DNA of 64,000 nt, from the NCBI GenBank assembly GCA_964583975.1, contig CAZOXU010000001.1, positions 291,552 to 355,551 on the forward strand, in the 5' to 3' direction. Positions 1-64,000 of the stretch are shown here, in pieces. How positions within the stretch are numbered: position 1 is the stretch's first letter; each line of letters begins with the position of its first letter. Under the pieces are notes generated by a model that worked only from the letters and a program-made list of their open reading frames with translations, was not told the origin of the DNA and made no database searches. Both the position numbers and the translations under genes were made by a program. This DNA comes from an uncultured Planctomycetales bacterium (lineage in GTDB: Bacteria > Omnitrophota > Gorgyraeia > Zapsychrales > Fredricksoniimonadaceae).

Positions 1-1398
1 CAAATTAAATACAGCTTTGAGTGCACCAGCAAAAGCCCAGGCCAAAGGCGAACAGACCAAACCCACCCCGACCAAACCCAAACTCAAAATAATAACCAAG
101 TCTGCTAATGGCACAACAGGTATATTAGCAACGATAGATACGAGCGAAACAATTTCAAATTGATAAGCAATCAAGGGCGTTATGCCAATCCAGGCGATCA
201 GCGAGATGCTTAAGGCCTGAGCTATAAATTTTAAGAACCTAGGCTTAAAGTGCCGCTCAACCATCCCATTAACCAATGGCAAAAACGAAACAATGGACAG
301 CACGCATAGAAACGAAAGTTGAAAACCTATATCATAAAGACTTAAAGGGTTAATCAAGAGAATGATCAAGGCTGCAAGTCCAAGCGTATTAAGCGACTCT
401 CCCTCATATTCCAGACAAAATGAAGATAGAACAACACAGGCCATCAACACAGAACGCACCACCGAAGCAGACCAGCCACAGATGAAACAATAAAGCACCA
501 GAAAGACAGCTGTTAGAATGAATTGTCCCCTACGTGGCACACAAAGCACTTTTAAGGCAAACATCATCATGGCCCCAATGATCGCCATATTCATTCCGCT
601 GATCGCTAAAATATGCGATGTGCCGGTTTGACTAAAAAGCGCATACATGTCTTTGCTTAAAACTGAGCGATCACCTAAGGTCATCGCCTGAATCATACTG
701 ACTTCCTGTGGCTCTAAATAATACTCGAGAACTTGCTTAAATCGATGTTTGACCACTAAAGCAAGATGACCCCACCATGGCCCCTGATGGTGCGATAAGA
801 TTTCCAAAGATTTCTTCTTACCCACACTTAAAATGAAGAATAAACCATGGTCTTCCAAGTATTGTTGATATACAAACCTTTCTCCAGGATTACTTTTGGG
901 ACGAAATAAAGAGCCCTCAATCTTTATTCTGTCTCCATAATCAAGCTTCTGTGTCTTAAAACAATTCACCAATATGCTGCCTGTATTCGGCTGCCAGAGA
1001 TTTTCTAAAGCAAGACTCTCAATCTTTAATTCAAAAACCTGCTTGGTGCCATAAGCGGTTGCTTTAAGCTGAATATCTGAGTCAATAACTCCCTCGATCG
1101 CAGTCAGCTTCTTCTGGTCTTGATACGAAAGAAAAGCCACGTGATTTTCAGGCAGAATATAAACATTTTGATAATACAACGCCCCTAAACAAACTACCGA
1201 TAAATATAAAGGTACGATAAATAATCGAATTCTAAATAAACTTAAAGCAATGAAGGTTCCGCAAAGAACGCTCCACCAACCCCAAGTTAAAAATCCCAGA
1301 CGACCCAAGAATATACCCAGCGCAAGTGCCACACTCAAATCAAAACAAGGTCGATGGGTGCGTCGATCAAATTTTAAGATATCGGGTAATTTTCTCAT
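1..1398 (-). CDS. comEC: ComEC/Rec2-family competence membrane protein, N-terminal ~466 aa; C-terminus lies beyond the window start
   Basis: Manual minus-strand translation from the ATG at 1398 (MRKLPDILKFDRR...) stays open to position 1. It is polytopic and hydrophobic, with a competence-domain-like ILAISGMNMAII motif. It lies directly downstream of comEA, matching the conserved comEA-comEC order. Not in the ORF track because no stop codon falls inside the window. Confidence 0.6.
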   Translation of the reverse strand, partial: MRKLPDILKFDRRTHRPCFDLSVALALGIFLGRLGFLTWGWWSVLCGTFIALSLFRIRLFIVPLYLSVVCLGALYYQNVYILPENHVAFLSYQDQKKLTAIEGVIDSDIQLKATAYGTKQVFELKIESLALENLWQPNTGSILVNCFKTQKLDYGDRIKIEGSLFRPKSNPGERFVYQQYLEDHGLFFILSVGKKKSLEILSHHQGPWWGHLALVVKHRFKQVLEYYLEPQEVSMIQAMTLGDRSVLSKDMYALFSQTGTSHILAISGMNMAIIGAMMMFALKVLCVPRRGQFILTAVFLVLYCFICGWSASVVRSVLMACVVLSSFCLEYEGESLNTLGLAALIILLINPLSLYDIGFQLSFLCVLSIVSFLPLVNGMVERHFKPRFLKFIAQALSISLIAWIGITPLIAYQFEIVSLVSIVANIPVVPLADLVIILSLGLVGVGLVCSPLAWAFAGALKAVFNL

Positions 1399-1702
1399 AA
1401 CGTTGTGGACTCATTCCTCTGGCTTGATATAACGGTTCTAAATTCTTAAACTCACCTTGAGAATGCCGATAGCTGACAATAAATTGGGCGGTCTTAGGGC
1501 CAATCCCAGGAATCTTTAAAAGATCTTCGACTGAGGCTTTATTGATATTGATCTGATTAATCGGGGCACTTTTCTGAGCCGTATGTAACCAATTAAAAAC
1601 ACGCATATTCTTTTGCAGGCCAATATTAATCAAGGTCCCTGAAAAAATAATCACACACAGACCGAGCACAACAGCTCTTTCTTGAGGAGTCAGGTGAATC
1701 AC
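1367..1702 (-). CDS. comEA: ComEA-like helix-hairpin-helix DNA-binding competence protein (GTG start)
   Basis: N-terminal TM helix followed by a C-terminal (HhH)2 signature: ASVEDLLKIPGIGPKTAQFIV...LYQARGMSPQRYEKI. Confidence 0.75.
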   Translation of the reverse strand: MIHLTPQERAVVLGLCVIIFSGTLINIGLQKNMRVFNWLHTAQKSAPINQININKASVEDLLKIPGIGPKTAQFIVSYRHSQGEFKNLEPLYQARGMSPQRYEKITRYLKI

Positions 1703-1730
1703 TCGCTATTTCTTTCTTAGGGGGATATTT

Positions 1731-1797
1731 GTCATTCCCGAATGCTTTAATCGGGAATCTAGTGCCTGGATCCCCGATTAAAACTTTCGGGGATGAC
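1731..1797. repeat. Family I palindromic element, copy 1 (67 bp): GTCATTCCCGAATG...CTTTCGGGGATGAC
   Basis: Terminal inverted repeats GTCATYCCCGAA / TTCGGGGATGAC. Each arm has its own hairpin (ATTCCCGA..TCGGGAAT; ATCCCCGA..TCGGGGAT). Intergenic between comEA and the CDF gene. Confidence 0.85.
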
Positions 1798-1825
1798 ACA
1801 TGATTTTAATGCCCAGGGGGAGGGC

Positions 1826-2719
1826 TTAATTTTGATCAGGTTCAATATGAACCAAAACATCAGCGATGGATAGCGGGGATGCTATCAGGGCATCTTTAAC
1901 CTTATGCCCAATATCGTGGGCCTGACGCACAGGCATATTACCATCAACTAGCACATGGATATCAACAAATAATTGCTGACCGCTTTTACGCACGCGACAT
2001 TTTTCAATTGCAAATACACCAGACACTTGAGAAGCGATTCTACGAACAGAAGCCTCTATTTGTTCTCCAGGAGAATGGTCCATAATCTCAGCAACCGCAT
2101 GTTTAAAAAGAATAATGCCATTAAAAACAATAATGCAGCTGGCTACAATCGCTGCCCAATTATCTGCACTTTCATACCCTTTGCCGCCAACCAAAGTGAT
2201 TGAAATTCCTATAAAAGCCGCCACAGAAGTTAAAGCATCGGATCGGTGATGCCATGCATCCGTCTTAACGGAGATGCTGCGAACATCTTCAGCCACAGAA
2301 AAAAGAAATCGGAACAAAAACTCTTTAATGATTACAACGATAATGAGCACAATTAAGGTGAAGGCTGCAGGCGCGTGATGGGGATTTTTAAGTCCTTTGA
2401 TACTCTCGATTGCAATCTCCACTCCCACGCCCAAAAGCACCAAAGATACAAACATTGCGGCCAAGGATTCAGCCTTGCCATGACCATAAGGATGGTTCTT
2501 ATCAGCAGGCAAAGAACCAATCTTAATCCCTCCCCAGACAATCACAGAAGAAATGATATCCATAATCGACTCAATCCCATCAGCGATTAGGGCGTAAGAA
2601 TTACCTACAATCCCCGTCACGGTTTTGACGATAGCTAAAACTACATTACAAACCAAACCTATCGAAACACCATGTAAGCTTTTAGAGAAATGATCTTTAG
2701 AATTTGAAACGCTTGTCAT
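1826..2719 (-). CDS. Cation diffusion facilitator (CDF) family divalent-cation efflux transporter
   Basis: Six-TM N-terminal domain with the HPYGHGKAE motif, plus a C-terminal cytoplasmic domain, resembling FieF/CzcD. Confidence 0.85.
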   Translation of the reverse strand: MTSVSNSKDHFSKSLHGVSIGLVCNVVLAIVKTVTGIVGNSYALIADGIESIMDIISSVIVWGGIKIGSLPADKNHPYGHGKAESLAAMFVSLVLLGVGVEIAIESIKGLKNPHHAPAAFTLIVLIIVVIIKEFLFRFLFSVAEDVRSISVKTDAWHHRSDALTSVAAFIGISITLVGGKGYESADNWAAIVASCIIVFNGIILFKHAVAEIMDHSPGEQIEASVRRIASQVSGVFAIEKCRVRKSGQQLFVDIHVLVDGNMPVRQAHDIGHKVKDALIASPLSIADVLVHIEPDQN

Positions 2720-2722
2720 AAG

Positions 2723-4312
2723 TTAAAATAGTTTTAATTGTTGCTTTTCTGCTTCCTTACTCTTGGATAGTTTGCGGCGTAATTTGGAATTTTCGTAAGC
2801 TTTTAAATCTTCTTCGATATCAGCCAAGAATAACGATGGCGGATTAAAATAAGTTTGTCCGAAAATTTGCCGGCGGCCAGCACGTGTGAGAAATAAATGC
2901 TCCTTGGCTCTTGTCATTCCAACATAGAAAAGCCGACGTTCTTCCTGAGCGTCTCCTTTAAGTTCATGGATATCTAACGGCAGCAGTCTAGCTTCACATC
3001 CGATCATAAAAACAACCGGAAATTCCAAACCCTTAGCCGCATGTAAGGTTAAAAGAGAGACTCGCTCGACCTTGTAATCCAAAGTTTCTTCAAAACAATC
3101 TAATATTTGTTCATCGATTTGTTCCTGCGGTAGGGGCAGGGTTTCCCTGCCCTTATTAGGGTCGGGCGACCCGACCCCTACAGTACGTTTAGCTGAAACC
3201 GAATAAGGAATTCCTAAATGATCAAGCGCTTCGATAATCACATTTTTCTGGGCATTGAGGCGATAGAGAATGGCGATATCGCCAAAACTTCTCTGAGCTC
3301 CCCGATAAGATTCAACCCGATGTGAATCTTGTGAAAACATGCTTACCCCACCGATTAACTGTTCGATCTGGTGCGCCACATACTCTGCCTCGGCGCGGTC
3401 AGTGGCTGCTTCATGGATCACCAATCTACCTTCATCATAAATCTTAGCTACTGCCTCTGGGACCTTTTGTGTGTTTTCCTTAGCAATCACCTGCGAGCTT
3501 GCGGTTAACAAATTAACGGTCGAACGATAATTCTCTGTCAGATAAAGCTTAGCTGCACCAGCAAAATCTTCTTCAAATCGATTAAAGAATCTCACCTGAC
3601 TACCGCGGAATGAATAGATACTTTGATTAGGATCACCAATTACGGTTAATATCGCCCCCTGCTGGATCAAAACCTTCAACAAGGCCACTTGGATCAAATT
3701 GATATCCTGGTATTCATCGACAAAAATATAGCGATAGCGCTGCTGGACTTGCGCGAGCACCTCTTCATTTTCCAATAACATCAAGGCCTCACGTAGGATA
3801 TCATCAAAATCAATTAGGCCCTTGGCTCGTAACAAACGGTGATATTTCTGAAAATCTGCGCTGGCATCAATGACCAATTGGGTCGATTTCGCCCAAGATA
3901 TTTCATCGAGCGCCTTTTTACGTTCAAGGGGATTTTTATCAGGAAACATCTCAGACAAGAAACCTTGGATATCTTGAGGCAACGCGATCTGGAAGTCTTG
4001 AGGCAACGGCGTATGCTGGCTAAACTCACGCAGTAAGCTTAAAGCAAATCGATGAAATGTCCCCACTGTGATGTGCCGAAAAAAACGAGCATCCTTAGCC
4101 TCTAAACGAGTGCGCATTTCATGAGCGGCTTTATTAGTAAATGTAATGGCCAGAATCTTTTCGTCTGGTTTTAAATTGTTGAGGGTGCGAAGGATTCGGT
4201 AGGTGATCGTATGAGTTTTGCCAGTTCCTGGACCAGCTACAATCAGAAGATGTGAACCCTCATGAGCAACAGCCTGCCATTGTGCATCATTAAGATCTTC
4301 GGGTCTATTCAT
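2723..4312 (-). CDS. UvrD/PcrA-family superfamily-1 DNA helicase (short, 529 aa)
   Basis: Motifs: I GPGTGKT, Ia TFTNKAAHEM, II VDEYQD, III GDPNQSIYSFRG, IV LTENYRS, V LHAAKGLEFPVV, VI YVGMTRAKE. Carries an in-frame palindromic-element insertion at 3130-3181. Confidence 0.85.
   Translation of the reverse strand: MNRPEDLNDAQWQAVAHEGSHLLIVAGPGTGKTHTITYRILRTLNNLKPDEKILAITFTNKAAHEMRTRLEAKDARFFRHITVGTFHRFALSLLREFSQHTPLPQDFQIALPQDIQGFLSEMFPDKNPLERKKALDEISWAKSTQLVIDASADFQKYHRLLRAKGLIDFDDILREALMLLENEEVLAQVQQRYRYIFVDEYQDINLIQVALLKVLIQQGAILTVIGDPNQSIYSFRGSQVRFFNRFEEDFAGAAKLYLTENYRSTVNLLTASSQVIAKENTQKVPEAVAKIYDEGRLVIHEAATDRAEAEYVAHQIEQLIGGVSMFSQDSHRVESYRGAQRSFGDIAILYRLNAQKNVIIEALDHLGIPYSVSAKRTVGVGSPDPNKGRETLPLPQEQIDEQILDCFEETLDYKVERVSLLTLHAAKGLEFPVVFMIGCEARLLPLDIHELKGDAQEERRLFYVGMTRAKEHLFLTRAGRRQIFGQTYFNPPSLFLADIEEDLKAYENSKLRRKLSKSKEAEKQQLKLF
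3130..3181. repeat. Family II nested-palindrome element, divergent copy (52 bp), inserted in-frame in the helicase gene
   Basis: GTAGGGG-CAGGGtttCCCTGCC-cttatta-GGGTCGGgcgaCCGACCC-CTAC. Outer IR GTAGGGG/CCCCTAC plus two internal hairpins. Encodes VGVGSPDPNKGRETLPL. Confidence 0.8.
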
Positions 4313-4315
4313 AAC

Positions 4316-5620
4316 TTAAAATAACGCTAATTGTTTTTCGATTTGGTCACGCTCACCATCTTTGAAAATCTCAACCGTGCCAAACTCTCCGTCATATCCT
4401 GCCGCGATTTTAATATCCCCTTTGCGCATTCGGTTGATACCTTCGGCAATCACTTCGCCTGCCAAGCGGCTAATCTGGTCAATCGGAGCATCGATTAAGA
4501 TGTAAAATTCATTTCCTAAGGAGCCTAACATTTTCATATAAGCTTCCTGTACAGCTTTACTGGCAGGCCCGACACCCTTGGCTTTGGCAATGATTTCTGG
4601 CAGAGGAACAATGTTCCAATAGGGACGATGACGTGGGCCTTTTTGTCCCTCGGGTCTATCCGCCAATTCCTCAACGCGGGCCATGACCCCGACAGTCACA
4701 GGTTTACCACAGCCTGAGCAGAGTCCTTTATTCTCAATCGTCTCTTTAGGATGCCAACGCACATGACACAGGCGATGGCCATCGTAATGGTACTTGCCTT
4801 CTTCAGGGAAAAACTCAATAGTACCTACCAATCCTCGATCTTTCTCTTCAGATAAAGCGCGGTAAATGGCCGAATAAGAAAAATCGGTATTAAAAATATT
4901 GGCTTCACGCCCTAACTTGGAAGGTGAATGCGCATCAGAGTTTGAGACTAAGATAAAAGGATCAAGTTGCTTTAAACGCCAATTCATAAGAGGATCGGAA
5001 GACAATCCTGTTTCAACCGCAAAGACATGCCGGGTTAAATCAGCAAAGCAATCTTCCATGCGATCAAATCCGCCCATTGAACCCAAAGCTGAAAACCATG
5101 GCGTCCAAATATGTGCCGGCACAAAAATATTCCTAGGGTCTGCTTCGAGGGTGATTTCCAAAAGATCACGGGAATCAAGCCCAAGAATTGGTCGGCCATC
5201 AGACTTTATATTACCAATGCTTCCAAGTTTTGCCTGGATCTTCTTAGCTGACTCGATCGATGGAACCCAGATCAAATTATGGACCTTACGCACACGATCC
5301 AAGCGTTTATAGATGTTAGAAATTTCAACGGTGAGCATGAAACGCACCGGCATACGACAAGCCGCAGGAAGCATCTTATCCATCTCTTTTGCATACTGAT
5401 CTTTAAGCTTATAAAAGCCTTCCTCAGCAGGCTCGAGTTTGTCTTCAATCTCTTTAAGCCATGCTGGGTGAACGAAATCCCCTGTACCAACTAAGTGAAT
5501 CCCCTTATATTGGGCCCAAAGGTAGAGATTTTCTAGATCAAGATTCTTGGCGGTGGCTCGAGAGTATTTGGAATGAATGTGCAGATCTGCGTAAAACTTC
5601 ATGCGGTCAGTATATCCCAA
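4316..5620 (-). CDS. PHP-domain nuclease with C-terminal Cys4 zinc ribbon, endonuclease Q (EndoQ)-like
   Basis: N-terminal DLHIHSKYSRA PHP metal-binding motif, HxxWxPW-like core, and CHVRWHP...CSGCGKP zinc ribbon; ~430 aa as for EndoQ-family proteins. Only 3 bp upstream of the helicase gene. Confidence 0.6.
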   Translation of the reverse strand: MGYTDRMKFYADLHIHSKYSRATAKNLDLENLYLWAQYKGIHLVGTGDFVHPAWLKEIEDKLEPAEEGFYKLKDQYAKEMDKMLPAACRMPVRFMLTVEISNIYKRLDRVRKVHNLIWVPSIESAKKIQAKLGSIGNIKSDGRPILGLDSRDLLEITLEADPRNIFVPAHIWTPWFSALGSMGGFDRMEDCFADLTRHVFAVETGLSSDPLMNWRLKQLDPFILVSNSDAHSPSKLGREANIFNTDFSYSAIYRALSEEKDRGLVGTIEFFPEEGKYHYDGHRLCHVRWHPKETIENKGLCSGCGKPVTVGVMARVEELADRPEGQKGPRHRPYWNIVPLPEIIAKAKGVGPASKAVQEAYMKMLGSLGNEFYILIDAPIDQISRLAGEVIAEGINRMRKGDIKIAAGYDGEFGTVEIFKDGERDQIEKQLALF

Positions 5621-5700
5621 GGGTTATAACGCGTCAACTGTCCGGAATTACCGGATAGTTGGATTATGCAAAGAATGCATATTGCTTTTCTGTACGGGGA

Positions 5701-8196
5701 TTAAATGACAATACTAACAAGCTTCTTGGGGACGACAATAATTTTCTTGATAGTAGCCCCTTCGAGATAGCGGGCCACATTGGCATCTGCCAGGCAGAGT
5801 TTTTTCAGATCTTCATCAGAGGTGCAAACCGATGTCGTAAACTGACCACGAACCTTACCATTGATTTGAACGGCATAGGTGACTTCATCTTGCACCAGGG
5901 CTCGCTCATCAAAGGCGGGCCAGGCGACCTTACTGACGGTCTGATCTTTTTTGCCCATCATCTGCCAAAGCTCTTCGCACAAATGCGGCGTAAATGGGGT
6001 TAACAATAAGACGAGGGTTTCAATGGCTTGATTCAACGTAACCGTTGATTCTTGCTTATACTTATCAACGGCATTTGCCAAGATCATAGCCTGACTAATG
6101 GCTGTATTAAATTTATAACCTTCTTCAAAAGCTTGGGTAATCTGTCGGATAGCTAGATGACGGGCACGCTCTAAGGTTTGATCTGCTCCCTGCTCGGTGG
6201 TTTCTTTCGCATAACGTTTCTCAACCATCAAGTAAACACGGTTTAAAAATCGCCAGGCCCCCTCTAAACCATCACTATTCCATTCGAGCTGATCTTCTGG
6301 CGGAGCAGCAAAAAGAATAAATAAACGTAAAGTATCTGCACCATATCTATTTAAAACTTCATCCGGATCAACTGTGTTGCCCCGAGATTTAGACATCACT
6401 TCTCCATCTTTAAGCACCATCCCCTGGGTTAAAAGACGGACAAACGGTTCATTTAAATCAGTTAGTCCTAAATCTTTGAAGAATTTAGTAAAAAAACGAG
6501 AGTACAACAAATGTAATATAGCATGCTCGATACCACCGATGTATTGATCGACCGCCATCCAATATTTGGCTTCATCCTTATTAAAGACTTCTTGGTTGTT
6601 ATCTGCAGAACAAAACCGTAAGAAATACCAGGAAGAATCAAAGAAGGTGGCCATGGTATCGGTTTCACGGCGGGCTGCTTTAGAACATTTAGGGCACTTC
6701 ACATTAACGAAATCTTCTACACGATTTAAAGGAGAGCCTCCCTGCCCCGTGATTTCCACATTCTTAGGTAATGCTACAGGCAATTGCGCATAAGGAACAG
6801 GAACCACACCGCAAGCCTCGCAATAAATCATGGGAATCGGCGTTCCCCAGTAACGCTGGCGGGAAATCAGCCAATCACGCAAGCGCCAATGAATGGTTGT
6901 TTTACCCATGCGTTCTTGAGCCATCCATTCAGCAATTTTCTTCTTAGCTTCTTCATTATTAAGACCATCAAATTGCTTCGAATTAACCAAAACACCCGCA
7001 TCTTCATAAGCCTTGGTCATATCTTTTAATTCAAAAACCTCTTTAGGGTTTTGAATAACAATTTTCATGGCAAGCTTATGGTTGGTAGCGAATTCAAAAT
7101 CGCGCTGGTCATGGGTGGGTACCGCCATAATGGCGCCAGTCCCATACTCCATCAATACATAGTCCCCAATATAAACCGGAATAGAATCACCATTAACAGG
7201 ATTGATGGCATAACGGCCTGTAAACACGCCTTCCTTACGCTGATCGCCTGACATACGAAGGCTTTTACTTTTATTGGCTGTCTTCTCAATAAAGGTCCCA
7301 ATTTCTTTTTCTTGAGGAGTGCCAGCGACAAGTTTTTTAACCAAAGGATGTTCTGGAGCCAGGACCACATAGGTAGCCCCAAAAATGGTGTCGGGACGGG
7401 TAGTGAAAACCGGAATAATTTCGTCCGTAGGGGCAGGCCCCTGTGCCTGCCCTTCTTGAGGGCGACCACGGGGGGTCGCCCCTACAATTTTAAAATAAAT
7501 CTCTACCCCAAAACTCTTACCAATCCAATTCTCCTGCATAGCTCGCACACGTGAAGGCCAATGCTCGAGCTGCTTTAAGTCTTCCAGTAAGGTTTCAGCG
7601 TAATGAGTAATCTTTAGATACCACTGATCTAAGTCTTTTTGTTCGACATTGTTTTTGCAGCGCCAGCAAGCGCCATCGATAACTTCTTCGTTGGCTAAGG
7701 TTGTCTGACAGCTAGGACACCAATTGACGGAAGAAGCTTTCTTATAGGCAAGCCCACGTTCATACATCTTTAAAAAGATCCACTGATTCCATCGGTAGTA
7801 GTCACTGTCGCAAGTGGCAATTTCACGGTCCCAGTCATAGGCAAAGCCCATTTTCTTGAGTTCTTCTCTCATCTGGTCGATACATTGGTAGGTCCACTGA
7901 CCTGGGTCGGTCTTATGTTTGATAGCCGCATTCTCAGCAGGCTGACCAAAGGCATCGTAGCCCATGGGGTGAAGCACATTAAACCCTTGCATCATTTTGT
8001 AACGGGCCATCACATCGCCGATGGTATAGTTACGCACATGGCCCATATGAATCTTGCCCGAAGGATAGGGAAACATTTCTAAGACATAATACTTCTTCTT
8101 AGAAGCATCCGCTTCGACTTTAAAAGTCTTGCGCTGTTCCCAGAAACGTTGCCATTTTGATTCAATGGATTTGATGTCGTTGGTGGTATAAGGCAT
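5701..8196 (-). CDS. leuS: Leucyl-tRNA synthetase
   Basis: HMGH (PSGKIHMGHVRNY) and KMSKS (VMSKSRGN) class-I motifs; TTRPDT editing-domain motif; bacterial LeuS length. Contains a 59-bp element insertion. Confidence 0.95.
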   Translation of the reverse strand: MPYTTNDIKSIESKWQRFWEQRKTFKVEADASKKKYYVLEMFPYPSGKIHMGHVRNYTIGDVMARYKMMQGFNVLHPMGYDAFGQPAENAAIKHKTDPGQWTYQCIDQMREELKKMGFAYDWDREIATCDSDYYRWNQWIFLKMYERGLAYKKASSVNWCPSCQTTLANEEVIDGACWRCKNNVEQKDLDQWYLKITHYAETLLEDLKQLEHWPSRVRAMQENWIGKSFGVEIYFKIVGATPRGRPQEGQAQGPAPTDEIIPVFTTRPDTIFGATYVVLAPEHPLVKKLVAGTPQEKEIGTFIEKTANKSKSLRMSGDQRKEGVFTGRYAINPVNGDSIPVYIGDYVLMEYGTGAIMAVPTHDQRDFEFATNHKLAMKIVIQNPKEVFELKDMTKAYEDAGVLVNSKQFDGLNNEEAKKKIAEWMAQERMGKTTIHWRLRDWLISRQRYWGTPIPMIYCEACGVVPVPYAQLPVALPKNVEITGQGGSPLNRVEDFVNVKCPKCSKAARRETDTMATFFDSSWYFLRFCSADNNQEVFNKDEAKYWMAVDQYIGGIEHAILHLLYSRFFTKFFKDLGLTDLNEPFVRLLTQGMVLKDGEVMSKSRGNTVDPDEVLNRYGADTLRLFILFAAPPEDQLEWNSDGLEGAWRFLNRVYLMVEKRYAKETTEQGADQTLERARHLAIRQITQAFEEGYKFNTAISQAMILANAVDKYKQESTVTLNQAIETLVLLLTPFTPHLCEELWQMMGKKDQTVSKVAWPAFDERALVQDEVTYAVQINGKVRGQFTTSVCTSDEDLKKLCLADANVARYLEGATIKKIIVVPKKLVSIVI
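7427..7485. repeat. Family II nested-palindrome element, copy A (59 bp), in-frame inside leuS
   Basis: GTAGGGG-CAGGcccctgtgCCTGCC-cttcttga-GGGCGACCacgggGGGTCGCCC-CTAC. Translated as RGRPQEGQAQGPAP immediately before the TTRPDT motif. Confidence 0.9.
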
Positions 8197-8212
8197 ATGG
8201 TGATAAACAATA

Positions 8213-8239
8213 AAGGGGATCGTTTAAAACAATCCCCTT
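8213..8239 (-). terminator. Hairpin AAGGGGAT-n11-ATCCCCTT between speH stop and leuS start; possible intrinsic terminator or attenuator
   Basis: 8-bp perfect stem, 11-nt loop. On the transcribed (minus) strand it is followed by UAUUGUUUAU. Confidence 0.3.
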
Positions 8240-8265
8240 ATATTTTCTTACAATTCAAACAACTG

Positions 8266-8796
8266 TTATTTGTGTGCTAATTCTTTTTCTTTATGAGCTG
8301 AACCACAACCGCAGGCTTCACTGTAATAGCTTAAACCTCTTTCAACAAATTGTGCCTCAACTTTTTTAGGCCCAAAAAACTTACGACAAAACTCTTCTGC
8401 CTTTTTCTTATCAAAAGATCGGCAGCAATAGATGTCGACGGTAATAAAATCTTTAGGGGTCAATGTGTGAATAACAATCGAACTTTCGATGAGGGGAACC
8501 CAACCAGAAAGTCCTGCCTTATCGGGAAAACGTGTGGCATCAGAGCGAAATATCGATGGTGGCGCTTGCTTTTCCATCCCCAAGAAACCGACGATTTCAT
8601 CGAGAAAGTTGTAACAAAGCGTTAGATCATCGCAAACACCTTTCTTGCAATCGTAAAGATCCAACAACAACTCGTAGCCGAATACTCCTGGCTTGCCCAT
8701 TTTCTGCTCCTTGATGCCAGCCTCACTCTGGCGAACAGGCCTTGATGACCCGTTGGGACTGTTAATAAATGTTTCACGAAGAAACGTATTATACAA
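8266..8796 (-). CDS. speH: Pyruvoyl-dependent S-adenosylmethionine decarboxylase proenzyme (SpeH, class 1A)-like; probable true start at 8700
   Basis: LYDC and PLIESSIVIHTLTP (self-cleavage ES site, with ...VDIYCC) motifs typical of SpeH. The internal Met at 8698-8700 is preceded by AGGAG. Unusual Cys-rich C-terminal tail. Confidence 0.6.
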   Translation of the reverse strand: MYNTFLRETFINSPNGSSRPVRQSEAGIKEQKMGKPGVFGYELLLDLYDCKKGVCDDLTLCYNFLDEIVGFLGMEKQAPPSIFRSDATRFPDKAGLSGWVPLIESSIVIHTLTPKDFITVDIYCCRSFDKKKAEEFCRKFFGPKKVEAQFVERGLSYYSEACGCGSAHKEKELAHK

Positions 8797-8955
8797 AAAG
8801 TGATCTAAAATAAAAGAAATTTTTCTTGAGCTGCCTTAATTTGGGAATGGATTTATTTTATAGCAAATCAAAATATAAAATGTATAAAATTTTCAAAATT
8901 TACGGCTAAAAGGGGAATTTGATTTTTTAAGTCAAATCGAATAGAATGTTCTTCT

Positions 8956-9156
8956 ATGAAAATCACAATTAACGGCACATCCAAAGAATTCACCAACAAC
9001 CCGCATCTTTCAGACCTGGTCAACCAGTTCTGCAAAGAGCCCCGACACATCATCACCGAAGTTAATGGCAATATCATCGTGGCCAACAACTGGGGCAGTA
9101 CCGCCCTTAAAGATGGCGATACTGTCGAATTAGTGGCCTTTGTTGGAGGCGGTTAA
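8956..9156 (+). CDS. thiS: Sulfur-carrier protein ThiS
   Basis: 66 aa, ends in VGGG (Gly-Gly C-terminus), directly upstream of thiG. Confidence 0.8.
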
Positions 9157-9944
9157 TGAGCGACTCTCCCCTGATCATTGGTGGCCGATCCTTTAAAAGC
9201 CGATTTTTCTTAGGCACTGGTAAATTCAAAAATAAACAGGACCTGAATGACTCTATTGTCGCTTCTGGGACAGAGATTGTTACCGTTGCGCTGCGGCGCA
9301 TTGATTTAGAACGTCATGAAGATAATATCCTTGAATACATCCCCCAAAATATCACCCTTTTAACCAATACCTCTGGCGCACGTACGGCCCAGGAAGCTGT
9401 CCGCATCGCACGCTTAGCCAAGGCTTCTGGCTGCGGCAATTGGGTCAAGATTGAAGTCATCAACGATAGCAAATACCTGCTGCCAGATAACGAACAGACA
9501 ATCAAAGCAACCGAAATCCTAGCTGCTGAAGGCTTTGTGGTTCTACCTTACATGTATCCCGATCTTTATACCGCCCGCGCTCTGGTGAAAGCTGGCGCAG
9601 CGACTGTCATGCCGCTCGGCTCTTTAATCGGCAGTAATCAAGGCCTAAAGACTCGTGAATTTATCAAAATCCTAATTGATGAAATTGATATTCCCATCGT
9701 AGTTGATGCCGGAATCGGCGCTCCTTCCCAAGCTGCGGAAGCAATGGAAATGGGCGCTGATGCGGTACTAACCAATACTGCTGTAGCCACGGCTGAGCAT
9801 CCAGCGTTATTAGCCAAGGCCTTTGCCCAAGCTGTCGAGTCAGGGCGTATGGCTTACTTAAGCCGATTGCCTGCTTCCAAAGATTTAGCCTCTGCTTCTT
9901 CTCCGCTGACTGGATTTTTGTATGATCCCCTTACAAAAAATTAA
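9156..9944 (+). CDS. thiG: Thiazole synthase ThiG
   Basis: TIM-barrel ThiG family ([19 protein letters not shown] motifs); start overlaps the thiS stop. Confidence 0.9.
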
Positions 9945-10938
9945 AGACTTACTTGAGGACCAACGCCCGCAAGCCCTAGAAGAAATTGCCCAGGAAGCTG
10001 CTCGGGTGACTCGACAATATTTTGGCCGTACTATTGGATTGTATGCCCCGCTTTATTTATCGAATTACTGCTCCAGTCATTGCACCTACTGCGGCTTTCA
10101 TAGTAATAACAAAATTACTCGCATAAAGCTTACTCCTGATCAATATCGCCAAGAAATGCAGGTCATTCACTCTCAAGGCATCCGTAATATTCTCATGCTT
10201 ACAGGCGAATCATATAAACACACGCCGGTTGAATATTTAAAAGAAGCAGCCCAGGCTGCCTCGGAGTATTTTCAAGGCATTGCACTTGAAGTCCATCCTA
10301 TGAAAACCAATGAATATCAAGAACTCTTTACTGCAGGGGTCGATGGCATTACGGTTTATCAGGAAACCTATGACCGCAGCCGCTATGCGCAGGTGCATCT
10401 TTCTGGCTACAAAAAAGATTATGATTTTAGACGAGCCACTCCCCAGCGAGCTGCTGAAGGTGGCATGCGCCAGATTGCCATGGGCGTTCTTTTAGGATTG
10501 AGTGATGCTGCTAGCGATCTTCTAGAACTTTATAACCACTTACGCGAGATGGAACAATCTTTTCCTGGCGTTGAGTACAGCGTTTCCTTTCCCAGGCTTC
10601 GCACTATTAAAGACAAAGAATTTGCCCACTGTGATGTCGATGATATCCAATTAACCAAGATTGTTGCCTTAACACGCATCCTTTTTCCTCGGGTAGGAAT
10701 CAATCTTTCCACCCGTGAAGATGCGCGCTTACGTGATCATTTGCTTGAAATCGGAATTACCCGTATGTCCGCAGGTTCAAATACATCGGTGGGTGGATAC
10801 TCTCTGCTGAACGAAGAAGAACAAGACCCTCAATTTGATATTAAAGATGAACGCTCGGTGGCTGATATTATTGCCCTACTTAAACGTAAGAATTTTGATC
10901 CTGTCTTTACGGACTGGCGACGAATTGAAAATAGGTAA
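9922..10938 (+). CDS. thiH: Radical-SAM 2-iminoacetate synthase ThiH (tyrosine lyase)
   Basis: [10 protein letters not shown] radical-SAM cluster motif; located in the thiS-thiG-thiH cluster. Confidence 0.8.
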
Positions 10939-10943
10939 AAAAT

Positions 10944-11048
10944 GTCATCCCCGAATGCTTTTATCGGGGATCCAGGCACAAGTGCCAGCCAGAGGCTGGT
11001 CAGCCCTGGACTGAAACTAGGTTCCCGATTAAAACGTTCGGGGATGAC
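10944..11048. repeat. Family I palindromic element, copy 2 (105 bp, extra GC-rich hairpin inserted in its centre)
   Basis: GTCATCCCCGAATGCTTTTATCGGGGAT...GTTCCCGATTAAAACGTTCGGGGATGAC, with the internal palindrome CCAGCCAGAGGCTGG. Intergenic between thiH and thiF. Confidence 0.85.
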
Positions 11049-11060
11049 ATAAGGTTATCC

Positions 11061-11669
11061 ATGAATATCTTTGAACAAGGCCTTTTAAAATACTTAAAAC
11101 CCGAACAGTTACATCAAATCCAATCTAAAAAGATCGGTATTGGTGGCGCGGGCGGATTGGGTTCGAATTGCGCCATGATGCTGGTACGAACAGGTTTTAA
11201 ACATTTTGAAATTATCGACAAAGATGTGATCGATCCTTCAAATTTAAACCGTCAGCAATACTTCATTGATGAAATTGGCTTATCCAAGGTTGAAATCACC
11301 AAGCAGAGGCTTTTAAAAATCAATCCGCAGGCTGAAATCATTATTCACCAAGCAGAGTGGAATGAACAAAATGCTGATCAATTCTTCAAAGGTTTTGATT
11401 TTATTGTAGAAGCCTTTGATGTGGCTGATTGGAAATACCGCTTCGCGCAGTACCACTCTCCTCGTTTTCCTGTAGTTGTTAGCGGTGTTGGAATGGCAGG
11501 CTTGACTCAAAAGCAACCCATGACGGTCAAAAAGATGGGCAATATCTACATCTGTGGAGATAGAAACACTGACTCGCACCAAGGCCATCCACCTATGGCT
11601 CCGCGCGTGAGTGCTTGTGCAGCCATGATGGCTGAGACCATTCTCGATTTAACTCTTAATATTAAATAG
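11061..11669 (+). CDS. thiF: ThiF/MoeB-family adenylyltransferase (short E1-like form)
   Basis: Gly-rich Rossmann motif GIGGAGGLGS; ~200 aa; last gene of the thi cluster. Confidence 0.7.
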   Translation: MNIFEQGLLKYLKPEQLHQIQSKKIGIGGAGGLGSNCAMMLVRTGFKHFEIIDKDVIDPSNLNRQQYFIDEIGLSKVEITKQRLLKINPQAEIIIHQAEWNEQNADQFFKGFDFIVEAFDVADWKYRFAQYHSPRFPVVVSGVGMAGLTQKQPMTVKKMGNIYICGDRNTDSHQGHPPMAPRVSACAAMMAETILDLTLNIK

Positions 11670-11670
11670 A

Positions 11671-12267
11671 TTATTTACTCGTGGCAGGCTTTTCCTGGCA
11701 TCCAGCAGGGTCGCCTTTGCGGGTGCCAAAAAGCTTCTTGGCTTCTGCGAACTCTGTAGTGAATCCCCACTGCTGGATTAACTGATTAGCAGCCCGCTCG
11801 GCATTGCAATCGACATTACCATTTTTGATGTGTTCTAAAATACGATGGGCTATTTCGTGGGCTACCACTCCTTCAATGGCTTGCGTGGCCTTAGCGATCC
11901 CTAGCCCCTGCCCCAACTTAATTAAAGTGAAACCTTCCTGACAACAAGGTGGATCATTAGGGCCAACTAAAAACTCAGTGGAAGAAGCAAAGCGGGATGT
12001 ACCATCCACAGAATAGTCGACAAAAATCACAGGACGATTGCGATTAGTGATGTAAGCATAATCCTTGTAGGGCATCTTCAATAGAACCTGAAGAATAGCT
12101 TTATAAATGATGGAGCTCTCATCAATGGCACAAAACTCAGCCAAATATTTCTTGGCACTTAAGGGGCGGTCGTCTGAAGAGGCAAACACCAAATTGATAA
12201 ACAACAAAGACATTAAGCATACAACAATTAATCTCATTTCTTTAGTTGTTCTCCAACGCAAGAACAT
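11671..12267 (-). CDS. Secreted hypothetical protein with HExxH (HEIAHRILEH) putative zinc-metallopeptidase motif
   Basis: Signal peptide at the internal start MRLIVVCLMSLLFINLVFA, and a C-terminal HExxH. Confidence 0.35.
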   Translation of the reverse strand: MFLRWRTTKEMRLIVVCLMSLLFINLVFASSDDRPLSAKKYLAEFCAIDESSIIYKAILQVLLKMPYKDYAYITNRNRPVIFVDYSVDGTSRFASSTEFLVGPNDPPCCQEGFTLIKLGQGLGIAKATQAIEGVVAHEIAHRILEHIKNGNVDCNAERAANQLIQQWGFTTEFAEAKKLFGTRKGDPAGCQEKPATSK

Positions 12268-12485
12268 CGCGAATCAGAAAAGATCGACCATTTAAAATCA
12301 TATCCTGGGAAACCTTGTTCCGTACATTTCTTTTCACATTCCTTAGTTTTTATAGGAGCTTGTTCGTTCTTGGTATAAGCAAAATAGATCAACCCTACAA
12401 TAATTGGAATACAAATAACACTTAGGATAACTATACGTGAAAACTTAGAGTCACCATCTTGGCTACTTTGAGAATTATTGGTCAT
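12234..12485 (-). CDS. Small single-TM, Cys-rich hypothetical protein
   Basis: One N-terminal TM helix, six Cys in the C-terminal ~45 aa. Overlaps the downstream gene by 34 nt. Confidence 0.3.
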   Translation of the reverse strand: MTNNSQSSQDGDSKFSRIVILSVICIPIIVGLIYFAYTKNEQAPIKTKECEKKCTEQGFPGYDFKWSIFSDSRCSCVGEQLKK

Positions 12486-12508
12486 TTTTTATCCTTTGTA
12501 GTTGCCTG

Positions 12509-14476
12509 TTAAATGACTCGATCATTTCCCCCATCTATGGGGATTTGCGCGCCGGTGGTCTTGGCAAAGATGCGACCTGCCAAGCAACAAACTAAATCAG
12601 CCACATGATAAGAGGTGATTTCTGTCTTTAAAAGATTGCTCTTTTTGTAGTCTTCAATCGACAGACCATAAGCTTTGGCGCGCTTCTCTAAAACTTCCTT
12701 GGTCCAAATCGCTGTATCAAATACTTGATTAGGATGAACCACATTCACACGAATACCTTGGGGCGCTAATTCCAGAGCTGCCACTCTGGCCATTTGGGTT
12801 AGACCTGCCTTGGCGACCGAATACGCCCCTGCTCCAGGGCCTGGTGCTGGAACATTCTTAGAACCAATGATAATAAAGGTCGGATCAATACCCTGACTCA
12901 AATACGAAATAGCAGCCTTCAACAAACGCTGATGCGAAGTTAAATTAATCTTCACGCTGCGATCCCAAGTCTCAGGATTCATATTCTCAAGAGTTTCGCT
13001 GGCAGGAAAAATACCTGCATTACTCACCACAATATCCAAACCACCAAATCGTCTGACCGTGGCAGCCACAGCTTTCTGCAATTCAGCATCCTTAGTCACA
13101 TCACAAACCATTCCTACCACACTTACTCGGTTAAAGATCTTGGTAATTTCCTTATTGATATCAAGCGCCACTACGTGTGCTCCCTGAGCAGCTACTCTCT
13201 CAACACAGGCCTTGCCGATCCCGCTCGCCGCGCCAGTCACCAATGCAATCTTGCCTTGCAGCTCGAGCGGCTTAGGGTTCTTGGCAAGCTTGGCTTGCTC
13301 GAGCTCCCAGTATTCCATCTCAAAAATATCTTTCTCAGACAAAACCTTCCAGCCGCCCAAGCCCTCGGCAATCTGAATAGCAGCAATCGTATGCTCCACG
13401 ATATCGGAAATGATCTGGGCATCCTTGATCGAGCGACCAAAGCTTACTAACCCTTGTCCTGGCCACACAGCCCAGCGTGGGGCTAGATCAAGGCACTTCA
13501 ATTTGTTATTGGTATTGCAGTCAAAATAGAATTGATAATTCTTAGCGTAGGCTACGACATCCTTGGCAGGATCTTTGCCGATGACAACCGGAATAGGTTT
13601 GGTGCGAATCACGTGATCAGGGGTGAGTGTGCCTCGGGTGGCGATTTTTCCTACATCTGGAAGTTTTGAGAAGCCAACTGAACCAGCATCGTTTCTTAAA
13701 TCGGCAATAACTGCTGCCCCCAAAGCTACCGAGACAGCCTTTCGTATTTTACTTAAGGTTAATAACTCTTCCGAGCCAGCCTTGGCCGAAGCAATCTTAA
13801 TTCGCTTCTTAGCAATGAACTTCTCTGCCTCGATGACTAACCGGATATGATTTTCGTAGCTCGTCTTGGCATCATCACCAAAGGTGAATAAGCCATGGTT
13901 TAATAAAACAATGCCCTCGCACTTACTCCAATTCAGATCACGTGTCATTTCATAAACTTTTTTAGCTAACACAAAGCCAGGCATTACATAAGGAACAACT
14001 AAAACGCGATTGCCGTAAATTTCTTTAATAAGCGAGGCACCCTTAGGCGTATTGGTAATGGTTACAACAGCATCAGTGTGTGAGTGATCGACAAAGGTAT
14101 GTGGAATAATGGCGTGCAGGATGGCTTCGACCGACGGATTGGGTGCATGCGGATTAATCATGGCTGCTCTTTGCCCCACGACCATTTGCGCATCAGACAG
14201 CTCTGAAAAGGTAGCCATACGCTTTAAGGCGTCCAACCTGACAGCAGCAAACCCTTCCGCTTCAATCGTAGCTAAATCCCAGCCACTGGCTTTAATATAG
14301 AGAACTTCTTGGGTGTCTTGGAAGAAATCTTTGACGAGGGCTTTGACAGAAGTATTGCCACCCCCGTGCATAACCAGGGATGGCTCTCTTCCTAAAAGAC
14401 GAGACGTGTAAACACGTAGCTTTAGTGGATCATTTCCACAAACATCCGCTACCTGTTGGTCCCACAAACTTTTCAT
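12509..14476 (-). CDS. Bifunctional class II aldolase/adducin-domain plus short-chain dehydrogenase (rhamnulose-1-phosphate aldolase/SDR-like)
   Basis: N-terminal class II aldolase domain; C-terminal SDR with the TGAASGIGKA Rossmann motif and a YxxxK region. Confidence 0.75.
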   Translation of the reverse strand: MKSLWDQQVADVCGNDPLKLRVYTSRLLGREPSLVMHGGGNTSVKALVKDFFQDTQEVLYIKASGWDLATIEAEGFAAVRLDALKRMATFSELSDAQMVVGQRAAMINPHAPNPSVEAILHAIIPHTFVDHSHTDAVVTITNTPKGASLIKEIYGNRVLVVPYVMPGFVLAKKVYEMTRDLNWSKCEGIVLLNHGLFTFGDDAKTSYENHIRLVIEAEKFIAKKRIKIASAKAGSEELLTLSKIRKAVSVALGAAVIADLRNDAGSVGFSKLPDVGKIATRGTLTPDHVIRTKPIPVVIGKDPAKDVVAYAKNYQFYFDCNTNNKLKCLDLAPRWAVWPGQGLVSFGRSIKDAQIISDIVEHTIAAIQIAEGLGGWKVLSEKDIFEMEYWELEQAKLAKNPKPLELQGKIALVTGAASGIGKACVERVAAQGAHVVALDINKEITKIFNRVSVVGMVCDVTKDAELQKAVAATVRRFGGLDIVVSNAGIFPASETLENMNPETWDRSVKINLTSHQRLLKAAISYLSQGIDPTFIIIGSKNVPAPGPGAGAYSVAKAGLTQMARVAALELAPQGIRVNVVHPNQVFDTAIWTKEVLEKRAKAYGLSIEDYKKSNLLKTEITSYHVADLVCCLAGRIFAKTTGAQIPIDGGNDRVI

Positions 14477-14489
14477 AAATTAATCTCAT

Positions 14490-14557
14490 GTCATCCCCGA
14501 ATGTATTTATCGGGGATCTAGTACACTAGGTTCCCGATTAAAGCATTCGGAAACGAC
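14490..14557. repeat. Family I palindromic element, copy 3 (68 bp, right terminus degenerate)
   Basis: GTCATCCCCGAATGTATTTATCGGGGATCTAGTACACTAGGTTCCCGATTAAAGCATTCGGAAACGAC. Intergenic between the aldolase/SDR gene and cysK. Confidence 0.85.
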
Positions 14558-14568
14558 AGAAAGTTTTC

Positions 14569-15501
14569 TTAGCTTCGGTATTCTGCGAAAAGATCCGTCG
14601 ATAAATAGCGTTCGCCTGTTGAAGGGATGATGGCTACAATCAACTTACCCTTATTCTCTGGACGTCGACCAACCTGAATAGCAGCTTCAATCGCCGCACC
14701 AGAAGAAATACCGCAAAGAATCCCTTCTTCTTTAATAAGACGTTTGGCCATGGCAAAGGCTTGATCGTTATCGATTTGGATCACTTCATCAATGAGCTTA
14801 GTGTCTAAGATACTGGGTACAAATCCTGCTCCGATTCCTTGAATTTTATGAGGACCAGGTGCCCCGCCAGAAAGAACTGGAGAAGCTTTAGGTTCGATCG
14901 CAATCGCCTTAAATGAAGGTTTGCGAGCTTTAATCACTTGAGACACACCGGTTAATGTTCCGCCAGTACCAATACCAGAAATCAGAATATCAACCTTACC
15001 ATCGGTATCGCGCCAAATTTCTTCAGCGGTAGTCAGACGATGGATTTCAGGATTAGCTGGGTTATCAAACTGTTGAGGCATGTAATATTTAGCATCGCTG
15101 TCAGCCAACTCTTTGGCCTTCTTGATCGCTCCACGCATGCCTTCTGGGCCAGGGGTTAAGATCAACTCAGCACCCAAAGCTTTTAGAAGGGCTCGACGTT
15201 CGAGTGACATGGTTTCAGGCATAGTCAAAAGGAGTTTATAACCTTTCACAGCGCAAACAAACGCTAAGGCAATACCAGTATTTCCAGAAGTTGGCTCGAC
15301 AATGACAGTGTCTTTCTTGATTTTGCCTGCTTTTTCAGCAGCTTGAATCATGTTAAAACCGATGCGATCTTTGACTGAGCCTAGTGGGTTATAAAACTCC
15401 AACTTGCCAACGATGGTAGCCTGGCAGTCCTTGGTGACTTTATTGATTCTAACAAGCGGTGTATTACCTATTAATTCTGTGATGTCATTTGCAATTTTCA
15501 T
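14569..15501 (-). CDS. cysK: Cysteine synthase A (O-acetylserine sulfhydrylase)
   Basis: PLP-enzyme motifs [12 protein letters not shown] and GIGTGGT; 310 aa. Confidence 0.9.
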
Positions 15502-15555
15502 ACTGATCTCCCCTAACAGGACTCCGCTGCTTGGGCCAACAGCCCAAGCGGAGCC

Positions 15556-17436
15556 TCATTGTTTAGTACTACTTTTTATTTTTCTTAAATAAACCATCAT
15601 TAAAGTGATCGCTGCTGGTGTCATACCAGAAATGCGATTGGCTTGTCCCAAGGTCGTAGGTGCAAAACGCTTTAATTTCTCTACGATTTCTTTGGAAAGA
15701 CCAGGTATTGTATCAAATTTTAGATCTGATGGAATGCGTATATATTCAATATGCTTGAATTTCTCTACATCTTTATTTTGTCGTGAGATAAAGCCTTCAT
15801 ATTTAATTTCGTACTCAACTTGCGAGATCACTTGTTCGCCTTGATCTTTAAGCGTGCCATCGAAATCTGCAATCATATGGTAATTCACCTGTGGTCTTTT
15901 TAACAAATCATATAACGAGGTTGGTTGACGCAAGGCGCTGGTATTGTTATCTTCTAAAATCTTATCTAACTCGGTGCCAGGATTAACCTTGGTCTGACGC
16001 AAATGCTCGATCTCTTTTTCGATCATGGCATATTTGTTCTCGACCTTCTGGTATTCCTCATCCGATAAAAGGCCTAAGGCATGGCCTAGACTTGAAAGCC
16101 TGCGATCAGCATTATCCTCACGCACAATCAAGCGGTACTCCACACGCGACGTAAACATACGATAAGGCTCTTCAGTTCCCTTAGTTACTAAATCATCAAT
16201 TAATACTCCGATATACGACTGCCGATCTAAAATGAATGGTTCTTGGTTTTTCACGATCAAAGCGGCATTGATTCCAGCAATTAACCCTTGAGCACCAGCT
16301 TCTTCATAGCCTGTAGTCCCATTGATTTGTCCTGCCATAAACAACCCTTTAATCTTCTTGGTCTCTAAGGTTGGTTTTAAGTCGGTTGCATCCACAACTC
16401 CATGTTCAATTGAATAACCTGGACGAACAATAATAGCTCGCTCTAAGCCAGGAATCGAATGCACAAATTCTTCCTGCACGTTGGCTGGAAGTCCTGTAGA
16501 AATACCATTGGGATAATATTCAAAGGTGTCCAATCCTTCTGGCTCGAGAAATACGTGATGCGTCGCTTTATCAGCAAATTTTTTTAATTTATCTTCGATC
16601 GAGGGGCAATAACGCACCCCAGTTGCCTGGATCTGCCCAGAGTACATTGGGGACAAATGAAAATTAGCACGAATGATATCATGGGTCCTCTCAACAGTTC
16701 TAGTGATATGGCATGGTAGCAGCTTTTGTTCTTTAGGAATACATGGTGTGCGAAATGAAAATGGCACAGGTGGATTATCAGAATCCTGGCGCTCTAAATT
16801 GGTAAAATCAATGCTGCGCCCATCAATGCGTGGCGGAGTACCTGTTTTAAACATACGGACTGATAAACCAAGATGTCGGATCGAGTCAGCCAGCCGATTC
16901 GATGCTTCCTCCCCAATACGACCTCCCACGGTGATCTGTGGGCCTACGTGGATACGTCCATTTAAAAATGTACCAGTTGTGATTACTAAAGCTTGTGCGT
17001 AAATGGTTGAGCCATCATTGGTCTTAATGCCTTTAAAACAACCGCCTTCAACGATGATTTCGGTTACCTTATCAGCTTTGACTGTTAAATTTTTTTGATT
17101 GAGAACGACCGACTGCATGTAGAGTCTGTATTGTTTGCGGTCGCTCTGGCAGCGGGAAGAACGTACGGCTGGGCCTTTAGAGGCATTTAACTGACGAAAT
17201 TGGATTCCGGTGCGGTCGGCAGCCAAACCCATTTCACCACCTAGGGCGTCAATTTCCTTAACCAATTGTCCCTTACCAACCCCGCCAATGGCTGGATTGC
17301 AGCTCATTTGGCCAATGGTATCTTTGGATAAGGTGACCATCAGCGTGCGAACACCCATGCGCGCCGAAGCTAAGGCAGCCTCTACGCCTGCGTGTCCAGC
17401 ACCGATTATAATTGTATCGAAATTTGAATTTTCCAT
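15556..17436 (-). CDS. mnmG: tRNA uridine-5-carboxymethylaminomethyl modification enzyme MnmG (GidA)
   Basis: FAD-binding DTIIIGAGHAGVEAA N-terminus, GRxxE..SN motif; 626 aa. Confidence 0.95.
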   Translation of the reverse strand: MENSNFDTIIIGAGHAGVEAALASARMGVRTLMVTLSKDTIGQMSCNPAIGGVGKGQLVKEIDALGGEMGLAADRTGIQFRQLNASKGPAVRSSRCQSDRKQYRLYMQSVVLNQKNLTVKADKVTEIIVEGGCFKGIKTNDGSTIYAQALVITTGTFLNGRIHVGPQITVGGRIGEEASNRLADSIRHLGLSVRMFKTGTPPRIDGRSIDFTNLERQDSDNPPVPFSFRTPCIPKEQKLLPCHITRTVERTHDIIRANFHLSPMYSGQIQATGVRYCPSIEDKLKKFADKATHHVFLEPEGLDTFEYYPNGISTGLPANVQEEFVHSIPGLERAIIVRPGYSIEHGVVDATDLKPTLETKKIKGLFMAGQINGTTGYEEAGAQGLIAGINAALIVKNQEPFILDRQSYIGVLIDDLVTKGTEEPYRMFTSRVEYRLIVREDNADRRLSSLGHALGLLSDEEYQKVENKYAMIEKEIEHLRQTKVNPGTELDKILEDNNTSALRQPTSLYDLLKRPQVNYHMIADFDGTLKDQGEQVISQVEYEIKYEGFISRQNKDVEKFKHIEYIRIPSDLKFDTIPGLSKEIVEKLKRFAPTTLGQANRISGMTPAAITLMMVYLRKIKSSTKQ

Positions 17437-17543
17437 AGATTATCTGACCTTTAATCCTCGGGCCAAGAGAGTAAAATTTACAACGAAAGTCACGAATTGT
17501 CAAATGTTTACGAATAACTGCCTATTAAAAAATTGATTAAAAA

Positions 17544-18554
17544 TTAGGAGGAAGGTGGAGCGCAAGATTCCCTAATAATCAGATCAGGTGAGAGCACTTT
17601 CTGGACCAAGGTTTGCCCTTTGGATTGCATGGCTTCATAGATGATTTTGACAGCCTCTTCACCCATAGAAAACAAAGGTTGTTTGATGGTAGTCAAGGCC
17701 ACCGATCCAAAAAGACCAGCAGGGTTATCATCAAAACCAATGACAGAGATATCTTCAGGCACCTTGATTCCATTTTCATGCGCTACCGAGATGATTTCTA
17801 AGGCCATATCATCGCTAGCGGCAAAAATTGCTGTGGGAGGATTCTCTAAAGAGAAGAAATGAGCTGCTGCTTCACGGGCGGAACGTCTGGAATAATCCCC
17901 TTTAAAGAAATATTCGGGATTAAAATCAACGCCCTTTTTCATTAACGTCTTTTGAAAACCTTCATATCGATCAATACCTGCCTGGGTCTGCATATTTCCT
18001 GTGACAGTGGCGATACGTTTATGACCTAAGCTAATTAAATACTCGGCAGCAATCACTCCACCCTTCACATTATCAACGGCAATATAACTTACATTCAAAT
18101 CTTTGACCAAATGATTGATAATCAAGGCTGGCGTACCATCCGTGAGGGCATCTTCGACTTGCGCACGGTTTTCAATGATATCTGCAAAAATGAGTCCCCC
18201 TGCATAACTAGAACGCAAAGGACTTTTACCATCGGTAATGTAAAAGATTAAGTCCAAATGCTGGGTTTCGCAGCCATGACCAATGCCACGCATCAATTCA
18301 ACCGCATAAAAAGAATGGAATATACCTGGAAAACCTGGAATGACAAAGCCAACGGCGGTACCAATACCACCTTTAGCAAGACGTTGAGCAGTTGGATTGG
18401 GTCGAAATTTTAATTCGCTAATGGCTTCTTCAACACGGGCGGCAATTTGCTTATCAACGGTAGAAACTTTGTTGATAACACGAGATACGGTGGTAATGGA
18501 GACATTAGCCTTTTTGGCTACATCTGTAATGCTGATTCTTTTGGAAGATTTCAT
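17544..18554 (-). CDS. LacI-family transcriptional regulator
   Basis: N-terminal HTH ITDVAKKANVSITTVSRVIN and periplasmic-binding-fold sugar-sensor domain. Last gene of the glycan-utilisation operon. Confidence 0.85.
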   Translation of the reverse strand: MKSSKRISITDVAKKANVSITTVSRVINKVSTVDKQIAARVEEAISELKFRPNPTAQRLAKGGIGTAVGFVIPGFPGIFHSFYAVELMRGIGHGCETQHLDLIFYITDGKSPLRSSYAGGLIFADIIENRAQVEDALTDGTPALIINHLVKDLNVSYIAVDNVKGGVIAAEYLISLGHKRIATVTGNMQTQAGIDRYEGFQKTLMKKGVDFNPEYFFKGDYSRRSAREAAAHFFSLENPPTAIFAASDDMALEIISVAHENGIKVPEDISVIGFDDNPAGLFGSVALTTIKQPLFSMGEEAVKIIYEAMQSKGQTLVQKVLSPDLIIRESCAPPSS

Positions 18555-19945
18555 CGAACTTGGTCGCCAACTTGTATCTTTGTCTTTTGGTCTTTGACAT
18601 CGGCTGCAGAAATATCTCGACGAACCTGAATGACTTCAAGTGTAGCAATCTCTTTATTATTTCGGAAAACTTTTAAACCACGTCCAACGCTACTACCTTG
18701 GGTTTCGCCATAATCAACAATAACAAAGCCGTTCTTTTCATTAACACTAATGACTTTGTGCGCTTGCTTTAAAGGATCGCCTGAAGGAGCACTCACGGGA
18801 GTGATCGCTTCATTAGCTGAGGCATTGACAACGATGGGAGGTAATTCGACATCTCTATTGCCACTTTTTACATCATTGATCTGGGTGATTTTATCATCAA
18901 GGGTCTTTTTAATTTGCCAAATCTCATTGATACGATCTTGGATAACTCCTTCTGTTTCAGCAAGTTTCTTACCTAAATCAGATCTTTCTTCGGTTAAACG
19001 GGCTACGGTTTTCTCTAAGGCAACCTTGGTTGCAACCAATTGTCTGACTTGAGATTGTAATTGACCGTTATCACCTTTAACTTTTCCGATGAAGTCGTTG
19101 GCATTCTTTTGATCGCCACGAGCTCGTGCAGCTTCCATCGACAAATTGCTGGCTAAATCTTCGCCATCTTTGATTTTTCTCAATAGATCTTGTTTTTCTT
19201 TGGTGAAATTATCGATTAATGCTTTTTTCTCATTGGTTAAACGTCGATCAATTTCTTCTTTATCACTATTGAGTTGTTTGATTTGCAATTGCATTTCAGA
19301 ATTTTGTTTTCTTAAGTCAGCCACTTGCAAAGCGTCATTGTTAAGATCGGTGTTGGCTTTATCCAACAACACTTGTAATTCAGCTTTTTGCTTAAGAACG
19401 CTAGCTAAATATTCATCATTGCTAGCACCTTCAGGCACTGGAATTGAAGTAGGCGTTGTGGCAATAGGAGCGCTTTCAGCAGGACGGTCTTTGTAAACGA
19501 TCTTTTCAGGTTGATTTTGTAATTTGGTGACAGCTTCATCGCGTTCTTTACGAATCGTTTCAATGCGAGATTTCCAGCTCTCTCTTTCTTGATTGAACTG
19601 TTCGATCTGAGCATTTAAATCATCGGCCTTGCGTTTGGCTTCTTCGAACGATGCTTGAGCTTGATCTTTTTGTTTGTTGGAATCTTTGAGGCGCTGATTT
19701 AAATCATCAATTTGTTGTTTGATTTTACCAGCATCAGCAATGGCTTTTTCTTGTTTCTTTTGGGATTCATTGAGTTGATCTTGAAGGCTTAAATTTCTAT
19801 CTTCAGCGTTCTTTTTTTGAATCAAGGCCCAACCAGCAAGTCCTACGGCAAGAACTAAAAGAGCCGCTAAAATCACAATACCACTTCGAATTGCCTGGGA
19901 CATAACACCTCCAAATAAAGATTTAATTAAATACGAATATAACAA
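18551..19945 (-). CDS. Membrane-anchored long coiled-coil protein with C-terminal beta-rich domain (function unknown)
   Basis: One N-terminal TM helix, ~330 aa of heptad-rich K/E/Q sequence, and a C-terminal ~70-aa GFVIVDYGETQGSSVGRGLKVF...QVGDQV domain. Confidence 0.45.
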   Translation of the reverse strand: MLYSYLIKSLFGGVMSQAIRSGIVILAALLVLAVGLAGWALIQKKNAEDRNLSLQDQLNESQKKQEKAIADAGKIKQQIDDLNQRLKDSNKQKDQAQASFEEAKRKADDLNAQIEQFNQERESWKSRIETIRKERDEAVTKLQNQPEKIVYKDRPAESAPIATTPTSIPVPEGASNDEYLASVLKQKAELQVLLDKANTDLNNDALQVADLRKQNSEMQLQIKQLNSDKEEIDRRLTNEKKALIDNFTKEKQDLLRKIKDGEDLASNLSMEAARARGDQKNANDFIGKVKGDNGQLQSQVRQLVATKVALEKTVARLTEERSDLGKKLAETEGVIQDRINEIWQIKKTLDDKITQINDVKSGNRDVELPPIVVNASANEAITPVSAPSGDPLKQAHKVISVNEKNGFVIVDYGETQGSSVGRGLKVFRNNKEIATLEVIQVRRDISAADVKDQKTKIQVGDQVR

Positions 19946-19988
19946 ACGTATTGTCTAAGCACAAGAGAATTTATATTTATTTTATTAT

Positions 19989-20588
19989 TTATTCGAAGTG
20001 AATGTCGTCGAGAAAGAAGGTGCAGGAGTTTGGATTGTTTTCAACATTCGCAATCCAAGAAAAACCACCACTAATGTAGGACAAATCTTTGCCACGCAGG
20101 TCTATTGAATATTGGCGCCATTGTTGCGACAAAATAACAGGCCCAATGCTTGCAGAATCAGAATCAGGATATGCTCGAGTAGCTCCTACCCCACCAATTC
20201 TAAATTCAGCTATTTGTTCCGAACCTTTTTCGCCCTTGGCCCAAAACACTAATTTCTTGGCCCCTGTTAAATTATAACCACCTTTGACATCGCCCCAATT
20301 ATCAGCTGGATGAAGCCAGTATACACCAGCCCACTGACGACTTTTGGATGAGCAAACGGTGTCATAGGTTACCTTGACACAACTTTTACCTTCATGGCAG
20401 TCTTGCACCCATGAATCTTCCATCTTAATACATTCTCCAGTTGGCATGTAACCTGAAGGAACATAACGATTAGGTGAGGTTTTATCTTGGTAGACAATAA
20501 ATTTATTAAATGTTTTGCTTTCGCTAGATTGAGCTTGGACACAAACAGGAAGGACAATCAAAAACAACACCAACAAATTTATTCTCAT
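19989..20588 (-). CDS. Secreted hypothetical protein (Cys-containing, possible carbohydrate-binding)
   Basis: Signal peptide MRINLLVLFLIVLPVCVQA, Trp/Tyr/Cys-rich. Confidence 0.4.
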   Translation of the reverse strand: MRINLLVLFLIVLPVCVQAQSSESKTFNKFIVYQDKTSPNRYVPSGYMPTGECIKMEDSWVQDCHEGKSCVKVTYDTVCSSKSRQWAGVYWLHPADNWGDVKGGYNLTGAKKLVFWAKGEKGSEQIAEFRIGGVGATRAYPDSDSASIGPVILSQQWRQYSIDLRGKDLSYISGGFSWIANVENNPNSCTFFLDDIHFE

Positions 20589-20663
20589 AAGAATCCTAAA
20601 AACTTCACCCCCACCATTTCACCTAAAAGCAAAACAGTGGGGGTTATAAATTAATAAATTATT

Positions 20664-21569
20664 TTAAGAAATACTACTCATCTCGCCTAATTTTTGCTGA
20701 GCAGCTTCAGCTGGTTTCCAAAACCATCCTTTGGAATCCCAACATTGGGCATAGAAGTATTCATCCACTAATTTCTTATAAACAGCAGAAGCTTCATCTT
20801 TTTTACCAGCTTGACGATAAGCTTCTCCTAAGACAAATAAACCCGTACCGACATCATTCAGAGCCCAATATTTGAAAATTTCATCATTGGTTCCAGCGGC
20901 ATAATCTTTAAGTTCGGTTTGCATGCCATGAGCTTTGACAGCATATAATTCGTTGATCTTGTTAACATAGGCAACAACGGCATTTAAATCATTAGCAGCC
21001 AATGAAGACCATGCTTTTGCCACTAATGTTGATGATTTGAAATCACCATAATCAACGCTAAGACCCGATTCGATCATAGCTAATTTTTCTTTGGCAGCTT
21101 CAGCTGGTTTCCAGAACCAGCCTTTAGGATCCCAACATTGACCAAAGGTATAATTTTTAATAAGTTTATTGAAAGCTTCTTTGCTTTCTTCTTTCATATT
21201 AGCCTTACGATAGGCTTCGCCTTGCTGATAATAGCTGGTTGCCACATCGTTCAGAGCCCATAATTTAAAAATTTCATCATTACTACCAGTTACATAATCT
21301 TTTAAGCCTTCCTGCATTTTACGAGCAGTTTCAGCATACATTTCAATATTTTTATTGGAATAAGCAAGAACGGCTTCAATATCATTCTTATCAAGAGCAG
21401 TCCACGCTTTAGCTACCAGGGTGGAAGATTTAAAATCACCAAAATTATAAGCTTCGGCTTGAGGAGCAGCGGCACTGGCGATCGCCTGCGCATCTTTAGC
21501 CTCTTCTTGAGCAGCGTATCCTACGGAAGATAAAACAAAAATTAGACAAAAACTTAACAACTTCTTCAT
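20664..21569 (-). CDS. Secreted protein built from two tandem copies of a ~125-aa domain (motif QCWDxKGWFWKPAEAA)
   Basis: Signal peptide. Halves align clearly: GDFKSSTLVAKAW...NDEIFKxWALNDV...GEAYRxA...QCWDxKGWFWKPAEAAxxKL. Confidence 0.5.
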   Translation of the reverse strand: MKKLLSFCLIFVLSSVGYAAQEEAKDAQAIASAAAPQAEAYNFGDFKSSTLVAKAWTALDKNDIEAVLAYSNKNIEMYAETARKMQEGLKDYVTGSNDEIFKLWALNDVATSYYQQGEAYRKANMKEESKEAFNKLIKNYTFGQCWDPKGWFWKPAEAAKEKLAMIESGLSVDYGDFKSSTLVAKAWSSLAANDLNAVVAYVNKINELYAVKAHGMQTELKDYAAGTNDEIFKYWALNDVGTGLFVLGEAYRQAGKKDEASAVYKKLVDEYFYAQCWDSKGWFWKPAEAAQQKLGEMSSIS

Positions 21570-21701
21570 AACTTCCTCCTGATTAACTAATGAGTTTTAA
21601 CAAATTTAGCGGTTTTAAAACTATCCTATTTGATAGGTATACTAAGAGTATAGTATATACATAGGCCATTTTGCAAATTTATATTTTCAACGGAGGATTT
21701 A

Positions 21702-23993
21702 TTACTCTGAGGCCCAAAGATCTTTATAGACATAGTATACTTTGCGCGGTTCACGCAAATAGGGGCTATTTCTACCATTACCCTGACCAAAAAGCCCAAA
21801 CCACTCTTCAAAGTAATAACCACCAGGAAAAGGACCCAAGACATCGGCTTTCGTATCATGGTTCGATGGTTCATAATTCTTCCACCACTCATCTAACCAT
21901 TCAAAAGCAATGCCTCCTACTGCATTCCCTTCTCCGTCGGAGAAGCCAGCACTATTGTGATAAATATCCAACCAATTACCTTTATGATACTCAGCCTGCG
22001 CCTCAATAGCCTCTTGAGCCGTTAAACTAGGACCACTGTAAGCGGGGGCCCCATATTCGGTAATAAATGCTGGTCTATCAGCTGCCTCAGCTACTTGCTG
22101 CCAAAAAGAACCAAACCCATAATCACCACGATAAACATTACCCCCATAGGCATCAACATCAGGGGCCAATTGGCCAAATTTATCCAAAAATAACGTATCT
22201 CCATTACATAAAGCCACGGGATGGTTAGAATCGATCGATTTAATCATGCGGGCAGCTTCATTAATAAACTTAAAATAAGCTTCGGGCTTTTTATCAGCAT
22301 TAGAAGCAACCCCATAATTATTTTCATTCCCTAATAACCAGAACAATACATAAGGCTCATCCTTAAACTCCATCACCATCGTTTTAATCGACTCTAACAT
22401 CTTTTTTTGATGCTCAGGATTCTCATAATCGGTTCCTTCAGCCCATGTGGCCCCCGAACCCAAAGCATATTTACCCACATAATCACCCATAATGACCCTT
22501 AGCCCATATTCTTCATACATTTTCTTCAGCAATTCTTTATTAGGTTTCATCGGATGATGATAAATACGTAAAACATTGACCCCCATTTGCTTCATTAATG
22601 CAAAATCACCCACATTGGGCTCATCTTGATCTTGAATACCATTGTGATTAACATCAACCCACGCAGTAAATGCTGGATTGGGATCATCATCCATCCAGTT
22701 CGTTAAGGTGCCGTTATCCGGCCCTTGCCCTACCTTGGTAGGAGTATAGGTAATTCCTTTAATAAGGAATGGTTTATCATCAACCACTAATTGCCAATGT
22801 CCTGTAGCGTACTTAGCAAAATGAACCCTGCCAGTCCCTAGAGTTTTAACAACTTCTCCTAAAGCAATCTTAGGAGGATTAGCACTAGCTTCCCTGGCTT
22901 GTTGTTCACTAGCTAATAAACGTAAACTACCGGGCTGAGTAATCGGAAATTTGTTATTTGGATCATTATCAAAAGAATTTAAAATTTGGATCTTGGCTGA
23001 TTTAAATTCTAATTTTAATTCGGGATGGACTAATAAAATGTGCTGGATCTTTGAAATAGCAGCTTGGGCTGGAAACCAGGGTGTATGCCAATACGTCCAA
23101 GCCAAGGTCCCAGGATAATGAATAATCAAAGCTTGGTAACATTTAACTGCTTGATAATACATCTTGGCCTTCTCAAATATAATACCTAAATAAAATAACT
23201 TAACTCCCCATGGTTCAGGAGCCGTGACCCATTTATAAAAAGCAGCCTGTAAATCAGGAGTATTGATAAAATCCCAATGACTACCCTCCATACGACCAGA
23301 CTTAAGAACCTTCTTATAATTAGGATCAGCATAAACATCAGTTAGGTTAGGATAAATCCCTTCTCCCACCGCCTTGGCCAAGCCTTTACGATCTTCAATC
23401 TGATAACGATAGTCTGTCGTACCAGGATTTAAAAACTTTCCATATTTACTATAATCAACAACCTTCTCTCCTGTAAAAACAAGCGTAGGCTGAGTCGGTG
23501 GACCAACCTTGACTACAGGCTGCTTAGATTCCTTGCCTTCAATCAAATCAATAGCGGCCTGAGATTTTTCAGCAATAGACCAATACGATCCACGCGATGG
23601 ATCCCAACTTTGGGCCCAAGGGTATTGCGTAATGATATCAGTAAATTGTTTCTTCGCCTCTTCGGTCTTCCCTTGATTCCTTAAAGCTTCTGCCTTGATG
23701 AACAAGACCGTAGCTAAATCTGACATGGTTTTAAAATCATTGAACTTGTCACGGGGAGGGAAATCTTTAAGCATAGAAGCTAATCTCTTAGCTTCTGACT
23801 CATAACCTTTTAGTATTTCATTAACTAAAACATTAAGAGCCTCTATATCTGATTTATGTGAAGCTTCCCAAGACAATCGCACAATTTCGACCGTGGGACG
23901 CGCACTAGTAGACTCTGGACTAGGTTCGCTTTGGGCAAAAGCAGGACTCACAGTCAAAAACAGACACACCACTATTTGAAGGAAGCGATTCAT
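21702..23993 (-). CDS. Secreted glycoside hydrolase (TIM-barrel-like catalytic region) with an N-terminal copy of the WAQSWDP domain
   Basis: Signal peptide; LLGNENNYG-type motif and aromatic-rich barrel; N-terminal ~130 aa are homologous to the 20664-21569 repeat domain. Sits in a sugar-uptake operon. Confidence 0.55.
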   Translation of the reverse strand: MNRFLQIVVCLFLTVSPAFAQSEPSPESTSARPTVEIVRLSWEASHKSDIEALNVLVNEILKGYESEAKRLASMLKDFPPRDKFNDFKTMSDLATVLFIKAEALRNQGKTEEAKKQFTDIITQYPWAQSWDPSRGSYWSIAEKSQAAIDLIEGKESKQPVVKVGPPTQPTLVFTGEKVVDYSKYGKFLNPGTTDYRYQIEDRKGLAKAVGEGIYPNLTDVYADPNYKKVLKSGRMEGSHWDFINTPDLQAAFYKWVTAPEPWGVKLFYLGIIFEKAKMYYQAVKCYQALIIHYPGTLAWTYWHTPWFPAQAAISKIQHILLVHPELKLEFKSAKIQILNSFDNDPNNKFPITQPGSLRLLASEQQAREASANPPKIALGEVVKTLGTGRVHFAKYATGHWQLVVDDKPFLIKGITYTPTKVGQGPDNGTLTNWMDDDPNPAFTAWVDVNHNGIQDQDEPNVGDFALMKQMGVNVLRIYHHPMKPNKELLKKMYEEYGLRVIMGDYVGKYALGSGATWAEGTDYENPEHQKKMLESIKTMVMEFKDEPYVLFWLLGNENNYGVASNADKKPEAYFKFINEAARMIKSIDSNHPVALCNGDTLFLDKFGQLAPDVDAYGGNVYRGDYGFGSFWQQVAEAADRPAFITEYGAPAYSGPSLTAQEAIEAQAEYHKGNWLDIYHNSAGFSDGEGNAVGGIAFEWLDEWWKNYEPSNHDTKADVLGPFPGGYYFEEWFGLFGQGNGRNSPYLREPRKVYYVYKDLWASE

Positions 23994-24838
23994 TATCCGA
24001 CAACTGCTCCTGAAGATAGACCTTTCACAATGTGTTTCTGCATAGCTAAGTATACCATGATAATAGGGACAGCGGCCATGGTGAGACCCGCCATCAAGAC
24101 AGGATAATCTGTACTATTCGCTCCCTGAAAAACCATCAATCCTCTTTGCAAAGGCATTAAATGAGAATCTCCTAAGAGCAAAAAGGCCAAGATATATTCA
24201 TTCCATACATTCAACGAATTAAAAATAACGATAACGGCAATGGCTGGGCGTGCCAATGGCAAAGCTACATGCCACCAAATTCCAATCTTACTGCAACCGT
24301 CAATACGTGCCGCATCTTCTAAATCATGCGACATTTTATCAAAGAAAGTCTTCAATAGTAAAATACTCATGGAAAGCCCAACATTGATCATGCACAAAAT
24401 ATACCCAAAGCGGCTATTAACCAACCCTAAATTTTTCATGATGACAAACAAGGCCACAAACGATCCAGGCAAAGGGATCATCATCGCAGCGACAAATATA
24501 TAAAAAATGATGTTCTTACCAGGAAATTTTAACCGAGAAAAAGAATAGGCTGCCAAGGAAGAGATCAACAAAATCCCTCCCACCACACAGACTGTATAAA
24601 TGACACTGTTTAAAAAATAGACCGCAAAATTACCCTTGGTCCAGGCGATGGCAAAATTATCGAAATTCAAATGCTGCGGAATTAACCCTTTATCCACAAA
24701 AACTGTTTCATTGGTCATAAAAGCGCAACGCAACATCCATAATATAGGCGCCAAACAGGTCAAAGCCACACTGGCTAGAAACACATGGATCAACGTTGAC
24801 TTGGTCATGCCCCACAAAATATATTTATTGGTTTTCAT
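23993..24838 (-). CDS. Carbohydrate ABC transporter permease (MalG/UgpE-like)
   Basis: Six TM helices and the EAA loop DLEDAARIDGCSKIGIWWHVALPLARPAI. Confidence 0.85.
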   Translation of the reverse strand: MKTNKYILWGMTKSTLIHVFLASVALTCLAPILWMLRCAFMTNETVFVDKGLIPQHLNFDNFAIAWTKGNFAVYFLNSVIYTVCVVGGILLISSLAAYSFSRLKFPGKNIIFYIFVAAMMIPLPGSFVALFVIMKNLGLVNSRFGYILCMINVGLSMSILLLKTFFDKMSHDLEDAARIDGCSKIGIWWHVALPLARPAIAVIVIFNSLNVWNEYILAFLLLGDSHLMPLQRGLMVFQGANSTDYPVLMAGLTMAAVPIIMVYLAMQKHIVKGLSSGAVVG

Positions 24839-25749
24839 ACTTGTTTAACCTTATCTGACATTTTCTTTGTAATAAATGAAATACCTACCAAGATAACCCC
24901 AAAAATCATGGCCTCGGTGCAGGCATAACCAAAACGATTGGTTCCTGTCATCGCAGATAAAATACGTGTAACAGGCACATCTGTATGATTTACCAATCCT
25001 TCATTGACCATGGAAAGAATCAAAACAAAAACCTGCATACACCCTAATATGGTCAGGATCACAACCACTAAAATCACAGGTAAAATCATAGGAATTGTCA
25101 CATTTGTAAAAGTTTTCCAAGCGCCTGCTCCATCAATTCTGGCAGCTTCATATAATTGCTTATCAATCGTCTGCAACCCCGCTAATAACATGATAAAACC
25201 CCAGCCAAAACCTTTCCAACTGTTCACAATTGCAATGGTCGTCAAGGCTGTATTGGGATCGCCTAACCAGTTATGTACAAGATTAGGAAATCCAGAAATG
25301 AATAAGAGATGATTAAATAACCCGATATGCTGTCCGTTTTGCATTTGAGGATTAAGGATCCAGTTCCAAATAAGCCCTACCACCACTTCCGAAAGCACGG
25401 GTGGAATAAAAAATACCACACTATAAAAACGTTTCATGCGGATTTCACGGTCACAAGCTAAGGCCAGCGCAAGGGCCAAGAGATTTTGAAATGTCAAGGC
25501 GATCAAGGTAATGTAGCCCGCATGCCAGATGGAATTCCACCACAGTTTATCACCTATTAATTCCTTATAATTTTCTAATCCAATAAAATGCATCGGACCA
25601 ATCCCCCGCCACTCATGGAATGATAAGAAAATCATGTTGAGAAATGGATAAATATAAAAAATGCAGAAAATAGCAAAAGCAGGAAGAACAAAGAGGAAAT
25701 TTTGAAAATTATCTTTAAAAATAAAAGCAGATTTTGCTTTTGTATTCAT
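24835..25749 (-). CDS. Carbohydrate ABC transporter permease (MalF/UgpA-like)
   Basis: Six TM helices and the EAA loop YEAARIDGAGAWKTFTNVTIPM. Confidence 0.85.
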   Translation of the reverse strand: MNTKAKSAFIFKDNFQNFLFVLPAFAIFCIFYIYPFLNMIFLSFHEWRGIGPMHFIGLENYKELIGDKLWWNSIWHAGYITLIALTFQNLLALALALACDREIRMKRFYSVVFFIPPVLSEVVVGLIWNWILNPQMQNGQHIGLFNHLLFISGFPNLVHNWLGDPNTALTTIAIVNSWKGFGWGFIMLLAGLQTIDKQLYEAARIDGAGAWKTFTNVTIPMILPVILVVVILTILGCMQVFVLILSMVNEGLVNHTDVPVTRILSAMTGTNRFGYACTEAMIFGVILVGISFITKKMSDKVKQV

Positions 25750-27038
25750 TAAAGCGGTTTCCTTTTCGCCATCTGACGGTCTTTAACAACCTGAACATCG
25801 GCAGCTACTTGGAGCGGGGTCTTCTCTCCAATTATAATTGATTGAATACCTCTATCAAACGCTTCACTAACTAATGGATCTTCATTTAAAGGCCATATAT
25901 TAGGATGAGTCGATTGATTCATGCCTTTAGCAAATTCACCCAAGGTTGGAGAGATCACAGCTAATGCATTTTTGTTGGAAGGCAAATTGTTAGTTTCCTG
26001 GGCCAAAATGACCTGTTGTTTTTCAGCTGTCAGCCACTTTAAAAAGGCCACGGCTTTATCTTTATTAGGAGACGTGGCATTAACTACAAACGAAGAACCA
26101 GCACTTCCCCAAATTTTTAAAGGATATTTTGTACTGATGGGTGGTGGGACCATAACGCCATAGTCTAAATTAGGATTCATCGTACGATAAACATTTACGC
26201 ACCACGATCCATTAAAAGTGAATGCCACACGTTCCAGGGCAAAATCCTGTTCAGCATATTTATTGCCCTTGGTCACAATTCCATCAATTAAAGCTCCACT
26301 ATCACGCAATTGGGCAAATACATTAAAAACTTTAACCCAATCAGGATCAGTGTACTTGACCTCACCACGATAGGTTGCAAATATCTTTTCTTCACCCATA
26401 ATGTTAAAGGCATAATTAGAAGCAAAACAATCGAGCAGCCATAACTCTCCCCAACCCGAAACAAAAGGCGCTATCCCTACACGTTTAAGCGCCCCCACAG
26501 CTTTAAGGAATTCATCAAAGGTTTTAGGTGGCTCGGTAATGCCAGCCTTAGCCAAAAGCTTTTTATTGTAAAGCATTTGTTCATTACTCACATCTATAGG
26601 AACACCATAAATCCCCGCCTTCACTCCATAGCTATTTCCAGCGTCAAATTGTCTGTCCGCTAAAGCTTTATCAAATAAACTGCTTTTCCAATTAGCATTT
26701 TCAGCATCCATGGTCTCGGTCAAATCTGCAACCAATCCGGCTTTGATAAAATCTGCCAAAATAGATTTCTTATCTAATACTCCATAAATATCTGGCAATA
26801 CATTAGCCTGGGCTGAAGCGATCACTTTTTGGGAATAAGATTCGGAGGGGGCAAACAATTGAACAGAGACTTCAATGCCAGTTTCATCTTTATATTGTTG
26901 AGCGAGTTTTTGAAGAGTATCGTTACGATCCGTCATCCAATGCCACATGACAATTTTATTGCTTGGTTGGCTTGGCTTTCCACATCCAGCCATCAAAACC
27001 AACATACAACAAATGATATAGGTCAAACATTTGGACAT
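25749..27038 (-). CDS. Extracellular solute-binding lipoprotein (family 1) of the sugar ABC transporter
   Basis: Lipobox LMAGCG; family-1 sugar-binding protein length and composition. Confidence 0.8.
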   Translation of the reverse strand: MSKCLTYIICCMLVLMAGCGKPSQPSNKIVMWHWMTDRNDTLQKLAQQYKDETGIEVSVQLFAPSESYSQKVIASAQANVLPDIYGVLDKKSILADFIKAGLVADLTETMDAENANWKSSLFDKALADRQFDAGNSYGVKAGIYGVPIDVSNEQMLYNKKLLAKAGITEPPKTFDEFLKAVGALKRVGIAPFVSGWGELWLLDCFASNYAFNIMGEEKIFATYRGEVKYTDPDWVKVFNVFAQLRDSGALIDGIVTKGNKYAEQDFALERVAFTFNGSWCVNVYRTMNPNLDYGVMVPPPISTKYPLKIWGSAGSSFVVNATSPNKDKAVAFLKWLTAEKQQVILAQETNNLPSNKNALAVISPTLGEFAKGMNQSTHPNIWPLNEDPLVSEAFDRGIQSIIIGEKTPLQVAADVQVVKDRQMAKRKPL

Positions 27039-27039
27039 C

Positions 27040-28470
27040 TTAGGCTTTTCCTCTTCTTTTTTCTAGTTCCTTGCGAATTTCGTAGGCTTTATCTTCGGAG
27101 ATTTCAAAAGTCATAATAAAATAGATCGCGATTGCAGAAGCAATGATTGGAATACCAATATCGCAAATCCTCATAAGAAACAATGTATGTGCTGTTTGAT
27201 TGCCATGCAAAGATTCTTTAAATCCTGTCCAATTTAACAAGAAACCTGAAAATAACGATGCTGCAGCCTGCCCCAATTTAATCATCCACCAATAAATGGC
27301 TCCAAACATCCCTTCGCGACGAGTGCCAGTTTGAAGTTCATCTAAATCACACACATCGGCCAACATGGAAGTAACGACCGTAAAAATCGATCCTAAACTA
27401 AAAGCAATCAATGGCGCTGTGATCAGCAATAGTTCAGGATGTTGGGGGTTATATCCCCACCATTTTAGGCCATAGCCAAGCATAGAAAGTGGAATCGTGA
27501 TCAACAGTGTATTACGTTTACCAAGTCTTGTAGCAAGCCAAGTTATCAATGGAAATATGACAAGGAAAGAAGAAACAGCAGCCACTGTTCCATTTAAACC
27601 TAATAATTTTCCGCCTTGGCCATAATCACCGCCAAATACATAAAAGAAAATAACATAAGCTGTGAAAGAAGAGGCCAGCATAAATCCATTAAAAATTAAA
27701 AAAGTAATAATACACAATTGAACAAAAGGACGATTTTTAAAGGCAATAGCGCACCAGCTAAAGAAATTCTTAAGAACTTCCTTCATTTTTCTTTTTTCAG
27801 GCTTTGGCAAATTACCAAAATGTTCTCGGTTAAAAATGGCTGGAAGAATTCCTCCCAATATAATAAATACACCAAAAACAATAGCCAGGATACGCACTCC
27901 CTGTACGAGATCCTTGCTAGAATACATAAAAGTAAACAACCATGGAGAAATAATCCAAGCAATCTGTCCCATGATATTAGCAGCCCCTTGCAGACGGGTG
28001 CGCTCATGGTAATCAGGGGTCATTTCAAATCCTAAAGCGATAAAAGGAATAGCATAGAAAGCAAAAGCTACGACAAAAAAGCATTGGATAATAAGAAAAT
28101 ACCAAAAGTTATACGCCTCACCATTTTCCTGATGAAGCTGAAACAACAACATAAACAAAACCCCTGAAATAAGAGCTCCAAAGAACATGTATGGTCTTCG
28201 ACGGCCATATTTGCTACGTGTATTATCTGAGGTGTAGCCAATCATTGGATCTGTAAAAGCATCGATCAAACGAGGAACAGTTCCAATAATACCTACCTTG
28301 GCTGGATCCATCCCTAATCCAAGGTTTAAAACAAGAACCATGGCCGTCAAAGCAGCGGCCTGCATCTGATTAACTAAGGCTCCGATACTGTATATTGTTT
28401 TTTGAAAAAGTGGAATGCGGTCTTCAGGCTTTGTTACATGGTGGGAAGAATGTTCAATAGGTGCAGCCAT
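27040..28470 (-). CDS. GPH-family glycoside/pentoside/hexuronide:cation symporter (MFS)
   Basis: 12 TM helices and the GPH signature DPMIGYTSDNTRSKYGRRRP. Confidence 0.8.
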   Translation of the reverse strand: MAAPIEHSSHHVTKPEDRIPLFQKTIYSIGALVNQMQAAALTAMVLVLNLGLGMDPAKVGIIGTVPRLIDAFTDPMIGYTSDNTRSKYGRRRPYMFFGALISGVLFMLLFQLHQENGEAYNFWYFLIIQCFFVVAFAFYAIPFIALGFEMTPDYHERTRLQGAANIMGQIAWIISPWLFTFMYSSKDLVQGVRILAIVFGVFIILGGILPAIFNREHFGNLPKPEKRKMKEVLKNFFSWCAIAFKNRPFVQLCIITFLIFNGFMLASSFTAYVIFFYVFGGDYGQGGKLLGLNGTVAAVSSFLVIFPLITWLATRLGKRNTLLITIPLSMLGYGLKWWGYNPQHPELLLITAPLIAFSLGSIFTVVTSMLADVCDLDELQTGTRREGMFGAIYWWMIKLGQAAASLFSGFLLNWTGFKESLHGNQTAHTLFLMRICDIGIPIIASAIAIYFIMTFEISEDKAYEIRKELEKRRGKA

Positions 28471-28585
28471 TATTTCTCCAATAGTTCTTATGCATATGTT
28501 GGCAGGCTATTCTTTATCAAATTGAAGCTAAAAATTTAACATAGCGTATAGCCGAGGTCAAGAGGTTTTCTCTAAGTTAGTGCAT

Positions 28586-30709
28586 TTAAATAATTTTTGT
28601 TTCTAAATTAAACTCTATGGAAAACAAGGCCCTAAGGCTAATAAGTCCTAAAATAGCTATGGCCCATAAAATCCCTAAGAAAGCAAGAAAATAGCTCAAG
28701 AAAGACATGAAACCATTCCAATATTCTAACCTTAGTTCATACTCACCTTTGGGAAGAAAGACGGATTTAAAAGCTATATTAGCCCTTAACACATCTGTTG
28801 GGACATGATTAATGTAAGCCTTCCAGCCTGGATGATAGCCATCGGCATATATGAGCCAAGATCCTTCTTCCTGTTGAATGTTCACATGAGCCACAAGTTC
28901 ATTAGCATTAAATTTAGATACTTTCATTTGATCTTCTAAAGAAAGCAATTGTAGTTTAGGTTGCCCAATACCCGTCAAAGAGTCGCGCATGTCTGCCGAA
29001 AGTGAGCTATCCAGGAGCTTTCTAACATACTGATTGACCAATACAGCCTTATTTAATTGGCCGAAGCGAGGATCCATTTGAGCAAATCCCCAGAAGGTAT
29101 CATCGTAATGGGCCAGCGCTGCTTGTCTTAACTCTTTTTCCAAAAGCAAAGACAATCTTTGATGTTCATTGCTGGCTTCCCCAGCCCTTTGAAGCACATA
29201 TTCTAATTCATGAACATTGGTTGCTTTTAATAAATGCACAGAGGTTTTGGGTAAATGAGGCATCTTTTTGGCCAAAGCTTCTTGATAAAAAAAGCTATCC
29301 ACACCAAGAGATAGAAAAATACTGACCAAAAGCCATCGATAGTCTCCTCTGGCAATCAAAATCATCACTAGCGCAATCGCATAGCCCAAAAACCGATACT
29401 GAATGTTACTGTAATCGGCGCTTGTTAATAAATGACTCCATACACCTGAGTGTATGAGCATAAACACAACCGAACTAGCCTCCAAAGAACTATAAATGAG
29501 AAGCAACGATACGCCAAAACAGATCAAAAACTTCTTGAGTCTCACCTTTGATGCCGAGTTAAGTAAATCTGCAAGGCCAAAGCCTGCTCCGAGGATTATA
29601 AGAAGTTTGATAAGAGGAAGAATCAATCCGACATGACGAAAATATTTCATTCCTGGAAAGTAATAGACCAGATGCGTCAGCCAGCCTCCCATAGTTATCA
29701 AAATGAGAACCAGCACAGCCAAACCTATGCTCAGCGAATATTGGTTTCTATTATAGAGCATGGCCCAAATAAAGAAAAAGCTAGCAGCTAGTGTTGGATA
29801 AACGGTGTTATCAAACCCTGTCCCAATGTTGGTATAGGTTGGAACACCAAAGAACAACCATTTAACTATATTGGCATAGGTAGGATTACGTCCATAGTGA
29901 GCAAAAATATCGATGGTGTTCTGAGCATTACTGCGCGTGGCTATATTGATACTATCAAAGGCATGGATTAAAAAAAATAGGTAACTTGCAAGAACTCCCG
30001 TAAAGATAGCAAACGACAAAAAGTCCTTGGATGATTGAGGCATCAACGCTCGTAAAGCTTCCTTTTGGGAGATGAGAAGAACCGTGGCGATTAGAAAGAA
30101 AACAAAAAACCATAATGGCGCAAAATAAACCCCGCTTCCCAGCGCCCAGATAACACCAACTGTTGCGCTGATCCATAAATAAAAAGACTTCTGACGTTGA
30201 AAAAATAGCACTAAAAAATAAAAGACCCACGGAAGGTAATCATAAATCTTAAAATTAAAAAATATTTGATAGCTCCAATCCAAACTACACAAAGCACTCA
30301 GACAGACAAAAGCCACTACAGCTCTTCGGTTAAAAAACAATCGGGATAAGAAATAAAGACCGCTAACAAATATCGATTGTTTTAAAATCATGCCGATTTT
30401 AAAGAGACACAGCACATCTTGGATGGCAAAAATCTTACCCAAAACGAACATTAAATAGTCCACCGGTGAGAATGAAGATATTTGTGCTTCAGCGCCAGGG
30501 ATTCCATAAACTCCATAAGGCAACCACTGTGCTAAAATATGATGAAAATAAAATTCATTGTAGAAAAAATAAAAATGCTCAAAAACAGACAAGGTATCAT
30601 GCTGGGGATAAAAATTAGGACTGAAATAACGAAGATTGATAAAGATCACAGCTGCCAAAATCGAAAGAAAACAATAATCGATCTTTAAATTAAGACGGCT
30701 TTTAATCAT
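28586..30709 (-). CDS. YfhO-like polytopic membrane protein (putative glycosyltransferase) with C-terminal extracytoplasmic domain
   Basis: About 12 TM helices across the first ~450 aa, then a soluble ~200-aa domain and a final TM helix. Confidence 0.45.
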   Translation of the reverse strand: MIKSRLNLKIDYCFLSILAAVIFINLRYFSPNFYPQHDTLSVFEHFYFFYNEFYFHHILAQWLPYGVYGIPGAEAQISSFSPVDYLMFVLGKIFAIQDVLCLFKIGMILKQSIFVSGLYFLSRLFFNRRAVVAFVCLSALCSLDWSYQIFFNFKIYDYLPWVFYFLVLFFQRQKSFYLWISATVGVIWALGSGVYFAPLWFFVFFLIATVLLISQKEALRALMPQSSKDFLSFAIFTGVLASYLFFLIHAFDSINIATRSNAQNTIDIFAHYGRNPTYANIVKWLFFGVPTYTNIGTGFDNTVYPTLAASFFFIWAMLYNRNQYSLSIGLAVLVLILITMGGWLTHLVYYFPGMKYFRHVGLILPLIKLLIILGAGFGLADLLNSASKVRLKKFLICFGVSLLLIYSSLEASSVVFMLIHSGVWSHLLTSADYSNIQYRFLGYAIALVMILIARGDYRWLLVSIFLSLGVDSFFYQEALAKKMPHLPKTSVHLLKATNVHELEYVLQRAGEASNEHQRLSLLLEKELRQAALAHYDDTFWGFAQMDPRFGQLNKAVLVNQYVRKLLDSSLSADMRDSLTGIGQPKLQLLSLEDQMKVSKFNANELVAHVNIQQEEGSWLIYADGYHPGWKAYINHVPTDVLRANIAFKSVFLPKGEYELRLEYWNGFMSFLSYFLAFLGILWAIAILGLISLRALFSIEFNLETKII

Positions 30710-31989
30710 TCTAAAACCTTTTTACCTCGCAATAGACGATGATAGGTAATGGCAAAGCGATGGGCTTCATTACGGACCCGTTGCAACAATTGCAATCCCA
30801 AGGAGTCTTTAGGTAACACAATACTTCTGCGTTTAAGCGGTAAAAAAATCTCTTCTTCACGCTTAGCCAAAGAAATAATGTTAATACTGATATCTAACTT
30901 CTTAAGCTCTGCGAGCGCGGCAGCCAATTGGCCTTTACCACCATCGATCACAATCAAATCCGGATAGGCCAATCCTTCTTTTTTTAAACGCTTATAACGG
31001 CGGCCTACAATCTCCGCGATCATTTTAAAATCATCGATACCAGCGACTGTCTTGATTCTAAACCTACGGTAATTGCTTTTATCTGGCTTGCCATTTAAAA
31101 ACGACACCATCGATCCGACCGCCTGATTACCCATGATATTGGAAATATCAAAACATTCAAGGCGATGAGGAACCTGCTCTAACCCAAGAGCTCTTTGCAG
31201 TTGTTCTGCTTCTTTAAAATAATTAATGTCCTTAGTTCCAGAATATAACGCCCCGATGGCTCGAATTTGATCCCTGATCTTGGCTGCCCCCTCAAAATCT
31301 TTATTCCTGGCTGCCGCTTCCATTTGCGCTTGTAAATCTCGATAAAGATCGTCTTTCTTGCCTTCAAGAATGAGTCGCACGTGCTTGATATTGCGCAGAT
31401 ATTCTTGCTTTGAAACATTTTGGATACAAGGCGCATTGCACAAACCAATATGAAAATCTAAACACGTTTTATTGGGAAGGATTTCGCAACTACGAAAAGG
31501 AAATATTTTACGTATAATCCCTAAGGCCTCGCGAATTAAGGCTGGATTTACATAAGGCCCATAAAAGTCAGCTTTAACATGAGGGTTCTTACGAGTATTT
31601 AATCTCACCACAGAGACTAGCGGGTACTCATCCTTGGTAATTTGAATATATGGATAGGTTTTACCGTCTTTGAGTTCAGTATTATATTTGGGCTGATGTT
31701 GTTTGATTAAACTGGCTTCGAGAAGCAAGGCCTCAGCTTCTGAAAAGGTTGGAATAATTTCAATGTCCCCAATATTTTCAACTAAAAGACCAGTTTTAGG
31801 ATGTTTATGATCGGAACGAAAATAAGATTCAACTCGGCGCCTTAAAGCAACAGCTTTGCCGACATAAATAATTTGACCATTAGAATCTTTGAATAAATAA
31901 ACGCCCGATGTTAGGGGGAGATTTTTGACCTTCGCTTTAATGTTTTCCATACTGACCTGACCTGAGAAATCTGCATAAAAAGGCAGCAA
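30706..31989 (-). CDS. uvrC: Excinuclease ABC subunit C (UvrC) lacking the C-terminal (HhH)2 domain; probable start at 31950
   Basis: GIY-YIG domain (LTSGVYLFKD..IIYVGKA...RRV), a UvrBC region, and an RNase-H-like endonuclease domain (RNEAHRFAITYHR). Confidence 0.75.
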   Translation of the reverse strand: MLPFYADFSGQVSMENIKAKVKNLPLTSGVYLFKDSNGQIIYVGKAVALRRRVESYFRSDHKHPKTGLLVENIGDIEIIPTFSEAEALLLEASLIKQHQPKYNTELKDGKTYPYIQITKDEYPLVSVVRLNTRKNPHVKADFYGPYVNPALIREALGIIRKIFPFRSCEILPNKTCLDFHIGLCNAPCIQNVSKQEYLRNIKHVRLILEGKKDDLYRDLQAQMEAAARNKDFEGAAKIRDQIRAIGALYSGTKDINYFKEAEQLQRALGLEQVPHRLECFDISNIMGNQAVGSMVSFLNGKPDKSNYRRFRIKTVAGIDDFKMIAEIVGRRYKRLKKEGLAYPDLIVIDGGKGQLAAALAELKKLDISINIISLAKREEEIFLPLKRRSIVLPKDSLGLQLLQRVRNEAHRFAITYHRLLRGKKVLE

Positions 31990-33497
31990 AGCACAAATGC
32001 TGCTCCTCCCGCGATTCCAACAATAAGAAGTTTAAATAATCCTTTCACTGATAGGAAGGTATCAAGCAAAAACATCATGGCTCCCATCATGATCAAACAA
32101 GGAAATAACCGTAATAAAAAGTTTTTGAGGATCCCTCTGGTCTTGCCCAGCTTTGCTCTCATAACCATATAAAGCATGACAAAATTAACGATGCCTGAAA
32201 TGCTGCTGGCCAAAGCAATAGACCCGACTTGGAATTTACAAATCAACACAAAGATGACATTTAAGATCACATTCACCAAAAGAGCAATCGTAGCTATTTT
32301 AACAGGAGTCGCAGTGTCTTGCATGGCATAAAATCCTGACACCAAAATACGGCTCGCCCCAAAAAATGGCAGACCTAAACTTAAAAACTGTACTACCGAT
32401 GATGTAATTGCAGTGGAATGTTCATCAAAAGCGCCATGTTGAAAGATTGTGGCAATGGCTAACGGAGCCAACACAACCAAATAAACCGCACAAGGCAAAA
32501 GAACAAACAAAAGATTCTTTAACGAAAAATACAGTGTCTCTTTAAATGCAGTATAATCGCCTCCGGCTGACATCGATGATAATGAAGGCAAAGAAGCATT
32601 ACTTAACGAATAGGCAAAAACACCTAAAGGAAACTGGATCAAGCGATTTGCAAAATAAATGGCAGCAATTCCACCTGGACCAACAATAAAGGCTAAAGAA
32701 GCAAAAAGCGTATCTACAAACACGTTAACTTGATACACAGCAGAACCCCATAAACGCGGCGCCAACAGTTTAGCAATTTTTCCCATTCCTTCATGCCGCA
32801 AACGCTTAGGCCAGCTCCAGCGAAATCCCAATTCAGCCAAGGCCTGGCTTTGCCAAAGCAGTTGTAAAATGCCTCCTATAACCACCCCAATGGCCAAAAT
32901 ATAGGCTGTGGCCCACGAAAAGACTGTTGCTACCCAGGCACTTAGAATCATAGCGATATTTAACAAACATGAAGAAAACGCGGGGGCTTTAAATGAATTT
33001 AAGGTGTACAAAACCCCCATTTGCAAGGCTGTTAAGGCAACGAGGATCAGGTAAGGAAACATGATCCAAGTTAACTCGATTGTCAGATTAAACAAGGAAG
33101 CCTTACCTAAAAATCCAGGAGCCATAAACCTTATAATCCAAGGGGTTAGGATAATACCTAAGACCGTAAGAAGCGTTAAAATGATCGTTCCCCAGGCCAA
33201 AAGCACATTGACAAATAAGTGCCACTGCTGTTTGGTCTTAGTCTTCTGGTATTCAGCTAAAACAGGCACAATAGCGGCATTTGCAGCCCCTTCACCTACT
33301 AAATCTCGAAGCATATTTGGAATGCGCTGGGCCACAAAAAAAGCCTCAGCAATAATTCCAGTTCCAAGAAGATTAGCCAGGACAATATCACGAATAAAGC
33401 CTAAAACACGGGAGGTAAGCACCCCTGCGGATATAAGAGCGCTGGATTTAAGAAGGTTCTTATTGGACTTAGCGGCGTCCCAATTATCTGTTGACAT
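31911..33497 (-). CDS. murJ: Lipid II flippase MurJ (MviN)
   Basis: 14-TM MOP-superfamily protein; conserved SRVLGFIRDIVLANLLGTG N-terminus. Confidence 0.9.
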   Translation of the reverse strand: MSTDNWDAAKSNKNLLKSSALISAGVLTSRVLGFIRDIVLANLLGTGIIAEAFFVAQRIPNMLRDLVGEGAANAAIVPVLAEYQKTKTKQQWHLFVNVLLAWGTIILTLLTVLGIILTPWIIRFMAPGFLGKASLFNLTIELTWIMFPYLILVALTALQMGVLYTLNSFKAPAFSSCLLNIAMILSAWVATVFSWATAYILAIGVVIGGILQLLWQSQALAELGFRWSWPKRLRHEGMGKIAKLLAPRLWGSAVYQVNVFVDTLFASLAFIVGPGGIAAIYFANRLIQFPLGVFAYSLSNASLPSLSSMSAGGDYTAFKETLYFSLKNLLFVLLPCAVYLVVLAPLAIATIFQHGAFDEHSTAITSSVVQFLSLGLPFFGASRILVSGFYAMQDTATPVKIATIALLVNVILNVIFVLICKFQVGSIALASSISGIVNFVMLYMVMRAKLGKTRGILKNFLLRLFPCLIMMGAMMFLLDTFLSVKGLFKLLIVGIAGGAAFVLCCLFMQISQVRSVWKTLKRRSKISP

Positions 33498-33557
33498 AAA
33501 AATTGGTCTTTGGTATATTATCGACCTTGTTAATTAAACTTTCTATCGGAGAACAAC

Positions 33558-33818
33558 ATGCCACAACGTCGTAATGCTATTAAAGAACTTAGAAAAAACC
33601 GCACACGTCACATGCAAAATTTAGACATCAAAAGTGACCTAAAAAAGACTGTCAAAAACCTTGTTAGCGCTACTAAAGGTGATAAAACTAAAGCTCAAGA
33701 TCTACTCAAAACCCTCTACAAAAAGATGGATAAGGCAGCCAAAAGAAACATCATGCACAAAAAAACAGCTGCTCGTCGTAAATCTCGTTTCGCTAAACTC
33801 GTCGCAAGTTCCAAGTAA
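33558..33818 (+). CDS. rpsT: 30S ribosomal protein S20
   Basis: MPQRRNAIKELRKNRTRHMQN...; basic 86-aa protein. The only plus-strand gene in a 50-kb minus-strand run. Confidence 0.9.
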   Translation: MPQRRNAIKELRKNRTRHMQNLDIKSDLKKTVKNLVSATKGDKTKAQDLLKTLYKKMDKAAKRNIMHKKTAARRKSRFAKLVASSK

Positions 33819-34463
33819 TTATTTTTGTAATTCGACCAATTCTACCACTAATTTTTCCATGGCATACTCGGGCATCAAACGGCTACGTTTGATGTTCAAG
33901 TCTGCCTCTTCGAGCGCCTTCAGTCCCCTTTGAAACTTCTGCGGACCTAACATTCTGCCCTCTTTCCCCCAATACCATACCAAGGCTCCCATCATCTGTA
34001 GTGGGTACATCCCTTCATCAAAGAATTCATTGAGTATTTTTAATGCATCCGTGGTTTTCTTAGCAGTCATTAACTTTGTCATATCAAAAATATTGGACTC
34101 TTGGGTGACTCCAAAATGAGAAGTCTGAGCCTGGGCTACAATATTTTTAAAATCAGCTTTGAGCGTGTCGATAGCCTCCAGGATCACATCACAAGATTCA
34201 TACTTTTCAGCTACAAAGGCCTCTAAGACCTTAATGGCTTCACTTTTTAATTGATGAGCATGGCGTATTAACAATAATCGTTTATTGGACATGACCGGCA
34301 AAGCCAACAAAGCTTTCTTTAAATTCGCACCGGATAAGTGCTGGGCATCGAGGGATTCAAAATCAAAATGATGGGATTCTGGCTTGACCAAAATGGAAGC
34401 CTTGATCTGGATAATTTTATTGTCTTTTGCGTAGGAGTCTTCGCCGAGGATTAGGTATAACAT
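33819..34463 (-). CDS. holA: DNA polymerase III delta subunit (HolA)-like, short form
   Basis: LYLILGEDSY N-terminus and clamp-loader delta-like helical C-terminus; conserved lptE-holA adjacency. Confidence 0.5.
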   Translation of the reverse strand: MLYLILGEDSYAKDNKIIQIKASILVKPESHHFDFESLDAQHLSGANLKKALLALPVMSNKRLLLIRHAHQLKSEAIKVLEAFVAEKYESCDVILEAIDTLKADFKNIVAQAQTSHFGVTQESNIFDMTKLMTAKKTTDALKILNEFFDEGMYPLQMMGALVWYWGKEGRMLGPQKFQRGLKALEEADLNIKRSRLMPEYAMEKLVVELVELQK

Positions 34464-34482
34464 AGATATAGTGTCATTCTGA

Positions 34483-34549
34483 GCGGAGCGAAGAATCTTA
34501 AAGTAGCGATGATCTTGAGATCCTTCGTCCCTTTAGGACTCAGGATGAC
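34483..34549. repeat. Family IV palindromic element (67 bp): GTCATTCTGAGCGGAGCGAAGAATC ... GATCCTTCGTCCCTTTAGGACTCAGGATGAC
   Basis: Inverted-repeat arms GTCATYCTGAG..CGAAGRATC. Same GTCATYC terminus and same 67-bp length as Family I copy 1. Sits between the lptE stop and the holA start. Confidence 0.8.
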
Positions 34550-34560
34550 GAAATTTTCAT

Positions 34561-35076
34561 TTACCAGTTTTCGATCGTACGTTCAACAACCCGACGAGCA
34601 AGATCCGTCAGGGTATCATTTAAAGCTTGGGCTTCGCTCTTGGCTTGAGGGCCGCTGGTAAAGAATGTTGATTCACCTACAAGAGAAGGTTCCTGCCAAA
34701 AAATTTGGCCGGTGGTGTTGTCCATCATAGTCAATGCAACAACAATACGTAAACGAAACTCTAAAACATTCTGTGATGTATCAGTTCTTAAATCATCTCG
34801 TTCATACGCTATTAATTCTCCTTTAAGAACTAAATCGCTCTTATCTGAATCACTTAAACGCAAATGCCCATCTAATTGGAATCGATCAATAATGGCATTT
34901 CGCACCTTGGTCTCTAAAAGCGGTACATATAATTTTTGTGAATTTTCGTCAATAAAAGCTACCTTGTTTTGAAAAGGCGTGACATGCAAAGTTTTATAAC
35001 TCGAAGATAATAAAGAACCGGTTGTGTACCCACAACCAGAGAAAAACACCAACATACAAATTAACAGGCGTCGCAT
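34561..35076 (-). CDS. lptE: LptE-like outer-membrane LPS-assembly lipoprotein
   Basis: Lipobox FFSGC; ~170 aa; located immediately upstream of holA as in the conserved leuS-lptE-holA arrangement. Confidence 0.5.
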   Translation of the reverse strand: MRRLLICMLVFFSGCGYTTGSLLSSSYKTLHVTPFQNKVAFIDENSQKLYVPLLETKVRNAIIDRFQLDGHLRLSDSDKSDLVLKGELIAYERDDLRTDTSQNVLEFRLRIVVALTMMDNTTGQIFWQEPSLVGESTFFTSGPQAKSEAQALNDTLTDLARRVVERTIENW

Positions 35077-36021
35077 TTATTTTGCTCCAACGATTCTTAG
35101 ACGGGCCATGGCCTTAGCCCCAAATTTGGTATCGCTATAGCGGTCGACAATTTTATTATAATAAATCGTCGCTGATTTATAGTTTTTCTGCTTCTCGTAG
35201 AACTGGGCAATCACAAAATTGTTTTCTGCTTCTTTTTCACGCAAACGAGAAATCTGGTCTTTGGCTTGAGGGGTTAATTCACTCTCTGGATGGCTCTTCA
35301 CAAATTCTTTGAATCCTTCGATGGCTTGCTGGGTGATTTTTTGTTCATGCTGAGCATTGGCTGAACGATTGGTATCAGCCATGGCAATCTGGAATTGAGC
35401 AGCCTTGGCCCATTCGCTATTAGGATAATCATTCACGGTCTTTTCAAATTCATCGCGTGCTTCATCGTAAAGGCCTTTTTCTTTTAGGTAGAGGCCAATT
35501 TTATACTGGGAAACAGCTGCAAATTTGCCGTAAGGAGCATTTTTAATGACTGTACGAAAAATTTCAATCACCCGCTCGCTGCCTACAAACATCTCCACCC
35601 ATTTGCCACGGCGACTGCGTCCTTCTAAAAGCTGATTGCCGATTTGATATTCCAATTCGACGATTTCAGCGGCGCGTTCACTAAAGGGGTATTTATCGAT
35701 CACAACTTGATAGGCTTTAAACGCTTCAAAAGGCTTATTAAGCTCTTCAAAAACCCTTCCGATGCTATATTGGGCTTCAGGAGCTTCTTTGGCACGGGGA
35801 TAATGTTTAATGAGCTTCTTGAATTCAGCAATGGCTTCGTTGTATTTCTTGCCTTCTAAAAAGGTTAAACCATATTCGAGTTGAGACTTAGGTGTTGATT
35901 TAACCGACCATTTGGGATTGATAAACTTGCCTGTTTGAGGGGTCCAGATCCAAACAGCATGGGCCTGGGATAAAAAGAGGAAACTAAAGAATAAAACCAA
36001 TAAAACTCGTCGAAATTTCAT
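35077..36021 (-). CDS. bamD: BamD/YfiO-like TPR-repeat outer-membrane assembly protein
   Basis: Signal peptide followed by a TPR-rich ~290-aa body resembling BamD/YbgF. Confidence 0.5.
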   Translation of the reverse strand: MKFRRVLLVLFFSFLFLSQAHAVWIWTPQTGKFINPKWSVKSTPKSQLEYGLTFLEGKKYNEAIAEFKKLIKHYPRAKEAPEAQYSIGRVFEELNKPFEAFKAYQVVIDKYPFSERAAEIVELEYQIGNQLLEGRSRRGKWVEMFVGSERVIEIFRTVIKNAPYGKFAAVSQYKIGLYLKEKGLYDEARDEFEKTVNDYPNSEWAKAAQFQIAMADTNRSANAQHEQKITQQAIEGFKEFVKSHPESELTPQAKDQISRLREKEAENNFVIAQFYEKQKNYKSATIYYNKIVDRYSDTKFGAKAMARLRIVGAK

Positions 36022-36089
36022 TGCGTCAATTTAACATAGTTGATTTACTTTGTCAATCAACTGCCCCGACATGTTTAATTAAAAAATAC

Positions 36090-39000
36090 CTACCCTTTGG
36101 CTAGCTGGGTGTTCTTTTGAAGCTGCGAGAACATGGGCAAAGTGATGGCTGGCCTGATTTCCATGATAACCGGCACCAGACCATCAATATGAATATTTTC
36201 CAAATTCTGCTGACTAATTGGCAGCGGCACACCTGCTCCATCACGCTTGATCTGCAAATTCAAATTTGCTGCGTTAAAGTCGATACCACCCTTTGTCGCC
36301 ATTGCAGAGTCAGAGATTTTATCCGTCACGTATTGCACGATATCGCCAACCGTTCGAAGTGATGCCGTTTTGTCGTTAGGAATTCGAATATTAAAACTAT
36401 CCTCAAGCTCTATCATTAGCACAATGACGTCTTGAGAATCTACACTGAAATCCTTTTGGAGATCATCGGTATCTTTAAATTCAATGTGATCAAGACTTGG
36501 AACTACTTTCTTGATTGCTTCATGTACTTTCTGTCTTACCCCTTCAGATTTGGTTGTCATGGCAGAATCATATAAAGCGTTTATTTGATCTTTAATCGCT
36601 TTAATTTCTTGGTCCAATTTTTGCAATTGATTCCCCAAAACTGTTGGGCTATATGCTCCCCCTTGTTGAGCCCCATATCCCCTTCCCAAAGCCGACACAT
36701 AATCGACGTTAACCTTAACTCTTTGAGCACTCAATTCGCTTTCTTTATTTTGCAATTTCCTTCTATAATCAGTTTTTGAAATTACTTCTATATTCAGCTT
36801 CTCTGCTACGATTGACAATGCCCCTTCTTGAGTAAGAAGCTCTGCTGCGGTAATTCTTTGAAATGCATCATCTGACAAAACAATTGTCGTATTCTCAACG
36901 CCTTCACTTAAATATCTCTCAAATGCAACCATAGGGTCATTGTTCTGGGAAATCTCAAGATCTGCTTTTCCATCTCTAGAAATTTTTAATTTCCCTGAAG
37001 ACCATGAAACACTCGTATGTATTTTATTAAAACCTATCATCCAATAATTAGCATTTTGATAATTATAAAACACATCGACCTCGCCACTTGTTGCTTGTAA
37101 AACGCCTGTCTTCTTACCTGTAAACGCCATTTTTTGCTCTTGTAAACCATTGAAGTCCGGTGCGTTAACTAATTGGTCAAAGGCTTCACGCCATAAAGGA
37201 ATTTTAATCTTTGTAATCGCAATCATCGCTTCATCAACAAACCTAGCCTGGTGATCGTCTTGATCTGGACGACCTATTTCTGCCTGAGCCTGATGAATAG
37301 CAGTATCGAGGCTATCTAATTCTCGCTGCAGGGTCTCAATTTCCATTGCGTGCTGTAATCTGTCAGATTCATTATTCTGAACAGCAGCGGCATTCATTAA
37401 TTTGCGCTCTTGGGCTATTCGATCATTAATCTTACCTTGTTGCTTTAGAAGATTATCTAAACTTGTTTGAGGCAATTCGCCACGCATCGCGGCATCGCCG
37501 CTTCCAGTAGCGTTACTAATCTCTGCCCATGCTGTATTAATTTCTGCTTTTACATTCTCAAGTTCGCGCTTCAATACATCAATTTGTACTCTTAAACGGC
37601 TTATTATTGAAGGATTTGCAACAACATTTACACCCGCTGCTGCTGTATTTTTGGCGTACTCTGCATCTAATTCTCGTTGAAATGAATCAATTTGAGCTTG
37701 AATCGATCTTTGACGCTGTTCTAATTCGCCTTTTTGTTTGGAAGCTGTCAAAAGTTTAGCAGCACCAAGATTGGATTGATTGATACCTGCTTCTAATCGC
37801 GCTTGGGGTGGCAATTCGCCACTCATCGCGGCGTCAGAATCATCACGGCCGTTATCAATTTCTGGCAGTAACGCAAGAATATTGACCTTTATTCTTTCAA
37901 GCTGAATCTGTAATGCAGCAATTTGTGGTCTTAACGAATCGGCTTTAGTACGATCTAACTCTAATTCTTTTTGCAGACTATCGATTTGTGCTTGAAGCTC
38001 GCGTTGTTGCGCTTCTAACTGTCCTTTTCTAACTGAAGGACTGATCTGTAGATCACTTCTATTCGCCATTGCCGCGTCAGCCTTCGCTGTTGTCACTACT
38101 CCTTGACCCTCTTTAATAGGAGAAACTAATTTTGTATCAATGCCCTTGGCCTCAATGGCAGATAAAACAATATTTCTAATGTCAGGATCTATGCTACTAT
38201 CGGTATTGATTAATCCTGCTTTTTGTAGTGTAGCCTTTGGCCCATCATAAATCTTAAAATCTGGACTTCTTGCTAAATCTTCCAAATCAGCTAATGTCAA
38301 TGCGCCTAGAGTTTGATTCAACACTCCTCTTAACTTCTCCATCGTGCTATCCACCACTTCCTTACTTGCTTGCGATCCATTTCTTAAAGTGACTACATCC
38401 ATCGCTGCATCAAAACCTTGTAATAAATTCAATTCCTCTTGCGCCCTTAGCAGGGATTTTTCTGTTTTTCTTAAAGCTGCTTCCAAATCAGTCATTTTTG
38501 CAAACTTATCCTCTGCTCTTGCTATGGCCAACTCACGATTAAGCCCATCAAATTGACCTTCCAACTCTTCAACCTTTTTTTGAGCATCAGCAATAGCTTG
38601 AGAAGATTTTTGAGCCGCCATCGCGGAGTCTCTGCGCAAGATTTCATCCCAAATTCGCTGCATTATTTTCTTATCATTTGTTATTTGCTTGGCAATTCTT
38701 TTTCGTTGACGCGAACTTAAAAGAAAACTATCGACTATTGCGACTCCAATGGCATGATGCGCTGCCCACAAGGAAGATAGATAGATCGTCTGAAGCGCTG
38801 TCTTATAATTCTTACTAACAGCCAAATCAAAAATTTGCAAAGGGCTCATTTTCTTTAAACGGGGCTTAGCCGCCATCGCTGCATCTTTTTTAGTCTTCAT
38901 CGCATCTTTGATAGCACCTAAGGCTTTTACATATTTGAGTTCGGTCAATGTTCTATCAGCAATGCCATCTTCTAAATAGTCTGCTGCTGCTTGAAGTTCA

Positions 39001-40745
39001 TCTGATGTAATTTGATCTGTTGGCTCCTCATTAATAAACTGATCAACAACTACAGATGGGGTGAGCTTTACTACGTCACTTTGTAGCGATTCAACTTTTT
39101 CTTCTAACTTTTTCAGCAATTGATTCAAAACTGCCAATTCTCCAACCAATTTATTGCCTGCGCCTTGAACTCGTCGCAAAGCTCTGACATTTTCTCGATC
39201 CTTCAACATTAATCTTGTTGCACGAATAACTGTCAATATTTGCTGACGCTTTTCAGCATCCCCTATCGCAAGACGCTTCAAATCGATACCACGAAACACA
39301 TTAGAAACCGCAGCAATTCTTGCCAAAATTGATTGAAAAAGGAGAACGTCTTTACCATTTCCGCTGATCGCACCTTCCATACTTGTAATAACACTGTCGA
39401 ATTTTATATTTAACGTTCTGATCAAATCCTCTGAATCTTCTTCAGCCTTTGTCATCGCCGCATCAGCCTCAGACTTCTCTGCTAATACAGCTTCTACAGC
39501 ATCTAACTTTCCCGCCTCGGTAGTCAGGATCGGCGTTGCCATAGCAGAATCGGTTGTTGTGCGCATTACCTTTCCATATTCATTCTTTGTTCCACCTGAA
39601 AAATACTTCCTTGGCACGGGCTGATGGGTGAATCGGTCGGTGTCTTCTTTAATATAGTTAAATACACCCTTCTTATAAGCCTTAATGTATTGCTGATAAA
39701 TGGCTTCATTGTTCTTAGGATCTTGATTAATACCGTTAACCTTGGCTTTGTTAGCATAGATCTTGCTTAATAGAGATTCCTTCAAAGCTCGCTTGTACCA
39801 GGCTGCTAAAATCATGCCGCTATACACCTGACGAAGCATGACAAAGTTCTTGCCTTCATTGACTTCTTTTTCAAGGGCTGGAAGTACTATTTCACGGACG
39901 ATTTGGGAGCCGATTTGATTGGTTTCCGTAGGGGCAGGCCCCTGTGCCTGCCCTTCTTGAGGGCGACCACGGGGGGGCGCCCCTACAGCATTTTTATTCA
40001 TAGCCATGTAATCCTCTTCTAGCATCACCTTCAAATGATTCTTTAACACATACGCTGTATTACCAGATTCATACACCGTGGCATCATCTGGCACAATCCA
40101 TACCTTATTAAAGGTATTAACTGGAATCTCTGTGCTGCCAAATTGCTGCTGAGCTTGGGTATACACCTTATCCCAGAACTTCTTACCTAACTCATCTTCA
40201 GGGTATATTAAAGAAGCAGTGATTTGCTTTAATAGGTAGTCTTGAGCTAATAAATCCCGGCCCATCTCAGTCTTACCAAAGTCTTCTTCTACGATACGGT
40301 TCTTTTCATAGGGTGATAGGTTGACCCATTGATTCTCATCAGGCACGGCTAAAGAAGCCATAAAGTACTTAATTAAATTCTTATAAGCGATTTGTTTATC
40401 TTGATCAGATAGACTTTCATCACCTTTGTAGATGATGAAGTCGAATTTAAGAGGATTTTCAGGATGAATAACTAAACCTTTAAGATGTGCAGGGGTGAAT
40501 TCAGGGCTTAGAGCAACTCTGACTCCTGGACTTGGCATCCATGGCATCGAACCAGCAGCCACTTGAGAATAAGCAGGCCGTTGAATGGAAGTACTAAGAA
40601 AAGTCACTAAAATGGTGATAGAAATAAACTTACGAATGGTCATAAAAACCCTTCTTCCTGAGGTATAAATAGTAAATTTGGGGTCAAAAATTCTACACTT
40701 CTTGAAATATGCGGCAAGTATGCCATGGGAAAAGCGCTTTGTCAA
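36090..40745 (-). CDS. Giant secreted modular protein (probable start 40642, ~1517 aa) with coiled-coil repeats, recurrent D-[SA]-A-M-x motif, and a C-terminal acyl-carrier-protein-like domain
   Basis: Long single ORF. Signal peptide follows the internal Met (MTIRKFISITILVTFLSTSIQRPAYS), which is preceded by AGGAAG. Carries a palindromic-element insertion at 39928-39986. The ACP-like segment is FSVDSQDVIVLMIELEDSFNIRIPNDKTASLRTVGDIVQYV. Confidence 0.7.
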   Translation of the reverse strand: MTKRFSHGILAAYFKKCRIFDPKFTIYTSGRRVFMTIRKFISITILVTFLSTSIQRPAYSQVAAGSMPWMPSPGVRVALSPEFTPAHLKGLVIHPENPLKFDFIIYKGDESLSDQDKQIAYKNLIKYFMASLAVPDENQWVNLSPYEKNRIVEEDFGKTEMGRDLLAQDYLLKQITASLIYPEDELGKKFWDKVYTQAQQQFGSTEIPVNTFNKVWIVPDDATVYESGNTAYVLKNHLKVMLEEDYMAMNKNAVGAPPRGRPQEGQAQGPAPTETNQIGSQIVREIVLPALEKEVNEGKNFVMLRQVYSGMILAAWYKRALKESLLSKIYANKAKVNGINQDPKNNEAIYQQYIKAYKKGVFNYIKEDTDRFTHQPVPRKYFSGGTKNEYGKVMRTTTDSAMATPILTTEAGKLDAVEAVLAEKSEADAAMTKAEEDSEDLIRTLNIKFDSVITSMEGAISGNGKDVLLFQSILARIAAVSNVFRGIDLKRLAIGDAEKRQQILTVIRATRLMLKDRENVRALRRVQGAGNKLVGELAVLNQLLKKLEEKVESLQSDVVKLTPSVVVDQFINEEPTDQITSDELQAAADYLEDGIADRTLTELKYVKALGAIKDAMKTKKDAAMAAKPRLKKMSPLQIFDLAVSKNYKTALQTIYLSSLWAAHHAIGVAIVDSFLLSSRQRKRIAKQITNDKKIMQRIWDEILRRDSAMAAQKSSQAIADAQKKVEELEGQFDGLNRELAIARAEDKFAKMTDLEAALRKTEKSLLRAQEELNLLQGFDAAMDVVTLRNGSQASKEVVDSTMEKLRGVLNQTLGALTLADLEDLARSPDFKIYDGPKATLQKAGLINTDSSIDPDIRNIVLSAIEAKGIDTKLVSPIKEGQGVVTTAKADAAMANRSDLQISPSVRKGQLEAQQRELQAQIDSLQKELELDRTKADSLRPQIAALQIQLERIKVNILALLPEIDNGRDDSDAAMSGELPPQARLEAGINQSNLGAAKLLTASKQKGELEQRQRSIQAQIDSFQRELDAEYAKNTAAAGVNVVANPSIISRLRVQIDVLKRELENVKAEINTAWAEISNATGSGDAAMRGELPQTSLDNLLKQQGKINDRIAQERKLMNAAAVQNNESDRLQHAMEIETLQRELDSLDTAIHQAQAEIGRPDQDDHQARFVDEAMIAITKIKIPLWREAFDQLVNAPDFNGLQEQKMAFTGKKTGVLQATSGEVDVFYNYQNANYWMIGFNKIHTSVSWSSGKLKISRDGKADLEISQNNDPMVAFERYLSEGVENTTIVLSDDAFQRITAAELLTQEGALSIVAEKLNIEVISKTDYRRKLQNKESELSAQRVKVNVDYVSALGRGYGAQQGGAYSPTVLGNQLQKLDQEIKAIKDQINALYDSAMTTKSEGVRQKVHEAIKKVVPSLDHIEFKDTDDLQKDFSVDSQDVIVLMIELEDSFNIRIPNDKTASLRTVGDIVQYVTDKISDSAMATKGGIDFNAANLNLQIKRDGAGVPLPISQQNLENIHIDGLVPVIMEIRPAITLPMFSQLQKNTQLAKG
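39928..39986. repeat. Family II nested-palindrome element, copy B (59 bp), in-frame inside the giant ORF
   Basis: Nearly identical to copy A (differs by about 2 nt, in the second hairpin). Encodes PPRGRPQEGQAQGPAPT. Confidence 0.9.
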
Positions 40746-40751
40746 GCTGGC

Positions 40752-41996
40752 TTAAATAGCCTCTTTATTAATCATTCCTGCTAATTTAATCGGTAAAATG
40801 GCTTTCAGTCGAATGCCTTTAACTAAATACTTGACCTCCAAAACCTGTCCCTGGGCGTAAGCGCTGTTAACTAAATCCATACGTGATTTCTCTAATAGAA
40901 CATCCACCTCGATCGAACGCTCGCCTAAAGCTTCTTCAATCGTTAATAGCAGTGAATGGATGTTCTGACCCTTTAAAGCTGAAACAGCCACCATCCAAGG
41001 ATAATCATTCTTAAATTCCAGCAAACGTTTCTGGTCCTCAAGCAGGTCAACTTTATTGAGAACTAAAACAGTAGGTTTATCAAGCACTTGCAGTTCTTTC
41101 AATACAGCGTTTACTGCCAAATAGAAATTTTTATACTGAGGATTACTGATATCCATCACGTGTAAAAGCAAATCAGCTTGTTGGACCTCCTCCAGCGTCG
41201 CCTTAAAAGCTTCAATCAGACCGTGCGGCAAGTCATGCATAAATCCAACCGTATCAGTCAACACCACCTTACGATGATCTGGCAAGGAAGTCTGACGCGA
41301 CAAAGAATCCAAGGTCGTGAAAAGTCCATCATGTGTACGTGTAGCCGCATCGGTTATGGTATTGAGCAAGGTACTTTTACCTGCATTGGTATAGCCCACC
41401 AGAGCAATCGTGGGCACAAGCTGTTCTTGACGCTTCTTGCGCTTAACCTGCCGGGATAGGCTTACTTGCTTAAGGTCTTTGGTAAGCTTGGTAATGCGAG
41501 CGGCAATGCGGCGTCGGTCAACTTCCAGCTTGGTTTCACCAGGCCCTGAGGTTCCAATACCACCACCCTGCCTCGACATTTCAGCCCCATGACCAGTTAA
41601 GCGAGGCAGACGATACTGAAGTTGCGCTAACTCAACTTGCATTTTACCTTCCATGCTCTTGGCATTACGGGCAAAAATCTCTAAGATTAACTGCGTACGG
41701 TCTATCGTCTTGACCCCAAAGTCTGCCTCGAGATTTCGCTGCTGCACGCCTTTTAAATCATAGCTTATAATCACACAATCAACACCCCCTAAGGCACAAA
41801 TAGCAGTTATCTCCTCCACCTTACCGTGGGTAATCAAATGAGAAGCCGTAGGCGGAATGGCTTTACAAAAAACTGTCTGAACAACTTCACCTGAACACGA
41901 ATGAATGAGATCAGTCATTTCAGCAGCTTCATCCTGGGGAGTCCAGTTGCTGCGCTGATTTAAGGTGACGATCACTAAAAGTATTTTTTCTCGCAT
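40752..41996 (-). CDS. hflX: GTPase HflX
   Basis: HflX N-domain plus G-domain motifs GYTNAGKST, DTVGF, NKVD. Confidence 0.9.
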   Translation of the reverse strand: MREKILLVIVTLNQRSNWTPQDEAAEMTDLIHSCSGEVVQTVFCKAIPPTASHLITHGKVEEITAICALGGVDCVIISYDLKGVQQRNLEADFGVKTIDRTQLILEIFARNAKSMEGKMQVELAQLQYRLPRLTGHGAEMSRQGGGIGTSGPGETKLEVDRRRIAARITKLTKDLKQVSLSRQVKRKKRQEQLVPTIALVGYTNAGKSTLLNTITDAATRTHDGLFTTLDSLSRQTSLPDHRKVVLTDTVGFMHDLPHGLIEAFKATLEEVQQADLLLHVMDISNPQYKNFYLAVNAVLKELQVLDKPTVLVLNKVDLLEDQKRLLEFKNDYPWMVAVSALKGQNIHSLLLTIEEALGERSIEVDVLLEKSRMDLVNSAYAQGQVLEVKYLVKGIRLKAILPIKLAGMINKEAI

Positions 41997-41998
41997 AG

Positions 41999-42063
41999 AA
42001 AATTAGGGACAACCCCCTATTTTATCCTTTCACTTAAGAAAATAGGGAGTTGTCCCTAATTTT
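41999..42063. repeat. Family III palindromic element, copy 1 (65 bp): AAATTAGGGACAACCCCCTATTTT ... AAAATAGGGAGTTGTCCCTAATTT
   Basis: Hairpin with an ~20-bp stem; stem differs from copies 2/3 by paired changes (ACCC/GAGT vs GCGC). Encodes the last 8 codons plus stop of miaA. Lies 2 nt upstream of the hflX start. Confidence 0.85.
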
Positions 42064-42981
42064 ATTCACAATATCTGATATTGAATCTTCCATTACAATC
42101 CAATTAATACGTCGATCCCGCCTAAACCAAGTCATCTGACGTTTGACATAATGACGGGTGTTAAGTTTCATCTGATACTTAGCCTGCTGTAGATCATATT
42201 GTCCTTGCAGGTACCCTTGGATTTCTGGCACGCCGATTAACGTTCGAGCAGTTGGGCTTAATGACTTCTTAGTAATCTGTTCAATTTCCTCAACCAATCC
42301 CTTCTCAAACATCGCTTCAATGCGATCTTCGGCTCGGCTATAAAGTTCTGGTCTGGGCCGCTCTAATCCAACTATTTTGATCTCACAGCTACCCCATAGC
42401 CCCTGGCGTCTTTGCTGTAAAGCAGAAAATGGTTTTTGCGTAATCTCAATGACCTCAAGGGCCCGCACAATGCGCTTGGCATCATTGCTATGAATCTTAG
42501 CCGCTGCCTGCGGATCTAACTCTTTCAAACGTTGATACAAAGCTTCTGTTCCTTCTTTTTTAATCTGGCGCTCGAGCTTCTCTCTGAGGGCATCATCCTT
42601 AGCTGCTTCATCGAAAATTCCATCGAGCAGCACTGAGATATACATTCCGCTCCCTCCCACCACGATAGGAGTTTTATTTTTCTTGTGAATCGATTCAATC
42701 GCCTGTAAGGCCGCCTTGCGATAGCGAGCTACATCAAAGTCCTCTGTCACTGAAACCAGATTAAGGCAATGATGTTTTACAGCTTTTAATTCATCCGGGG
42801 TTGGTTTGGCACTAGCGATATCGATTTCTTTGTAGACTTGCATCGCATCACACGACACAATTTCACTTTTGAATTGCTTCGCTAGCGCGAGGGCTACAGC
42901 AGTCTTACCAACAGCAGTGGGACCTACAATAAATATAATTGATTGATTTTTTCTGATCACTGACCACTGATCACTGTTCAC
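42034..42981 (-). CDS. miaA: tRNA dimethylallyltransferase MiaA
   Basis: P-loop GPTAVGKT, typical MiaA length (315 aa). Confidence 0.9.
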   Translation of the reverse strand: MNSDQWSVIRKNQSIIFIVGPTAVGKTAVALALAKQFKSEIVSCDAMQVYKEIDIASAKPTPDELKAVKHHCLNLVSVTEDFDVARYRKAALQAIESIHKKNKTPIVVGGSGMYISVLLDGIFDEAAKDDALREKLERQIKKEGTEALYQRLKELDPQAAAKIHSNDAKRIVRALEVIEITQKPFSALQQRRQGLWGSCEIKIVGLERPRPELYSRAEDRIEAMFEKGLVEEIEQITKKSLSPTARTLIGVPEIQGYLQGQYDLQQAKYQMKLNTRHYVKRQMTWFRRDRRINWIVMEDSISDIVNKIRDNSLFS

Positions 42982-42986
42982 TGTGT

Positions 42987-43739
42987 TTACGGATAGATAA
43001 GAGTTGGATATCCTAACTGGGCTAATCTAGCCTCCAAAGTAAGGGCATCCGACAAAGAAGTCATTTGTCCGACACGTACTCGGTAAAATTTCTTCCCATC
43101 ATTAGCAATGGTTTCAATAATATAGGCGTATTGGCCCTTGGCTTTTAATTGTTCGAGTAAATTCTGGGCCCTGTCTCTGTCTAAAAACGAACCTACCTGG
43201 ACAGCAAAATATTCCTTTTCTTCCATTAAACTGCGCGCTGAGGATGCTTCTAAACTATCAGGAAACTCTTTCATGATTTTTTGAAGGTAATCCTTGGCCT
43301 GGCCCCATTGAGTCAATTTCAAATAGGTACGTGCTAGCTTTAAATAAATAATGCTCATAAATGACGAGTGTGGACTTCTATTTAAAAGCTTCTGTCCTTC
43401 TTGCAAGGCTTCCTTATAAAATCCACTAACAAATAAAGCTTCCATCATGCCGAGGGCTGCTCGATCATACAGATCTTGTGAATCAGTTGCTGACATAACA
43501 ATCTGAAAAGCACTTCTAGCAGATACGTATTGCCCTAATCGCAATTGACTTAAGCCCAAATAATATTCAATCTGAGCTCGTTCTTTGGGATCCTTGGATG
43601 CTTTTAACTCTTTGGTAGCTAGGTCACTTACTTGTTCGTACTTTTTATCCATGATGGCTGCTTCCATATCCGCAACCGAGGCATAGACAGGCGCCAACGA
43701 TAAACATACAGCGATTAGAGTATAGAAAAATCTTCTCAT
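42987..43739 (-). CDS. TPR-repeat protein with C-terminal SPOR (septal peptidoglycan-binding) domain
   Basis: Signal peptide, TPR repeats, and a C-terminal FAVQVGSF...YRVRVG SPOR signature. Confidence 0.55.
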   Translation of the reverse strand: MRRFFYTLIAVCLSLAPVYASVADMEAAIMDKKYEQVSDLATKELKASKDPKERAQIEYYLGLSQLRLGQYVSARSAFQIVMSATDSQDLYDRAALGMMEALFVSGFYKEALQEGQKLLNRSPHSSFMSIIYLKLARTYLKLTQWGQAKDYLQKIMKEFPDSLEASSARSLMEEKEYFAVQVGSFLDRDRAQNLLEQLKAKGQYAYIIETIANDGKKFYRVRVGQMTSLSDALTLEARLAQLGYPTLIYP

Positions 43740-43740
43740 C

Positions 43741-44880
43741 TTATCCTTTTAAGGCTTGATCCAAATCGGCAATCAGATCATCCGCATCTTCAATACCCAC
43801 TGAAATACGGACAGTTTCCTTGGTAATCCCTGAAGCTTTAAGACCTTGCTCACCCATCGAAGCATGACTCATGAACCAGGGTGTTTCTGCTAAAGATTCA
43901 ACGCCTCCTAATGATTCAGCAAGGGCAAAATATTTAAGCTTCTTAAAGAAGGTATTTAAAGACACTCGCTTAGTATTGAGTTCAAAAGCTAACATAGCCC
44001 CAAAACCCTTCATCTGTCGTCGAATCAAATCTCCCTGAGGATGAGAAGCAAGGCCGGTATAATAGACTTTCTTCACATTGCGATGACTTTCTAAAAAATG
44101 GGCAATCTTCATCGCATTAGCTTGATGAGCCTCCATGCGAGGCACCAGGGTCTTCACCCCACGCAAAACAAGCCAGGCATCATAAGGTGACTGGGAAACT
44201 CCCAAGGCATTGACGATATAGCGTCCGCGTTCTTGCAATTGTTTATTTGCATAAATGATGGCTCCACCCACCACATCGCTATGGCCATTAAGATATTTAG
44301 TGGTCGAATGAACAACAATATCTACCCCAAACTCTAAAGGTTTCTGAAAATATGGTGACAAGAATGTATTGTCCACCACGGAAATAGCCTTGGCTTTTTT
44401 GGCAATAGCCACAACAGCCTGGATATCAACAATGTTAAGTAAAGGATTCGATGGTGTTTCAATCCAAATCATCTTTGTGTTTTTCTTGACTGCAGCTTTG
44501 ACTTTCTTGAGATCTCTCATATTAATGAAAGAAAAATCAAAGCCCATGGGTTTAAGGACAGCATTAAATAAACGATAGGTGCCACCATAGATATCATCAC
44601 CGGTGATAATATGATCGCCTGGCTTTAAGAAAAACATAACCGCTGTGATGGCTGACATTCCAGTTGAGGTAGTTGAACAATTAACTCCACCTTCTAAGGC
44701 AGCAATGTTAGCCTCTAGCGCAGCTCGGGTTGGATTACCGCTTCGAGTGTAATCAAAGCCTTTGTTCTTGCCAATTTCATCAAAGAAAAATGTAGAGGTT
44801 GGATAAATCGGAGTGATTACGGAATTAAATGTTTTGTCAATGTTGACACCGGTGTGCACGGCTTTTGTGCGAATTTTCAT
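43741..44880 (-). CDS. PLP-dependent trans-sulfuration enzyme (cystathionine gamma-synthase/beta-lyase family)
   Basis: PLP-lysine motif VVHSTTKYLNGHSDVVGG; 379 aa. Confidence 0.8.
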   Translation of the reverse strand: MKIRTKAVHTGVNIDKTFNSVITPIYPTSTFFFDEIGKNKGFDYTRSGNPTRAALEANIAALEGGVNCSTTSTGMSAITAVMFFLKPGDHIITGDDIYGGTYRLFNAVLKPMGFDFSFINMRDLKKVKAAVKKNTKMIWIETPSNPLLNIVDIQAVVAIAKKAKAISVVDNTFLSPYFQKPLEFGVDIVVHSTTKYLNGHSDVVGGAIIYANKQLQERGRYIVNALGVSQSPYDAWLVLRGVKTLVPRMEAHQANAMKIAHFLESHRNVKKVYYTGLASHPQGDLIRRQMKGFGAMLAFELNTKRVSLNTFFKKLKYFALAESLGGVESLAETPWFMSHASMGEQGLKASGITKETVRISVGIEDADDLIADLDQALKG

Positions 44881-44944
44881 ACCTACTCCATTAATAAATG
44901 GTTAAAGAACTCTTCAAACGGCCGGTATTCTAACATAAAAATTT

Positions 44945-45616
44945 TTATTGGGCACGGCTTAATTCAAACACAAAACCCTTAACGCGGCCGGTCACAGGAT
45001 CTTTGACCTTTGAGGTCATTCGGGCTATCTCTTCTGTCGAACACTCGTCTTCAAATTTCACCACCAGCCGGCGGCTAGGCTTAGAGCGGTTATGGACCTT
45101 GGCTACAGGTTCCTGGCCCAAAAAACAACCCTTGGTATACGAGGTAAATTTAAACTCATCGATATTTAGAATAAATTCATCCGCCTGAAAATCTCCGCCG
45201 GAGACGGATCCGCCTTTGGCGGAAACGCCCATCAAAGGGATTTTTCTTTCAAGTCGAAAGAGGGTAAATTCCTCATCAGAAACATTACTTTCTGTTATTT
45301 CATTTGAGAAAACCACGCGGCCTGAATCGATATTCATATACGACCGATACTCTGCCGATGGGATAAGGCTTGTATGATTAAGCTTAGCATAGCGCTCAAG
45401 ATGTTTTAACAACGCCTCGTTAGCCACTTGAGGTACGCTTAATAAAAAGTGATCTTCCGATCGCTTTTCTTGGGCGCAGGTGGCAATGACCCGGCCATGT
45501 TGATTTAAAAAGGCATTAAAAGGCTGATCTAGTGAATTAGACGTCAGGCCGTTTAAGAATTTCTCAGCATTGCCGCTAACTTCTAAGACAATATCATCAA
45601 GTTTGTATAGTCGCAT
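44945..45616 (-). CDS. YgfZ/GcvT-like folate-binding protein
   Basis: Conserved KGCFLGQE motif of the YgfZ family. Confidence 0.5.
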   Translation of the reverse strand: MRLYKLDDIVLEVSGNAEKFLNGLTSNSLDQPFNAFLNQHGRVIATCAQEKRSEDHFLLSVPQVANEALLKHLERYAKLNHTSLIPSAEYRSYMNIDSGRVVFSNEITESNVSDEEFTLFRLERKIPLMGVSAKGGSVSGGDFQADEFILNIDEFKFTSYTKGCFLGQEPVAKVHNRSKPSRRLVVKFEDECSTEEIARMTSKVKDPVTGRVKGFVFELSRAQ

Positions 45617-45618
45617 AT

Positions 45619-45687
45619 AAATTAGGGACAGCGCCCTATTTCACCCTATTTTTTCTTGCTTGCTAAATAGGGCGCTGTCCCTAATTT
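45619..45687. repeat. Family III palindromic element, copy 2 (69 bp): AAATTAGGGACAGCGCCCTATTT caccctattttttcttgcttgct AAATAGGGCGCTGTCCCTAATTT
   Basis: Perfect 23-bp inverted arms. Provides the cca C-terminus KLGTAPYLASKKK plus stop. Abuts the start of the downstream gene. Confidence 0.9.
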
Positions 45688-47052
45688 AGCTGCCAACACC
45701 AACGCTTCTTGTTTCGTAGCTATCTTCCCCAATGCTTGAGCCTCTTGAACTTCAGATAGAATCTTCGTAAATAGCGGCGATGGTTTTAATTTAAGCTTTT
45801 TGATTAAATCATGCCCCGTCAACAAACGTACCAGAGGTTTCTGATTTTGACTGTCGATAAAACGCTCGATCACCTGCCAGCAGGTTTTACGATGATGCTC
45901 ACTCTTGGCCTTCTTGGTCAAAGGCCCACGTGTGGCTCGCTGATCAGCGAGCGCTAAAAGTAAAACACTTAAAGCTTCCTGCTTTGTATCACGCAAAAAA
46001 CGAAAAACCATTCGCTCGGAAGGTTGTTTAAAATTTGACATATATCCTGGGCGCAAATGCCAGGCCACCATATCTTCTAAGAAATATCGCTCCTTGACCG
46101 CCAACTTTAAATGTTTAGCCACAATGCGGGTGATATCAGCCCCCACCTTTTCATGACCATGAAAGGTCATGCGGTCTTTTTCTTTTTTCTTGGTGTCAGG
46201 TTTACCGATATCATGCAACAGACAAGCAAACTTCAACAACGCATATCGCTTGTGATTGGCTGCAATTTCTTCTTGGAGATAATTTTGAATAAATGGATCT
46301 TCGATTTCGAGAGCTAACAGTTCAAACTGACGTACCACCTCGAGCGAATGCTTCCAAACATCCAGATGATGATATCCGCCTTGATGAACGCCTTCCATCA
46401 CACCGAGTTGGGGCATGATCTTTTGCAGTAATCCTGCTTTGTGCATCAAAACAATGGTCTCAACCGTTCTGCTAGAAGCTAAAACCTTAAACCATTCTTC
46501 TCGAACCCGCTCGACCGAAACCTTACTTATGCGACTAATATCTTTTTGAATCTGCTTAAAAGTCTTAGCTTCGATCTTAAATCCCAACTGAGCCGATAAA
46601 CTAAAGGCTCGCATTAGTCTCAGCGGATCATCAGCAAAAGCCCGGGACGCGACCATCCTGATAGTCTTTGATTTCAGATCTTTAGTGGCCCCACGATAAT
46701 CCAATATCTTCGTATCATTAATACTCTGGCATAAGGTATTGATCGTAAAATCACGTAGGGCTACATCCTTCTGCAGTGATTCAGCACGAAAATCAGAAAA
46801 ATCATAGGTCCACAGTTGCCCTTCTTCTTTTTTGACAACCCGTCCGCACGGATGTTCTTCATCTAAAAGAACAAAAGCCCCTTTGATCTTTTTAGCAAAG
46901 GCCCGAGCCAGTTCGATTGCATTCTTCGAGACCGTAAAATCAAAATCAAAACCTTCGCGGTTTAAATATTGGTCGCGTAAACGGCCGCCAACCAAATAAA
47001 CCGAAACTCGGCCTCGAGCTGCTAATGTTTGGATAGTAGATAAATACTTCAT
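45646..47052 (-). CDS. cca: CCA-adding tRNA nucleotidyltransferase / poly(A) polymerase family with HD domain
   Basis: Pol-beta nucleotidyltransferase N-terminus YLVGGRLRDQYL..DFDF and HD motif LLHDIGKP. Confidence 0.75.
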   Translation of the reverse strand: MKYLSTIQTLAARGRVSVYLVGGRLRDQYLNREGFDFDFTVSKNAIELARAFAKKIKGAFVLLDEEHPCGRVVKKEEGQLWTYDFSDFRAESLQKDVALRDFTINTLCQSINDTKILDYRGATKDLKSKTIRMVASRAFADDPLRLMRAFSLSAQLGFKIEAKTFKQIQKDISRISKVSVERVREEWFKVLASSRTVETIVLMHKAGLLQKIMPQLGVMEGVHQGGYHHLDVWKHSLEVVRQFELLALEIEDPFIQNYLQEEIAANHKRYALLKFACLLHDIGKPDTKKKEKDRMTFHGHEKVGADITRIVAKHLKLAVKERYFLEDMVAWHLRPGYMSNFKQPSERMVFRFLRDTKQEALSVLLLALADQRATRGPLTKKAKSEHHRKTCWQVIERFIDSQNQKPLVRLLTGHDLIKKLKLKPSPLFTKILSEVQEAQALGKIATKQEALVLAAKLGTAPYLASKKK

Positions 47053-47453
47053 TGAGGATTCATGACTGATTTTTCTAATACATCTTCAGCCACAAAAATA
47101 GGAGCCTTAAAACGCACCGCCATGGCAATGCTATCTGAGGGACGGGCGTCGATTAACTTAACCTCACCCTCTTTAGTTTTGACTTCGATCTTGGCAAAAT
47201 AGGTATTCTGCACAAGCTTATCAATCAAGATGCGTTCAATCTTGGCACCCAAGGTTTCTATCACTTGAGACAAAAGATCATGTGTCATGGGACGAGGAAC
47301 TTCTAATCCGGTGACCTTGATTTTGATGCTGGAGGCTTCCATAAAACCAATCACAATAGGGATCTGACGATCGCCATTTTTTTCTTTTAAGACAATCACC
47401 TGATCTTGGCGCTTCTCATCAATAATAATGCGAGCTAATTCCATTCGGATCAT
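47049..47453 (-). CDS. Bifunctional-nuclease (DUF151) family protein
   Basis: 134-aa BFN-domain-like sequence. Confidence 0.5.
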   Translation of the reverse strand: MIRMELARIIIDEKRQDQVIVLKEKNGDRQIPIVIGFMEASSIKIKVTGLEVPRPMTHDLLSQVIETLGAKIERILIDKLVQNTYFAKIEVKTKEGEVKLIDARPSDSIAMAVRFKAPIFVAEDVLEKSVMNPQ

Positions 47454-47459
47454 ATCGAG

Positions 47460-47948
47460 CTATTTGCCTTTCTTCTTTTTATTCTTTCCTAAAATCGTCT
47501 GCAATTCCGACATAAACTGGTTCACATCACGAAACTGGCGATACACAGAAGCAAATCTTACATAAGCCACTTCATCAACAGTTGAAAGCTGATTCATCAC
47601 CATCTCACCAATATCTTTAGCCTCAACTTCATGATCGTATTTTTTACGAACGACCCGCTCGATCTCATCCACCATTGATTCAATTTGATCAACACTCACA
47701 GGCCTTTTTTCACAAGCCTTGATGATCCCATTTGTAATCCGTGTTCGATCAAAAGTCTGTCTTCGGCCGTCACGCTTAACTACCATCAAAGGCACCTGCT
47801 CAATATATTCGTAGGTGGTAAAACGTTCTTCACATTTAGGACATTTGCGTCGGCGACGAATGGATGTCCCATCGCTGTTCATGCGAGAATCAACAACATT
47901 CGTATCTTTATAGTGACAAGCAGGACAGCGCATATATTTACATGTCAT
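47460..47948 (-). CDS. nrdR: Transcriptional repressor NrdR (conserved N-terminus MRCPACH begins at 47933)
   Basis: Zinc ribbon CPACH..CPKC followed by an ATP-cone. The first five codons (MTCKY) are contributed by the terminus of a Family I element. Confidence 0.85.
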   Translation of the reverse strand: MTCKYMRCPACHYKDTNVVDSRMNSDGTSIRRRRKCPKCEERFTTYEYIEQVPLMVVKRDGRRQTFDRTRITNGIIKACEKRPVSVDQIESMVDEIERVVRKKYDHEVEAKDIGEMVMNQLSTVDEVAYVRFASVYRQFRDVNQFMSELQTILGKNKKKKGK

Positions 47949-48066
47949 CCCCGAAATCTTTTACCTGCCTGCCGGCAGGCAGGTCGGGGATCTAGAGCTT
48001 GCAAGAAAATCTCTGATTTCCGCCAAAGGCGGACCAGCCTCAGGCTGGAAAACATTCGGGCTAGAC
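47944..48066. repeat. Family I palindromic element, copy 4 (123 bp, divergent, with internal CCTGCCTGCCGGCAGGCAGG palindrome)
   Basis: GTCATCCCCGAAATCTTTTACC...TCGGGGATCTAGAGC...GGAAAACATTCGGGCTAGAC. Intergenic between nrdR and glyA. Confidence 0.8.
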
Positions 48067-48073
48067 AGATTAA

Positions 48074-49312
48074 TTAATAAATTGGAAATTCGTGAGCCAA
48101 CTTCTCGACTTCTTTCCTAATGGCTTCCAGCGCTTTTTCATCAGCGCGATTGGTCACAGCACGGTCAATTAAATCCGCAATACGGACCATTTCCTTTTCC
48201 TTCATCCCACGAGTGGTGATCGCTGGTGTTCCAATGCGAATACCGCTGGTGACGGTTGGATTCTCTGTATCAAAAGGAATCATATTCTTATTAACTGTAA
48301 TTTGAACATGATCTAACAAGGTCGCCATATCCTTACCGGTAATATTTTTGGGTTTCAAATCCACCATGAACAAATGATTATCTGTTCCGCCAGCAACAAT
48401 GCGATAACCTTTATTAGCTAAGGCACCAGAGAGCGCCTTGGCATTGGCCACAATCTGCTGTTGGTACACTTTAAAAGCCGGCTCTAATGCTTCTTTAAAA
48501 GCAACGGCCTTGGCAGCTATAATGTGCATCAATGGACCACCTTGAATACCTGGAAATACAGCACTATCAATCTTCTTAGCAAACTCTGCCTTACATAAAA
48601 TCATTCCACCGCGAGGTCCTCTGAGGGTTTTGTGCGTGGTAGTTGTGACGAAATCAGCGTAAGGCACAGGATTAGGATGAATACCTGCAGCAACCAGACC
48701 AGCAAAGTGAGCCATGTCGACAAAAAGATAGGCACCCACCTTATCGCAAATCTCTCTGAAACGCTTAAAATCCAAAACGCGTGAATAAGCCGAGTACCCA
48801 GCCACAATCATCCGAGGTTTATGTTCCAAGGCCAGACGCTCAACTTCATCCATATTAATGAGTTCGGTTTTTTGATCGACTTTATAAGAGACAATATTAT
48901 AAAGTTTTCCAGAAATATTAAACTTCAACCCATGAGTCAAATGTCCACCACAGGCCAGGTCCATTCCCATAATAGTATCACCTGTCTTAAGAGGTGCAAT
49001 GTACACAGCTGTATTGGCTTGCGGACCTGAGTGAGGGTGGGCATTTACGTGATCAGCGCCAAACATTTTCTTTGCCCGCTCAATTGCCTTGTTTTCGATC
49101 ACATCGACATGTTCGCAACCATTGTACCAACGCGCGCCAGGATAACCTTCAGCGTATTTATTGGTTAACACCGAGCCAGCAGCCTCTAAGACAGCTTTGG
49201 AAACAATATTCTCTGAAGCAATCAATTCCAGGTTGTTCTTCTGACGGGTCAATTCATGTTCAATGGCTTGATAAATATCTGGATCATTTTTCTGCAAGTC
49301 ACTCATTTCCAA
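48074..49312 (-). CDS. glyA: Serine hydroxymethyltransferase
   Basis: PLP-lysine motif [14 protein letters not shown]; 412 aa; TTG start. Confidence 0.95.
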
Positions 49313-49329
49313 AATCTCCTCTTAAGATT

Positions 49330-49397
49330 GTCATCCCCGAATGCTTTTATCGGGGATCTAGTGCACTAGTTGCCCGACTAAAACATTCGGGCATGAC
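49330..49397. repeat. Family I palindromic element, copy 5 (68 bp)
   Basis: GTCATCCCCGAATGCTTTTATCGGGGATCTAGTGCACTAGTTGCCCGACTAAAACATTCGGGCATGAC. Intergenic between glyA and rpiB. Confidence 0.85.
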
Positions 49398-49402
49398 AGG
49401 TG

Positions 49403-49855
49403 TTATTTCATAAACTTCTTCTCAATCGCTTGAATCTGTTCAAATCGTCTCTGGTGACGACCACCTTCAAATGGGGTAGTTAACCAAGTCTCAACTATAG
49501 GAATGATATTGGCAGCTTCAATAAAAAGTGAGCCTAAAACTAAAATATTGGAATTGTTATGTTCACGCGATAACTTAGCAGCTTCCTTGGTATAACACAA
49601 AGCCGCATAGGCGCCTGGAACTTTATTGGCAGCAATTGAATGTCCTATTCCTGTCATACACACTAGAATTCCACGAGCATCGGCATTGCCAGCAACCTTG
49701 CTTGCCACCTCTAAAGAAAATTGCGGGTAATCACAACCCATTTCTTCTTGAAAGGTGCCTACATCAACTACTTCATGCCCCTTTTTGCTTAAGGATTCCA
49801 CAATGCTCTTTTTTAATTCGAATCCTCGATGATCTGCGCCAATATAAATTTTCAT
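49403..49855 (-). CDS. rpiB: Ribose-5-phosphate isomerase B
   Basis: RpiB/LacAB fold; ~150 aa with the active-site region GIGHSIAANK. Confidence 0.85.
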   Translation of the reverse strand: MKIYIGADHRGFELKKSIVESLSKKGHEVVDVGTFQEEMGCDYPQFSLEVASKVAGNADARGILVCMTGIGHSIAANKVPGAYAALCYTKEAAKLSREHNNSNILVLGSLFIEAANIIPIVETWLTTPFEGGRHQRRFEQIQAIEKKFMK

Positions 49856-50919
49856 TACAAAAGCTCCACAATACGTTCGATCGCTTCATTAATATTTAAC
49901 AAGCACTCTTCATAAGCCACATGGGATTGACCAATAGGATCTGGAATATCTTCATTGCCTTCAGGGCCAGCAGCGTGATGGCAGAATTCTTTTAAAAGAT
50001 ACACGCGCTGCTCAACATAGGGCACATGATCTAAAATTTGGGCGCGATGTGACCTAGTCATAGCCAAAATTAAATCTGCTTTGCGTAGCATCGTCCTGCC
50101 TAATGGCTTTGAAATATGAGCAGCGGCATTAATGCCTCGTTGGCGTAATACCGTTAAAGTCTCTTGGCTGGCAGAAGATTTAAAAAACACATTGGTGCCT
50201 GCGGAGAGGACTTCAACATCTTCGCGGCCAATCAACTTAGCTTTTAGCAAATATTCAGCCATAACTGAGCGACAGCTGTTTCCTGTGCAGACAAACAATA
50301 CAACCTTCTTATTAACCGCACGATCCACATCAGATTGACTGATCACTCCTTCACGAATCACTGTTGGCTTAGGTTTGGTGAAATCGACAATCGTTGAGGA
50401 AACACCAAATTCCACTGGCCCGCCATCAATGGCTAAATCAACCAATCCATCCAAATCTTCCAAGGCTTCAAAAACATTGGTCGGCGCTTTCTTACCTTCT
50501 AAATTTGCGGAAGGAGCGGCAATTGTGCAACCAGATTGCTGCACCAAATTAAGAGCAATAGTGTGATCTGGCATACGGATCCCCACCGTATCCTGGCCAT
50601 CCTTGGTTGGCACAATGACAGTTAACGGTCCTGGCCAATATTTATCAATGAGCTTATATAAATTTGGTTTTGTATAATTCGCATAATTCTCAACAATCCC
50701 TCTTTGAGCGACCAAAATTGAATATCGCTTACCGTCTGAACGTTTTTTAACGGATGATAAACGTTCTATCGCTTGGGGATTATTAGCATCAGCCGCAATC
50801 CCATAGACGGTCTCGGTCGGAAAAACAACCAAGCCTCCCTGGCGAATAATACGGGCAGCCTCGCTGATTTTGTCAGATTCAGGAACAGCAGGATTAATTT
50901 TGAGAATCTTGGTTCGCAT
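49855..50919 (-). CDS. tsaC: Fusion protein: L-threonylcarbamoyladenylate synthase TsaC/Sua5 (N) + low-molecular-weight protein (Tyr/Arg) phosphatase (C)
   Basis: N-terminal YrdC domain (VVFPTETVYGIAADA) and C-terminal LMW-PTP P-loop VLFVCTGNSCRS. Confidence 0.75.
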   Translation of the reverse strand: MRTKILKINPAVPESDKISEAARIIRQGGLVVFPTETVYGIAADANNPQAIERLSSVKKRSDGKRYSILVAQRGIVENYANYTKPNLYKLIDKYWPGPLTVIVPTKDGQDTVGIRMPDHTIALNLVQQSGCTIAAPSANLEGKKAPTNVFEALEDLDGLVDLAIDGGPVEFGVSSTIVDFTKPKPTVIREGVISQSDVDRAVNKKVVLFVCTGNSCRSVMAEYLLKAKLIGREDVEVLSAGTNVFFKSSASQETLTVLRQRGINAAAHISKPLGRTMLRKADLILAMTRSHRAQILDHVPYVEQRVYLLKEFCHHAAGPEGNEDIPDPIGQSHVAYEECLLNINEAIERIVELL

Positions 50920-50923
50920 AATT

Positions 50924-50996
50924 AAATTAGGGACAGCGCCCTATTTCACCTTATTTTTTCTTTCTTACTTGCTAAATAGGGCGCTGTCCCTAATTT
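50924..50996. repeat. Family III palindromic element, copy 3 (73 bp)
   Basis: Arms identical to copy 2. Provides the purD C-terminus KLGTAPYLASKKEKIR plus stop. Abuts the tsaC start. Confidence 0.9.
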
Positions 50997-52259
50997 AGCA
51001 AGGGCTTTTTGTCCAATATCACGTCTAAAGAAGATATGATCAAATTGGATCTTATCGACAGATTCATAGGCCTTGGCAATGGCTTTTTCAAGTGAAGCAC
51101 CTAAACTAGCAACACCTAAAACTCTTCCCCCCGCTGTGACTAGAGAACCGCCATCATTTTTTGTTCCTGCGTGAAAAACAATAGTGTCTGGATCATTAAT
51201 ATCTTCTAGGCCCTTGATCTCATAACCATTTTGATATTTGCCAGGATATCCGCCGGAAGTCAAGACCACACAGACACATGATCGCTGGTCCCATTGTACC
51301 TTTAATTCATTGAGTCTGCCGTCACACGAAGCCAACATGATTTCAACAAGATCGCTTTTCAATTTAGGTACAATACTCTGCGTTTCTGGGTCACCAAAAC
51401 GCGTGTTAAATTCTAACACAAATGGCCCGCTATTGGTTAACATTAAGCCTGCGTACAATACTCCCTTAAATGGTACACCCTGGGCATACATTCCCCGCAA
51501 AGTAGGTTCAATAATTTTCTTAATAATGATATCTAAAATCTCTGCAGTCACAATTGGGGCAGGACAATAAGAACCCATACCACCGGTATTCGGCCCTAAA
51601 TCTTCATCAAAAATCCGTTTATGATCTTGAGCGCTAGGCAAAACCAAAAAATGTTTGCCATCACAAATCGCCAACACCGAGGCTTCCTGACCTTGCAGGC
51701 AATCCTCAACGACGATTCTTTCTCCAGCCGTTCCATAAAGCTTCTGAACCATGATTTCATCAACAGCTATCTGGGCTTCTTTTAAATTGGCGCACACATA
51801 CACACCTTTACCTGCTGCAATCCCGTCAGCTTTAACTACCAAAGGAAATCTCGCTGAGTTCAAGAAATCTAAGGCATCGATAAATCTTTCAAAAACTTTA
51901 TAGCTGGCGGTTGGGATATCATGACTCGATAAGAATTGTTTCGTATAAATCTTGCTGCCTTCTAATTGTGCAGCTTCCTTACTTGGACCAAAGATCTTCA
52001 GTCCTTTTTGAGAAAAGACATCAACAATACCAACAACCAAGGCTGCCTCGGGGCCTACCACGGTCAGGTCAATTTTCTTAGATAGAGCAAATTTCAACAA
52101 GCCTTCGATATCATCAACAGCAATATTGACGCACTCGGCAATCTGAGCGATACCACCATTGCCTGGGGCGCAATAAAGCTTCTTAACCTTAGGACTCTGT
52201 TTGATCTTCCAGCACAGCGCATGCTCTCTGCCGCCAGAACCAATGACTAGAATGTTCAT
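50946..52259 (-). CDS. purD: Phosphoribosylamine-glycine ligase
   Basis: ATP-grasp PurD; MNILVIGSGGREHAL N-terminus. Confidence 0.9.
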   Translation of the reverse strand: MNILVIGSGGREHALCWKIKQSPKVKKLYCAPGNGGIAQIAECVNIAVDDIEGLLKFALSKKIDLTVVGPEAALVVGIVDVFSQKGLKIFGPSKEAAQLEGSKIYTKQFLSSHDIPTASYKVFERFIDALDFLNSARFPLVVKADGIAAGKGVYVCANLKEAQIAVDEIMVQKLYGTAGERIVVEDCLQGQEASVLAICDGKHFLVLPSAQDHKRIFDEDLGPNTGGMGSYCPAPIVTAEILDIIIKKIIEPTLRGMYAQGVPFKGVLYAGLMLTNSGPFVLEFNTRFGDPETQSIVPKLKSDLVEIMLASCDGRLNELKVQWDQRSCVCVVLTSGGYPGKYQNGYEIKGLEDINDPDTIVFHAGTKNDGGSLVTAGGRVLGVASLGASLEKAIAKAYESVDKIQFDHIFFRRDIGQKALAKLGTAPYLASKKEKIR

Positions 52260-52268
52260 TTTTTCCCT

Positions 52269-52295
52269 GTACGGGCTGGGTAACCCAGCCCCTAC
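52269..52295. repeat. Mini single-hairpin relative of Family II: GTACGGG-CTGGGtaaCCCAG-CCCCTAC
   Basis: Shares the CCCCTAC terminus; the other terminus is one mismatch from GTAGGGG. Fills the purM-purD intercistronic gap and overlaps the purM stop. Confidence 0.6.
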
Positions 52296-53299
52296 CCTAT
52301 AAAAATAATTTTCTTCTTATTATCAGAAACAACCTTACCAATCACAAATGATTCTAATTTCAACTGACGAAGGAACGCTTGCACCTTAACAACATCCTTG
52401 GGTGCAACAACCAAGCTCAATCCAATTCCCATATTAAAGGTGCGATACATATCATGCTCAGGCACATGGCCCTTATCTTGAATCAAGGTAAATATACGTG
52501 GCACAGGCCAGCTACCCTTATGTATAGAGAAGGCCAATCCCTTTGGTAAAACCTTGGTTAATTTCTCATACCAAGCACCGCCGGTCATGTGCGCCATGCC
52601 CTTGACGGTAAACTTTTCTAATAAAGCTAAAACTGGCTTCACATAAATACACGTTGGTTTGAGCAAAATCTGTGCATAGTCTCGTTGTTCTTTAGCGCTT
52701 AAAGCTTTGCGAGCCAGAGAATATCCATTGGAGTGTAATCCTGAGGAAGGCAAACCAATGACCACATCACCGTCTTGGATTTTTGTACCATCTATAATAC
52801 GATCGCGCTCAACAATTCCTACAGTAAACCCTGCTAAATCGTAGTCTTCGCCTCGGTACATATCGGGCATTTCAGCGGTCTCGCCCCCGATGAGAGCGCA
52901 GCCGGCCTGATGACATCCAGCCACAATGCCCTTCATCACATCCTTCATCATCCGGTTATTGAGTTTGCCGGTCGCAATATAATCGAGGAAGAACAATGGT
53001 TTAGCACCCGTACACAAGACATCATTGACGTTCATGGCTACCAAATCAACGCCTACCTTATCATGCTTACCAACCAAATTAGCAACAAGAAGTTTGGTGC
53101 CAACGCCATCCGTCGAAGAAACAAGGACTGGATTTTTATATCCTTTTAAATCCAAAGCAAACAAAGCACCAAACGAACCTGGACGATTTAATACCCCTTT
53201 ACTGATGGTTGATCGAGCCAAGCCTTTGATATCATCGACAAAGCGATTGGCCTTAGCAATATCCACACCAGCTTTTTTATAGGTTAATGATAGTTTCAT
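52292..53299 (-). CDS. purM: Phosphoribosylformylglycinamidine cyclo-ligase
   Basis: AIR synthase family; 335 aa. Confidence 0.9.
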   Translation of the reverse strand: MKLSLTYKKAGVDIAKANRFVDDIKGLARSTISKGVLNRPGSFGALFALDLKGYKNPVLVSSTDGVGTKLLVANLVGKHDKVGVDLVAMNVNDVLCTGAKPLFFLDYIATGKLNNRMMKDVMKGIVAGCHQAGCALIGGETAEMPDMYRGEDYDLAGFTVGIVERDRIIDGTKIQDGDVVIGLPSSGLHSNGYSLARKALSAKEQRDYAQILLKPTCIYVKPVLALLEKFTVKGMAHMTGGAWYEKLTKVLPKGLAFSIHKGSWPVPRIFTLIQDKGHVPEHDMYRTFNMGIGLSLVVAPKDVVKVQAFLRQLKLESFVIGKVVSDNKKKIIFIG

Positions 53300-53325
53300 A
53301 GCTTAAAATTCCTAAAGATAAAAAT

Positions 53326-54045
53326 TTATGAAATGATCTTAAGAATATCTTTTTGTAGATCGTTAATACTCTTAACTTTGGCAGATTCATCAAATTGTTC
53401 TTTTGCTAAATATATTCCATCAAGTTCATATTCCATAACGATCCGCGCTTTTCTTGGCTTTTTATTATCCCCCTCACCTCTAATAAAACTAATCTCATCA
53501 TCATTATCCGGAGTAATCATAAAAACACGTATCGCTTTTGTATTTGGATTTTCTTTTAATTTTAATTTCCAAAAAGGTGTTTCAGTATACCTCTCTCGAA
53601 AAGAATTCTTCACAGATAAAATACAAATGATATTAACTTTCTTTATTTTCTCTTGATACTTATAAATAATCATGTCCGCATCAGGCAAAAGAGCATATTC
53701 TTCAAAATGAACCATAATTGCTCGCTTTACAAGATCGTGCTCTCCATCTCGAACATTCTTCAAATTCTTATCTTTAATAATTCTTAAATTATATTTCTGA
53801 CAAAAGTCTTCCAAAGAAGATGCGACGATTTTTTCAAGAGAACTACCAACAAAACTCACCCATCCTTGTCGACTCTTATTTTGCGCTTCTGACTCACTGA
53901 ATCCAGACTTCTTCCATTGAGCACTTTTATTTCTCATAAAAGTTATACGCATTTTATTTAAAAAGTCTCCCAATAAACTCAATGTGCGATCTTTATGAAC
54001 AGTTTTAAATTTATTAAACTCTTTTTCTAATTCTTTATAATCCAT
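53326..54045 (-). CDS. Candidate type II restriction endonuclease (partner of the adjacent methyltransferase)
   Basis: AT-rich gene 23 bp downstream of a DNA methyltransferase, inserted inside the pur operon. Possible PD..(S/E)xK-like core LLPDADMIIY...ILSVK. No family recognisable by eye. Confidence 0.4.
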   Translation of the reverse strand: MDYKELEKEFNKFKTVHKDRTLSLLGDFLNKMRITFMRNKSAQWKKSGFSESEAQNKSRQGWVSFVGSSLEKIVASSLEDFCQKYNLRIIKDKNLKNVRDGEHDLVKRAIMVHFEEYALLPDADMIIYKYQEKIKKVNIICILSVKNSFRERYTETPFWKLKLKENPNTKAIRVFMITPDNDDEISFIRGEGDNKKPRKARIVMEYELDGIYLAKEQFDESAKVKSINDLQKDILKIIS

Positions 54046-54068
54046 AGTTAGATTCCTTCACAAAAATC

Positions 54069-54884
54069 TTACTTAAATAAAACTTCCGTAAACTCTTCTA
54101 ATCTTCTACGGGCCAATTGACAATAATTCTTATCTATGTCAACTCCTATGCCTTTTCGATTATGAATTGTAGCTTCAATTAAAGTCGTGCCGCTTCCTAA
54201 AAACGGATCTAAAACCACATCTCCAATATAACTAAACAATTTAACACATCTTTTGGGCAATTCTCGAGGGAATGGCGCAGGATGACCTATCCTCTTCTTA
54301 CTTTCACCGTTAAATGTCCACACACCGTTAGTCCATCCCATAAACTCTTCTTTTGTAATATCATTTTCCCGACTTCCTCCAACTTTCTTCCAATCTTTTT
54401 TATACAAAATCACAATCAATTCAACAGGAGCAATAACGTATGGAGCAGAAGCGCTCATCCAGGAGCCCCATGCCGTTCTACGAGATATGTTTCCTTCATT
54501 CCAAATAATTGTTGAATGATATTTCCATCCTATACTTTTTGCAATAGCAGTGATGTCTGAGCCTACACTTTGTTGACCATTTTTATTCTTGTCTAAAGGA
54601 ATATTTAAACAAAATCTTCCTTCGTCTTTGGAAAGCTCAAAACATTTTTTAATCCATTTTCTTGTAAATTCTAAATAATCAGTATAAGAAGTTTGGTCAT
54701 TATGAGAATTATATTTAATATCTACGTTATAGGGAGGGGATGTGACAATCAAATCAATGCTAGATAGTGGAATTGCATCGGTCAATATAAAGTCATCATT
54801 TATAATCTTTAGATCTTCATTTTCATAAAAAACTTTTCTCTTTTTTTTCATTTCATCAGTATTAATTAACAATGTGTCTTCCAT
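54069..54884 (-). CDS. Beta-class amino-DNA methyltransferase (N4-cytosine or N6-adenine); SPPY catalytic motif precedes DPFLGSGTT SAM-binding motif
   Basis: Motif IV TSPPYNV followed ~180 aa later by motif I VLDPFLGSGTT (beta permutation). SPPY favours N4-cytosine specificity. Confidence 0.8.
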   Translation of the reverse strand: MEDTLLINTDEMKKKRKVFYENEDLKIINDDFILTDAIPLSSIDLIVTSPPYNVDIKYNSHNDQTSYTDYLEFTRKWIKKCFELSKDEGRFCLNIPLDKNKNGQQSVGSDITAIAKSIGWKYHSTIIWNEGNISRRTAWGSWMSASAPYVIAPVELIVILYKKDWKKVGGSRENDITKEEFMGWTNGVWTFNGESKKRIGHPAPFPRELPKRCVKLFSYIGDVVLDPFLGSGTTLIEATIHNRKGIGVDIDKNYCQLARRRLEEFTEVLFK

Positions 54885-55014
54885 GTATCCTCCCGTTTTT
54901 ATGGAATGTTATAAATGCGTTGGGGAGGACGCAAGGTTACAAAAATCTATTTAATCAACATGGGGAATGTTGTGACATTCTATACTTAACTTTATGATTT
55001 ACCAAATAATAAAT

Positions 55015-55812
55015 TTAGAAGACTTTTTCTTTAATATATTTAACGCCATTTTCAAAAATCTTAGCTCCATCTCCAAGCTTCGACTTCTTATCTAATCTCG
55101 ACCAAAATGGATGGTGCTGAAATAAGAAATGACGTTCTGGATGCGGCATTAATCCTAACACACGTCCTGTCGTATCACAAATACCTGCGATGTGCTCGGT
55201 TGAACCATTAGGATCCTGGGGATACTCAGGTGCCCCACCATTTTGAGTACAATAATGAAATATAATCTGACCATTGGCTTTCAATGTTTCTAGCACCTTA
55301 GCATCGCGAGGAATAAATTTCCCTTCCCCATGAGCTACGGGCAAATAAATTTGACTAGGCAAATCCTTGGTCCATACACTTTTATTGCCAGTTACCGACA
55401 AATGCACCCAGCGTGCTTCAAATTTGGCTGAATCATTATGAAACAAGGTTGCTTCTTGACCCTGATGCTGATTTAAGCCCGGTAAGATTCCTGCCTTAAC
55501 TAAAATCTGAAAACCATTGCAGATTCCAATGATGAGTTTTCCTTGAGCGACAAACTTCTTTAAATCATCGGCTAATTTCAGCCGTAATTCATTGGCCAGG
55601 ATTCGACCTGAGGCAATATCATCGCCATAACTAAATCCACCAGGCAGCGCCATGATATGAAAATCAGCAAGTTTCACTCGTCCTGAAACAAGTTCATTAA
55701 TATGGATCTGCTTAACAACAGCCCCAAAATGAGAAAAGGCCGCAGCTGTTTCTTCATTGCAGTTGGTTCCTGCTGTTCTCAAAACTAAGACATTAACGGC
55801 GTTTTTTAGCAT
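55015..55812 (-). CDS. purQ: Phosphoribosylformylglycinamidine synthase subunit PurQ (glutaminase)
   Basis: Class-I GATase triad region GICNGFQ and C-terminal His; 265 aa. Confidence 0.85.
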   Translation of the reverse strand: MLKNAVNVLVLRTAGTNCNEETAAAFSHFGAVVKQIHINELVSGRVKLADFHIMALPGGFSYGDDIASGRILANELRLKLADDLKKFVAQGKLIIGICNGFQILVKAGILPGLNQHQGQEATLFHNDSAKFEARWVHLSVTGNKSVWTKDLPSQIYLPVAHGEGKFIPRDAKVLETLKANGQIIFHYCTQNGGAPEYPQDPNGSTEHIAGICDTTGRVLGLMPHPERHFLFQHHPFWSRLDKKSKLGDGAKIFENGVKYIKEKVF

Positions 55813-56479
55813 AAAATTTCTTAATCAGATTAATGACATCTTCAGGTTTATCAACAAGCTGGATAATCCCCAATTCTTCTTTGTGAACACAACCTTCTTG
55901 CAACATCGGTCCGTGCATCCAATCGATGAACCCTTTCCAATAGGCGCTGCCGTAAAGAATAACGGGAAAACGTTCCATACGTTGCGTTTGGATGAGCGTC
56001 AAACTTTCAGATAATTCATCAAGGGTTCCATAACCGCCCGGAAAAATCACAAAGGCTTTCGCGTATTTCACAAAACAAACCTTACGGCAGAAAAAGTAAT
56101 GAAAATTAATCAAATGATTGATGTGATCATTGGGTTTTTGTTCAAAAGGTAAATCAATATTCATACCAATCGATTTACCACCAGCCATGGTCGCACCTTT
56201 GTTTCCTGCTTCCATAATGCTTGGACCACCACCAGTAATGACCGCATAGCCTGCCTTCACTAATAATTGGGCTGTCTTTTGGGCAGCCACATAATATTTA
56301 TGTCCGGGTTTAATACGTGCTGAACCAAAAATACTAACGGCGGGCCCCACATCCTTCATTTCTTCAAAACCATCGACGAATTCCGCCATGATTCTAAAAA
56401 TGCGCCAAGGATCTTCTAATATGTCTAAATCAGGAACGTGCGGGTGTCGTGTTCGGGACTGTTTCTTTGCCATGTTCAC
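55793..56479 (-). CDS. LOG-family nucleotide 5'-monophosphate nucleosidase (TIGR00730-like)
   Basis: GGGPSIMEAGNKGA and PGGYGTLDE LOG motifs. Confidence 0.8.
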   Translation of the reverse strand: MNMAKKQSRTRHPHVPDLDILEDPWRIFRIMAEFVDGFEEMKDVGPAVSIFGSARIKPGHKYYVAAQKTAQLLVKAGYAVITGGGPSIMEAGNKGATMAGGKSIGMNIDLPFEQKPNDHINHLINFHYFFCRKVCFVKYAKAFVIFPGGYGTLDELSESLTLIQTQRMERFPVILYGSAYWKGFIDWMHGPMLQEGCVHKEELGIIQLVDKPEDVINLIKKFYAKKRR

Positions 56480-59367
56480 CTCAATGGGGTTTGCCAGATA
56501 TCTTTCAAATCAAAAATATCAGCGTTAATAATAACTTGATCCTTAAAACCATACACAATCATTTGTGGTGTTGTCTCAACTGTTGCGATCTTGGCATGGG
56601 CAATTCCTGCAAAAATCTTCTTAAAAGATTTTTCGTGGCGAGGTTCAACTTCCAGCAACAGCCTTGAATTACTCTCAGAGAATAAGACTACTTCTTCTTT
56701 ACGACGAACGCCTTGATAAGGCACATTTTTAACGAACCCTGTGACCCCAAGCCCACCAGCAAAAGCCATTTCAGCTAAGGCAACTGCAATACCTCCCTCA
56801 GAAACATCATGAGCTGAAGATATCAATCCTGCTTGATTAGCCTTTTCGATAGCTCGGTATGTTTTGATGGCTGATTTAAAATTAACTTTTGGAACATTTT
56901 GACCCAATTGTTCACTGTTAGCTAAATAAATACTTCCGCCTAGTTCATCTGAGCTTCTTCCCACAATATAAATGCTGTTTCCTGCTTTTTTCAAATCCAT
57001 GGTGAGGGTCTTAGCGCTATCTTCAACAATCCCGATAGCTGAAATTAAAATCGTGCCAGGAATGGCCAAAGATCGACCTTTATGCGCATATTCATTATAA
57101 AGACTGTCTTTACCTGAGATAAATGGCGCTCCAAAAGCTTTAGCAGCTTCATAACATCCTTGTGCACAACGAACCAGAGACCCTAAGCGATCGCTTTTAT
57201 CAGGATTACCCCAACAGAAATTATCCAACAGAGCTATTCTCTCTAAACTTCCGCCTACGGCAACGATCTGGCGAATTGCTTCATCAATACAAGAGGCTGC
57301 CATCCAAAAAGGATCAACCATCCCAAAACGAATATTAATGCCATTGCTGATCGCGACCGCTTTCTTGGAACCACGTACAGGAGAAAGAACAGCTGCATCA
57401 GACGGTCCATCGGTATGAACGCCCACCAGAGGTTTAATCACGCTAGTTGCCTGTACTTCATGATCATACACACGAATGATGGATTCTTTTGAAGCTACGT
57501 TTAAATGAGCCAGCGCAGCACAAAGATCATCATTGAGATCTTTTTTAGCTTTCAGTGTTTCTTTCTTCAATTTTGGAGCTTCATACACAGCTTCCTTGGT
57601 AATCTTAGGAAGACCATCGTGCAAGAAATGCATGTCTAAATCACAAACCTGGTGTCCTTGGAAAAATAATTGCAATCGTCCGCTGCCATCAAACTCGCCT
57701 AAGACCACGGCTTCGACATTTTCATCAGCAAAAACTTTTAAGAGCTCCTCGACCTTGGTTGGCGGGACTGACAAGACAATTCTTTCTTGCGATTCTGAAA
57801 TCCAAATTTCGGTGTAATTAAGACCTTGGTATTTTAAAGGAGCTCGATCCAAATCCACACGCGCGCCAGTCTGCGAACCCATTTCTCCCACAGCTGAAGA
57901 AAAACCACCAGCCCCGCAATCGGTGATCGCTGAATAAAGGTTACGATCGCGTGCTTTAAGAAGCGCATCCAAGACCTTCTTCTCTTCAATAGGATTACCA
58001 ATCTGTACCGCACCTGAAGAGACAGTTTCCGATTCACTGGTTAATTCACCTGAAGAAAAAGTGGCTCCATGAATACCATCGCGACCAGTTCGTCCACCGA
58101 CCGCAACAATCACATCGCCCTTATTGACCTTCTTAAATTCTTTGCCCTTAGGAATGATGCCTACGTTACCACAAAAGACCAATGGATTACCGACAAAATG
58201 CTTATCAAATACAATGGCGCCGTTAACAGTTGGGATCCCCATCTTATTGCCGTAATCACGGACCCCGGAAACAACCCCTTTCATCACACGTCTAGGATGC
58301 AGCGCTCCAGATGGAATCTCACTGGCTGGTGTATCAGGAGGTGCAAAACAAAATACGTCGGTATTAGCTAGAGGCTTGGCTGCCAAACCGGTACCTAAAA
58401 TATCACGAATGACACCGCCGACTCCGGTATTGGCTCCACCAAAAGGCTCAAGAGCTGAAGGATGATTGTGTGTCTCAACCTTAAAACACACATGATAATC
58501 CTTATCAAAGCTGATAATGCCTGCATTGTCATGAAAAACCGAGACACACCATTTTTTCTTTAAATCATTAGTGACCTTAGCAATCGTACTTTTAAATAAA
58601 CTACGGATAATCTGCGGCCGGCCTTTTTTACCCTCACGGTAACGGATGATGCCGCGAAACGTCTTATGATTACAGTGCTCACTCCAGGTTTGCGCAATGG
58701 TTTCTAATTCCACATCGGAGGGATTGCGGCCCTCCTTCTTAAAATGCGCCTGGATGGCTCGCATCTCATCAAGATTTAAATACAGTTGGCCTTTTTGGGA
58801 GAGCTCTTTTAACTGCCGATCATTGGCAGAAAGAAGATCAACAACTACTACGTCAAATTTAGTCTTGGCAGCAGCACTAATTAAAAGTGTTGATGGAATA
58901 GCCTGTGCCGCGTTCTTAACAGAATGCTGGATCAGTTTATTCATGAGCACGCGGGAGGTAATATGCTCAATTTCCTTCTCGGATAAACGTCCGAATAGAT
59001 GATATTGCTTAGCTGTACGCACAGCTTTGATACCATCAATGCCTAAATCACGAATACCTTTGATAGTGGATGCCTCCACGGGGTCCATGACTCCAGGATT
59101 GTAAGCAACTTCCACGATGTGGTGGTCTGAAGATGTCTTGGCTAGGGAAAATGAAAAGCCATATTCTTCAACGATAGGGTCAACTAAAAGCTCTTCACAG
59201 ATTTTTTTGACATCATCACGGCCAATGTCGCCCTCTAAAAGGTAAACACTCACCATCGAAACACGATCGAGGTGAGTGATCCCTAAATCTGTAATGTCTT
59301 TTAAAACAGCAGCGCCAGCGGAATCTAATAATCCGCTTTTTTGTCGAATTTCAACACGCCAAATCAT
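56476..59367 (-). CDS. purL: PurS-PurL fusion: phosphoribosylformylglycinamidine synthase II with N-terminal PurS domain
   Basis: First ~80 aa resemble PurS (MIWRVEIRQKSGLLDSAGAAVLKDI...); the remainder is PurL with duplicated AIRS-like domains. Confidence 0.9.
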   Translation of the reverse strand: MIWRVEIRQKSGLLDSAGAAVLKDITDLGITHLDRVSMVSVYLLEGDIGRDDVKKICEELLVDPIVEEYGFSFSLAKTSSDHHIVEVAYNPGVMDPVEASTIKGIRDLGIDGIKAVRTAKQYHLFGRLSEKEIEHITSRVLMNKLIQHSVKNAAQAIPSTLLISAAAKTKFDVVVVDLLSANDRQLKELSQKGQLYLNLDEMRAIQAHFKKEGRNPSDVELETIAQTWSEHCNHKTFRGIIRYREGKKGRPQIIRSLFKSTIAKVTNDLKKKWCVSVFHDNAGIISFDKDYHVCFKVETHNHPSALEPFGGANTGVGGVIRDILGTGLAAKPLANTDVFCFAPPDTPASEIPSGALHPRRVMKGVVSGVRDYGNKMGIPTVNGAIVFDKHFVGNPLVFCGNVGIIPKGKEFKKVNKGDVIVAVGGRTGRDGIHGATFSSGELTSESETVSSGAVQIGNPIEEKKVLDALLKARDRNLYSAITDCGAGGFSSAVGEMGSQTGARVDLDRAPLKYQGLNYTEIWISESQERIVLSVPPTKVEELLKVFADENVEAVVLGEFDGSGRLQLFFQGHQVCDLDMHFLHDGLPKITKEAVYEAPKLKKETLKAKKDLNDDLCAALAHLNVASKESIIRVYDHEVQATSVIKPLVGVHTDGPSDAAVLSPVRGSKKAVAISNGINIRFGMVDPFWMAASCIDEAIRQIVAVGGSLERIALLDNFCWGNPDKSDRLGSLVRCAQGCYEAAKAFGAPFISGKDSLYNEYAHKGRSLAIPGTILISAIGIVEDSAKTLTMDLKKAGNSIYIVGRSSDELGGSIYLANSEQLGQNVPKVNFKSAIKTYRAIEKANQAGLISSAHDVSEGGIAVALAEMAFAGGLGVTGFVKNVPYQGVRRKEEVVLFSESNSRLLLEVEPRHEKSFKKIFAGIAHAKIATVETTPQMIVYGFKDQVIINADIFDLKDIWQTPLR

Positions 59368-60071
59368 TATTTTTCTACTCTACGCAGAACCTCTTGGTAG
59401 GCCTCTTCAACATTGCCTAAATCTCGTCTGAAGCGATCCTTATCTAATTTCTTACCTGTACCAACTTCCCAAAGACGGCAGGTGTCTGGAGAAATTTCAT
59501 CAGCTAAAATGATATCTCCCTTGCAGCGTCCTAATTCAATCTTAAAATCAATCAATTCAATGTTGAGCTTCAAGAAGAATTGCTTGAGTGCATCATTGAC
59601 TTTGAAAGCCATAGCTGAAATTTTCTTCATTTCCTCATCGGTTGCTAATTTCAAAGCTCTGATATGATAATCATTGATAAGAGGGTCACCTAAGCTGTCA
59701 TCCTTAAAGCAATATTCCAAAATAGGACAAGCTAATTGTAAACCTTCTTGTAAACCTAACAAACGGCAAATCGAACCAGCGGCACGATTACGTATAATGA
59801 CCTCAATAGGAACAATCTCGACCTTTTTGACTAACATTTCTCGGTCGGAAAGTGTTTTGACGTAATGGGTGGTGACTCCCTCTTTAGCGAGATATTCAAA
59901 AATCTTTGAGGCAATACGGTTATTCATGACACCTTTTTGATCGATCATCCCCTTCTTTTGGGCATTAAAGGCTGTCGCCTCATCCTTAAAATACTGGATT
60001 AAAAGATCAGGATCTTTGGTGGTATAAAGAATTTTTGCTTTACCTTCGTAGATAGGATTAATTTTTTCCAT
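59367..60071 (-). CDS. purC: SAICAR synthetase
   Basis: YEGKAKILY N-terminal motif; 234 aa. Confidence 0.9.
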   Translation of the reverse strand: MEKINPIYEGKAKILYTTKDPDLLIQYFKDEATAFNAQKKGMIDQKGVMNNRIASKIFEYLAKEGVTTHYVKTLSDREMLVKKVEIVPIEVIIRNRAAGSICRLLGLQEGLQLACPILEYCFKDDSLGDPLINDYHIRALKLATDEEMKKISAMAFKVNDALKQFFLKLNIELIDFKIELGRCKGDIILADEISPDTCRLWEVGTGKKLDKDRFRRDLGNVEEAYQEVLRRVEK

Positions 60072-61366
60072 TATTTTATCCCCGCACGTTTAAAGATTTT
60101 ATCACGATGACGAATGTAGTATTTGATATCGAATGCACCATCGATTTCATTTTTAGATAAATACTTACGAACATGACGATCACGGTACAACACATCCTTG
60201 AATTCAGAAGATTCTTGCCAAACTTGCATGGCGCAAGACTGGACAATATCGTAAGCCGCATCACGAGAAAGACCTTTTTTCATTAATTCCAATAGCAAAC
60301 GTTGAGAATAAATCAATCCTCTGGTTTTGGATAATGAGGTGATCATGTTCTTTGGATAAACCAAAAGTCCCTCGATGATTGGGATGAATTTATTGATCAT
60401 GTAATTTAAAGCGATTGTAGAATCTGGTAGGATGACGCGCTCAGCAGATGAATGGCTGATATCACGTTCGTGCCATAAGTTGATATTTTCAAAGGCAACG
60501 ATGGCATTGGCTCTCAGGATACGAGAAAGACCGCAGATTCTTTCGCAGGTCACAGGATTTCTCTTATGAGGCATGGCCGAAGAACCAATTTGTCCTTTGA
60601 AGAAAGGCTCTTCAACTTCTAGAATCTCGGTTTTTTGTAAGGAACGAATTTCAGTAGCAAACTTCTCTAGTGAGCAACCAATCATCGCAATAACGCTGAC
60701 CAGCTGGCAATGCAAATCACGCTGCAAGATTTGCGTGGCCACATTAGCTGGTTTTAAATTCAATTGTTCACATACATATTCTTCGACAGAAGGATCAATG
60801 TTGGCATATGTACCGACAGCGCCAGAAAGTTTACCATAGCGCATCATTTCACGGGCTTGCTCTAAACGTTCTAAATTGCGAGTCATTTCATCATACCAAA
60901 TGGCCAATTTCAAACCAAAGGTCGTTGGTTCGGCATGTACCCCATGAGTACGAGCAATACAAACGGTGTCTTTATATTTTTTGGCTTTTTCTTTAATAAC
61001 AGCATTGAGCTTTTTGACATCGGAAATAAGAATATCGCAAGCTTCCACGCATTGCATCGATAAAGAGGTGTCTAACAGATCTGATGAAGTCATTCCCATG
61101 TGAAGATATTGCGCTTCTGGTCCAAGGCTCTGTCCTACGTTTTGGATGAATGCTACAACATCATGCTTAGTGCGTTCTTCTAAGCGACGAACTTCTTCTA
61201 AGTCAAATTTGGCATTCTTATTAATTTTGTCCATAGCTGCTTTAGGGATCATTCCTAATTTTGTCATGGCTTGGCAGGCTAAGATTTCAATTTTTAGCAT
61301 AATTTCCATCTTATGCTCGTCGGACCAAATGCGACTCATTTTTGACAGGGAATAACGATCAATCAT
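60071..61366 (-). CDS. purB: Adenylosuccinate lyase
   Basis: Fumarase/aspartase family signature GSSAMPHKRNP. Confidence 0.9.
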   Translation of the reverse strand: MIDRYSLSKMSRIWSDEHKMEIMLKIEILACQAMTKLGMIPKAAMDKINKNAKFDLEEVRRLEERTKHDVVAFIQNVGQSLGPEAQYLHMGMTSSDLLDTSLSMQCVEACDILISDVKKLNAVIKEKAKKYKDTVCIARTHGVHAEPTTFGLKLAIWYDEMTRNLERLEQAREMMRYGKLSGAVGTYANIDPSVEEYVCEQLNLKPANVATQILQRDLHCQLVSVIAMIGCSLEKFATEIRSLQKTEILEVEEPFFKGQIGSSAMPHKRNPVTCERICGLSRILRANAIVAFENINLWHERDISHSSAERVILPDSTIALNYMINKFIPIIEGLLVYPKNMITSLSKTRGLIYSQRLLLELMKKGLSRDAAYDIVQSCAMQVWQESSEFKDVLYRDRHVRKYLSKNEIDGAFDIKYYIRHRDKIFKRAGIK

Positions 61367-61551
61367 GGTAACTCCTTGAAAATACGGTTAATAAAATGTA
61401 GCTAAACAATTCAACCTCATTGATTTAGGGTGGGTGTGAAAGCGGGATAGAATATAGCAAAGAATATTTATTAGGTCAATCTAAAAAACACCACTTCCCA
61501 ACTATAAATATTGTAAGATATTGATATATATGCACTTACGTATATAAAAAA

Positions 61552-62178
61552 TTATTTGGTTTCCATCATTTCAGGAAATTTTTCCTTTAAATAACTAGCA
61601 CTTACATCCACGCTTTCTTTCATAATCTCACCAATGTGCCCTACGAGCTTCTTTCCCTTTTCCGAAGAGTAAAATTCAATATAGGTATTTAATTCCACCG
61701 AAGTAAAGTGCTTGTCATATAAAGGGATAAGTCTTTCAATAATTTCATCAACCTTGACTCGTTCACGAATTTTAGCCGCCATATCTGGCTTTTGTTGCTC
61801 CACCGCACTTAACATGGCTTCCATATTTTGAGCCATAACCTTGCGCGTGCCAAAAACTTCAATGAATTTTAGGATTAACGCTCTTTTTTGGACAGGATCA
61901 TCTTCGGTCTTGCTTGATATTGCATTCACAATAGAGCCGCCAACCGATTGAATAGGGACCTGAACCTGTTGTGAAGCAATCAATGGCTGGCCATCGATAT
62001 CTTTAATCTCATCTGCAAAATAGGTAATCTCTGTTCCATTAACCTCCACAGTCACACTTTTAAAATCTCTTTTGGTAATTTTTCCAACGATGGTTTTTCC
62101 ATCGTTTAAATTCACAGTCTCAGCCAGAGCTAAAGAACTCAAAGATAAAAATAGGACCGACAAAAATATTTTCTTCAT
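61552..62178 (-). CDS. Secreted hypothetical protein
   Basis: Signal peptide MKKIFLSVLFLSLSSLALA; no motif recognised. Confidence 0.3.
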   Translation of the reverse strand: MKKIFLSVLFLSLSSLALAETVNLNDGKTIVGKITKRDFKSVTVEVNGTEITYFADEIKDIDGQPLIASQQVQVPIQSVGGSIVNAISSKTEDDPVQKRALILKFIEVFGTRKVMAQNMEAMLSAVEQQKPDMAAKIRERVKVDEIIERLIPLYDKHFTSVELNTYIEFYSSEKGKKLVGHIGEIMKESVDVSASYLKEKFPEMMETK

Positions 62179-62205
62179 ATGATCTCCTTAAAGTTTTGTT
62201 GAGCT

Positions 62206-63318
62206 GTGAAATGTTCTATGTTACCATACGCAACCATGATTGAACAATTACGAAAAAATATTGATGTTTCTCTGGCTTCCTTCTTAAAAACCGTCAAGCG
62301 AGACTACAAATTACACCTTGTCTCTCCCCTTTTATTTGAGAGCATCCGGGAATTCACGTTAAGAGAAGGCAAACGTCTTCGTCCCCTACTCTTAATCCTT
62401 ACCTATAAAGCTTATAGCCCATCCGAGAAAAAAATTTCCAAAGAATTGTTTAATGCTTCAACTTGTATGGAATTCTTGCATAATTTCATGCTCATCCATG
62501 ATGATATCATCGATCGTTCTGATCTTCGTCGAGGACGACCAACACTCCATAAGGTCCTAGCACACACCGTGCCTACCAATAATCCTGATAAATTAGGCAT
62601 TGATCTGGGAATTATTGCAGGAGATATTGTTTACGCGCTCGCCATTGACGCCTTTTTGTCAATCAATGAACCTCTGGACCGTAAAGAACGTGCACTGAAA
62701 TATTTTATCCAAACAGCGGCTTTCACAGCTATGGGAGAATTTATTGACACAGTGCATGGAGTCAAGGGGCTTAAAGAAATTACCGAGAAAGATGTCTTCC
62801 TTAATTATACGTTAAAAACCGCGCGCTACACCTTTGATTGCCCGATGGTCACAGGCGCTATTCTTGCAGGAGCTCCGGAAAAAGACATTAAAAAACTCTC
62901 CGATTTTGGGGTACTAATTGGCCAAGCTTTTCAAATCCAAGATGACATCATTGGTATCTTTGAAACTGAGGAGAATATTGGCAAATCAATTTTAAGTGAC
63001 TTAGCTGAAGAGAAGAAAACCATCATGGTGATTCATGCGAATAAAACTCTGAAAGGTAAGAAGCACAGCCAATTCTTAAAGATCTTTACTAAAAAGACCA
63101 AAACTCTTAAAGATTTGGAAGAAATTAAGAAGATCTTTATCGAGGCCGGCAGCCTTGCTTACGCACTTGAAGCTGTGACATCGCGTCTGAAGAAATCTCA
63201 GGAAATTCTCTCTACATTGAAGATGAACGCCCAATACAAAGGTATCATCGAGCAATCATTATTAAAACTCTTCTCCCACAGTCAACGCATTGTAGACCTA
63301 TATCAACCGCACCGATAA
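62206..63318 (+). CDS. Polyprenyl diphosphate synthase (trans-isoprenyl diphosphate synthase family)
   Basis: First DDxxD LIHDDIIDRSDLRRGRPT and second FQIQDDIIG motifs. Confidence 0.8.
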   Translation: MKCSMLPYATMIEQLRKNIDVSLASFLKTVKRDYKLHLVSPLLFESIREFTLREGKRLRPLLLILTYKAYSPSEKKISKELFNASTCMEFLHNFMLIHDDIIDRSDLRRGRPTLHKVLAHTVPTNNPDKLGIDLGIIAGDIVYALAIDAFLSINEPLDRKERALKYFIQTAAFTAMGEFIDTVHGVKGLKEITEKDVFLNYTLKTARYTFDCPMVTGAILAGAPEKDIKKLSDFGVLIGQAFQIQDDIIGIFETEENIGKSILSDLAEEKKTIMVIHANKTLKGKKHSQFLKIFTKKTKTLKDLEEIKKIFIEAGSLAYALEAVTSRLKKSQEILSTLKMNAQYKGIIEQSLLKLFSHSQRIVDLYQPHR

Positions 63319-64000
63319 TTCATCTAAAACCAACTGCCCTTTTTGTGTGGCTTTGATTCTATTATTGTCTTTTAAAAAATACCCTTCATCGATAAATTCT
63401 TGCATCATCTTTTTATTAGATTCTGGAATCAAGGATGCCTCAATACCTTCATTCATCCGCAAACCAAATAAAACTTTCTCCATTAATAGGGTGTGTTCAT
63501 TTAAAATTTCAAAACCTTCAACCCTATCTTCTTCCACAAGATACTCCTGGAGCTTAGATTTATTCCAGTAGCGTCGATTATCCACAAATCCATGCGCGCC
63601 CATGCCTAAGCCGATATATCGTCCGCCCAACCAGTAATTCTTATTATGTTGTGACTCAAATCCTGCTTTTGAGAAATTACTAATCTCATATTGCTCAAAA
63701 CCATGCTGACCTAAAATCTCTGCAACCTTTAAATATCCTTGAGCAATCGTTTCTTCATCGTCTAATTTTATAGCACTGACGTGGAATCGGCTATTAGGCT
63801 CGATGGTTAAAGTGTATAACGATAAATGTTCGCTGCCCAAAGAAGCAATAGCCTTTACATCTTCTCGTAGCTCATCAGCTGTTTGAGAAGGAAACGCATA
63901 CATCAAATCTAAATTGATGTTTTTAAATCCTATTTTTCTAAGCAGATGGTAGACATTTCTGGCCTCTTGAGCACTATGCCGGCGTCCTAGAAATTTTAAA
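63298..64000 (-). CDS. hemW: HemW-like radical-SAM heme chaperone, C-terminal ~230 aa (N-terminus beyond window end)
   Basis: The frame stays open upstream of the annotated Met to position 64000 (…GRRHSAQEARNVYHLLRKIGFKNINLDLMYAFPSQT), which is typical of HemW/HemN. Confidence 0.7.
   Translation of the reverse strand, partial: LKFLGRRHSAQEARNVYHLLRKIGFKNINLDLMYAFPSQTADELREDVKAIASLGSEHLSLYTLTIEPNSRFHVSAIKLDDEETIAQGYLKVAEILGQHGFEQYEISNFSKAGFESQHNKNYWLGGRYIGLGMGAHGFVDNRRYWNKSKLQEYLVEEDRVEGFEILNEHTLLMEKVLFGLRMNEGIEASLIPESNKKMMQEFIDEGYFLKDNNRIKATQKGQLVLDELSVRLI

Follow-up and report, generated by a model that had tools for sequence, protein, structure and literature searches.

An exported Omnitrophota protein family with a recurring junction motif

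The 64-kb stretch of Omnitrophota DNA analysed here (the window) contains a gene whose product is Sec-exported and belongs to a very large family of paralogs specific to Omnitrophota. The invariant chassis of the family, made up of a conserved N-terminal domain (N-domain), a short conserved strand and a conserved C-terminal domain, surrounds an exchangeable cargo array. A short motif marks the junctions: in the window protein every one of them, those from chassis to cargo and from cargo to chassis included, has a flexible linker that carries [D>N]-x-A-[M>Q]-[T/A/S]. We found that purifying selection acts on this motif and that its fixed positions show an enzyme-like specificity, with Glu, Leu/Ile/Val and Gly/Ser not tolerated.

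The mechanical ORF spans 36090–40745 on the minus strand, a strand that the earlier note on this DNA did not mention, and holds 1551 aa counted from a TTG. The CDS most likely runs from 36090 to 40643 (1517 aa plus stop), starting at the ATG at 40643, because the TTG at 40745 opens the first hexamer of a promoter-like site, a Shine-Dalgarno-like stretch (AGGAAGAAGG) lies upstream of the ATG, and the database copy P0001, 100% identical, is 1517 aa long. The promoter-like site, a sigma-70-like match to the consensus only (TTGACA-17-CATACT with TG; 40717–40745, minus strand), is placed between hflX and the gene for the modular protein.

Conserved ends of the family

The signal peptide reported earlier is borne out by a Sec-like N-terminus, in which RK is followed by 15 hydrophobic residues and AYS-Q (family consensus ...PAYA-Q); the predicted Sec-type peptide covers aa 35–60 (MTIRKFISITILVTFLSTSIQRPAYS-Q; 40566–40643, minus strand), a segment that is a helix in the AF2 model. 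Directly after it lies the family N-domain (aa 61–385, ~325 aa; 39591–40565, minus strand), delimited by comparison with >100 homologs, to which it is 55–90% identical. About 90 columns are invariant in the family, all of them present in the window protein, and the domain carries the signatures QWVNLSPYE, FGxTEMGRDLLxQDYxLKQ, TFNKVWIVP and RKYFSGG; the domain has no invariant Cys. The invariant QWVNLSPYE loop is modelled poorly when the N-domain is modelled alone. Beyond the N-domain, a mini-module (module 1, aa 402–430; 39456–39542, minus strand) contains the conserved post-N-domain strand of the family, with consensus D-hydrophobic-A-x-V (column counts D92, A70 and V57 of 100 in the family alignment); the equivalent strand in the model of the family member P0050 has a pLDDT of about 90.

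At the other end, homolog comparison defined a C-terminal domain at aa 1486–1551 (GGIDFNAANLNLQIKRDG.GVPLP...GLVPVIMEIRPA..LPMFSQLQ; 36093–36290, minus strand). Its ~65-aa consensus is GGIDxN...G[LF]xPxIxxIxP (also written GGIDxN…GLxPVIxxIxP), and 117 of 120 homologs have it, as do 2005 clusters at 50% identity; its place, here too, is always the extreme C-terminus. In the full-length model of P0050, the GLxPVIxxI strand of this domain and the post-N-domain strand stand isolated between low-confidence linkers, with pLDDT 84–90.

Sequence and profile searches found no relative of the N-domain or the C-terminal domain in Pfam, NCBIfam or PDB, the PDB profile searches giving either nothing or coiled-coil noise from variable columns; the last 70 aa matched no Pfam or NCBIfam model even at E<=10, T9SS C-terminal-domain models included. 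Foldseek against PDB with both AF2 models, which are of moderate quality only (pLDDT 62–65), gave nothing below E 0.5. A literature search likewise returned no description of the family or the motif, which agrees with the earlier statement that no described family matches this architecture. The paralog family, the N-domain and the C-terminal domain had been missed at that stage.

The family comprises >4500 clusters at 90% identity, single MAGs having 8 copies or more, and its members share one layout: Sec-type signal peptide, conserved N-domain, hypervariable middle and conserved C-terminal domain. The closest relative, P0002, is 90% identical to the window protein up to the second DAAM, has an unrelated middle, and is 84% identical again from the C-terminal domain, right after the last motif site. 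The order miaA-hflX-gene-bamD-lptE is not kept in other genomes; single-domain response regulators are frequent near the family (15 of 80 loci). In searches of the whole protein against Pfam, NCBIfam, PADLOC and PHROGs, one acyl-carrier-protein (ACP) module gave the only match. A viral origin, or a role as a phage or defence protein, was rejected: PADLOC models had no match, PHROGs hit the ACP module only, and viral contigs hold only 3 family loci in 2.9 million.

A four-residue motif at the module junctions

The earlier note had described a recurring D-[SA]-A-M motif. The window protein contains 10 D[SA]AM sites, where composition-preserving shuffles (n=20,000) average 0.042 and never exceed 2, and none occur in other frames of the window. 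An additional DEAM raises the count to 11 D.AM sites, where about 0.3 are expected (family median 3, maximum 14); the 50 other ORFs of the window (19,006 aa) have none, with 1.9 expected. Across the variable regions of 161 family members (127,580 aa), D.AM ranks top of all 3-residue gapped patterns, with 418 observed and 15.9 expected. A compositional artefact was rejected on the strength of the shuffles and this ranking. Of the two checks proposed with the original description, that on composition, now run, indicates that Ala/Asp richness does not explain the motif frequency in the shuffles or in the 161 members, and that on homologs found the motif at their junctions.

The 161 members refine the motif to [D>N>S]-x-A-[M>Q]-[T/A/S]; the general form [D/N]-x-A-[M/Q] is broader than the D-[SA]-A-M originally described. 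At position 1, D is enriched 26-fold, N 8-fold and S 3-fold, with E at 1.2-fold and Q at 1-fold; position 3 accepts A only (G 0.6-fold, S 1.4-fold); and at position 4 M is enriched 26-fold and Q 4-fold, with L, I, V and F below 1-fold. A small residue (T/A/S) directly follows, beyond which the flanks of the motif show no conservation. Motif density is 1.78 per 1000 aa in family ORFs versus 0.17 in 736 neighbouring ORFs, and 13 of the 161 members lack the motif altogether. Sites are spaced by a median of 147 aa, and short tandem doublets occur too. Ahead of the C-terminal domain, a D/N-x-A element is found in ~90% of 100 aligned members (D78/N14, A90 and M58 of 100).

That the constraint acts on the protein, as had been proposed from varying codons, holds up. 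Codons differ between the sites of the window protein, and it is the protein, not the DNA, that is constrained, because codons match the background (GAT makes up 0.70 of Asp codons at sites versus 0.71). Glu, whose codons are set apart from those of Asp by the wobble base only, shows no enrichment at the first position. Between modules that are at most 90% identical, 47 of 78 internal sites are kept, with 6.4 expected, while the flanks diverge. No SD-like signal lies upstream of the sites. A DNA-level recombination site and an internal ribosome-binding site were both rejected, codons and upstream bases being like the background.

In position, the sites lie 5–10 aa beyond the edges of compact Pfam domains, as seen with two Response_reg domains, LysM and ACP, and in P0050 both sites lie in segments with pLDDT<50. 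Starts of homology blocks lie within 10 aa of a site in 43% of cases, versus 13% for random positions. In the window protein, all on the minus strand, motif 1 (DSAM, aa 399–402; 39540–39551) comes right after the N-domain and is conserved in P0002 and P0003, and motif 2 (DAAM, aa 428–431; 39453–39464) is where the homology to P0002 stops. Motif 3 (DAAM, aa 621–624; 38874–38885) and motif 4 (DSAM, aa 706–709; 38619–38630) are followed by motif 5 (DAAM, aa 779–782; 38400–38411), at the start of a module (module 5) that is common to P0004 and P0027 and begins at their own D.AM sites. Next come three further DAAM sites, motif 6 (aa 890–893; 38067–38078), motif 7 (aa 971–974; 37824–37835) and motif 8 (aa 1084–1087; 37485–37496), and then the general D-x-A-M form, motif 9 (DEAM, aa 1171–1174; 37224–37235). 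Motif 10 (DSAM, aa 1393–1396; 36558–36569) is 10 aa ahead of the ACP domain and motif 11 (DSAM, aa 1479–1482; 36300–36311) 4 aa ahead of the C-terminal domain.

Cargo of the window protein

The variable cargo array (aa 431–1478; 36312–39455, minus strand) consists of nine motif-delimited modules of 73–222 aa, mostly orphan helical or coiled-coil units together with one acyl carrier protein. A word-indexed search with aa 431–1395 returned the self-match and no other homolog; a search with module 9 alone found no relatives, a weak negative, since it missed even the window protein itself. Pfam searches of six motif-rich homologs matched almost nothing, most of their cargo being orphan sequence.

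Modules 6–8 (aa 893–1173; 37227–38069, minus strand) are related and coiled-coil-like by module comparison and heptad scan. Modules 6 and 7 share 36% identity (E 1e-13), and modules 7 and 8 match only weakly (E 0.002). Of the tandem ~113-aa repeats described earlier, the relatedness of adjacent modules stands; the modules are diverged, with lengths of 81, 113 and 87 aa. Tandem Repeats Finder detected no DNA array, and a tandem DNA repeat array was rejected accordingly. The reported short DNA repeat is present as two 26-nt copies with 92% identity and a spacing of 339 (repeat family D7), one at 37471–37496 encoding DAAM-R-GELP and the other at 37810–37835 encoding DAAM-S-GELP. The evidence for coiled coils consists of a crude scan for heptads and an SMC match far below threshold (SMC_prok_B, 17 bits versus a cutoff of 567), no defined coiled-coil family scoring above its cutoff.

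The ACP module (module 10, aa 1396–1481; 36303–36560, minus strand), identified through Pfam and PHROGs, had been missed by the earlier note. It matches Pfam PF00550 (PP-binding) over the full domain length at aa 1406–1473, with 25.1 bits against a cutoff of 20.8, and keeps the serine of DSxD as the predicted phosphopantetheine-attachment residue, Ser 1437 within VDSQD (codon 36435–36437). NCBIfam ACP models all scored below their cutoffs (the canonical AcpP equivalogs TIGR00517 and PRK00982 at 40–45 bits versus 66–70). What sets the module apart from known acyl carrier proteins is that it forms part of an exported protein of many modules and that no partner synthase is encoded near the gene.

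Cleavage site or another kind of junction signal

We tentatively favour the reading that a sequence-specific peptidase recognises the motif between modules, the exported cargo carrier being processed in the style of a polyprotein. Here we infer the cutting itself, the protease and what becomes of the modules: a sequence-specific endopeptidase would cut the exported precursor between modules, in a polyprotein- or MARTX-like manner, so that individual cargo units would be released or exposed, and the N- and C-terminal pieces would serve export or anchoring. Several observations stand against cleavage. The 80 family loci have no consistently linked gene, no conserved neighbour and no linked protease, and the literature contains no proteomic or experimental evidence of cutting. 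As given above, 13 of 161 members are motif-free, and Met occupies the site before the C-terminal domain in only 58%. Cytoplasm-type cargo behind a Sec signal (ACP, receiver, PP2C, J domains and methyltransferases) is left without explanation. Finally, the related conserved segment D-hydrophobic-A-x-V comes out of the model as a confident beta-strand (pLDDT about 90), not as a free linker, so that docking fits as well as cutting.

The main rival, which we consider rather unlikely, is a non-cleaved docking motif, in which the short linear motif [DN]xA[MQ] would bind a partner by beta-strand addition. This partner could be the family N-domain, acting in cis or in trans, or else a factor for export or assembly, and docking would hold the modules together or in order, or build a surface coat from polymerised family members. 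It explains the specificity, the linker position, the tandem doublets and the restriction to the family as well as cleavage does. The isolated strands of P0050 also suggest packing onto the N-domain sheet, and the poor QWVNLSPYE loop in the lone N-domain model looks as though a ligand were absent, but this packing is read from pLDDT alone. Moreover, the internal motif differs from the docked strand, because D.A[TV] is not enriched in family variable regions and only M and Q are, and to be placed at each domain boundary is rather what one expects of processing sites.

It is quite unlikely that the motif is a passive linker or evolutionary scar, left as modules spread, through duplication and shuffling, with a common linker piece, with DxAM simply inherited or capping a helix N-terminus and no recognition involved. 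Modules 7 and 8 were duplicated along with their junction (the 26-nt repeat, 92%), modules 6–8 are related, and the order D>N>S is reminiscent of helix N-cap propensities. However, the motif is found at junctions of unrelated modules without flanking similarity, its synonymous codons are randomised, conservation at its sites exceeds the surrounding identity about 7-fold, and capping fails to explain the strict Ala and Met/Q. The interchangeability of D and N with exclusion of E and Q, typical of Asp/Asn-specific chemistries, would also suit a post-translational modification or cross-link (an Asp/Asn isopeptide, ester or hydroxylation, or one at Met) marking each linker, in which the sites appear exposed in the models. 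We regard this as improbable, for neither the protein nor its neighbourhood encodes a modifying enzyme or catalytic partner domain, and we know of no precedent for modification at such a sequence. Scarcely credible, lastly, are relic or active internal start codons, whereby modules would be captured whole ORFs with a surviving ATG and possibly internal initiation. Met does sit where a native N-terminus is expected, 5–10 aa before the first strand of the receiver and likewise for ACP and LysM, but Gln, which has no start codon, replaces it at 4-fold enrichment, the constraint on D and A acts on the protein, E is excluded despite a wobble-only difference, and no Shine-Dalgarno-like signal precedes the sites.

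Comparison with known modular systems

The putative peptidase sites find a close parallel in MARTX toxins of Vibrio and relatives, which likewise place a strain-variable array of unrelated effector modules between conserved termini, an architecture present in the window protein. In MARTX, the modules are released at a short, context-free site in the unstructured linkers between them, and close relatives swap whole arrays, as they do here. The window protein differs in lacking RTX or glycine-rich repeats (Pfam and NCBIfam, E<=1) and a C80 cysteine protease domain (Peptidase C80, Pfam/NCBIfam), in having a Sec signal instead of a type I secretion signal, and in its site, [DN]xA[MQ] as opposed to Leu-(A/S/G); it is also far smaller, has many paralogs per genome and belongs to another phylum, and its cleavage is putative. 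Gingipain/HagA polyproteins (Porphyromonas, type IX) share a signal peptide, modules and a conserved ~70–80-aa C-terminal domain, and their modules are processed at a simple recurring site, as the motif here may be. The C-terminal domain here, however, fits no type IX or other model; the polyproteins have no counterpart of the conserved N-domain, are processed at Arg or Lys, and contain their own protease.

The polymorphic effector and toxin proteins PE/PPE, Rhs and CdiA also form large paralog families: their trafficking ends are conserved, their cargo is hypervariable and in many cases orphan, and homology breaks off sharply. But their variable part is terminal, whereas here it is sandwiched between two conserved ends; they have no recurring junction tetrapeptide and no sequence relationship to the window protein. 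Precursors of multi-core RiPPs (cyanobactin PatE, cyclotides) repeat short recognition sequences beside each cassette, with Asn or Asp as the key residue for the processing enzyme in cyclotides. Their cassettes, though, are peptides of 6–40 aa as against folded domains of 70–220 aa here, and their processing enzymes are known and encoded nearby.

Implications for Omnitrophota biology

Omnitrophota are widespread, uncultured and probably predatory or host-dependent nanobacteria whose cell biology is almost unknown. The modular family is among the most expanded in this phylum, with thousands of members and at least 8 copies in single genomes, and its conserved ends with largely orphan middles follow a pattern typical of interaction-interface molecules. 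We think it unlikely, on balance, that the more far-reaching scheme holds in full. In it, the N-domain and C-terminal domain would be a phylum-specific, structurally new cargo chassis, the C-terminal and D-x-A-x-V strands clamping the N-domain, that exports dozens of interchangeable arrays per genome, possibly effectors against prey or host; [DN]xA[MQ] would be the grammar for a dedicated peptidase or a binding site, possibly the N-domain, and might extend to giant proteins.

The four-residue signal, strict and easy to search for, shows where to divide these proteins into functional units whose structures can then be predicted, and it provides a concrete proteomics hypothesis (neo-termini at DxAM) and a handle on the enzyme or receptor that reads the motif. 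The cleavage points of giant Omnitrophota proteins are reportedly unknown to the authors of the preprint on giant genes; if the same signal operates in those proteins, it would address where, if anywhere, the giants are cut.

Gene structure and internal sites of the giant protein

The giant protein is encoded by a single minus-strand ORF (36090..40745), 1551 aa when counted from TTG 40745, the numbering used here. This TTG lies in the first hexamer of a promoter-like consensus match (TTGACA-17-CATACT), an SD-like AGGAAGAAGG stands just upstream of ATG 40643, and P0001, its identical counterpart in the database, has 1517 aa. The most likely CDS is therefore 36090..40643 (-), and the opening 34 codons of the ORF as listed (window 40643-40745) are probably untranslated. 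The gene has housekeeping neighbours (miaA-hflX-gene-bamD-lptE-holA), a context not conserved in the other genomes compared. Of the 51 window ORFs with a length of 150 aa or more, 46 lie on the minus strand. GC skew stays negative across the entire window (1-64000), and the pattern is consistent with one replichore whose genes strongly favour one strand.

The protein contains D[SA]AM ten times and DEAM once, with codons differing from site to site, bearing out the recurrence at about ten boundaries that had been noticed earlier. Composition leaves this frequency unexplained, as 20,000 shuffles of the protein's own residues gave a mean of 0.042 D[SA]AM and a maximum of 2. There was no D[SA]AM outside the giant protein in all six frames of the window, and no D.AM in its 50 other ORFs (19,006 aa; 1.9 expected). 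The eleven sites divide the protein into an N-domain, a 29-aa piece carrying a conserved strand, nine cargo modules (73-222 aa each) and a C-terminal domain. An acyl carrier protein domain (aa 1406-1473) is the sole occupant of the module between sites 1393 and 1479.

The DNA repeat of period ~339 reported earlier was recovered as 26 nt at 37471 and 37810 (92% identity, spacing 339) and is part of a local module duplication. The tandem ~113-aa repeats described with it are diverged adjacent modules: modules 6 and 7 are 36% identical (E 1e-13), and modules 7 and 8 match only weakly. Tandem Repeats Finder detected no DNA tandem array. Within module 9, a 25-nt unit occurs as two tandem copies in coding sequence (window 36748-36797, 84% match).

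Conserved ends and hypervariable cargo in an Omnitrophota family

A homolog search with the window protein, in which at most 8000 candidates were scored, returned more than 4500 proteins, a minimum; the named homologs are Candidatus Omnitrophota. Similarity between homologs and query is confined to the opening ~25% of the latter and to a C-terminal domain of ~65 aa, two ends that we call the chassis, as opposed to the variable middle, or cargo. The C-terminal domain opens with GGID[FLM]N, which in 117 of the 120 top matches lies 60-70 aa before the end; a complete HMMER scan for the final 73 aa yielded 2005 clusters (50% identity), at the extreme C-terminus in every case. Species-representative genomes contain at least 587 family loci, with eight or more copies in single MAGs such as JBGAJA01 and CAZACW01, and 2.9 million viral contigs contain only three. 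A number of records bear the label "uncultured Planctomycetales", and one locus (L046) is filed as "Candidatus Elulimicrobium sp." (Patescibacteria group); these labels probably reflect taxonomic error or bin contamination, not real spread beyond Omnitrophota.

The signal peptide noted earlier is a classical Sec signal, consisting of RK, a 15-residue hydrophobic core and AYS-Q (family consensus AYA-Q). About 90 positions of the N-domain (aa 61-385) are invariant. Neither this domain nor the C-terminal domain matched anything in Pfam, NCBIfam, PADLOC, PDB sequences or, by Foldseek, the PDB, and the searchable literature yielded no description of family or motif. Both conserved folds, and the family itself, are undescribed, in agreement with the earlier note; they belong to a type already known, that of modular exported carriers or polyproteins. 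Modelled alone with AF2, the N-domain adopts a helices-plus-hairpins fold (pLDDT 64.8) in which the invariant QWVNLSPYE loop is ill-defined. In the full-length model of a homolog, P0050 (862 aa, pLDDT 61.7), the N-domain core reaches 80-94, and two isolated strands are confident, D-hydrophobic-A-x-V ~30 aa past the N-domain (about 90) and GLxPVIxxI of the C-terminal domain (84-87). From this model we infer packing of the two strands against the N-domain, which would join the conserved ends into a single unit.

Across members, the middle includes Response_reg, cNMP-binding, LysM, LMW phosphatase, PP2C, DnaJ, methyltransferase, TPR, beta-propeller, M3 peptidase and dehydrogenase domains, and most middles have no recognisable domain. 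BLAST among 161 variable regions gave only 136 HSPs. The acyl carrier protein, its attachment serine kept, is the sole recognisable cargo of the window protein, and the homolog search found no relatives of aa 431-1395 besides itself. A word-indexed search with the 222-aa module 9 (window 36561-37226) missed the identical P0001, which the 965-aa query retrieved, and negatives from short sub-queries with this search are therefore unreliable. A 1787-aa member at L076 9847-15210 (continuing L006 1-2454) carries a variant of the C-terminal domain, GGIDL...FKFNIDPAMLKQLQNAPGFYPIIMNI, with an internal DPAM. Long protein repeats in tandem make up its cargo; they form two sets, each bounded by DQAM. 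Receiver domains are common as cargo, and the only recurrent neighbours in the flanks of 80 loci are stand-alone single-domain response-regulator genes (as raw counts, 19 genes at 15 loci and a second cluster at 10).

A palindromic element, rich in GC and about 60-69 nt long, GTAGGGGCG.CCCCCCGTGGTCGCCCTCAAGAAGGGCAGGCACAGGGGCCTGCCCCTAC, occurs in frame twice in the window and folds as one hairpin (-40.2 kcal/mol, z -4.1). One copy (39915-39983, -) encodes a loop of the N-domain, aa 255-277 GAPPRGRPQEGQAQGPAPTETNQ; a nearly identical copy (~7415-7480, -) is found within the gene for leucyl-tRNA synthetase (ORF 5701..8196), ...VGATPRGRPQEGQAQGPAPTDE... A divergent paralog in another MAG has an about 85% identical copy at the equivalent N-domain position (L076 10642-10741), and at least 120 metagenome stretches contain the 20-nt core, which is present in each of the three frames and both within and outside ORFs. 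The palindrome resembles mobile elements of the REP or RPE type and seems to tolerate in-frame insertion.

A strictly specified motif at module junctions

The periodicity search proposed earlier was run on 119 homologs, which contain 147 D[SA]AM against 2.3 expected, never inside the N-domain and with a peak directly after it. When every gapped pattern of three residues was counted without bias across the variable regions (127,580 aa), D.AM ranked first (418 against 15.9 expected), the remaining top patterns all being its derivatives. Position 1 is enriched for D (26x), N (8x) and S (3x), with E at 1.2x and Q at 1x; position 3 is exclusively Ala; position 4 is enriched for M (26x) and Q (4x), with L, I, V and F below 1x. 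Ala is favoured at x and T, A or S follows the motif, beyond which the flanks in the variable regions are not conserved. The motif accounts for 17% of Met in these regions, at a median spacing of 147 aa, and its density is 1.78 per 1000 aa in family ORFs against 0.17 in 736 neighbouring ORFs. Asp codons at sites match background usage, no SD-like signal lies upstream, and Glu is excluded although its codons and those of Asp differ at the wobble base alone, which places the constraint at the protein level, as first proposed.

Sites also coincide with module boundaries. A site lies within ten residues of 43% of the starts and 37% of the ends of HSPs (13% for random positions), and in homologs sites 5-8 aa away bracket compact Pfam domains. 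The closest relative, P0002, is 90% identical to the window protein up to the second DAAM, then unrelated over the entire cargo array, with 84% identity resuming at the C-terminal domain just past the last site. Module 5 recurs in two homologs, P0004 and P0027, each copy opening at its own D.AM. Among homologous modules at most 90% identical, 47 of 78 internal sites are conserved (6.4 expected), and a 100-member alignment reads D78/N14, x, A90, M58 right before the C-terminal domain. Both sites of P0050 fall within segments of pLDDT below 50.

Possible roles of the motif

The motif is strictly specified at three positions, lies in linkers and marks each junction, the two chassis boundaries among them; it also occurs as redundant doublets, is under strong selection and is restricted to the family. 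These properties fit a site that is read by a protein. Our tentative preference is for a sequence-specific peptidase, which would process the exported precursor at the borders of its modules; neither a linked protease nor any other conserved neighbour gene was found at the 80 loci. The main rival, possible if rather unlikely, is a docking motif that is not cleaved, for which the isolated strands of the P0050 model speak. A passive scar of linker joining is improbable and a modification site slightly more so, while descent of the motif from relic start codons is very remote; all three fit less well. Met can be replaced by Gln, Glu is not tolerated, and the sites have no ribosome-binding sequence.

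If the peptidase reading holds, the architecture would work like that of MARTX toxins and gingipain-type polyproteins, but the protein failed the membership tests for those families on domain hallmarks, with no glycine-rich RTX repeats, C80 cysteine protease or type IX sorting domain. A preprint on giant genes of Omnitrophota states that information on cleavage points is lacking. The motif and the family are solid and lead to predictions that can be tested directly, and the function that we propose for them is inferred.

Follow-up and report, generated by a model that had tools for sequence, protein, structure and literature searches.

Near-identical palindromic doublets inside protein genes of an Omnitrophota genome are probably REPIN-like dimers of GTAG-tagged REP hairpins

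Why should a GC-rich, palindromic patch of 59 nt lie in frame within a giant open reading frame (ORF), and why should almost the same patch be found inside a gene for a tRNA synthetase? The locus lies in the window, by which we mean the whole stretch of 64,000 nt that was analysed, and the original prediction read the pair as the product of recent copy-and-paste under a constraint of reading frame. We put at roughly 0.7 the probability that the element is REPIN-like, miniature and non-autonomous, made up of two GTAG-tagged REP hairpins placed tail to tail, and that its copies would be generated by a RAYT-type enzyme and filtered by selection on protein loop and frame.

The element, GTAGGGGCAGGCCCCTGTGCCTGCCCTTCTTGAGGGCGACCACGGGGGGGCGCCCCTAC, occupies positions 39928–39986 within an ORF of 1551 aa counted from a TTG start (36090–40745, minus strand), the true start of which is probably M35, followed by a signal-like N-terminus. 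A second near-identical in-frame copy had been predicted and is real: searching the window with up to three mismatches returned exactly one other copy, at 7427–7485, with one mismatch, against none in 100 shuffles. The sole difference, G at 39977 against T at 7476, amounts to 1 base in 59, not the two or so first counted. The flanks, which had been called unrelated, are so beyond the shared unit, while the first three bases on the left (TCC, 39925–39927 and 7424–7426) and the first on the right (A39987 in the giant ORF) are common to both, giving a shared unit of 63 nt, or 21 codons, identical at 62 bases; these flanking bases may have been copied along with the rest or may agree by chance. 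The twin, in which both stems are perfect and whose minus-strand reading is VGATPRGRPQEGQAQGPAP(T), lies in leuS (leucyl-tRNA synthetase, 831 aa, 5701–8196, minus strand), at the turn before VFTTRPDT where the editing domain begins. The encoded peptides are VGAPPRGRPQEGQAQGPAPT in the giant ORF and VGATPRGRPQEGQAQGPAPT in leuS.

Assemblers can be misled by short GC-rich repeats, and the sequence comes from a metagenome-assembled genome, so one repeat might have been collapsed or chimerically joined at two places. Collapse is excluded, since each copy has its own unique flanks and lies in an intact reading frame that aligns with homologues across the junction. The copies (59–63 nt) are also shorter than the reads and differ from each other by a base, and independent assemblies of relatives carry elements at the same leuS codon, so that an artefact of assembly or binning of any kind is scarcely credible.

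The anatomy of the giant-ORF element, whose in-frame minus-strand reading is VGAPPRGRPQEGQAQGPAP(T) and whose GC content is 75% against about 41% in the surrounding region of the genome, is that of two GTAG-footed hairpins placed tail to tail. Each half comprises 26 nt, namely an unpaired GTAG, a GC stem of 8 bp, a CCCYGT loop of 6 nt and the return stem, which agrees with the short GC-rich stem-loops (20–40 nt) of GTAG-tagged REPs, and the unpaired 5′ feet lie at 39928–39931 on the plus strand and 39986–39983 on the minus strand. In unit A (39928–39953, plus strand), GGGCAGGC (39932–39939) pairs with GCCTGCCC (39946–39953) around the loop CCCTGT (39940–39945). Unit B (39961–39986, minus strand) reads GTAG GGGCGCCC CCCCGT GGTCGCCC on the minus strand; one of its stem pairs is broken by G39977, where the leuS copy has T, and folded alone this hairpin reaches −8.1 kcal/mol in the giant ORF against −10.0 kcal/mol in leuS. 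As both halves belong to one REP type and differ in their stems, the doublet is a heterodimer. Between them lies the spacer TTCTTGA (39954–39960), which recurs unchanged in the leuS copy and in metagenome contigs of high GC that are unrelated. As in a REPIN, inverted REPs and a short spacer together form one long hairpin, with arms of 27 nt that are 74% complementary and stand 5 nt apart, and the minimum-energy fold of the 59 nt is a single long imperfect hairpin (−21 kcal/mol as DNA, −43 as RNA). The element does not conform to a classical MITE: its termini are inverted (GTAGGGGC/GCCCCTAC), and the flanking TCC and A show no target-site duplication.

A third, divergent copy had been placed in a helicase gene, and it is present as a doublet of 52 nt (3130–3181) with the same architecture, in frame as VGVGSPDPNKGRETLPL, within an ORF of the UvrD/REP family (529 aa, 2723–4312, minus strand). 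It consists of GTAG, stems of 8 and 9 bp with 3-nt loops, and CTAC, and folds as two separate hairpins. The three copies seen in the window all lie in frame inside minus-strand ORFs, with no intergenic one, in departure from the mainly extragenic location of GTAG-tagged REPs. The doublets occupy surface or hypervariable protein loops; in the giant ORF the loop is hypervariable and bounded by KVMLEEDYMAMNKN and IGSQIVREIVLP, and here the nearest homologues of the N-domain (70% identity, not true orthologues) have no GTAG insert. The corresponding LeuRS loop is without insert in most Omnitrophota, and the solved Thermus LeuRS aligns with a gap of 17 residues there. These empty loops support the view that the inserts are members of a repeat family placed in coding DNA, and not ancestral protein sequence.

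The same hairpins are widespread. A scan of genome collections found the 20-mer of hairpin 1 identical in at least 120 DNA stretches from metagenome-assembled genomes, which bear about 20 phylum- or class-level names among the matches listed. Among these matches it is preceded by GTAGG in 114 of 135 occurrences, 47 of which form GTAG…CTAC doublets of 50–101 nt. The whole doublet with its TTCTTGA spacer also occurs in soil contigs of 61–67% GC, and a metagenome scan for the spacer junction matched solely high-GC, unrelated contigs. In other genomes the same DNA is found in unrelated proteins and in intergenic clusters. The 26-mer type of unit A is the commonest among the loci listed. Across 37 distinct 26-mers from these loci, 96% of cells pair, a percentage raised somewhat by the omission of 7 of the 44 distinct 26-mers, and 6 of the 8 pairs change on both sides; none of 500 shuffles reached the observed values. 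Six of the omitted 26-mers have at most 5 of 8 positions paired and are probably not REPs, the seventh is GGGCAGGC/GCCGTGCC, and GGGCGGGC/GCCTGTCC was kept. Literature searches returned primer coincidences only for the hairpin sequences, and CRISPR mentions only for ‘Omnitrophica’ with ‘palindromic repeats’.

This distribution weakens the case for recency. Since the hairpin-1 20-mer is identical across distant phyla, near-identity is a poor clock and the likeness of the two window copies is no proof of recent movement. The spacer of 7 nt and the four flanking bases that the copies share do suggest that the doublet was copied as a unit, as REPINs are, a judgement drawn from two copies. Recent copy-and-paste is therefore plausible, though less strongly so than had been proposed.

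Orthologous sites in relatives complicate the picture further. In leuS, the window and four other genomes (L133, L001, L002 and L134) carry an element at precisely one and the same codon, with hairpins that differ in type or number, and a fifth (L135) retains at this position just GTAGG..AC (‘VGT’). L133 is the nearest relative, with 83% amino acid identity; the sequence of the ‘VGT’ scar is GTAGGAACA. In the helicase gene, L001 has an element at site 1, where the window and 43 of 45 homologues have none and the other two homologues bear unrelated inserts; at site 2 both the window and L001 have one, of different sequence. The residues ‘QQGA’ at helicase site 1 were considered as an excision scar and this was ruled out, a loop of the same length in 43 of 45 homologues marking them as the empty state. 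The insertions are not ‘clean’: a filled allele differs from an empty one by fewer bases than the element is long, so that the comparison does not mark the points of cutting and joining.

Since the orthologous leuS site holds differing hairpin types, replacement in situ or gene conversion has to be weighed seriously against a new transposition. On such an account these would be old REP-occupied sites whose cores are homogenised in place, by gene conversion, hairpin template switching or transposase strand exchange, in a form of concerted evolution that needs no fresh insertion. The leuS codon filled in five genomes by differing hairpins, the ‘VGT’ of L135 and the two sequences at helicase site 2 all fit it, as does the leuS doublet of L001, built from the very pair of hairpins that make up the doublet at the 3′ end of the RAYT-like gene there; copies thus resemble one another inside one genome and differ from those of other genomes. 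Against this, the giant-ORF site may be newly occupied, given the N-domain homologues (again 70% identical and not true orthologues) that have no GTAG insert, and the homology available for recombination is limited to termini of 7–11 nt. Homogenisation would still require this element family, and probably this enzyme, and would thus modify the transposition of REP dimers and not replace it; as a full account of the window copies we consider it rather unlikely.

The candidate enzyme comes from relatives. In L001, a RAYT-like gene follows leuS immediately downstream and carries two doublets, one within the gene and one at its 3′ end. The best NCBIfam match of the RAYT-like protein is ‘REP-associated tyrosine transposase’ (NF047646), at 65–74 bits against a curated cut-off of 80; the IS200 profile gives 21–29 bits and Pfam Y1_Tnp matches with E = 2e-7. 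The HUH motif MPNHxHG and WQRNYYEH are present in the protein of relatives, several homologues are labelled RayT by JGI, and no solved structure was found by sequence. A RAYT-like tyrosine transposase gene lies in or beside the hairpin in 8 of 120 loci of 8 kb, in other phyla, among the matches listed. In 116 of the 120 nearest homologues of the transposase, the HUH motif is directly followed, in frame, by a peptide derived from the REP, and among these homologues REP type tracks transposase clade. It is possible, and we offer it tentatively, that the enzyme and its own GTAG substrate inside the ORF travel and co-evolve as one unit, copies in tolerated loops, such as the turn in leuS, being repeatedly overwritten by the hairpin type that the transposase then present in the genome recognises; the literature searched held neither the arrangement of a repeat inside the transposase gene nor in-situ turnover at orthologous coding sites. 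Within the 64-kb window, tblastn with the L001 protein detected no transposase gene. This, the NCBIfam score under its cut-off and the insertion that is not clean are counted against the main reading, as are the three visible copies, all intragenic, where classical REPs are numerous and mostly extragenic.

In the reading that we prefer, a REPIN-like dimer, a RAYT-type Y1 (HUH) tyrosine transposase, whose gene would lie outside the window in the same genome, as relatives suggest, would produce the copies or write over them. By analogy with known systems, the enzyme would bind the folded single-stranded hairpin together with its GTAG foot and would cut and rejoin adjacent to it. Selection may then retain those copies that sit in tolerant loops, have a net length that is a multiple of 3 and read through in a stop-free, structurally harmless frame; the encoded peptide would most likely be a neutral passenger.

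The reading frame itself bears on this last step. That both copies lie in minus-strand genes and share a peptide frame, as originally pointed out, is true; the strand carries no information, since of the 51 window ORFs that reach 150 aa, 48 run on the minus strand, and elsewhere the hairpin pair is found inside ORFs in both orientations. The stricter proposal, that only one frame survives, holds as a bias. Of 20 unambiguously intragenic GTAG…CTAC elements across the loci, 17 read GTA-GGG as Val-Gly and 3 lie in the +2 frame (binomial p 0.003; 0.02 after orthologous sites were merged by hand, 13 vs 3). A check of all six frames of this variant for stop codons found three open, so that openness alone forces no single frame; on the plus strand, the spacer TTCTTGA supplies a TGA that closes the Val-Gly frame. 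The frame read in the doublet is the one that gives a Gly/Pro/Ala/Gln-rich peptide. The frame constraint on intragenic copies is thus partly real.

Might the host nevertheless use the element, as a structured mRNA element that governs stability, translational pausing or RNase processing, or as a selected flexible Gly/Pro linker? The predicted structure is strong (z = −4.3 for the RNA fold at −43 kcal/mol; −3.5 to −4.3 for DNA), stem covariation implies selection on pairing, the frame is biased to Val-Gly, and effects of such repeats in repair genes have been speculated upon (Di Nocera, De Gregorio & Rocco 2013, PMC3733652). Covariation is, however, equally expected of a transposase substrate, the giant-ORF copy already lacks one stem pair, most orthologues work without the element, and the same DNA recurs in unrelated proteins and in intergenic clusters of other genomes. 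An Rfam search with the element gave sub-threshold miRNA noise and no match. A host function is accordingly improbable.

Three odd GC-rich patches coding for Gly and Pro in ordinary genes would thus be selfish palindromic DNA and not features of the proteins, and annotators and structure modellers may treat the patches of this window as dispensable loop inserts. The known phenomenon of intragenic GTAG REP dimers is extended to Omnitrophota, and near-identical short repeats prove an unreliable sign of recent movement where the sequence is conserved across phyla. The question raised is why a transposase family keeps its own repeat within its gene, and whether resident copies are overwritten in place.

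Among known systems, the Rickettsia palindromic elements (RPEs), which Ogata and colleagues are said to have described in 2000, reportedly enter essential protein genes in frame, at places on the protein surface that tolerate them. They resemble the window doublets as palindromic selfish DNA in frame within essential protein genes and differ in host lineage; the window element, with its 59 nt and GTAG tag, also falls outside the RPE definition, RPE-1 being about 100–150 bp long and RPE-4 and RPE-6 having a CGTC tag and no associated transposase (PMC3733652). In Escherichia coli, TnpA-REP works on single-stranded DNA, where it recognises GTAG and hairpin and cuts at the CT/CA next to them (PMC8266576); the BIME/REP sequences of this species share with the window the GTAG foot and hairpin as recognition unit, while their stems are bulged and their location is extragenic (PMC8266576, PMC3479197). 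REPINs of the classical kind lie outside genes in tens to hundreds of copies and surround a RAYT gene that is present once (Bertels & Rainey 2011, PMC3116915; Bertels et al. 2017, PMC5581495). The likeness to them lies in inverted REPs with a spacer, the long hairpin, copying as a unit and, in relatives, a Y1/HUH transposase, and the difference in that the window-type repeat of relatives also lies inside the transposase ORF and that the candidate for a cognate enzyme comes from relatives. The 2013 survey of GTAG REPs (PMC3733652) covers 24 families with an unpaired GTAG foot, a GC stem of 6–13 bp and a short loop, and describes dimers as inverted pairs (HH/TT), often heterodimers, with in-frame copies in UvrD/REP helicases, uvrA/B and tRNA synthetases that encode 20–30 aa; Opitutus terrae, of the PVC superphylum, is the richest in intragenic copies. 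Omnitrophota are not part of that survey, the window hairpin is common to many phyla, and its copies in 64 kb are all intragenic (3/3); in its foot, GC stem, short loop, inverted heterodimer and helicase and tRNA synthetase hosts, the window doublet is like the GTAG-tagged REPs.

The 59-nt REP (repetitive palindromic hairpin) doublet at 39928-39986, lying in the minus-strand giant ORF 36090-40745 (1551 aa) and read there as VGAPPRGRPQEGQAQGPAPT, is a real, non-chance repeat. A window search allowing <=3 mismatches recovered exactly one further copy, at 7427-7485 in minus-strand leuS (5701-8196), read as VGATPRGRPQEGQAQGPAPT, and 100 shuffles of the window searched alike gave 0 matches to the 59-nt element. 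This confirms the predicted second, in-frame copy in the giant ORF, while reducing the difference between the copies from about 2 nt to a single mismatch, G39977 (giant ORF) versus T7476 (leuS). Three further bases (TCC) on the left side and one (A) on the right are shared, which brings the match to 62/63 nt; beyond them identity ends and the surroundings of the copies are indeed dissimilar. Beyond these two, the only GTAGGGG...CCCCTAC element in the window is a diverged 52-nt relative at 3130-3181, inside a UvrD-like helicase, whose termini are those of the 59-nt element. The fact that each copy has its own unique, in-frame flanks, together with the independent assemblies of relatives, rules out an assembly artefact, including the collapse of two loci into one repeat envisaged in the original prediction.

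The element is a tail-to-tail pair of 26-nt hairpins that belong to one type but differ in stem variant. The first half reads GTAG, GGGCAGGC, CCCTGT and GCCTGCCC, followed by the spacer TTCTTGA; the second is the reverse complement of GTAG, GGGCG(A/C)CC, CCCCGT and GGTCGCCC. The GTAG feet of both hairpins are unpaired and point outwards, and the entire element can alternatively fold into one long imperfect hairpin (-21 kcal/mol as DNA, z = -3.7 to -4.3; -43 kcal/mol as RNA). Hairpin 2 has an energy of -8.1 kcal/mol in the giant-ORF copy versus -10.0 in the leuS copy, the G39977/T7476 difference breaking one pair. GC content is 75% in the element versus about 41% in the DNA around it.

In its source organism, an Omnitrophota bacterium, the element is an insert and not ancestral protein sequence. 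The corresponding LeuRS loop has 22 residues in the window versus a 5-residue turn (K-D-S-x-E) in most of 120 aligned homologs, and Thermus LeuRS structures have a 17-residue gap at the insert position, where the editing domain begins. The giant-ORF copy sits in a hypervariable loop of the N-domain, whose family has >1300 Omnitrophota members, and is absent from the nearest homologs (70% identity). One helicase site holds a closely related 61-nt doublet in a relative, L001; it is unoccupied in the window and 43/45 homologs, the remaining two carrying unrelated inserts; a second helicase site is occupied in both the window and L001. That the doublet is kept for a host RNA or peptide function is unsupported, given that it has no Rfam match, that most orthologs lack the insert and that one stem is already decaying.

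Other material also accumulates at these positions. The LeuRS turn of other Omnitrophota (P0004, P0006, P0020, P0033, P0074, P0088 and P0092) contains varied repeat-like peptides, such as SAKGGSASGGK and EPAGRQAGT, so short inserts of several kinds are tolerated by this loop, or drawn to it. The variable loop of the N-domain family gathers inserts of several repeat families (VIPAKAGIHNKN, VIARS..., QPGDMF...). The giant ORF itself contains some twelve D[SA]AM motifs and a GGIDFN motif; towards its C-terminal end, aa 1406-1473 form a phosphopantetheine-binding domain.

The proposal that only insertions open in one frame survive in coding DNA stands in part. Selection does filter the frame: of 78 GTAG...CTAC elements from the window and the loci, 20 can be placed in long ORFs without ambiguity, and 17/20 are read as GTA-GGG (Val-Gly) and 3/20 in the +2 frame (p = 0.003; 0.02 once orthologous sites are merged by hand, 13 versus 3). 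However, openness picks no single frame, as 3/6 frames are open in this variant, the GTAG foot closing one frame per strand and the TGA of the spacer another. Nor is orientation fixed, both hairpin orders being found in ORFs elsewhere. The common gene strand of the two window copies is uninformative because 48/51 ORFs of >=150 aa are minus-strand. GC skew is negative across the whole of 1-64000, and the window seems to belong to a single replichore in which genes strongly favour one strand. Element lengths span all three classes modulo 3, and the length difference between occupied and empty alleles is smaller than the element itself, so it is the net in-frame outcome that is under selection.

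Recent copy-and-paste, as originally suggested, is favoured by the spacer and flank bases that the copies share, as expected if copied whole, but their identity is no proof of recency, since the hairpin sequence is conserved across phyla. In close relatives, the leuS codon position (7424-7490 in the window) is occupied by differing hairpins: a single TTCCAAA-loop hairpin in the nearest relative, L133, a doublet of that loop type in L001, single hairpins in L002 and L134, and only GTAGG..AC (GTAGGAACA, 'VGT') in L135. The last resembles a REP reduced to its foot and tail, the core being absent; it may be the scar of an excision or an empty site preferred as a target. In the LeuRS tree, lineages without the insert fall between occupied ones, and the leuS doublet of L001 matches that adjoining its transposase. 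Copies therefore resemble each other inside one genome but differ from genome to genome, a pattern compatible both with one site being used repeatedly and with the core being replaced in situ.

No Y1 transposase was found in the 64-kb window. In L001, the gene that immediately follows leuS (81% identical) on its downstream side encodes a 183-aa Y1_Tnp protein (L001 12596-13147); one doublet lies in frame after the HUH motif and a second at the 3' end of the gene. A tblastn search detected a homolog in 8 of the 120 loci listed, each with the hairpin inside or beside it; L001, L007, L022, L033, L050, L068, L076, L098, L118 and proteins P0391-P0510 represent this family, which resembles RAYTs (REP-associated tyrosine transposases). 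Its best NCBIfam model, 'REP-associated tyrosine transposase', scores 65-74 bits against a cut-off of 80, and IS200 only 21-29 bits. Between MPNHxHGIIxI and GLPEIVRxFK, 116/120 nearest homologs carry a REP-derived peptide and 1 of 120 a clean linker; half-hairpin arrays, such as EPARTEPARTEPAPT or ENGQARGP x7, are frequent in this insert. Hairpin type tracks transposase clade, with VGAGSEPA...AGLEPAPT near L001 and VGAGPRACP...GQPQGVAPT in the clade of L068, L076, L098 and L118. Enzymes of this sort recognise a folded hairpin plus GTAG and cleave at nearby CT/CA (PMC8266576); a RAYT-like enzyme would move the window's copies. The Y1 family with an in-frame REP directly after HUH occurs in many phyla, and no description of it was found in the literature searched. 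The most interesting by-product lies outside the window: a widespread RAYT-like family almost always bearing its own repeat in frame after HUH, and indications that orthologous coding sites undergo turnover.

The window also holds an unrelated second family of ~75-nt intergenic palindromes (TGTCATCCCCGAATGCTTTTATCGGGGATCTAG plus inverted partner) at gene ends (1725-1808, 10938-11059, 14484-14568 and 49324-49408; half copy 47938-47975), and 24-29-nt inverted repeats (AAATTAGGGACAGCGCCCTATTT/AAATAGGGCGCTGTCCCTAATTT), spaced 15-27 nt apart, at junctions of consecutive minus-strand genes (41999-42063, 45613-45693 and 50923-50997). A single hairpin, GTACGGGCTGGGTACCCAGCCCCTAC, between two ORFs (52258-52306) is possibly an intergenic GTAG-type REP that has degenerated.

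Scanning species-representative genomes with the hairpin-1 20-mer returned at least 120 DNA stretches, from MAGs under about 20 phylum- or class-level names, including Chloroflexota, Desulfobacterota, Planctomycetota, Binatia, Latescibacterota, Acidobacteriota, Nitrospirota and Omnitrophota. Among the matches listed, GC ranges from 39 to 74%, GTAGG precedes 114/135 and GTAG...CTAC doublets of 50-101 nt account for 47 of 135. Each stem variant is perfectly paired (AGGC/GCCT, AACC/GGTT, ACCC/GGGT, GGCC/GGCC, GACC/GGTC); across 37 distinct units, 96% of cells pair and 6/8 pairs have changes on both sides, values attained by 0/500 shuffles. A near-identical doublet, including the TTCTTGA spacer, recurs in soil contigs of 61-67% GC. 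In these metagenome contigs (L123-L132), it is flanked by other hairpin repeats, such as GTCCCCGCGAAAGCGGGGAC, in composite clusters resembling BIMEs.

In-frame intragenic dimers of GTAG-tagged REPs, coding 20-30 aa, have already been reported, among other genes in those for UvrD/REP helicases and tRNA synthetases, and intragenic copies are most numerous in the PVC bacterium Opitutus terrae (PMC3733652). The window element matches this published class: it is an intragenic GTAG REP dimer, REPIN-like (an inverted REP pair), of a known class now seen in Omnitrophota.

Follow-up and report, generated by a model that had tools for sequence, protein, structure and literature searches.

The 64-kb stretch of DNA analysed here (the window), which a purD search places in Omnitrophota, carries three inverted-repeat elements of 65–73 nt at junctions between minus-strand genes. 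All three can form hairpins. Direct reading of the sequence, an inverted-repeat finder and a mismatch-tolerant arm search agree on them, at the same positions as in the first-pass annotation; with up to two mismatches allowed, the arm search returns six matches in the window and none in 100 dinucleotide shuffles. Overall, the arms measure 23–25 nt and are 96–100% complementary. Copy 1 (41999–42063, minus strand) is composed of a gene-side arm (42039–42063), a loop (42024–42038) and a far arm (41999–42023), its 25-nt arms being 96% complementary and separated by 15 nt. Copy 2 (45619–45687, minus strand; gene-side arm 45665–45687, loop 45642–45664, far arm 45619–45641) has perfect arms of 23 nt around a 23-nt loop, and copy 3 (50924–50996, minus strand; gene-side arm 50974–50996, loop 50947–50973, far arm 50924–50946) has perfect arms of 23–24 nt around a 27-nt loop. 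Predicted minus-strand RNA folds are very stable: -38.6 kcal/mol (z -7.8), -47.0 kcal/mol (z -8.8) and -42.8 kcal/mol (z -7.9) for copies 1, 2 and 3.

The arms of copy 2 represent the subfamily GGGACAGCGCCC, and copy 3 is a sister of copy 2: the two share the same arms and near-identical loops (21 of 23 positions plus a 4-nt indel), which shows that this doublet was duplicated en bloc. Copy 1 belongs to a different subfamily, GGGACAAC[C/T]CCC. All three carry a TA on either side of the core GGGAC...GTCCC (AAAT-TA-GGGAC...GTCCC-TA-ATTT). A profile built from the repeat unit detects no further copy in the 64-kb window, and a metagenome scan for further sister copies with a loop-specific 20-mer common to copies 2 and 3 returned no match. 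The consensus of integron attC sites consists of R''/R' core sites (RYYYAAC ... GTTRRRY), accompanied by cassette arrays. An attC identity was considered and discarded: the termini AAATTAGGGAC...GTCCCTAATTT are unlike such core sites and the flanking genes are syntenic housekeeping genes.

Each element overlaps the 3' end of the gene upstream of it. The miaA gene (42034–42981, minus strand; IPPT by Pfam, the domain ending at residue 289) closes with ...NKIRDNSLFS, and copy 1 encodes its 3' end (42034–42063), that is codons 307–315 (KIRDNSLFS) and a TAA at 42034–42036 within the loop. The cca gene (45646–47052, minus strand; PolyA_pol and HD by Pfam, the last domain ending at residue 452) terminates in ...AAKLGTAPYLASKKK; copy 2 contributes positions 45646–45687, comprising codons 456–468 (KLGTAPYLASKKK) and a TAG at 45646–45648, again in the loop. 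For purD (50946–52259, minus strand; GARS by Pfam, with GARS_C ending at residue 418), whose product ends ...LAKLGTAPYLASKKEKIR, copy 3 provides positions 50946–50996 with codons 422–437 (KLGTAPYLASKKEKIR) and a TGA at 50946–50948, on the boundary between loop and far arm. Translation bears out the earlier proposal that the C-termini and stop codons of these three genes are encoded by the elements: the last 9–16 residues are element-encoded and lie beyond the last Pfam domain in miaA, cca and purD alike. The products of cca and purD both end in KLGTAPYLASKK because the sister copies 2 and 3 are read in the same frame. On the sense strand of each copy, direct reading finds a stop in all three frames before the far arm, so a tolerated insertion yields a tail of at most about 16 residues.

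The genes downstream begin directly beyond the elements, and all three do so with ATG CGA on the minus strand. The start codon of hflX (41994–41996; HflX domains by Pfam) lies 2 nt past the far arm of copy 1, and its product aligns to relatives from codon 1 (MREKILL vs MSEKILL and VKERILL). A gene of 223 codons starts 2 nt past the far arm of copy 2 (45614–45616), and a tsaC-like gene (Sua5/YrdC and LMWPc by Pfam) starts 4 nt past that of copy 3 (50917–50919). These starts, at 41996, 45616 and 50919, are 37, 29 and 26 nt past the upstream stop codons. The first-pass annotation had set the elements 2–26 nt upstream of the next start; the close abutment of far arm and start stands, and the distances are amended to 2, 2 and 4 nt from the far arm. 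Pfam likewise upholds its gene names for cca, purD, miaA, hflX and tsaC, while the label 'ygfZ-like' for the 223-aa gene has only a sub-threshold GCV_T match behind it.

A dispersed repeat unit and an associated transposase

Each arm corresponds to a unit of ~26 nt, GAAAAWTA-GGGACAGCGCCC-TATTTT, which is itself a small palindrome and which, taken singly, also scores as a small stem-loop. A consensus built from 116 units whose sequence the search pattern did not dictate reads GAAAAATA-GGGACAGCGCCC-TATTTT; conservation extends from -8 to +17, and the sequence is self-complementary (AAAATAGGG/CCCTATTTT). When one genome per species was scanned, the arm pattern was encountered in 101 loci from many metagenome-assembled genomes (MAGs) and phyla, labelled as Omnitrophota, Syntrophales/Smithella, other Deltaproteobacteria, Elusimicrobia, Planctomycetes, Vulcanimicrobiota, Spirochaetota and others. 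Mis-binning is an unlikely cause of this spread, as many of the matches reside on long contigs. The core matches 242 times in the 101 loci and the window, and the 154 elements analysed include 66 inverted doublets, 74 singlets and a few clusters. The window holds three doublets in 64 kb, single MAGs reach about 14 exact-pattern loci, and about 15 units are crowded into 8 kb of L012. Plasmids, phages and viral contigs gave no match to the unit.

The two arms of a doublet match each other whatever the subfamily (GCG, GCT, ACC, CCC or TCAACT, the last in L110), as observed over 68 doublets. Copy 1 falls into the ACC subfamily (GGGACAACCCCC), which occurs with both arms matched also in an unrelated MAG (L020, L079, L097). 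The positions that precede GGGAC read TTAG, ATAG or AATG, and many partner arms have AATG-GGGAC, with no TA. Loops differ between copies in other genomes.

Clustering of all open reading frames (ORFs) within 1.5 kb of the units identified a protein of ~225 aa as their most recurrent neighbour. It is recognized as Y1_Tnp by Pfam (E 1e-14) and by the NCBIfam equivalog REP_Tyr_transpos (81.2 bits against a cut-off of 80), and six transposase copies, two of them from Omnitrophota, retain the HUH (NHVH/NHIH/NHFH), WQ/FQ and Y..NP motifs. In L078, L057 and L048 (Omnitrophota) the transposase gene is bracketed by one inverted unit on each side, the layout in L078 being a plus-strand unit at 4451, the gene at 4511–5188 and a minus-strand unit at 5200. 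Bracketing by inverted REP units is the hallmark arrangement of RAYT genes. The RAYT gene of L012 itself ends, with ...KEKIGTAPIF, inside a unit. No DDE transposase recurs near the units. The same 16-nt core is found beside transposases from different phyla that are only 30–55% identical; since the search pattern selected for an identical core, this identity shows only that such core–transposase pairs exist. A tblastn search of the 64-kb window detected no RAYT: the link of the window copies to such an enzyme is drawn through the family, and by analogy a RAYT encoded elsewhere in the genome would serve them in trans.

The palindromic unit, its arrangement in doublets and the bracketing of a RAYT gene by inverted units within the family identify the three elements as REP/REPIN-type doublets of a RAYT-associated family, a class that the first-pass annotation had not named. 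The family is newly seen in Omnitrophota and in several other little-studied phyla.

Empty junctions in relatives and repeats at gene ends

Four relatives (L102, L103, L105 and L107) keep the gene order purM-purD-tsaC-rpiB-glyA-nrdR-BFN-cca, and two of them, L103 and L105, also miaA-hflX. Their syntenic stretches, 11–21 kb in length, are devoid of units. L103 and L105 have no counterpart of copy 1 between miaA and hflX, which overlap in both; copies 2 and 3 are absent from the cca and purD-tsaC junctions of all four, and the C-termini there are normal and short. Spacing between stop and start in these relatives is -4, +4, +11 or +21 nt at purD-tsaC and +3, +3, +11 or +40 nt between cca and the next gene; overall it ranges from -4 to +41 nt, with 7 of 10 junctions within 11 nt. 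An insertion of 65–73 nt overlaps a coding end because the operon is almost without intergenic space.

Comparison of C-termini with orthologs, proposed in the first-pass annotation, gives the same picture for purD. Orthologs down to 70% identity align over 96% of the query and lack the tail, except for one with an independent insertion; they end 2–19 residues past the RRDI motif, as against 22 here, and their native tails are short, variable and Lys-rich. The closest relative, P0002, is 91% identical. The exception, L110, belongs to another Omnitrophota lineage (purD 71% identical) and bears an independent variant doublet at the same purD-tsaC junction: its purD ends ...DIAGKMGSTPYFAQQIHKQK, with the element-encoded tail KMGSTPYFAQQIHKQK and a stop at the start of the far arm. 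Such tails occur in only 2 of 120 purD homologs, those of the window and of L110. A native origin of the copy-3 loop (LASKK..., compare NLAKSK in relatives) was also entertained and rejected: the closest relative ends KPVVQKMSK, the same loop is present at cca, and the resemblance can be ascribed to chance in Lys/Ala-rich tails.

As judged by these alignments, the KLGTAPYLASKK tails stem from the element and are specific to the lineage. They probably have no function and are simply tolerated, since they follow the last domain and, in purD, stand in place of a native tail that is itself short, variable and rich in Lys. With respect to an SsrA-like degron reading of ...YLASKK, the tail shows no LAA-type ending.

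At cca, the empty junction of L102 has the sequence AAATTATAATTT, identical to the outer flanks on either side of the doublet when these are put end to end. The boundaries of the insertion are ambiguous, because this junction equals the joined flanks and yet the flanks are a conserved part of the unit; target mimicry at L102 is possible. A 'core-only' insertion, with GGGAC...GTCCC placed between TTA and TAA as L102 might suggest, was dismissed because conservation of the unit takes in the A-rich flank. The same junction, together with the TA...TA that brackets the core in all three copies, could be taken to indicate classical MITEs, in which the 23-nt arms would be the terminal inverted repeats of a deleted DDE-type insertion sequence (IS); that IS, and no Y1 transposase, would have moved them, with duplication of a TA (or TTA/TAA) target. 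However, the empty site predicted for a TA duplication (AAATTAATTT) is unlike that of L102, half of the elements are single units that are themselves palindromes, many partner arms lack the TA, the A-rich flank belongs to the unit, and the only recurrent neighbouring transposase is of the Y1/RAYT type and is flanked by inverted units. The TA...TA flanks are palindromic, so a target duplication is indistinguishable from an inverted repeat. A MITE origin is highly improbable.

Overlap with coding ends extends beyond the window, in line with the suggestion of the first-pass annotation that it is systematic. Among the 154 elements, 39 enclose the stop of an ORF of 150 aa or longer, about four times the chance expectation (9.7 +/- 2.9 for random placement, maximum 17 in 200 trials). 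The TAG of the unit itself (AAT-TAG-GG) serves as the stop of 18 ORFs. Just upstream of the unit, six stops are located at an abutting TAA and about 21 at a distance of 5–12 nt (about 27 at 4–12 nt), and about 17 ORFs read through units and acquire tails such as IGTAPIF, KMGTAPYF, NRDSALF and WGQLPIF. According to the literature, REPs are situated mostly downstream of and near ORF 3' ends and donate TAG stops; REPs within coding regions also occur, slightly more than 10% of these at the coding end (PMC3733652). The earlier impression that a palindrome donating stops and tails had not been seen before is thus mistaken: the phenomenon is already published for REPs, with the Rickettsia RPEs as a further precedent cited in the same paper (PMC3733652). 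What is seen here is no new mechanism: REPs that insert at gene ends are documented to donate stops and tails as a by-product, and the near lack of space between genes in this operon makes that outcome unavoidable.

Location at ORF 3' ends would also befit bidirectional intrinsic terminators or attenuators that resemble each other by chance, with a GC stem between an A-tract and a T-tract on either strand; units and doublets are in fact bracketed by A-runs and T-runs, and the arms score as terminator-like in a consensus scan. Convergence is nevertheless implausible for 16–22 identical nucleotides across phyla. Moreover, these sequences lie inside an operon directly upstream of tsaC and hflX, which would have no promoter of their own in the 2–4 nt left, they are absent in relatives, and they are associated with a transposase. 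This explanation can be given very little credence.

Hairpins, junctions and start codons

The arms of copy 1 differ from those of copies 2 and 3, and a single position is C.A on the plus strand and G.U on the minus strand, as had been noted earlier. From these compensating changes and the G-U pair, the first-pass annotation had concluded that the conserved unit is an RNA hairpin. Both the changes and the G-U position are present; the conclusion does not follow from them, as copy 1 represents another REP subfamily and matched arms are expected of doublets. REP transposases act on single-stranded DNA hairpins, as exemplified by IS200/IS605 and the E. coli RAYT. Arm covariation is uninformative as to RNA or DNA, because REP doublets are handled as single-stranded DNA hairpins. 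The sense-strand G-U in copy 1 is a single observation. Among the 68 doublets, wobble-compatible mismatches number 10 sense vs 3 antisense in minus-sense doublets and 3 vs 3 in plus-sense ones, small counts in which one asymmetric subfamily dominates.

A doubtful but still conceivable reading is that the hairpins have been exapted as regulatory RNA, which would protect the upstream segment of the transcript from 3' exonucleases, set the ratio of upstream to downstream expression or mediate coupling by masking the next start codon for as long as translation of the upstream ORF has not passed through the gene-side arm. The stability of the minus-strand folds (z -7.8 to -8.8), the position of the stop inside the loop with the next ATG 2–4 nt past the stem in three of three copies, the sense-strand G-U in copy 1 and the presence in a second lineage of a doublet at purD-tsaC, with its stop at the start of the far arm, all accord with this possibility, as does the bias of REPs to ORF 3' ends, on account of which an action at the RNA level has been argued (PMC3733652). 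On the other hand, four syntenic relatives have no hairpin at any of the three junctions, loop sequences vary from copy to copy in other genomes, and the wobble comparison is equivocal. A search against Rfam 15 placed no family above its gathering score and gave generic hairpin matches only (23–30 bits, where 62–107 would be needed). Survivorship in an operon that leaves hardly any room between genes accounts for the geometry just as well.

Very probably, REP doublets of a family associated with a RAYT/HUH/Y1 transposase inserted into tight operon junctions, and the upstream ORFs are read into the gene-side arm. Each doublet would be a non-autonomous element made of two inverted ~26-nt REP units and a spacer of 15–27 nt. 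The examples of IS200/IS605 and the E. coli RAYT suggest that the elements would be processed as hairpins of single-stranded DNA and that a RAYT located elsewhere in the genome would mobilise them in trans. Three copies would have landed in a long co-directional operon, each time displacing the native stop region, after which the upstream ORF would enter the gene-side arm and terminate at the first stop, with a tail of 9–16 residues. A ribosome that completes the upstream gene might then melt the gene-side arm and thereby free the far arm and the downstream start. Ancestral translational coupling would plausibly be retained in this manner, and this may be the reason why these particular insertions survived.

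One feature does not follow from insertion of doublets at random sites. All three downstream genes carry an ATGCGA start, which only one among about 47 further ORFs shares (post hoc Fisher test, about 2e-4). In relatives the second codon of tsaC and hflX is a different one; ATG CGA is native at the 223-aa gene in L102 and L107. The hexamer was tried as a part of the element or of its target and abandoned, as it is present beside 0 of 238 units in other genomes. In copies 2 and 3 alike the arm is preceded on its 5' side by GCT, and one doublet may have been copied together with its flanks. Copying of flanks fails to explain all the ATGCGA starts, because copy 1 has other arms and another loop. 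Random insertion alone leaves ATGCGA in three genes unexplained.

A more elaborate joint reading, which is unlikely, combines targeting of junctions with a mobile 'junction cassette' and, as a separate matter, cross-phylum spread of the core or a constrained REP–RAYT code. The REP family may be targeted to stop/start junctions of the AAA-TAA...ATG type, which mimic the A/T-rich feet of the unit, and its presence there would then be more than survival. In this genome, a doublet could have travelled with its flanks (GCT...TAATTTA-N-ATGCGA) and so provided tail, stop, downstream start and second codon, with coupling kept. The identical core across phyla could reflect either spread between phyla or an unusually constrained recognition code shared by REP and RAYT.

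Relation to known repeat systems

Insertion of REP doublets from a RAYT-associated family agrees in most respects with the REP/REPIN and RAYT systems described in the literature (Nunvar 2010, PMC2817692; Bertels & Rainey 2011, PMC3116915, for the definition of REPINs; Di Nocera 2013, PMC3733652). The unit is a short, dispersed, imperfect palindrome; inverted doublets with a spacer fold as long hairpins and singlets are common; in at least three loci of the family (L078, L057 and L048), inverted units stand on both sides of a RAYT-type Y1/HUH gene. The bias to the 3' side of ORFs, the TAG stops at the unit terminus, the translation of some copies as C-terminal residues, the presence or absence of elements between related genomes and the sister relationship of copies 2 and 3 are further points in common. 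Several departures are evident. The tag here is TTAG, ATAG or AATG, unlike that of the GTAG and CGTC superfamilies of REPs (PMC3733652), with only TAG in common with GTAG. The well-studied REPs are proteobacterial, whereas the hosts here are Omnitrophota, Elusimicrobia, Planctomycetes, Syntrophales and others. REPINs have been described mostly as lineage-specific and vertically inherited; in contrast, the same 16-nt core sits here beside transposases of different phyla with 30–55% identity. Finally, REPs are named 'extragenic', while all three window copies overlap coding ends, a discrepancy that weakens the name more than the membership, overlaps being accepted in the literature.

On the basis of their sequence features, the associated transposases look like TnpA-Y1 subclass 2.1, also known as 'TIRYT' or Bertels Group 1, whose flanking repeats share GGGG[AT][CG]A[CG] (PMC3733652, PMC6006769). 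They have NHVH, WQ/FQ and Y(I/V)xxNP motifs and a length of ~226 aa, against a subclass median of 238, and the repeats that flank them contain GGGGACAG, as seen in the AATGGGGACAG variant, or GGGACAG. The shared motif is matched at 8 of 8 positions by the AATGGGGACAG variant and at 7 of 8 by TAGGGACAG. The typical C-terminal helix-turn-helix was not detected by Pfam in the two proteins scanned, and the flanking repeat here is a dispersed REP-like family that forms doublets, whereas no REP-like sequences were reported for subclass 2.1 (Quentin 2018, PMC6006769) and the terminal inverted repeat families of TIRYT were deemed only 'moderately abundant' (Di Nocera 2013, PMC3733652).

Two other systems invite comparison. 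REPs near stop codons in E. coli, in work attributed to Newbury/Higgins 1987 and to Liang, Rudd & Deutscher 2015, reportedly affect translation and mRNA stability. The window elements resemble these in that a stable hairpin stands at, or within a few nucleotides of, the upstream stop in a polycistronic mRNA; they are dissimilar in that E. coli REPs follow the stop, whereas in the window the hairpin loop contains the stop and the following start codon abuts the stem. The RPEs of Rickettsia, as far as they are presented in PMC3733652, are palindromic repeats tolerated in frame within genes, to which they add residues, much as in the window. By that description they are set apart through internal read-through, as against the extreme 3' end and the stop here, and by the identifiable transposase family in the present case.

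For annotation, the practical consequence is that stops are shifted in housekeeping genes of uncultured phyla and that real C-terminal extensions, of the GTAPY(F/L)-, RDSALF- and GQ(L/R)PI-type, look false; once the unit is recognised, tails of this kind can be flagged as derived from a repeat. For the family, the range of REP/REPIN-like doublets linked to a RAYT-type transposase now takes in Omnitrophota, Elusimicrobia, Planctomycetes and Syntrophales, and the link is to a Y1 subclass (2.1/TIRYT-like) that had been reported without dispersed REPs. The identity of the core across phyla raises the alternatives of horizontal spread and of constraint on recognition, either of which, if true, would go against the picture of REPINs as lineage-specific and vertically inherited.

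Start codons and junctions at the doublets

Each of the three genes lying immediately 3' of a doublet, the REPIN-type hairpin of two inverted REP units and a spacer, opens with ATG CGA (41994-41996, 45614-45616 and 50917-50919). Among the approximately 47 other gene-like ORFs of the window only one, 34561..35076, begins in this way (start codon 35074-35076), at a native, repeat-free junction that reads ...GCA AAA TAA ATG CGA. The second codon of tsaC and hflX differs from CGA in the syntenic Omnitrophota relatives.

At the cca junction of one such relative, L102 (16404-16419), the repeat is absent and the sequence reads AAA TTA TAA TTT ATG, exactly what results when the outer flanks on either side of the window doublet are joined directly. 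It is as if GGGAC...GTCCC alone had been put between TTA and TAA, a core-only insertion pattern at odds with the conservation of the flank as part of the unit.

The purD-tsaC junction that carries one of the window copies also harbours a variant doublet in another Omnitrophota lineage (L110, 7254-7319, and likewise L109), composed of the arm AAAATGGGGTCAACTCCCTATTTT, a 19-nt loop and the inverted arm, with an RNA fold of -54 kcal/mol. It is read in the equivalent frame and supplies the tail KMGSTPYFAQQIHKQK followed by a stop codon. Either this junction was hit independently in that lineage, or the insertion is old and has since been lost in the intermediate relatives.

Genes neighbouring the units in other MAGs

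In a Syntrophales locus (L012), the gene for the RAYT, the Y1/HUH transposase of the unit family, sits at 1065-1751 and is surrounded by at least 12 units, which form an array (150-2010) with same-orientation runs upstream of the gene and mixed orientation downstream. The RAYT gene has its own 3' end within a REP unit, terminating in PRKEKIGTAPIF and a stop codon.

In several unrelated MAGs, genes for AAA_14/DUF4143 ATPases (L012 2087-3289; L058 35-1333; L033, L071 and L093) and for PIN_3-domain proteins (L070 492-905; L089 3709-4131; L093 1665-2087) recur approximately 1 kb or less from units. This neighbourhood may reflect a mere build-up of repeats in accessory or defence-type regions.

Other palindromes and small insertions

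A second palindromic family, unrelated to the doublets and characterized by arms of 34–38 nt (TGTCATCCCCGAATGCTTTTATCGGGGATC...), has three copies in the window. All occupy true intergenic spacers and leave coding ends untouched: 1727-1801 between ORFs 1367..1702 and 1826..2719, 10942-11050 between ORFs 9922..10938 and 11061..11669, and 49329-49398 in the rpiB/glyA spacer.

The purM-purD spacer is taken up by a GC-rich palindrome, GGGTAGGGGCTGGGT T ACCCAGCCCGTACAGGG (52258-52306), which is bordered by T- and A-runs, overlaps the purM stop region and ends at the purD ATG. It looks like a terminator or another type of repeat. In the same purine operon of L102, a PhdYeFM antitoxin/ParE-like toxin pair (8458-8971) is located between a purQ-like gene and purM, and the antitoxin is also found on the contig of P0002, the closest purD relative. 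The junctions of this operon therefore tolerate small mobile insertions in several lineages.

Follow-up and report, generated by a model that had tools for sequence, protein, structure and literature searches.

Restriction-modification (R-M) complexes are known as selfish mobile units in operon-like clusters, and defence hot spots flanked by core genes are also known. One R-M system, PspGI (CCWGG), reportedly pairs a CCGG-family nuclease with an SPPY N4-cytosine methyltransferase (MTase), and PspGI is said to flip the central base of its interrupted site. Another enzyme, BsaWI, cleaves W/CCGGW; its structure has been solved (PDB 4ZSF) and the roles of its catalytic and recognition residues (E92, D145, K165 and R169-D170-R171) have been described (Tamulaitis et al. 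2015, PMC4652773). Within the CCGG family, the BsaWI branch also contains AgeI (A/CCGGT) and Kpn2I (T/CCGGA, PDB 6EKR), and residue roles have been further described (PMC5389614). In this family, a second acidic residue is found approximately 10 positions after the catalytic Lys (D175 in BsaWI and D178 in AgeI).

Here, we analyzed a stretch of 64,000 nucleotides (the window) of a metagenome-assembled genome from Omnitrophota, which contains a pur operon with the order purB-purC-purSL-LOG-purQ-[M-R]-purM-purD-sua5-rpiB-glyA. The bracketed segment (53300–55014, 1715 bp) lies between purQ, which encodes the FGAM synthase glutaminase subunit (55015–55812, minus strand; PF13507 GATase_5, E = 6.9e-81) and ends at 55015 on the upstream side, and purM, which encodes AIR synthase (52292–53299, minus strand; PF00586 AIRS and PF02769 AIRS_C) and starts at 53299 on the downstream side. 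Two intact, co-oriented minus-strand ORFs take up the insert: an MTase gene (M; 54069–54884, 271 aa) and a putative nuclease gene (R; 53326–54045, 239 aa), which are separated by 23 bp. An earlier note on this DNA had described two AT-rich minus-strand genes at this site, and its ORF coordinates and flanking genes agreed exactly with ours.

The GC content of the insert is 0.318 versus a mean of 0.414 (sd 0.025) for every 1715-bp segment of the 64 kb, and the segment of this length with the lowest GC content in the whole window begins at 53303. The two genes have GC contents of 0.304 and 0.335 (z = -4.7 and -3.5), compared with 0.417 ± 0.024 for the 47 other ORFs, and GC3 values of 0.24 and 0.26 (z = -3.4 and -3.0), compared with 0.383 ± 0.042 elsewhere. 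The composition of the insert is foreign and is not uniform with that of its flanks, in agreement with the higher AT content that the earlier note had seen in the two genes. No Rfam family was matched in a scan of the window.

For the 239-aa protein, the earlier note had seen no recognisable family but a possible PD...(S/E)xK-like core, and had suggested that it may represent a new REase family. Some results point in this direction: A phmmer search with the nuclease as a single query detected no match among PDB sequences, and neither NCBIfam nor PADLOC has a model that matches it. However, the protein matches the Pfam family PF18643 (RE_BsaWI) over profile positions 5–104 of 105 with 100.5 bits (E = 6.6e-29), well over the curated gathering cut-off of 26.2 bits. 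In addition, 742 homologs were detected in the databases, several of which are named "BsaWI family type II restriction enzyme" by NCBI, and the nuclease profile matches 299 clusters (50% identity). Taken with the fold match and the conserved family motifs described below, these results refute the new family, to which we assign practically no probability.

The AlphaFold2 model of the nuclease (pLDDT 88.4, falling below 50 at residues 151–155) has a predicted N-terminal helical domain followed by a PD...K...E catalytic domain. Foldseek comparison of this model with the PDB retrieved BsaWI (4ZSF) as the best match (E = 5.7e-5, prob 1.00, TM 0.46), followed by Kpn2I (6EKR; E = 0.019, prob 0.91); besides 4ZSF, there was nothing at E <= 0.001. 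The similarity is remote at the sequence level, with 13% identity in the structural alignment, and a profile of the nuclease clade gave BsaWI as its sole sequence match in the PDB, a weak one (E = 0.12). AgeI and Kpn2I appear to share the fold as well as the catalytic and recognition logic with the nuclease, but neither gave a significant sequence match in the PDB searches.

Comparative analysis of 53 homologs revealed nine invariant positions (P121, D122, D124, S144, K146, R150, E151, R152, and E155), and E71 is retained in at least 90% of them. Residues E71, D124, and K146 are aligned with BsaWI E92, D145, and K165. Both proteins would have a helical N-terminal domain, a PD-(D/E)XK-type C-terminal domain, and a permuted active site of the form E...D...K...acidic. 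Both also have an unbroken R-(D/E)-R motif straight after the catalytic Lys (R150-E151-R152 in the nuclease, aligned with R169-D170-R171 in BsaWI), as well as an N/Q minor-groove residue: Q60 is aligned with BsaWI N81, and this position is occupied by Q or N across homologs. The fourth catalytic residue is less clear, considering that E155 is located at K+9, one position off BsaWI D175 in the alignment and in a part of the model with pLDDT below 50. The stretch after the R-E-R motif is two residues shorter than that of BsaWI, which makes E155 the likely candidate for this residue instead of an Asp at +10. As judged from its sequence and predicted structure, the nuclease is diverged but intact and belongs to the known BsaWI branch of the CCGG family, whose enzymes are PD...K...(E/D) endonucleases.

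The recognition site of this enzyme most likely has a CCGG core. On the other hand, the nuclease differs from BsaWI in length (239 versus 272 aa) and in having R-E-R instead of R-D-R, and the BsaWI outer-base residue K85 is not conserved, being replaced by S64. The elements by which AgeI and Kpn2I recognize the outer base pair are not identifiable in the window nuclease either. The R-E-R clade, which lacks the BsaWI outer-base lysine, may have a specificity that is new among CCGG-family enzymes; a new flanking-base specificity of this kind would be of interest for enzyme hunting.

We also looked for avoidance of restriction sites in host DNA by comparing all 4-mer and 6-mer palindromes, as well as the classes of CCGG-containing hexamers, with Markov expectations and with relatives. 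The observed/expected ratio of CCGG is 0.53 in the window, and it is also low in two related loci that lack the cassette (L003 and L012). WCCGGW has a ratio of 0.81 in the window and is not avoided. Because WCCGGW is not avoided and the CCGG depletion is common to some cassette-free relatives, nothing in the host DNA confirms the predicted site.

The MTase contains TSPPYNV (motif IV, residues 48–54) ahead of DPFLGSGTT (motif I, residues 225–233), which is the order of beta-class enzymes. It covers the full PF01555 (N6_N4_Mtase) profile (E = 1.7e-46, 159 bits) and matches the PADLOC model MTase_II (PDLC03353, E = 1e-100), in agreement with the beta-class amino-MTase of the earlier note. Its closest solved relative is 2ZIE (TTHA0409, E = 9.5e-27), which has SPPY too, followed by the cytosine-N4 MTases 8S9N and 8S9M; the top PDB matches are uncharacterized proteins. 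The best NCBIfam matches are adenine-specific models far under their cut-offs, and neither the NCBIfam nor the PDB matches assign the enzyme to m4C or m6A. The SPPY motif is known to occur in N4CMT (PMC10406627). The modification is probably at N4 of cytosine, as suggested by the motif. We found nothing usable in the literature on the methylase type of BsaWI or on methylomes. The gene itself has a strong Shine-Dalgarno (SD) sequence, GGGAGGA, 5 nt ahead of its ATG.

To compare the pair with related systems, we examined five homologous loci, three with the nuclease type of the window and two of a 267-aa branch. A PF01555 MTase adjoins the PF18643 nuclease in all five, in the arrangements M>R, R> <M, and R>M, and the three MTases next to window-type nucleases, which were those compared directly, are 65–78% identical to the window MTase. 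Considering this conserved linkage among homologs, the two separate, adjacent genes form a predicted type II R-M system. Profile searches of both proteins thus bear out the R-M cassette with a PD-(D/E)XK-type endonuclease that the earlier note had proposed (PF18643 together with PF01555, and MTase_II of PADLOC), while the novelty of the nuclease family is gone. By description, the pair resembles PspGI in that a CCGG-family endonuclease is accompanied by a beta-class amino-MTase and not by a C5-MTase.

The earlier note had also held that most pur operons have purM next to purQ. This is true of the present Omnitrophota clade, in which the two genes abut or overlap (ATGA) in most related loci, with a median gap of 2 bp in 55 close loci, and the purQ stop overlaps the purM ATG in the insert-free relatives L004, L006, L008, L009, and L075. 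It is not true in general, as purF is located between purQ and purM in deeper relatives. The latter is the classical Bacillus order. Both cassette genes are absent from 80 of 80 related Omnitrophota pur loci, including the closest ones (79–82% PurM identity).

These data bear on whether the operon had the cassette from the start and relatives have since lost it, as opposed to a gain in this lineage. Such an origin would be compatible with the variability of the junction across the clade, which implies that losses must happen too. It is very unlikely, however, given that none of the 80 loci has the cassette, that GC and GC3 are 3–5 sd under those of host genes, that the nearest homologous cassettes are found in unrelated gene contexts, and that the deeper ancestral state at the junction is purF. 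DNA comparison with these nearest cassettes revealed no conserved flanks, and the similarity with the closest one ends inside the coding regions. An AT-rich segment might instead have been mis-joined into the pur operon during assembly, since the source is a metagenome and the purQ-M junction is seen in this contig only. Against such a chimera, which we regard as highly improbable, an independent Logan assembly of another run (SRR12487046, L001) is 100% identical over M(partial)-R-purM-purD, and M-R was also recovered in an ENA contig (L002). Reading frames, ribosome-binding sites and operon orientation are also coherent over both junctions.

A real insertion could still be a decayed or domesticated remnant, with an inactive nuclease and an MTase that acts as a solitary epigenetic methylase in the pur transcript. 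The lack of avoidance of the predicted site in host DNA, and a fourth catalytic residue that is imperfectly aligned and located in a low-confidence loop, would fit such a remnant. On the other hand, both ORFs are of full length compared with their homologs and have no frameshifts, and the family-invariant positions, catalytic and recognition residues included, are kept. Furthermore, the un-ameliorated GC content argues for a recent arrival, which would have left little time for decay. We therefore consider a remnant unlikely.

Taken together, we are fairly confident that horizontal transfer brought in the 1715-bp segment, a type IIP M-then-R pair at the purQ|purM junction which consists of a BsaWI-branch nuclease and an SPPY MTase that would protect the host. 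The horizontal acquisition suggested by the earlier note is in agreement with the foreign composition, the absence from all 80 related loci, and the abutting purQ and purM of insert-free relatives; the recognition site, methylated base, mode of transcription and activity are what we infer. In the proposed mechanism, the nuclease would presumably bind as a dimer or higher oligomer, R150-E151-R152 would read the CCGG core from the major groove and Q60 from the minor groove, and cleavage before the first C via E71, D124, K146, and E155 would generate 4-nt 5' overhangs. The upstream beta-class MTase would shield host sites, and the modification is most likely N4-methylcytosine. The cassette is probably transcribed with purQ-purM, possibly helped by a weak promoter of its own, and M would be translated ahead of R. 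Once established, such a cassette would act as an addictive defence module that is hard to lose.

On its own, the cassette adds one diverged member from an uncultured phylum to the BsaWI/AgeI/Kpn2I branch. Its wider value may lie in the site. Among 55 close-relative loci, the purQ|purM junction is occupied by an insert in 10, and other operon junctions have inserts in 0–2, except for a uniform gap at purD|sua5. The cargo in relatives includes Phd/ParE-type and HicA toxin-antitoxin modules, a GmrSD type IV nuclease, Fic, and an NTase/HEPN-like set, and its orientation is that of the operon in every case. It is possible, although somewhat short of an even chance in our view, that this Omnitrophota clade has a true intra-operon hot spot at purQ|purM, one which repeatedly catches small selfish or defence modules that have no obvious promoter, and only in operon orientation. 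As in known R-M insertions and defence hot spots, an R-M pair of foreign composition and without mobility genes is present between conserved housekeeping genes, and alternative defence or addiction cargo occurs at the same junction in related genomes. Unlike the known hot spots, this one would interrupt a biosynthetic operon where two genes overlap and are translationally coupled, and all its cargo is co-oriented. If it is real, expression of the cargo would depend on purine-biosynthesis transcription and be coupled to it, and different species would carry different addiction or defence genes in an essential biosynthetic operon. Such a site is relevant to the question of how uncultured, streamlined bacteria acquire defence genes and express them when dedicated mobile-element machinery is absent.

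The insert lacks the hallmarks of an autonomous mobile element (IS, transposon or integrative element): The two R-M genes are the only ORFs it has room for, with no transposase or integrase, and no convincing terminal direct or inverted repeats or target-site duplication were found at the insert. At the purQ end, GTCTTCTAA resembles the ancestral purM codons AAGTCTTTAA, a resemblance that is likely due to chance and was dropped. No nuclease homolog was detected in plasmid, phage and IMG/VR collections, and thus no vector was identified. A search of the minus strand of the insert for a controller-protein ORF found none.

Read-through expression, as proposed in the earlier note, is plausible given the co-orientation of the genes, gaps of 23–26 bp, and a terminator scan of the insert that detected no terminator-like site. 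Barring an internal promoter, purM transcription has to cross the cassette. The AT-rich 130-bp spacer that follows the purQ stop and precedes the MTase start (54885–55014, minus strand) contains one weak sigma-70-like match (55005–54977), and the region has no more promoter-like matches than shuffled sequences. In this spacer, the MTase SD (54893–54887) and an anti-SD, CCUCCCC (54928–54922), are able to pair; the fold z-score is only -1.6, and a regulatory role of the spacer is a conjecture. The 26 bp that separate the nuclease stop from the purM start (53300–53325, minus strand) bring a new AGGA ribosome-binding site to purM, in place of the ancestral purQ/purM ATGA overlap.

Two genes separate purQ from purM in the minus-strand cluster purB-purC-purS/L fusion-LOG-purQ-[M-R]-purM-purD-Sua5/LMW-PTP-rpiB-glyA: a 271-aa methyltransferase (MTase) gene, M (54069-54884, minus strand), and a 239-aa nuclease gene, R (53326-54045, minus strand). 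Both lie exactly where the earlier note had placed them, bounded by an ORF ending at 55015 and an ORF starting at 53299; Pfam identified the flanking genes as purQ (PF13507, E = 6.9e-81) and purM (AIRS and AIRS_C). The insert (53300-55014, 1715 bp) has a GC content of 0.318. Among all 1715-bp segments of the 64 kb (mean 0.414, sd 0.025), the global minimum starts at 53303. GC of M and R is 0.304 and 0.335, versus 0.417 +/- 0.024 in the 47 other window ORFs, and GC3 is 0.24 and 0.26 versus 0.383 +/- 0.042, deviations of 3 to 4.7 sd. The AT-richness described in the earlier note was borne out. Neither ORF is truncated relative to homologous genes, and both have a Shine-Dalgarno (SD) sequence. 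In a Logan contig (SRR12487046), M(partial)-R-purM-purD recurs with 100% identity, and M-R is also present in an ENA contig; the M-R-purM-purD arrangement is not limited to one assembly.

A PurM scan of GTDB species representatives gave 80 loci, essentially all from Omnitrophota (top PurM identity 82%), which places the window in an unsampled species of Omnitrophota. Comparison of eleven window proteins with these loci by tblastn revealed an identical gene order throughout, and no homolog of M or R was found in any of the 80. The stop of purQ and the start of purM share an ATGA in the closest insert-free relatives, a layout of the translational-coupling type; the window has a new purQ stop and a new AGGA ribosome-binding site for purM. 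The foreign GC and GC3 and the absence of both genes from the 80 related loci support the horizontal acquisition that the earlier note had suggested for this type II restriction-modification (R-M) pair. No transposase, integrase or terminal repeats were found in the insert, no conserved flanks are common to it and the closest cassette, and no homolog of the nuclease was detected in plasmid, phage or IMG/VR collections. The simplest guess for the insertion route would be homologous recombination via conserved flanks.

The nuclease had been described as lacking a recognisable family and possibly representing a new one, a proposal that profile searches overturned. The protein matches Pfam PF18643 (RE_BsaWI) with 100.5 bits (cut-off 26.2; E = 6.6e-29). 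A set of 5.8 billion proteins contains 742 homologs of it (E <= 1e-3), several of which carry the NCBI name "BsaWI family type II restriction enzyme". A profile of 53 homologs retrieved 299 clusters at 50% identity from 1.84 billion representatives, 167 of them with E <= 1e-10. The active site of BsaWI consists of E92, D145, K165 and D175, its R169-D170-R171 motif reads CCGG, and K85 contacts the outer base (PMC4652773); a minor-groove contact made by a conserved N or Q, which in BsaWI is N81, has also been described (PMC5389614). In a profile alignment to 4ZSF, E92, D145 and K165 correspond to window E71, D124 (preceded by P121-D122) and K146, R169-D170-R171 to R150-E151-R152, and N81 to Q60; D175 corresponds to E155 with the alignment one position off, and K85 to S64 in a variable column. 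D124, K146, R150, E151, R152 and E155 are invariant in the 53 homologs, E71 is retained by at least 90% of them, and the Q60 position is either Q or N. An AlphaFold2 model built on the same alignment (mean pLDDT 88.4, pTM 0.84) has a three-helix N-terminal domain and an alpha/beta catalytic domain. Its sole low-confidence segment, 151-155, is the recognition loop, for which the pre-specific BsaWI crystal likewise shows disorder (PMC4652773). Foldseek against the PDB gave BsaWI as the top match (E = 5.7e-5, probability 1.00, TM 0.46) and as the only one at E <= 0.001; Kpn2I was second (E = 0.019). The family match, conserved residues and fold place the nuclease, as a diverged member, in the CCGG family and there in the BsaWI/AgeI/Kpn2I branch. 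CCGG is the predicted core of its site, and flanking-base specificity cannot be read from its sequence. The insert contains a single NCCGGN hexamer, TCCGGA at 53507-53512, which falls in the codons for the nuclease's invariant residues T178-P179-D180.

The MTase covers the entire PF01555 (N6_N4_Mtase) profile (E = 1.7e-46) and matches the PADLOC type II MTase model (1e-100); motif IV (TSPPYNV) comes before motif I (DPFLGSGTT), the order of the beta class to which the gene had been assigned. Its best solved relatives are, in order, TTHA0409 (2ZIE), which shares SPPY, two uncharacterised "methyltransferases", the cytosine-N4 MTases 8S9N/8S9M, and m6A enzymes. m6A enzymes such as CcrM carry DPPY. 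N4CMT has SPPY as its motif IV (PMC10406627). From SPPY alone we infer N4-cytosine as the methylated base; none of the models or solved structures places the enzyme with either m4C or m6A.

Functional R-M pairs are classically recognised by a linkage of nuclease and MTase that is kept despite gene shuffling. A PF01555 MTase adjoins the nuclease in all three examined homologs of the window type, in three arrangements: overlapping M>R in the closest pair (L083; R 67% and M 78% identical to the window's), convergent R> <M (L084), and R>M in Helicobacter equorum (L086/L087). The partner MTases are 65-78% identical to that of the window, and none of these nuclease loci lacks an MTase neighbour. This upholds the assignment as a type II R-M pair, predicted to be functional. 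No controller-protein ORF was found at the cassette. The nearest MTase homologs (79-80% identity) partner a different PF18643 nuclease of 267 aa (L088, 4001-5685; L089, 4001-5678), which shares only 24% identity with that of the window and has H-S-R in place of contiguous R-E-R. One such pair (L088) belongs to a related Omnitrophota genome, where it and the pur operon occupy separate loci of one contig. The phylogenies of MTase and nuclease are therefore not congruent, reflecting either partner swapping or isoschizomeric branches. Homologous cassettes also occur within co-directional housekeeping pairs elsewhere: directly 3' of purB (adenylosuccinate lyase) in H. equorum (L086/L087, 3617-6484), and, with one further ORF beside M and the 267-aa nuclease, between RNase PH and a Ham1/RdgB-family gene (L089, 3072-7571).

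Site avoidance gives no confirmation of the predicted recognition site. The observed/expected ratio of CCGG is 0.53 in the window (64 versus 122 expected, first-order model) against 1.07 in six pooled relatives, and 0.33 for YCCGGR; however, two relatives without the cassette (L003 and L012) are similarly low in CCGG, and WCCGGW stands at 0.81 in the window. CCGG under-representation there is about as strong as that of CTAG and TGCA; GATATC, ATCGAT and CGATCG exceed expectation at least two-fold.

As a diverged member of a known family, the nuclease gives the cassette low intrinsic novelty; the most interesting comparative point beyond the earlier note is its landing site within an essential Omnitrophota operon. 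In 10 of 55 close loci with both genes present (PurM identity of 59% or more), purQ and purM lie more than 250 bp apart. Such gaps number zero at purL-LOG, LOG-purQ and sua5-rpiB, one each at purC-purL and rpiB-glyA, and two at purM-purD; the purD-sua5 gap is uniform, at about 450-650 bp, and resembles a conserved small gene. The purQ-purM cargo varies by species: a Phd/YefM and ParE/YoeB-like toxin-antitoxin pair in the closest relative (L003, 7338-8000), a GmrSD type IV restriction enzyme (L005, 5720-8000), Fic (L013, 658-2026), HicA with an SPFH protein (L025, 6553-8000), a SnoaL-like protein (L010, 1164-1623), two small ORFs (L048, 7253-8000), and unknown ORFs (L007, L046). Nucleotidyltransferase, HEPN-like, HSDR_N and AP-endonuclease-fold genes occupy the site in L059 (4931-8000; 59% PurM identity, just under the close-clade cut and outside the 10). 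Insert GC is below that of the flanks in all these loci but L046. The main cargo ORFs run in the operon direction in 10 of 10 cases, the window being additional, which by chance would have a probability of about 2^-10 if the insertions are independent events. Simple gap counts over the 80 loci suggest that addiction and defence modules land at this junction repeatedly and with an orientation bias. In deeper relatives (L064, L068-L073, L077), purF (GATase_7 and Pribosyltran) lies between purQ and purM (e.g., L064, 6322-7908; L070, 6556-8001); thus, the putative hot spot coincides with the site of purF loss in the window's clade.

In the window, the cassette genes are co-oriented with the operon and tightly spaced, and the insert has no terminator-like sites, features that agree with the read-through from the pur promoter envisaged in the earlier note. 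A weak sigma-70-like match lies at 55005-54977; shuffled sequences yield at least as many matches of this kind. An anti-SD stretch, CCUCCCC (54928-54922), could fold back on the SD of the MTase gene, GGGAGGA (54893-54887), across about 28 nt (possible hairpin 54887-54930, minus strand; fold z-score just -1.6), which could throttle MTase translation on read-through transcripts. In L003, the sequence ahead of the toxin-antitoxin insert (7400-7470) contains the near-perfect palindrome ATATGTACATTAATATGTACATAT together with a TTGACT box and looks like an autoregulated promoter/operator; if so, some cargo, at least, would bring its own promoter.

Other 500-bp stretches of the window with GC <0.35 occur only at 61100-61800 and 30201-30700. 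The former spans the intergenic region upstream of purB, where the operon promoter probably lies; at gathering thresholds, Rfam gave no riboswitch in this region or in any other part of the window. Between purS/L and purQ, a gene of the LOG family ("possible lysine decarboxylase"; PF03641, SLOG; 55793-56479, minus strand) overlaps both neighbours and keeps its position in nearly all related loci, apparently as an unusual, fixed purine-operon member in this phylum. Two gene fusions were also observed on the minus strand: PurS at the N-terminus of PurL (56476-59367, 963 aa), and Sua5/YrdC with a low-molecular-weight phosphotyrosine phosphatase domain (49855-50919, 354 aa).
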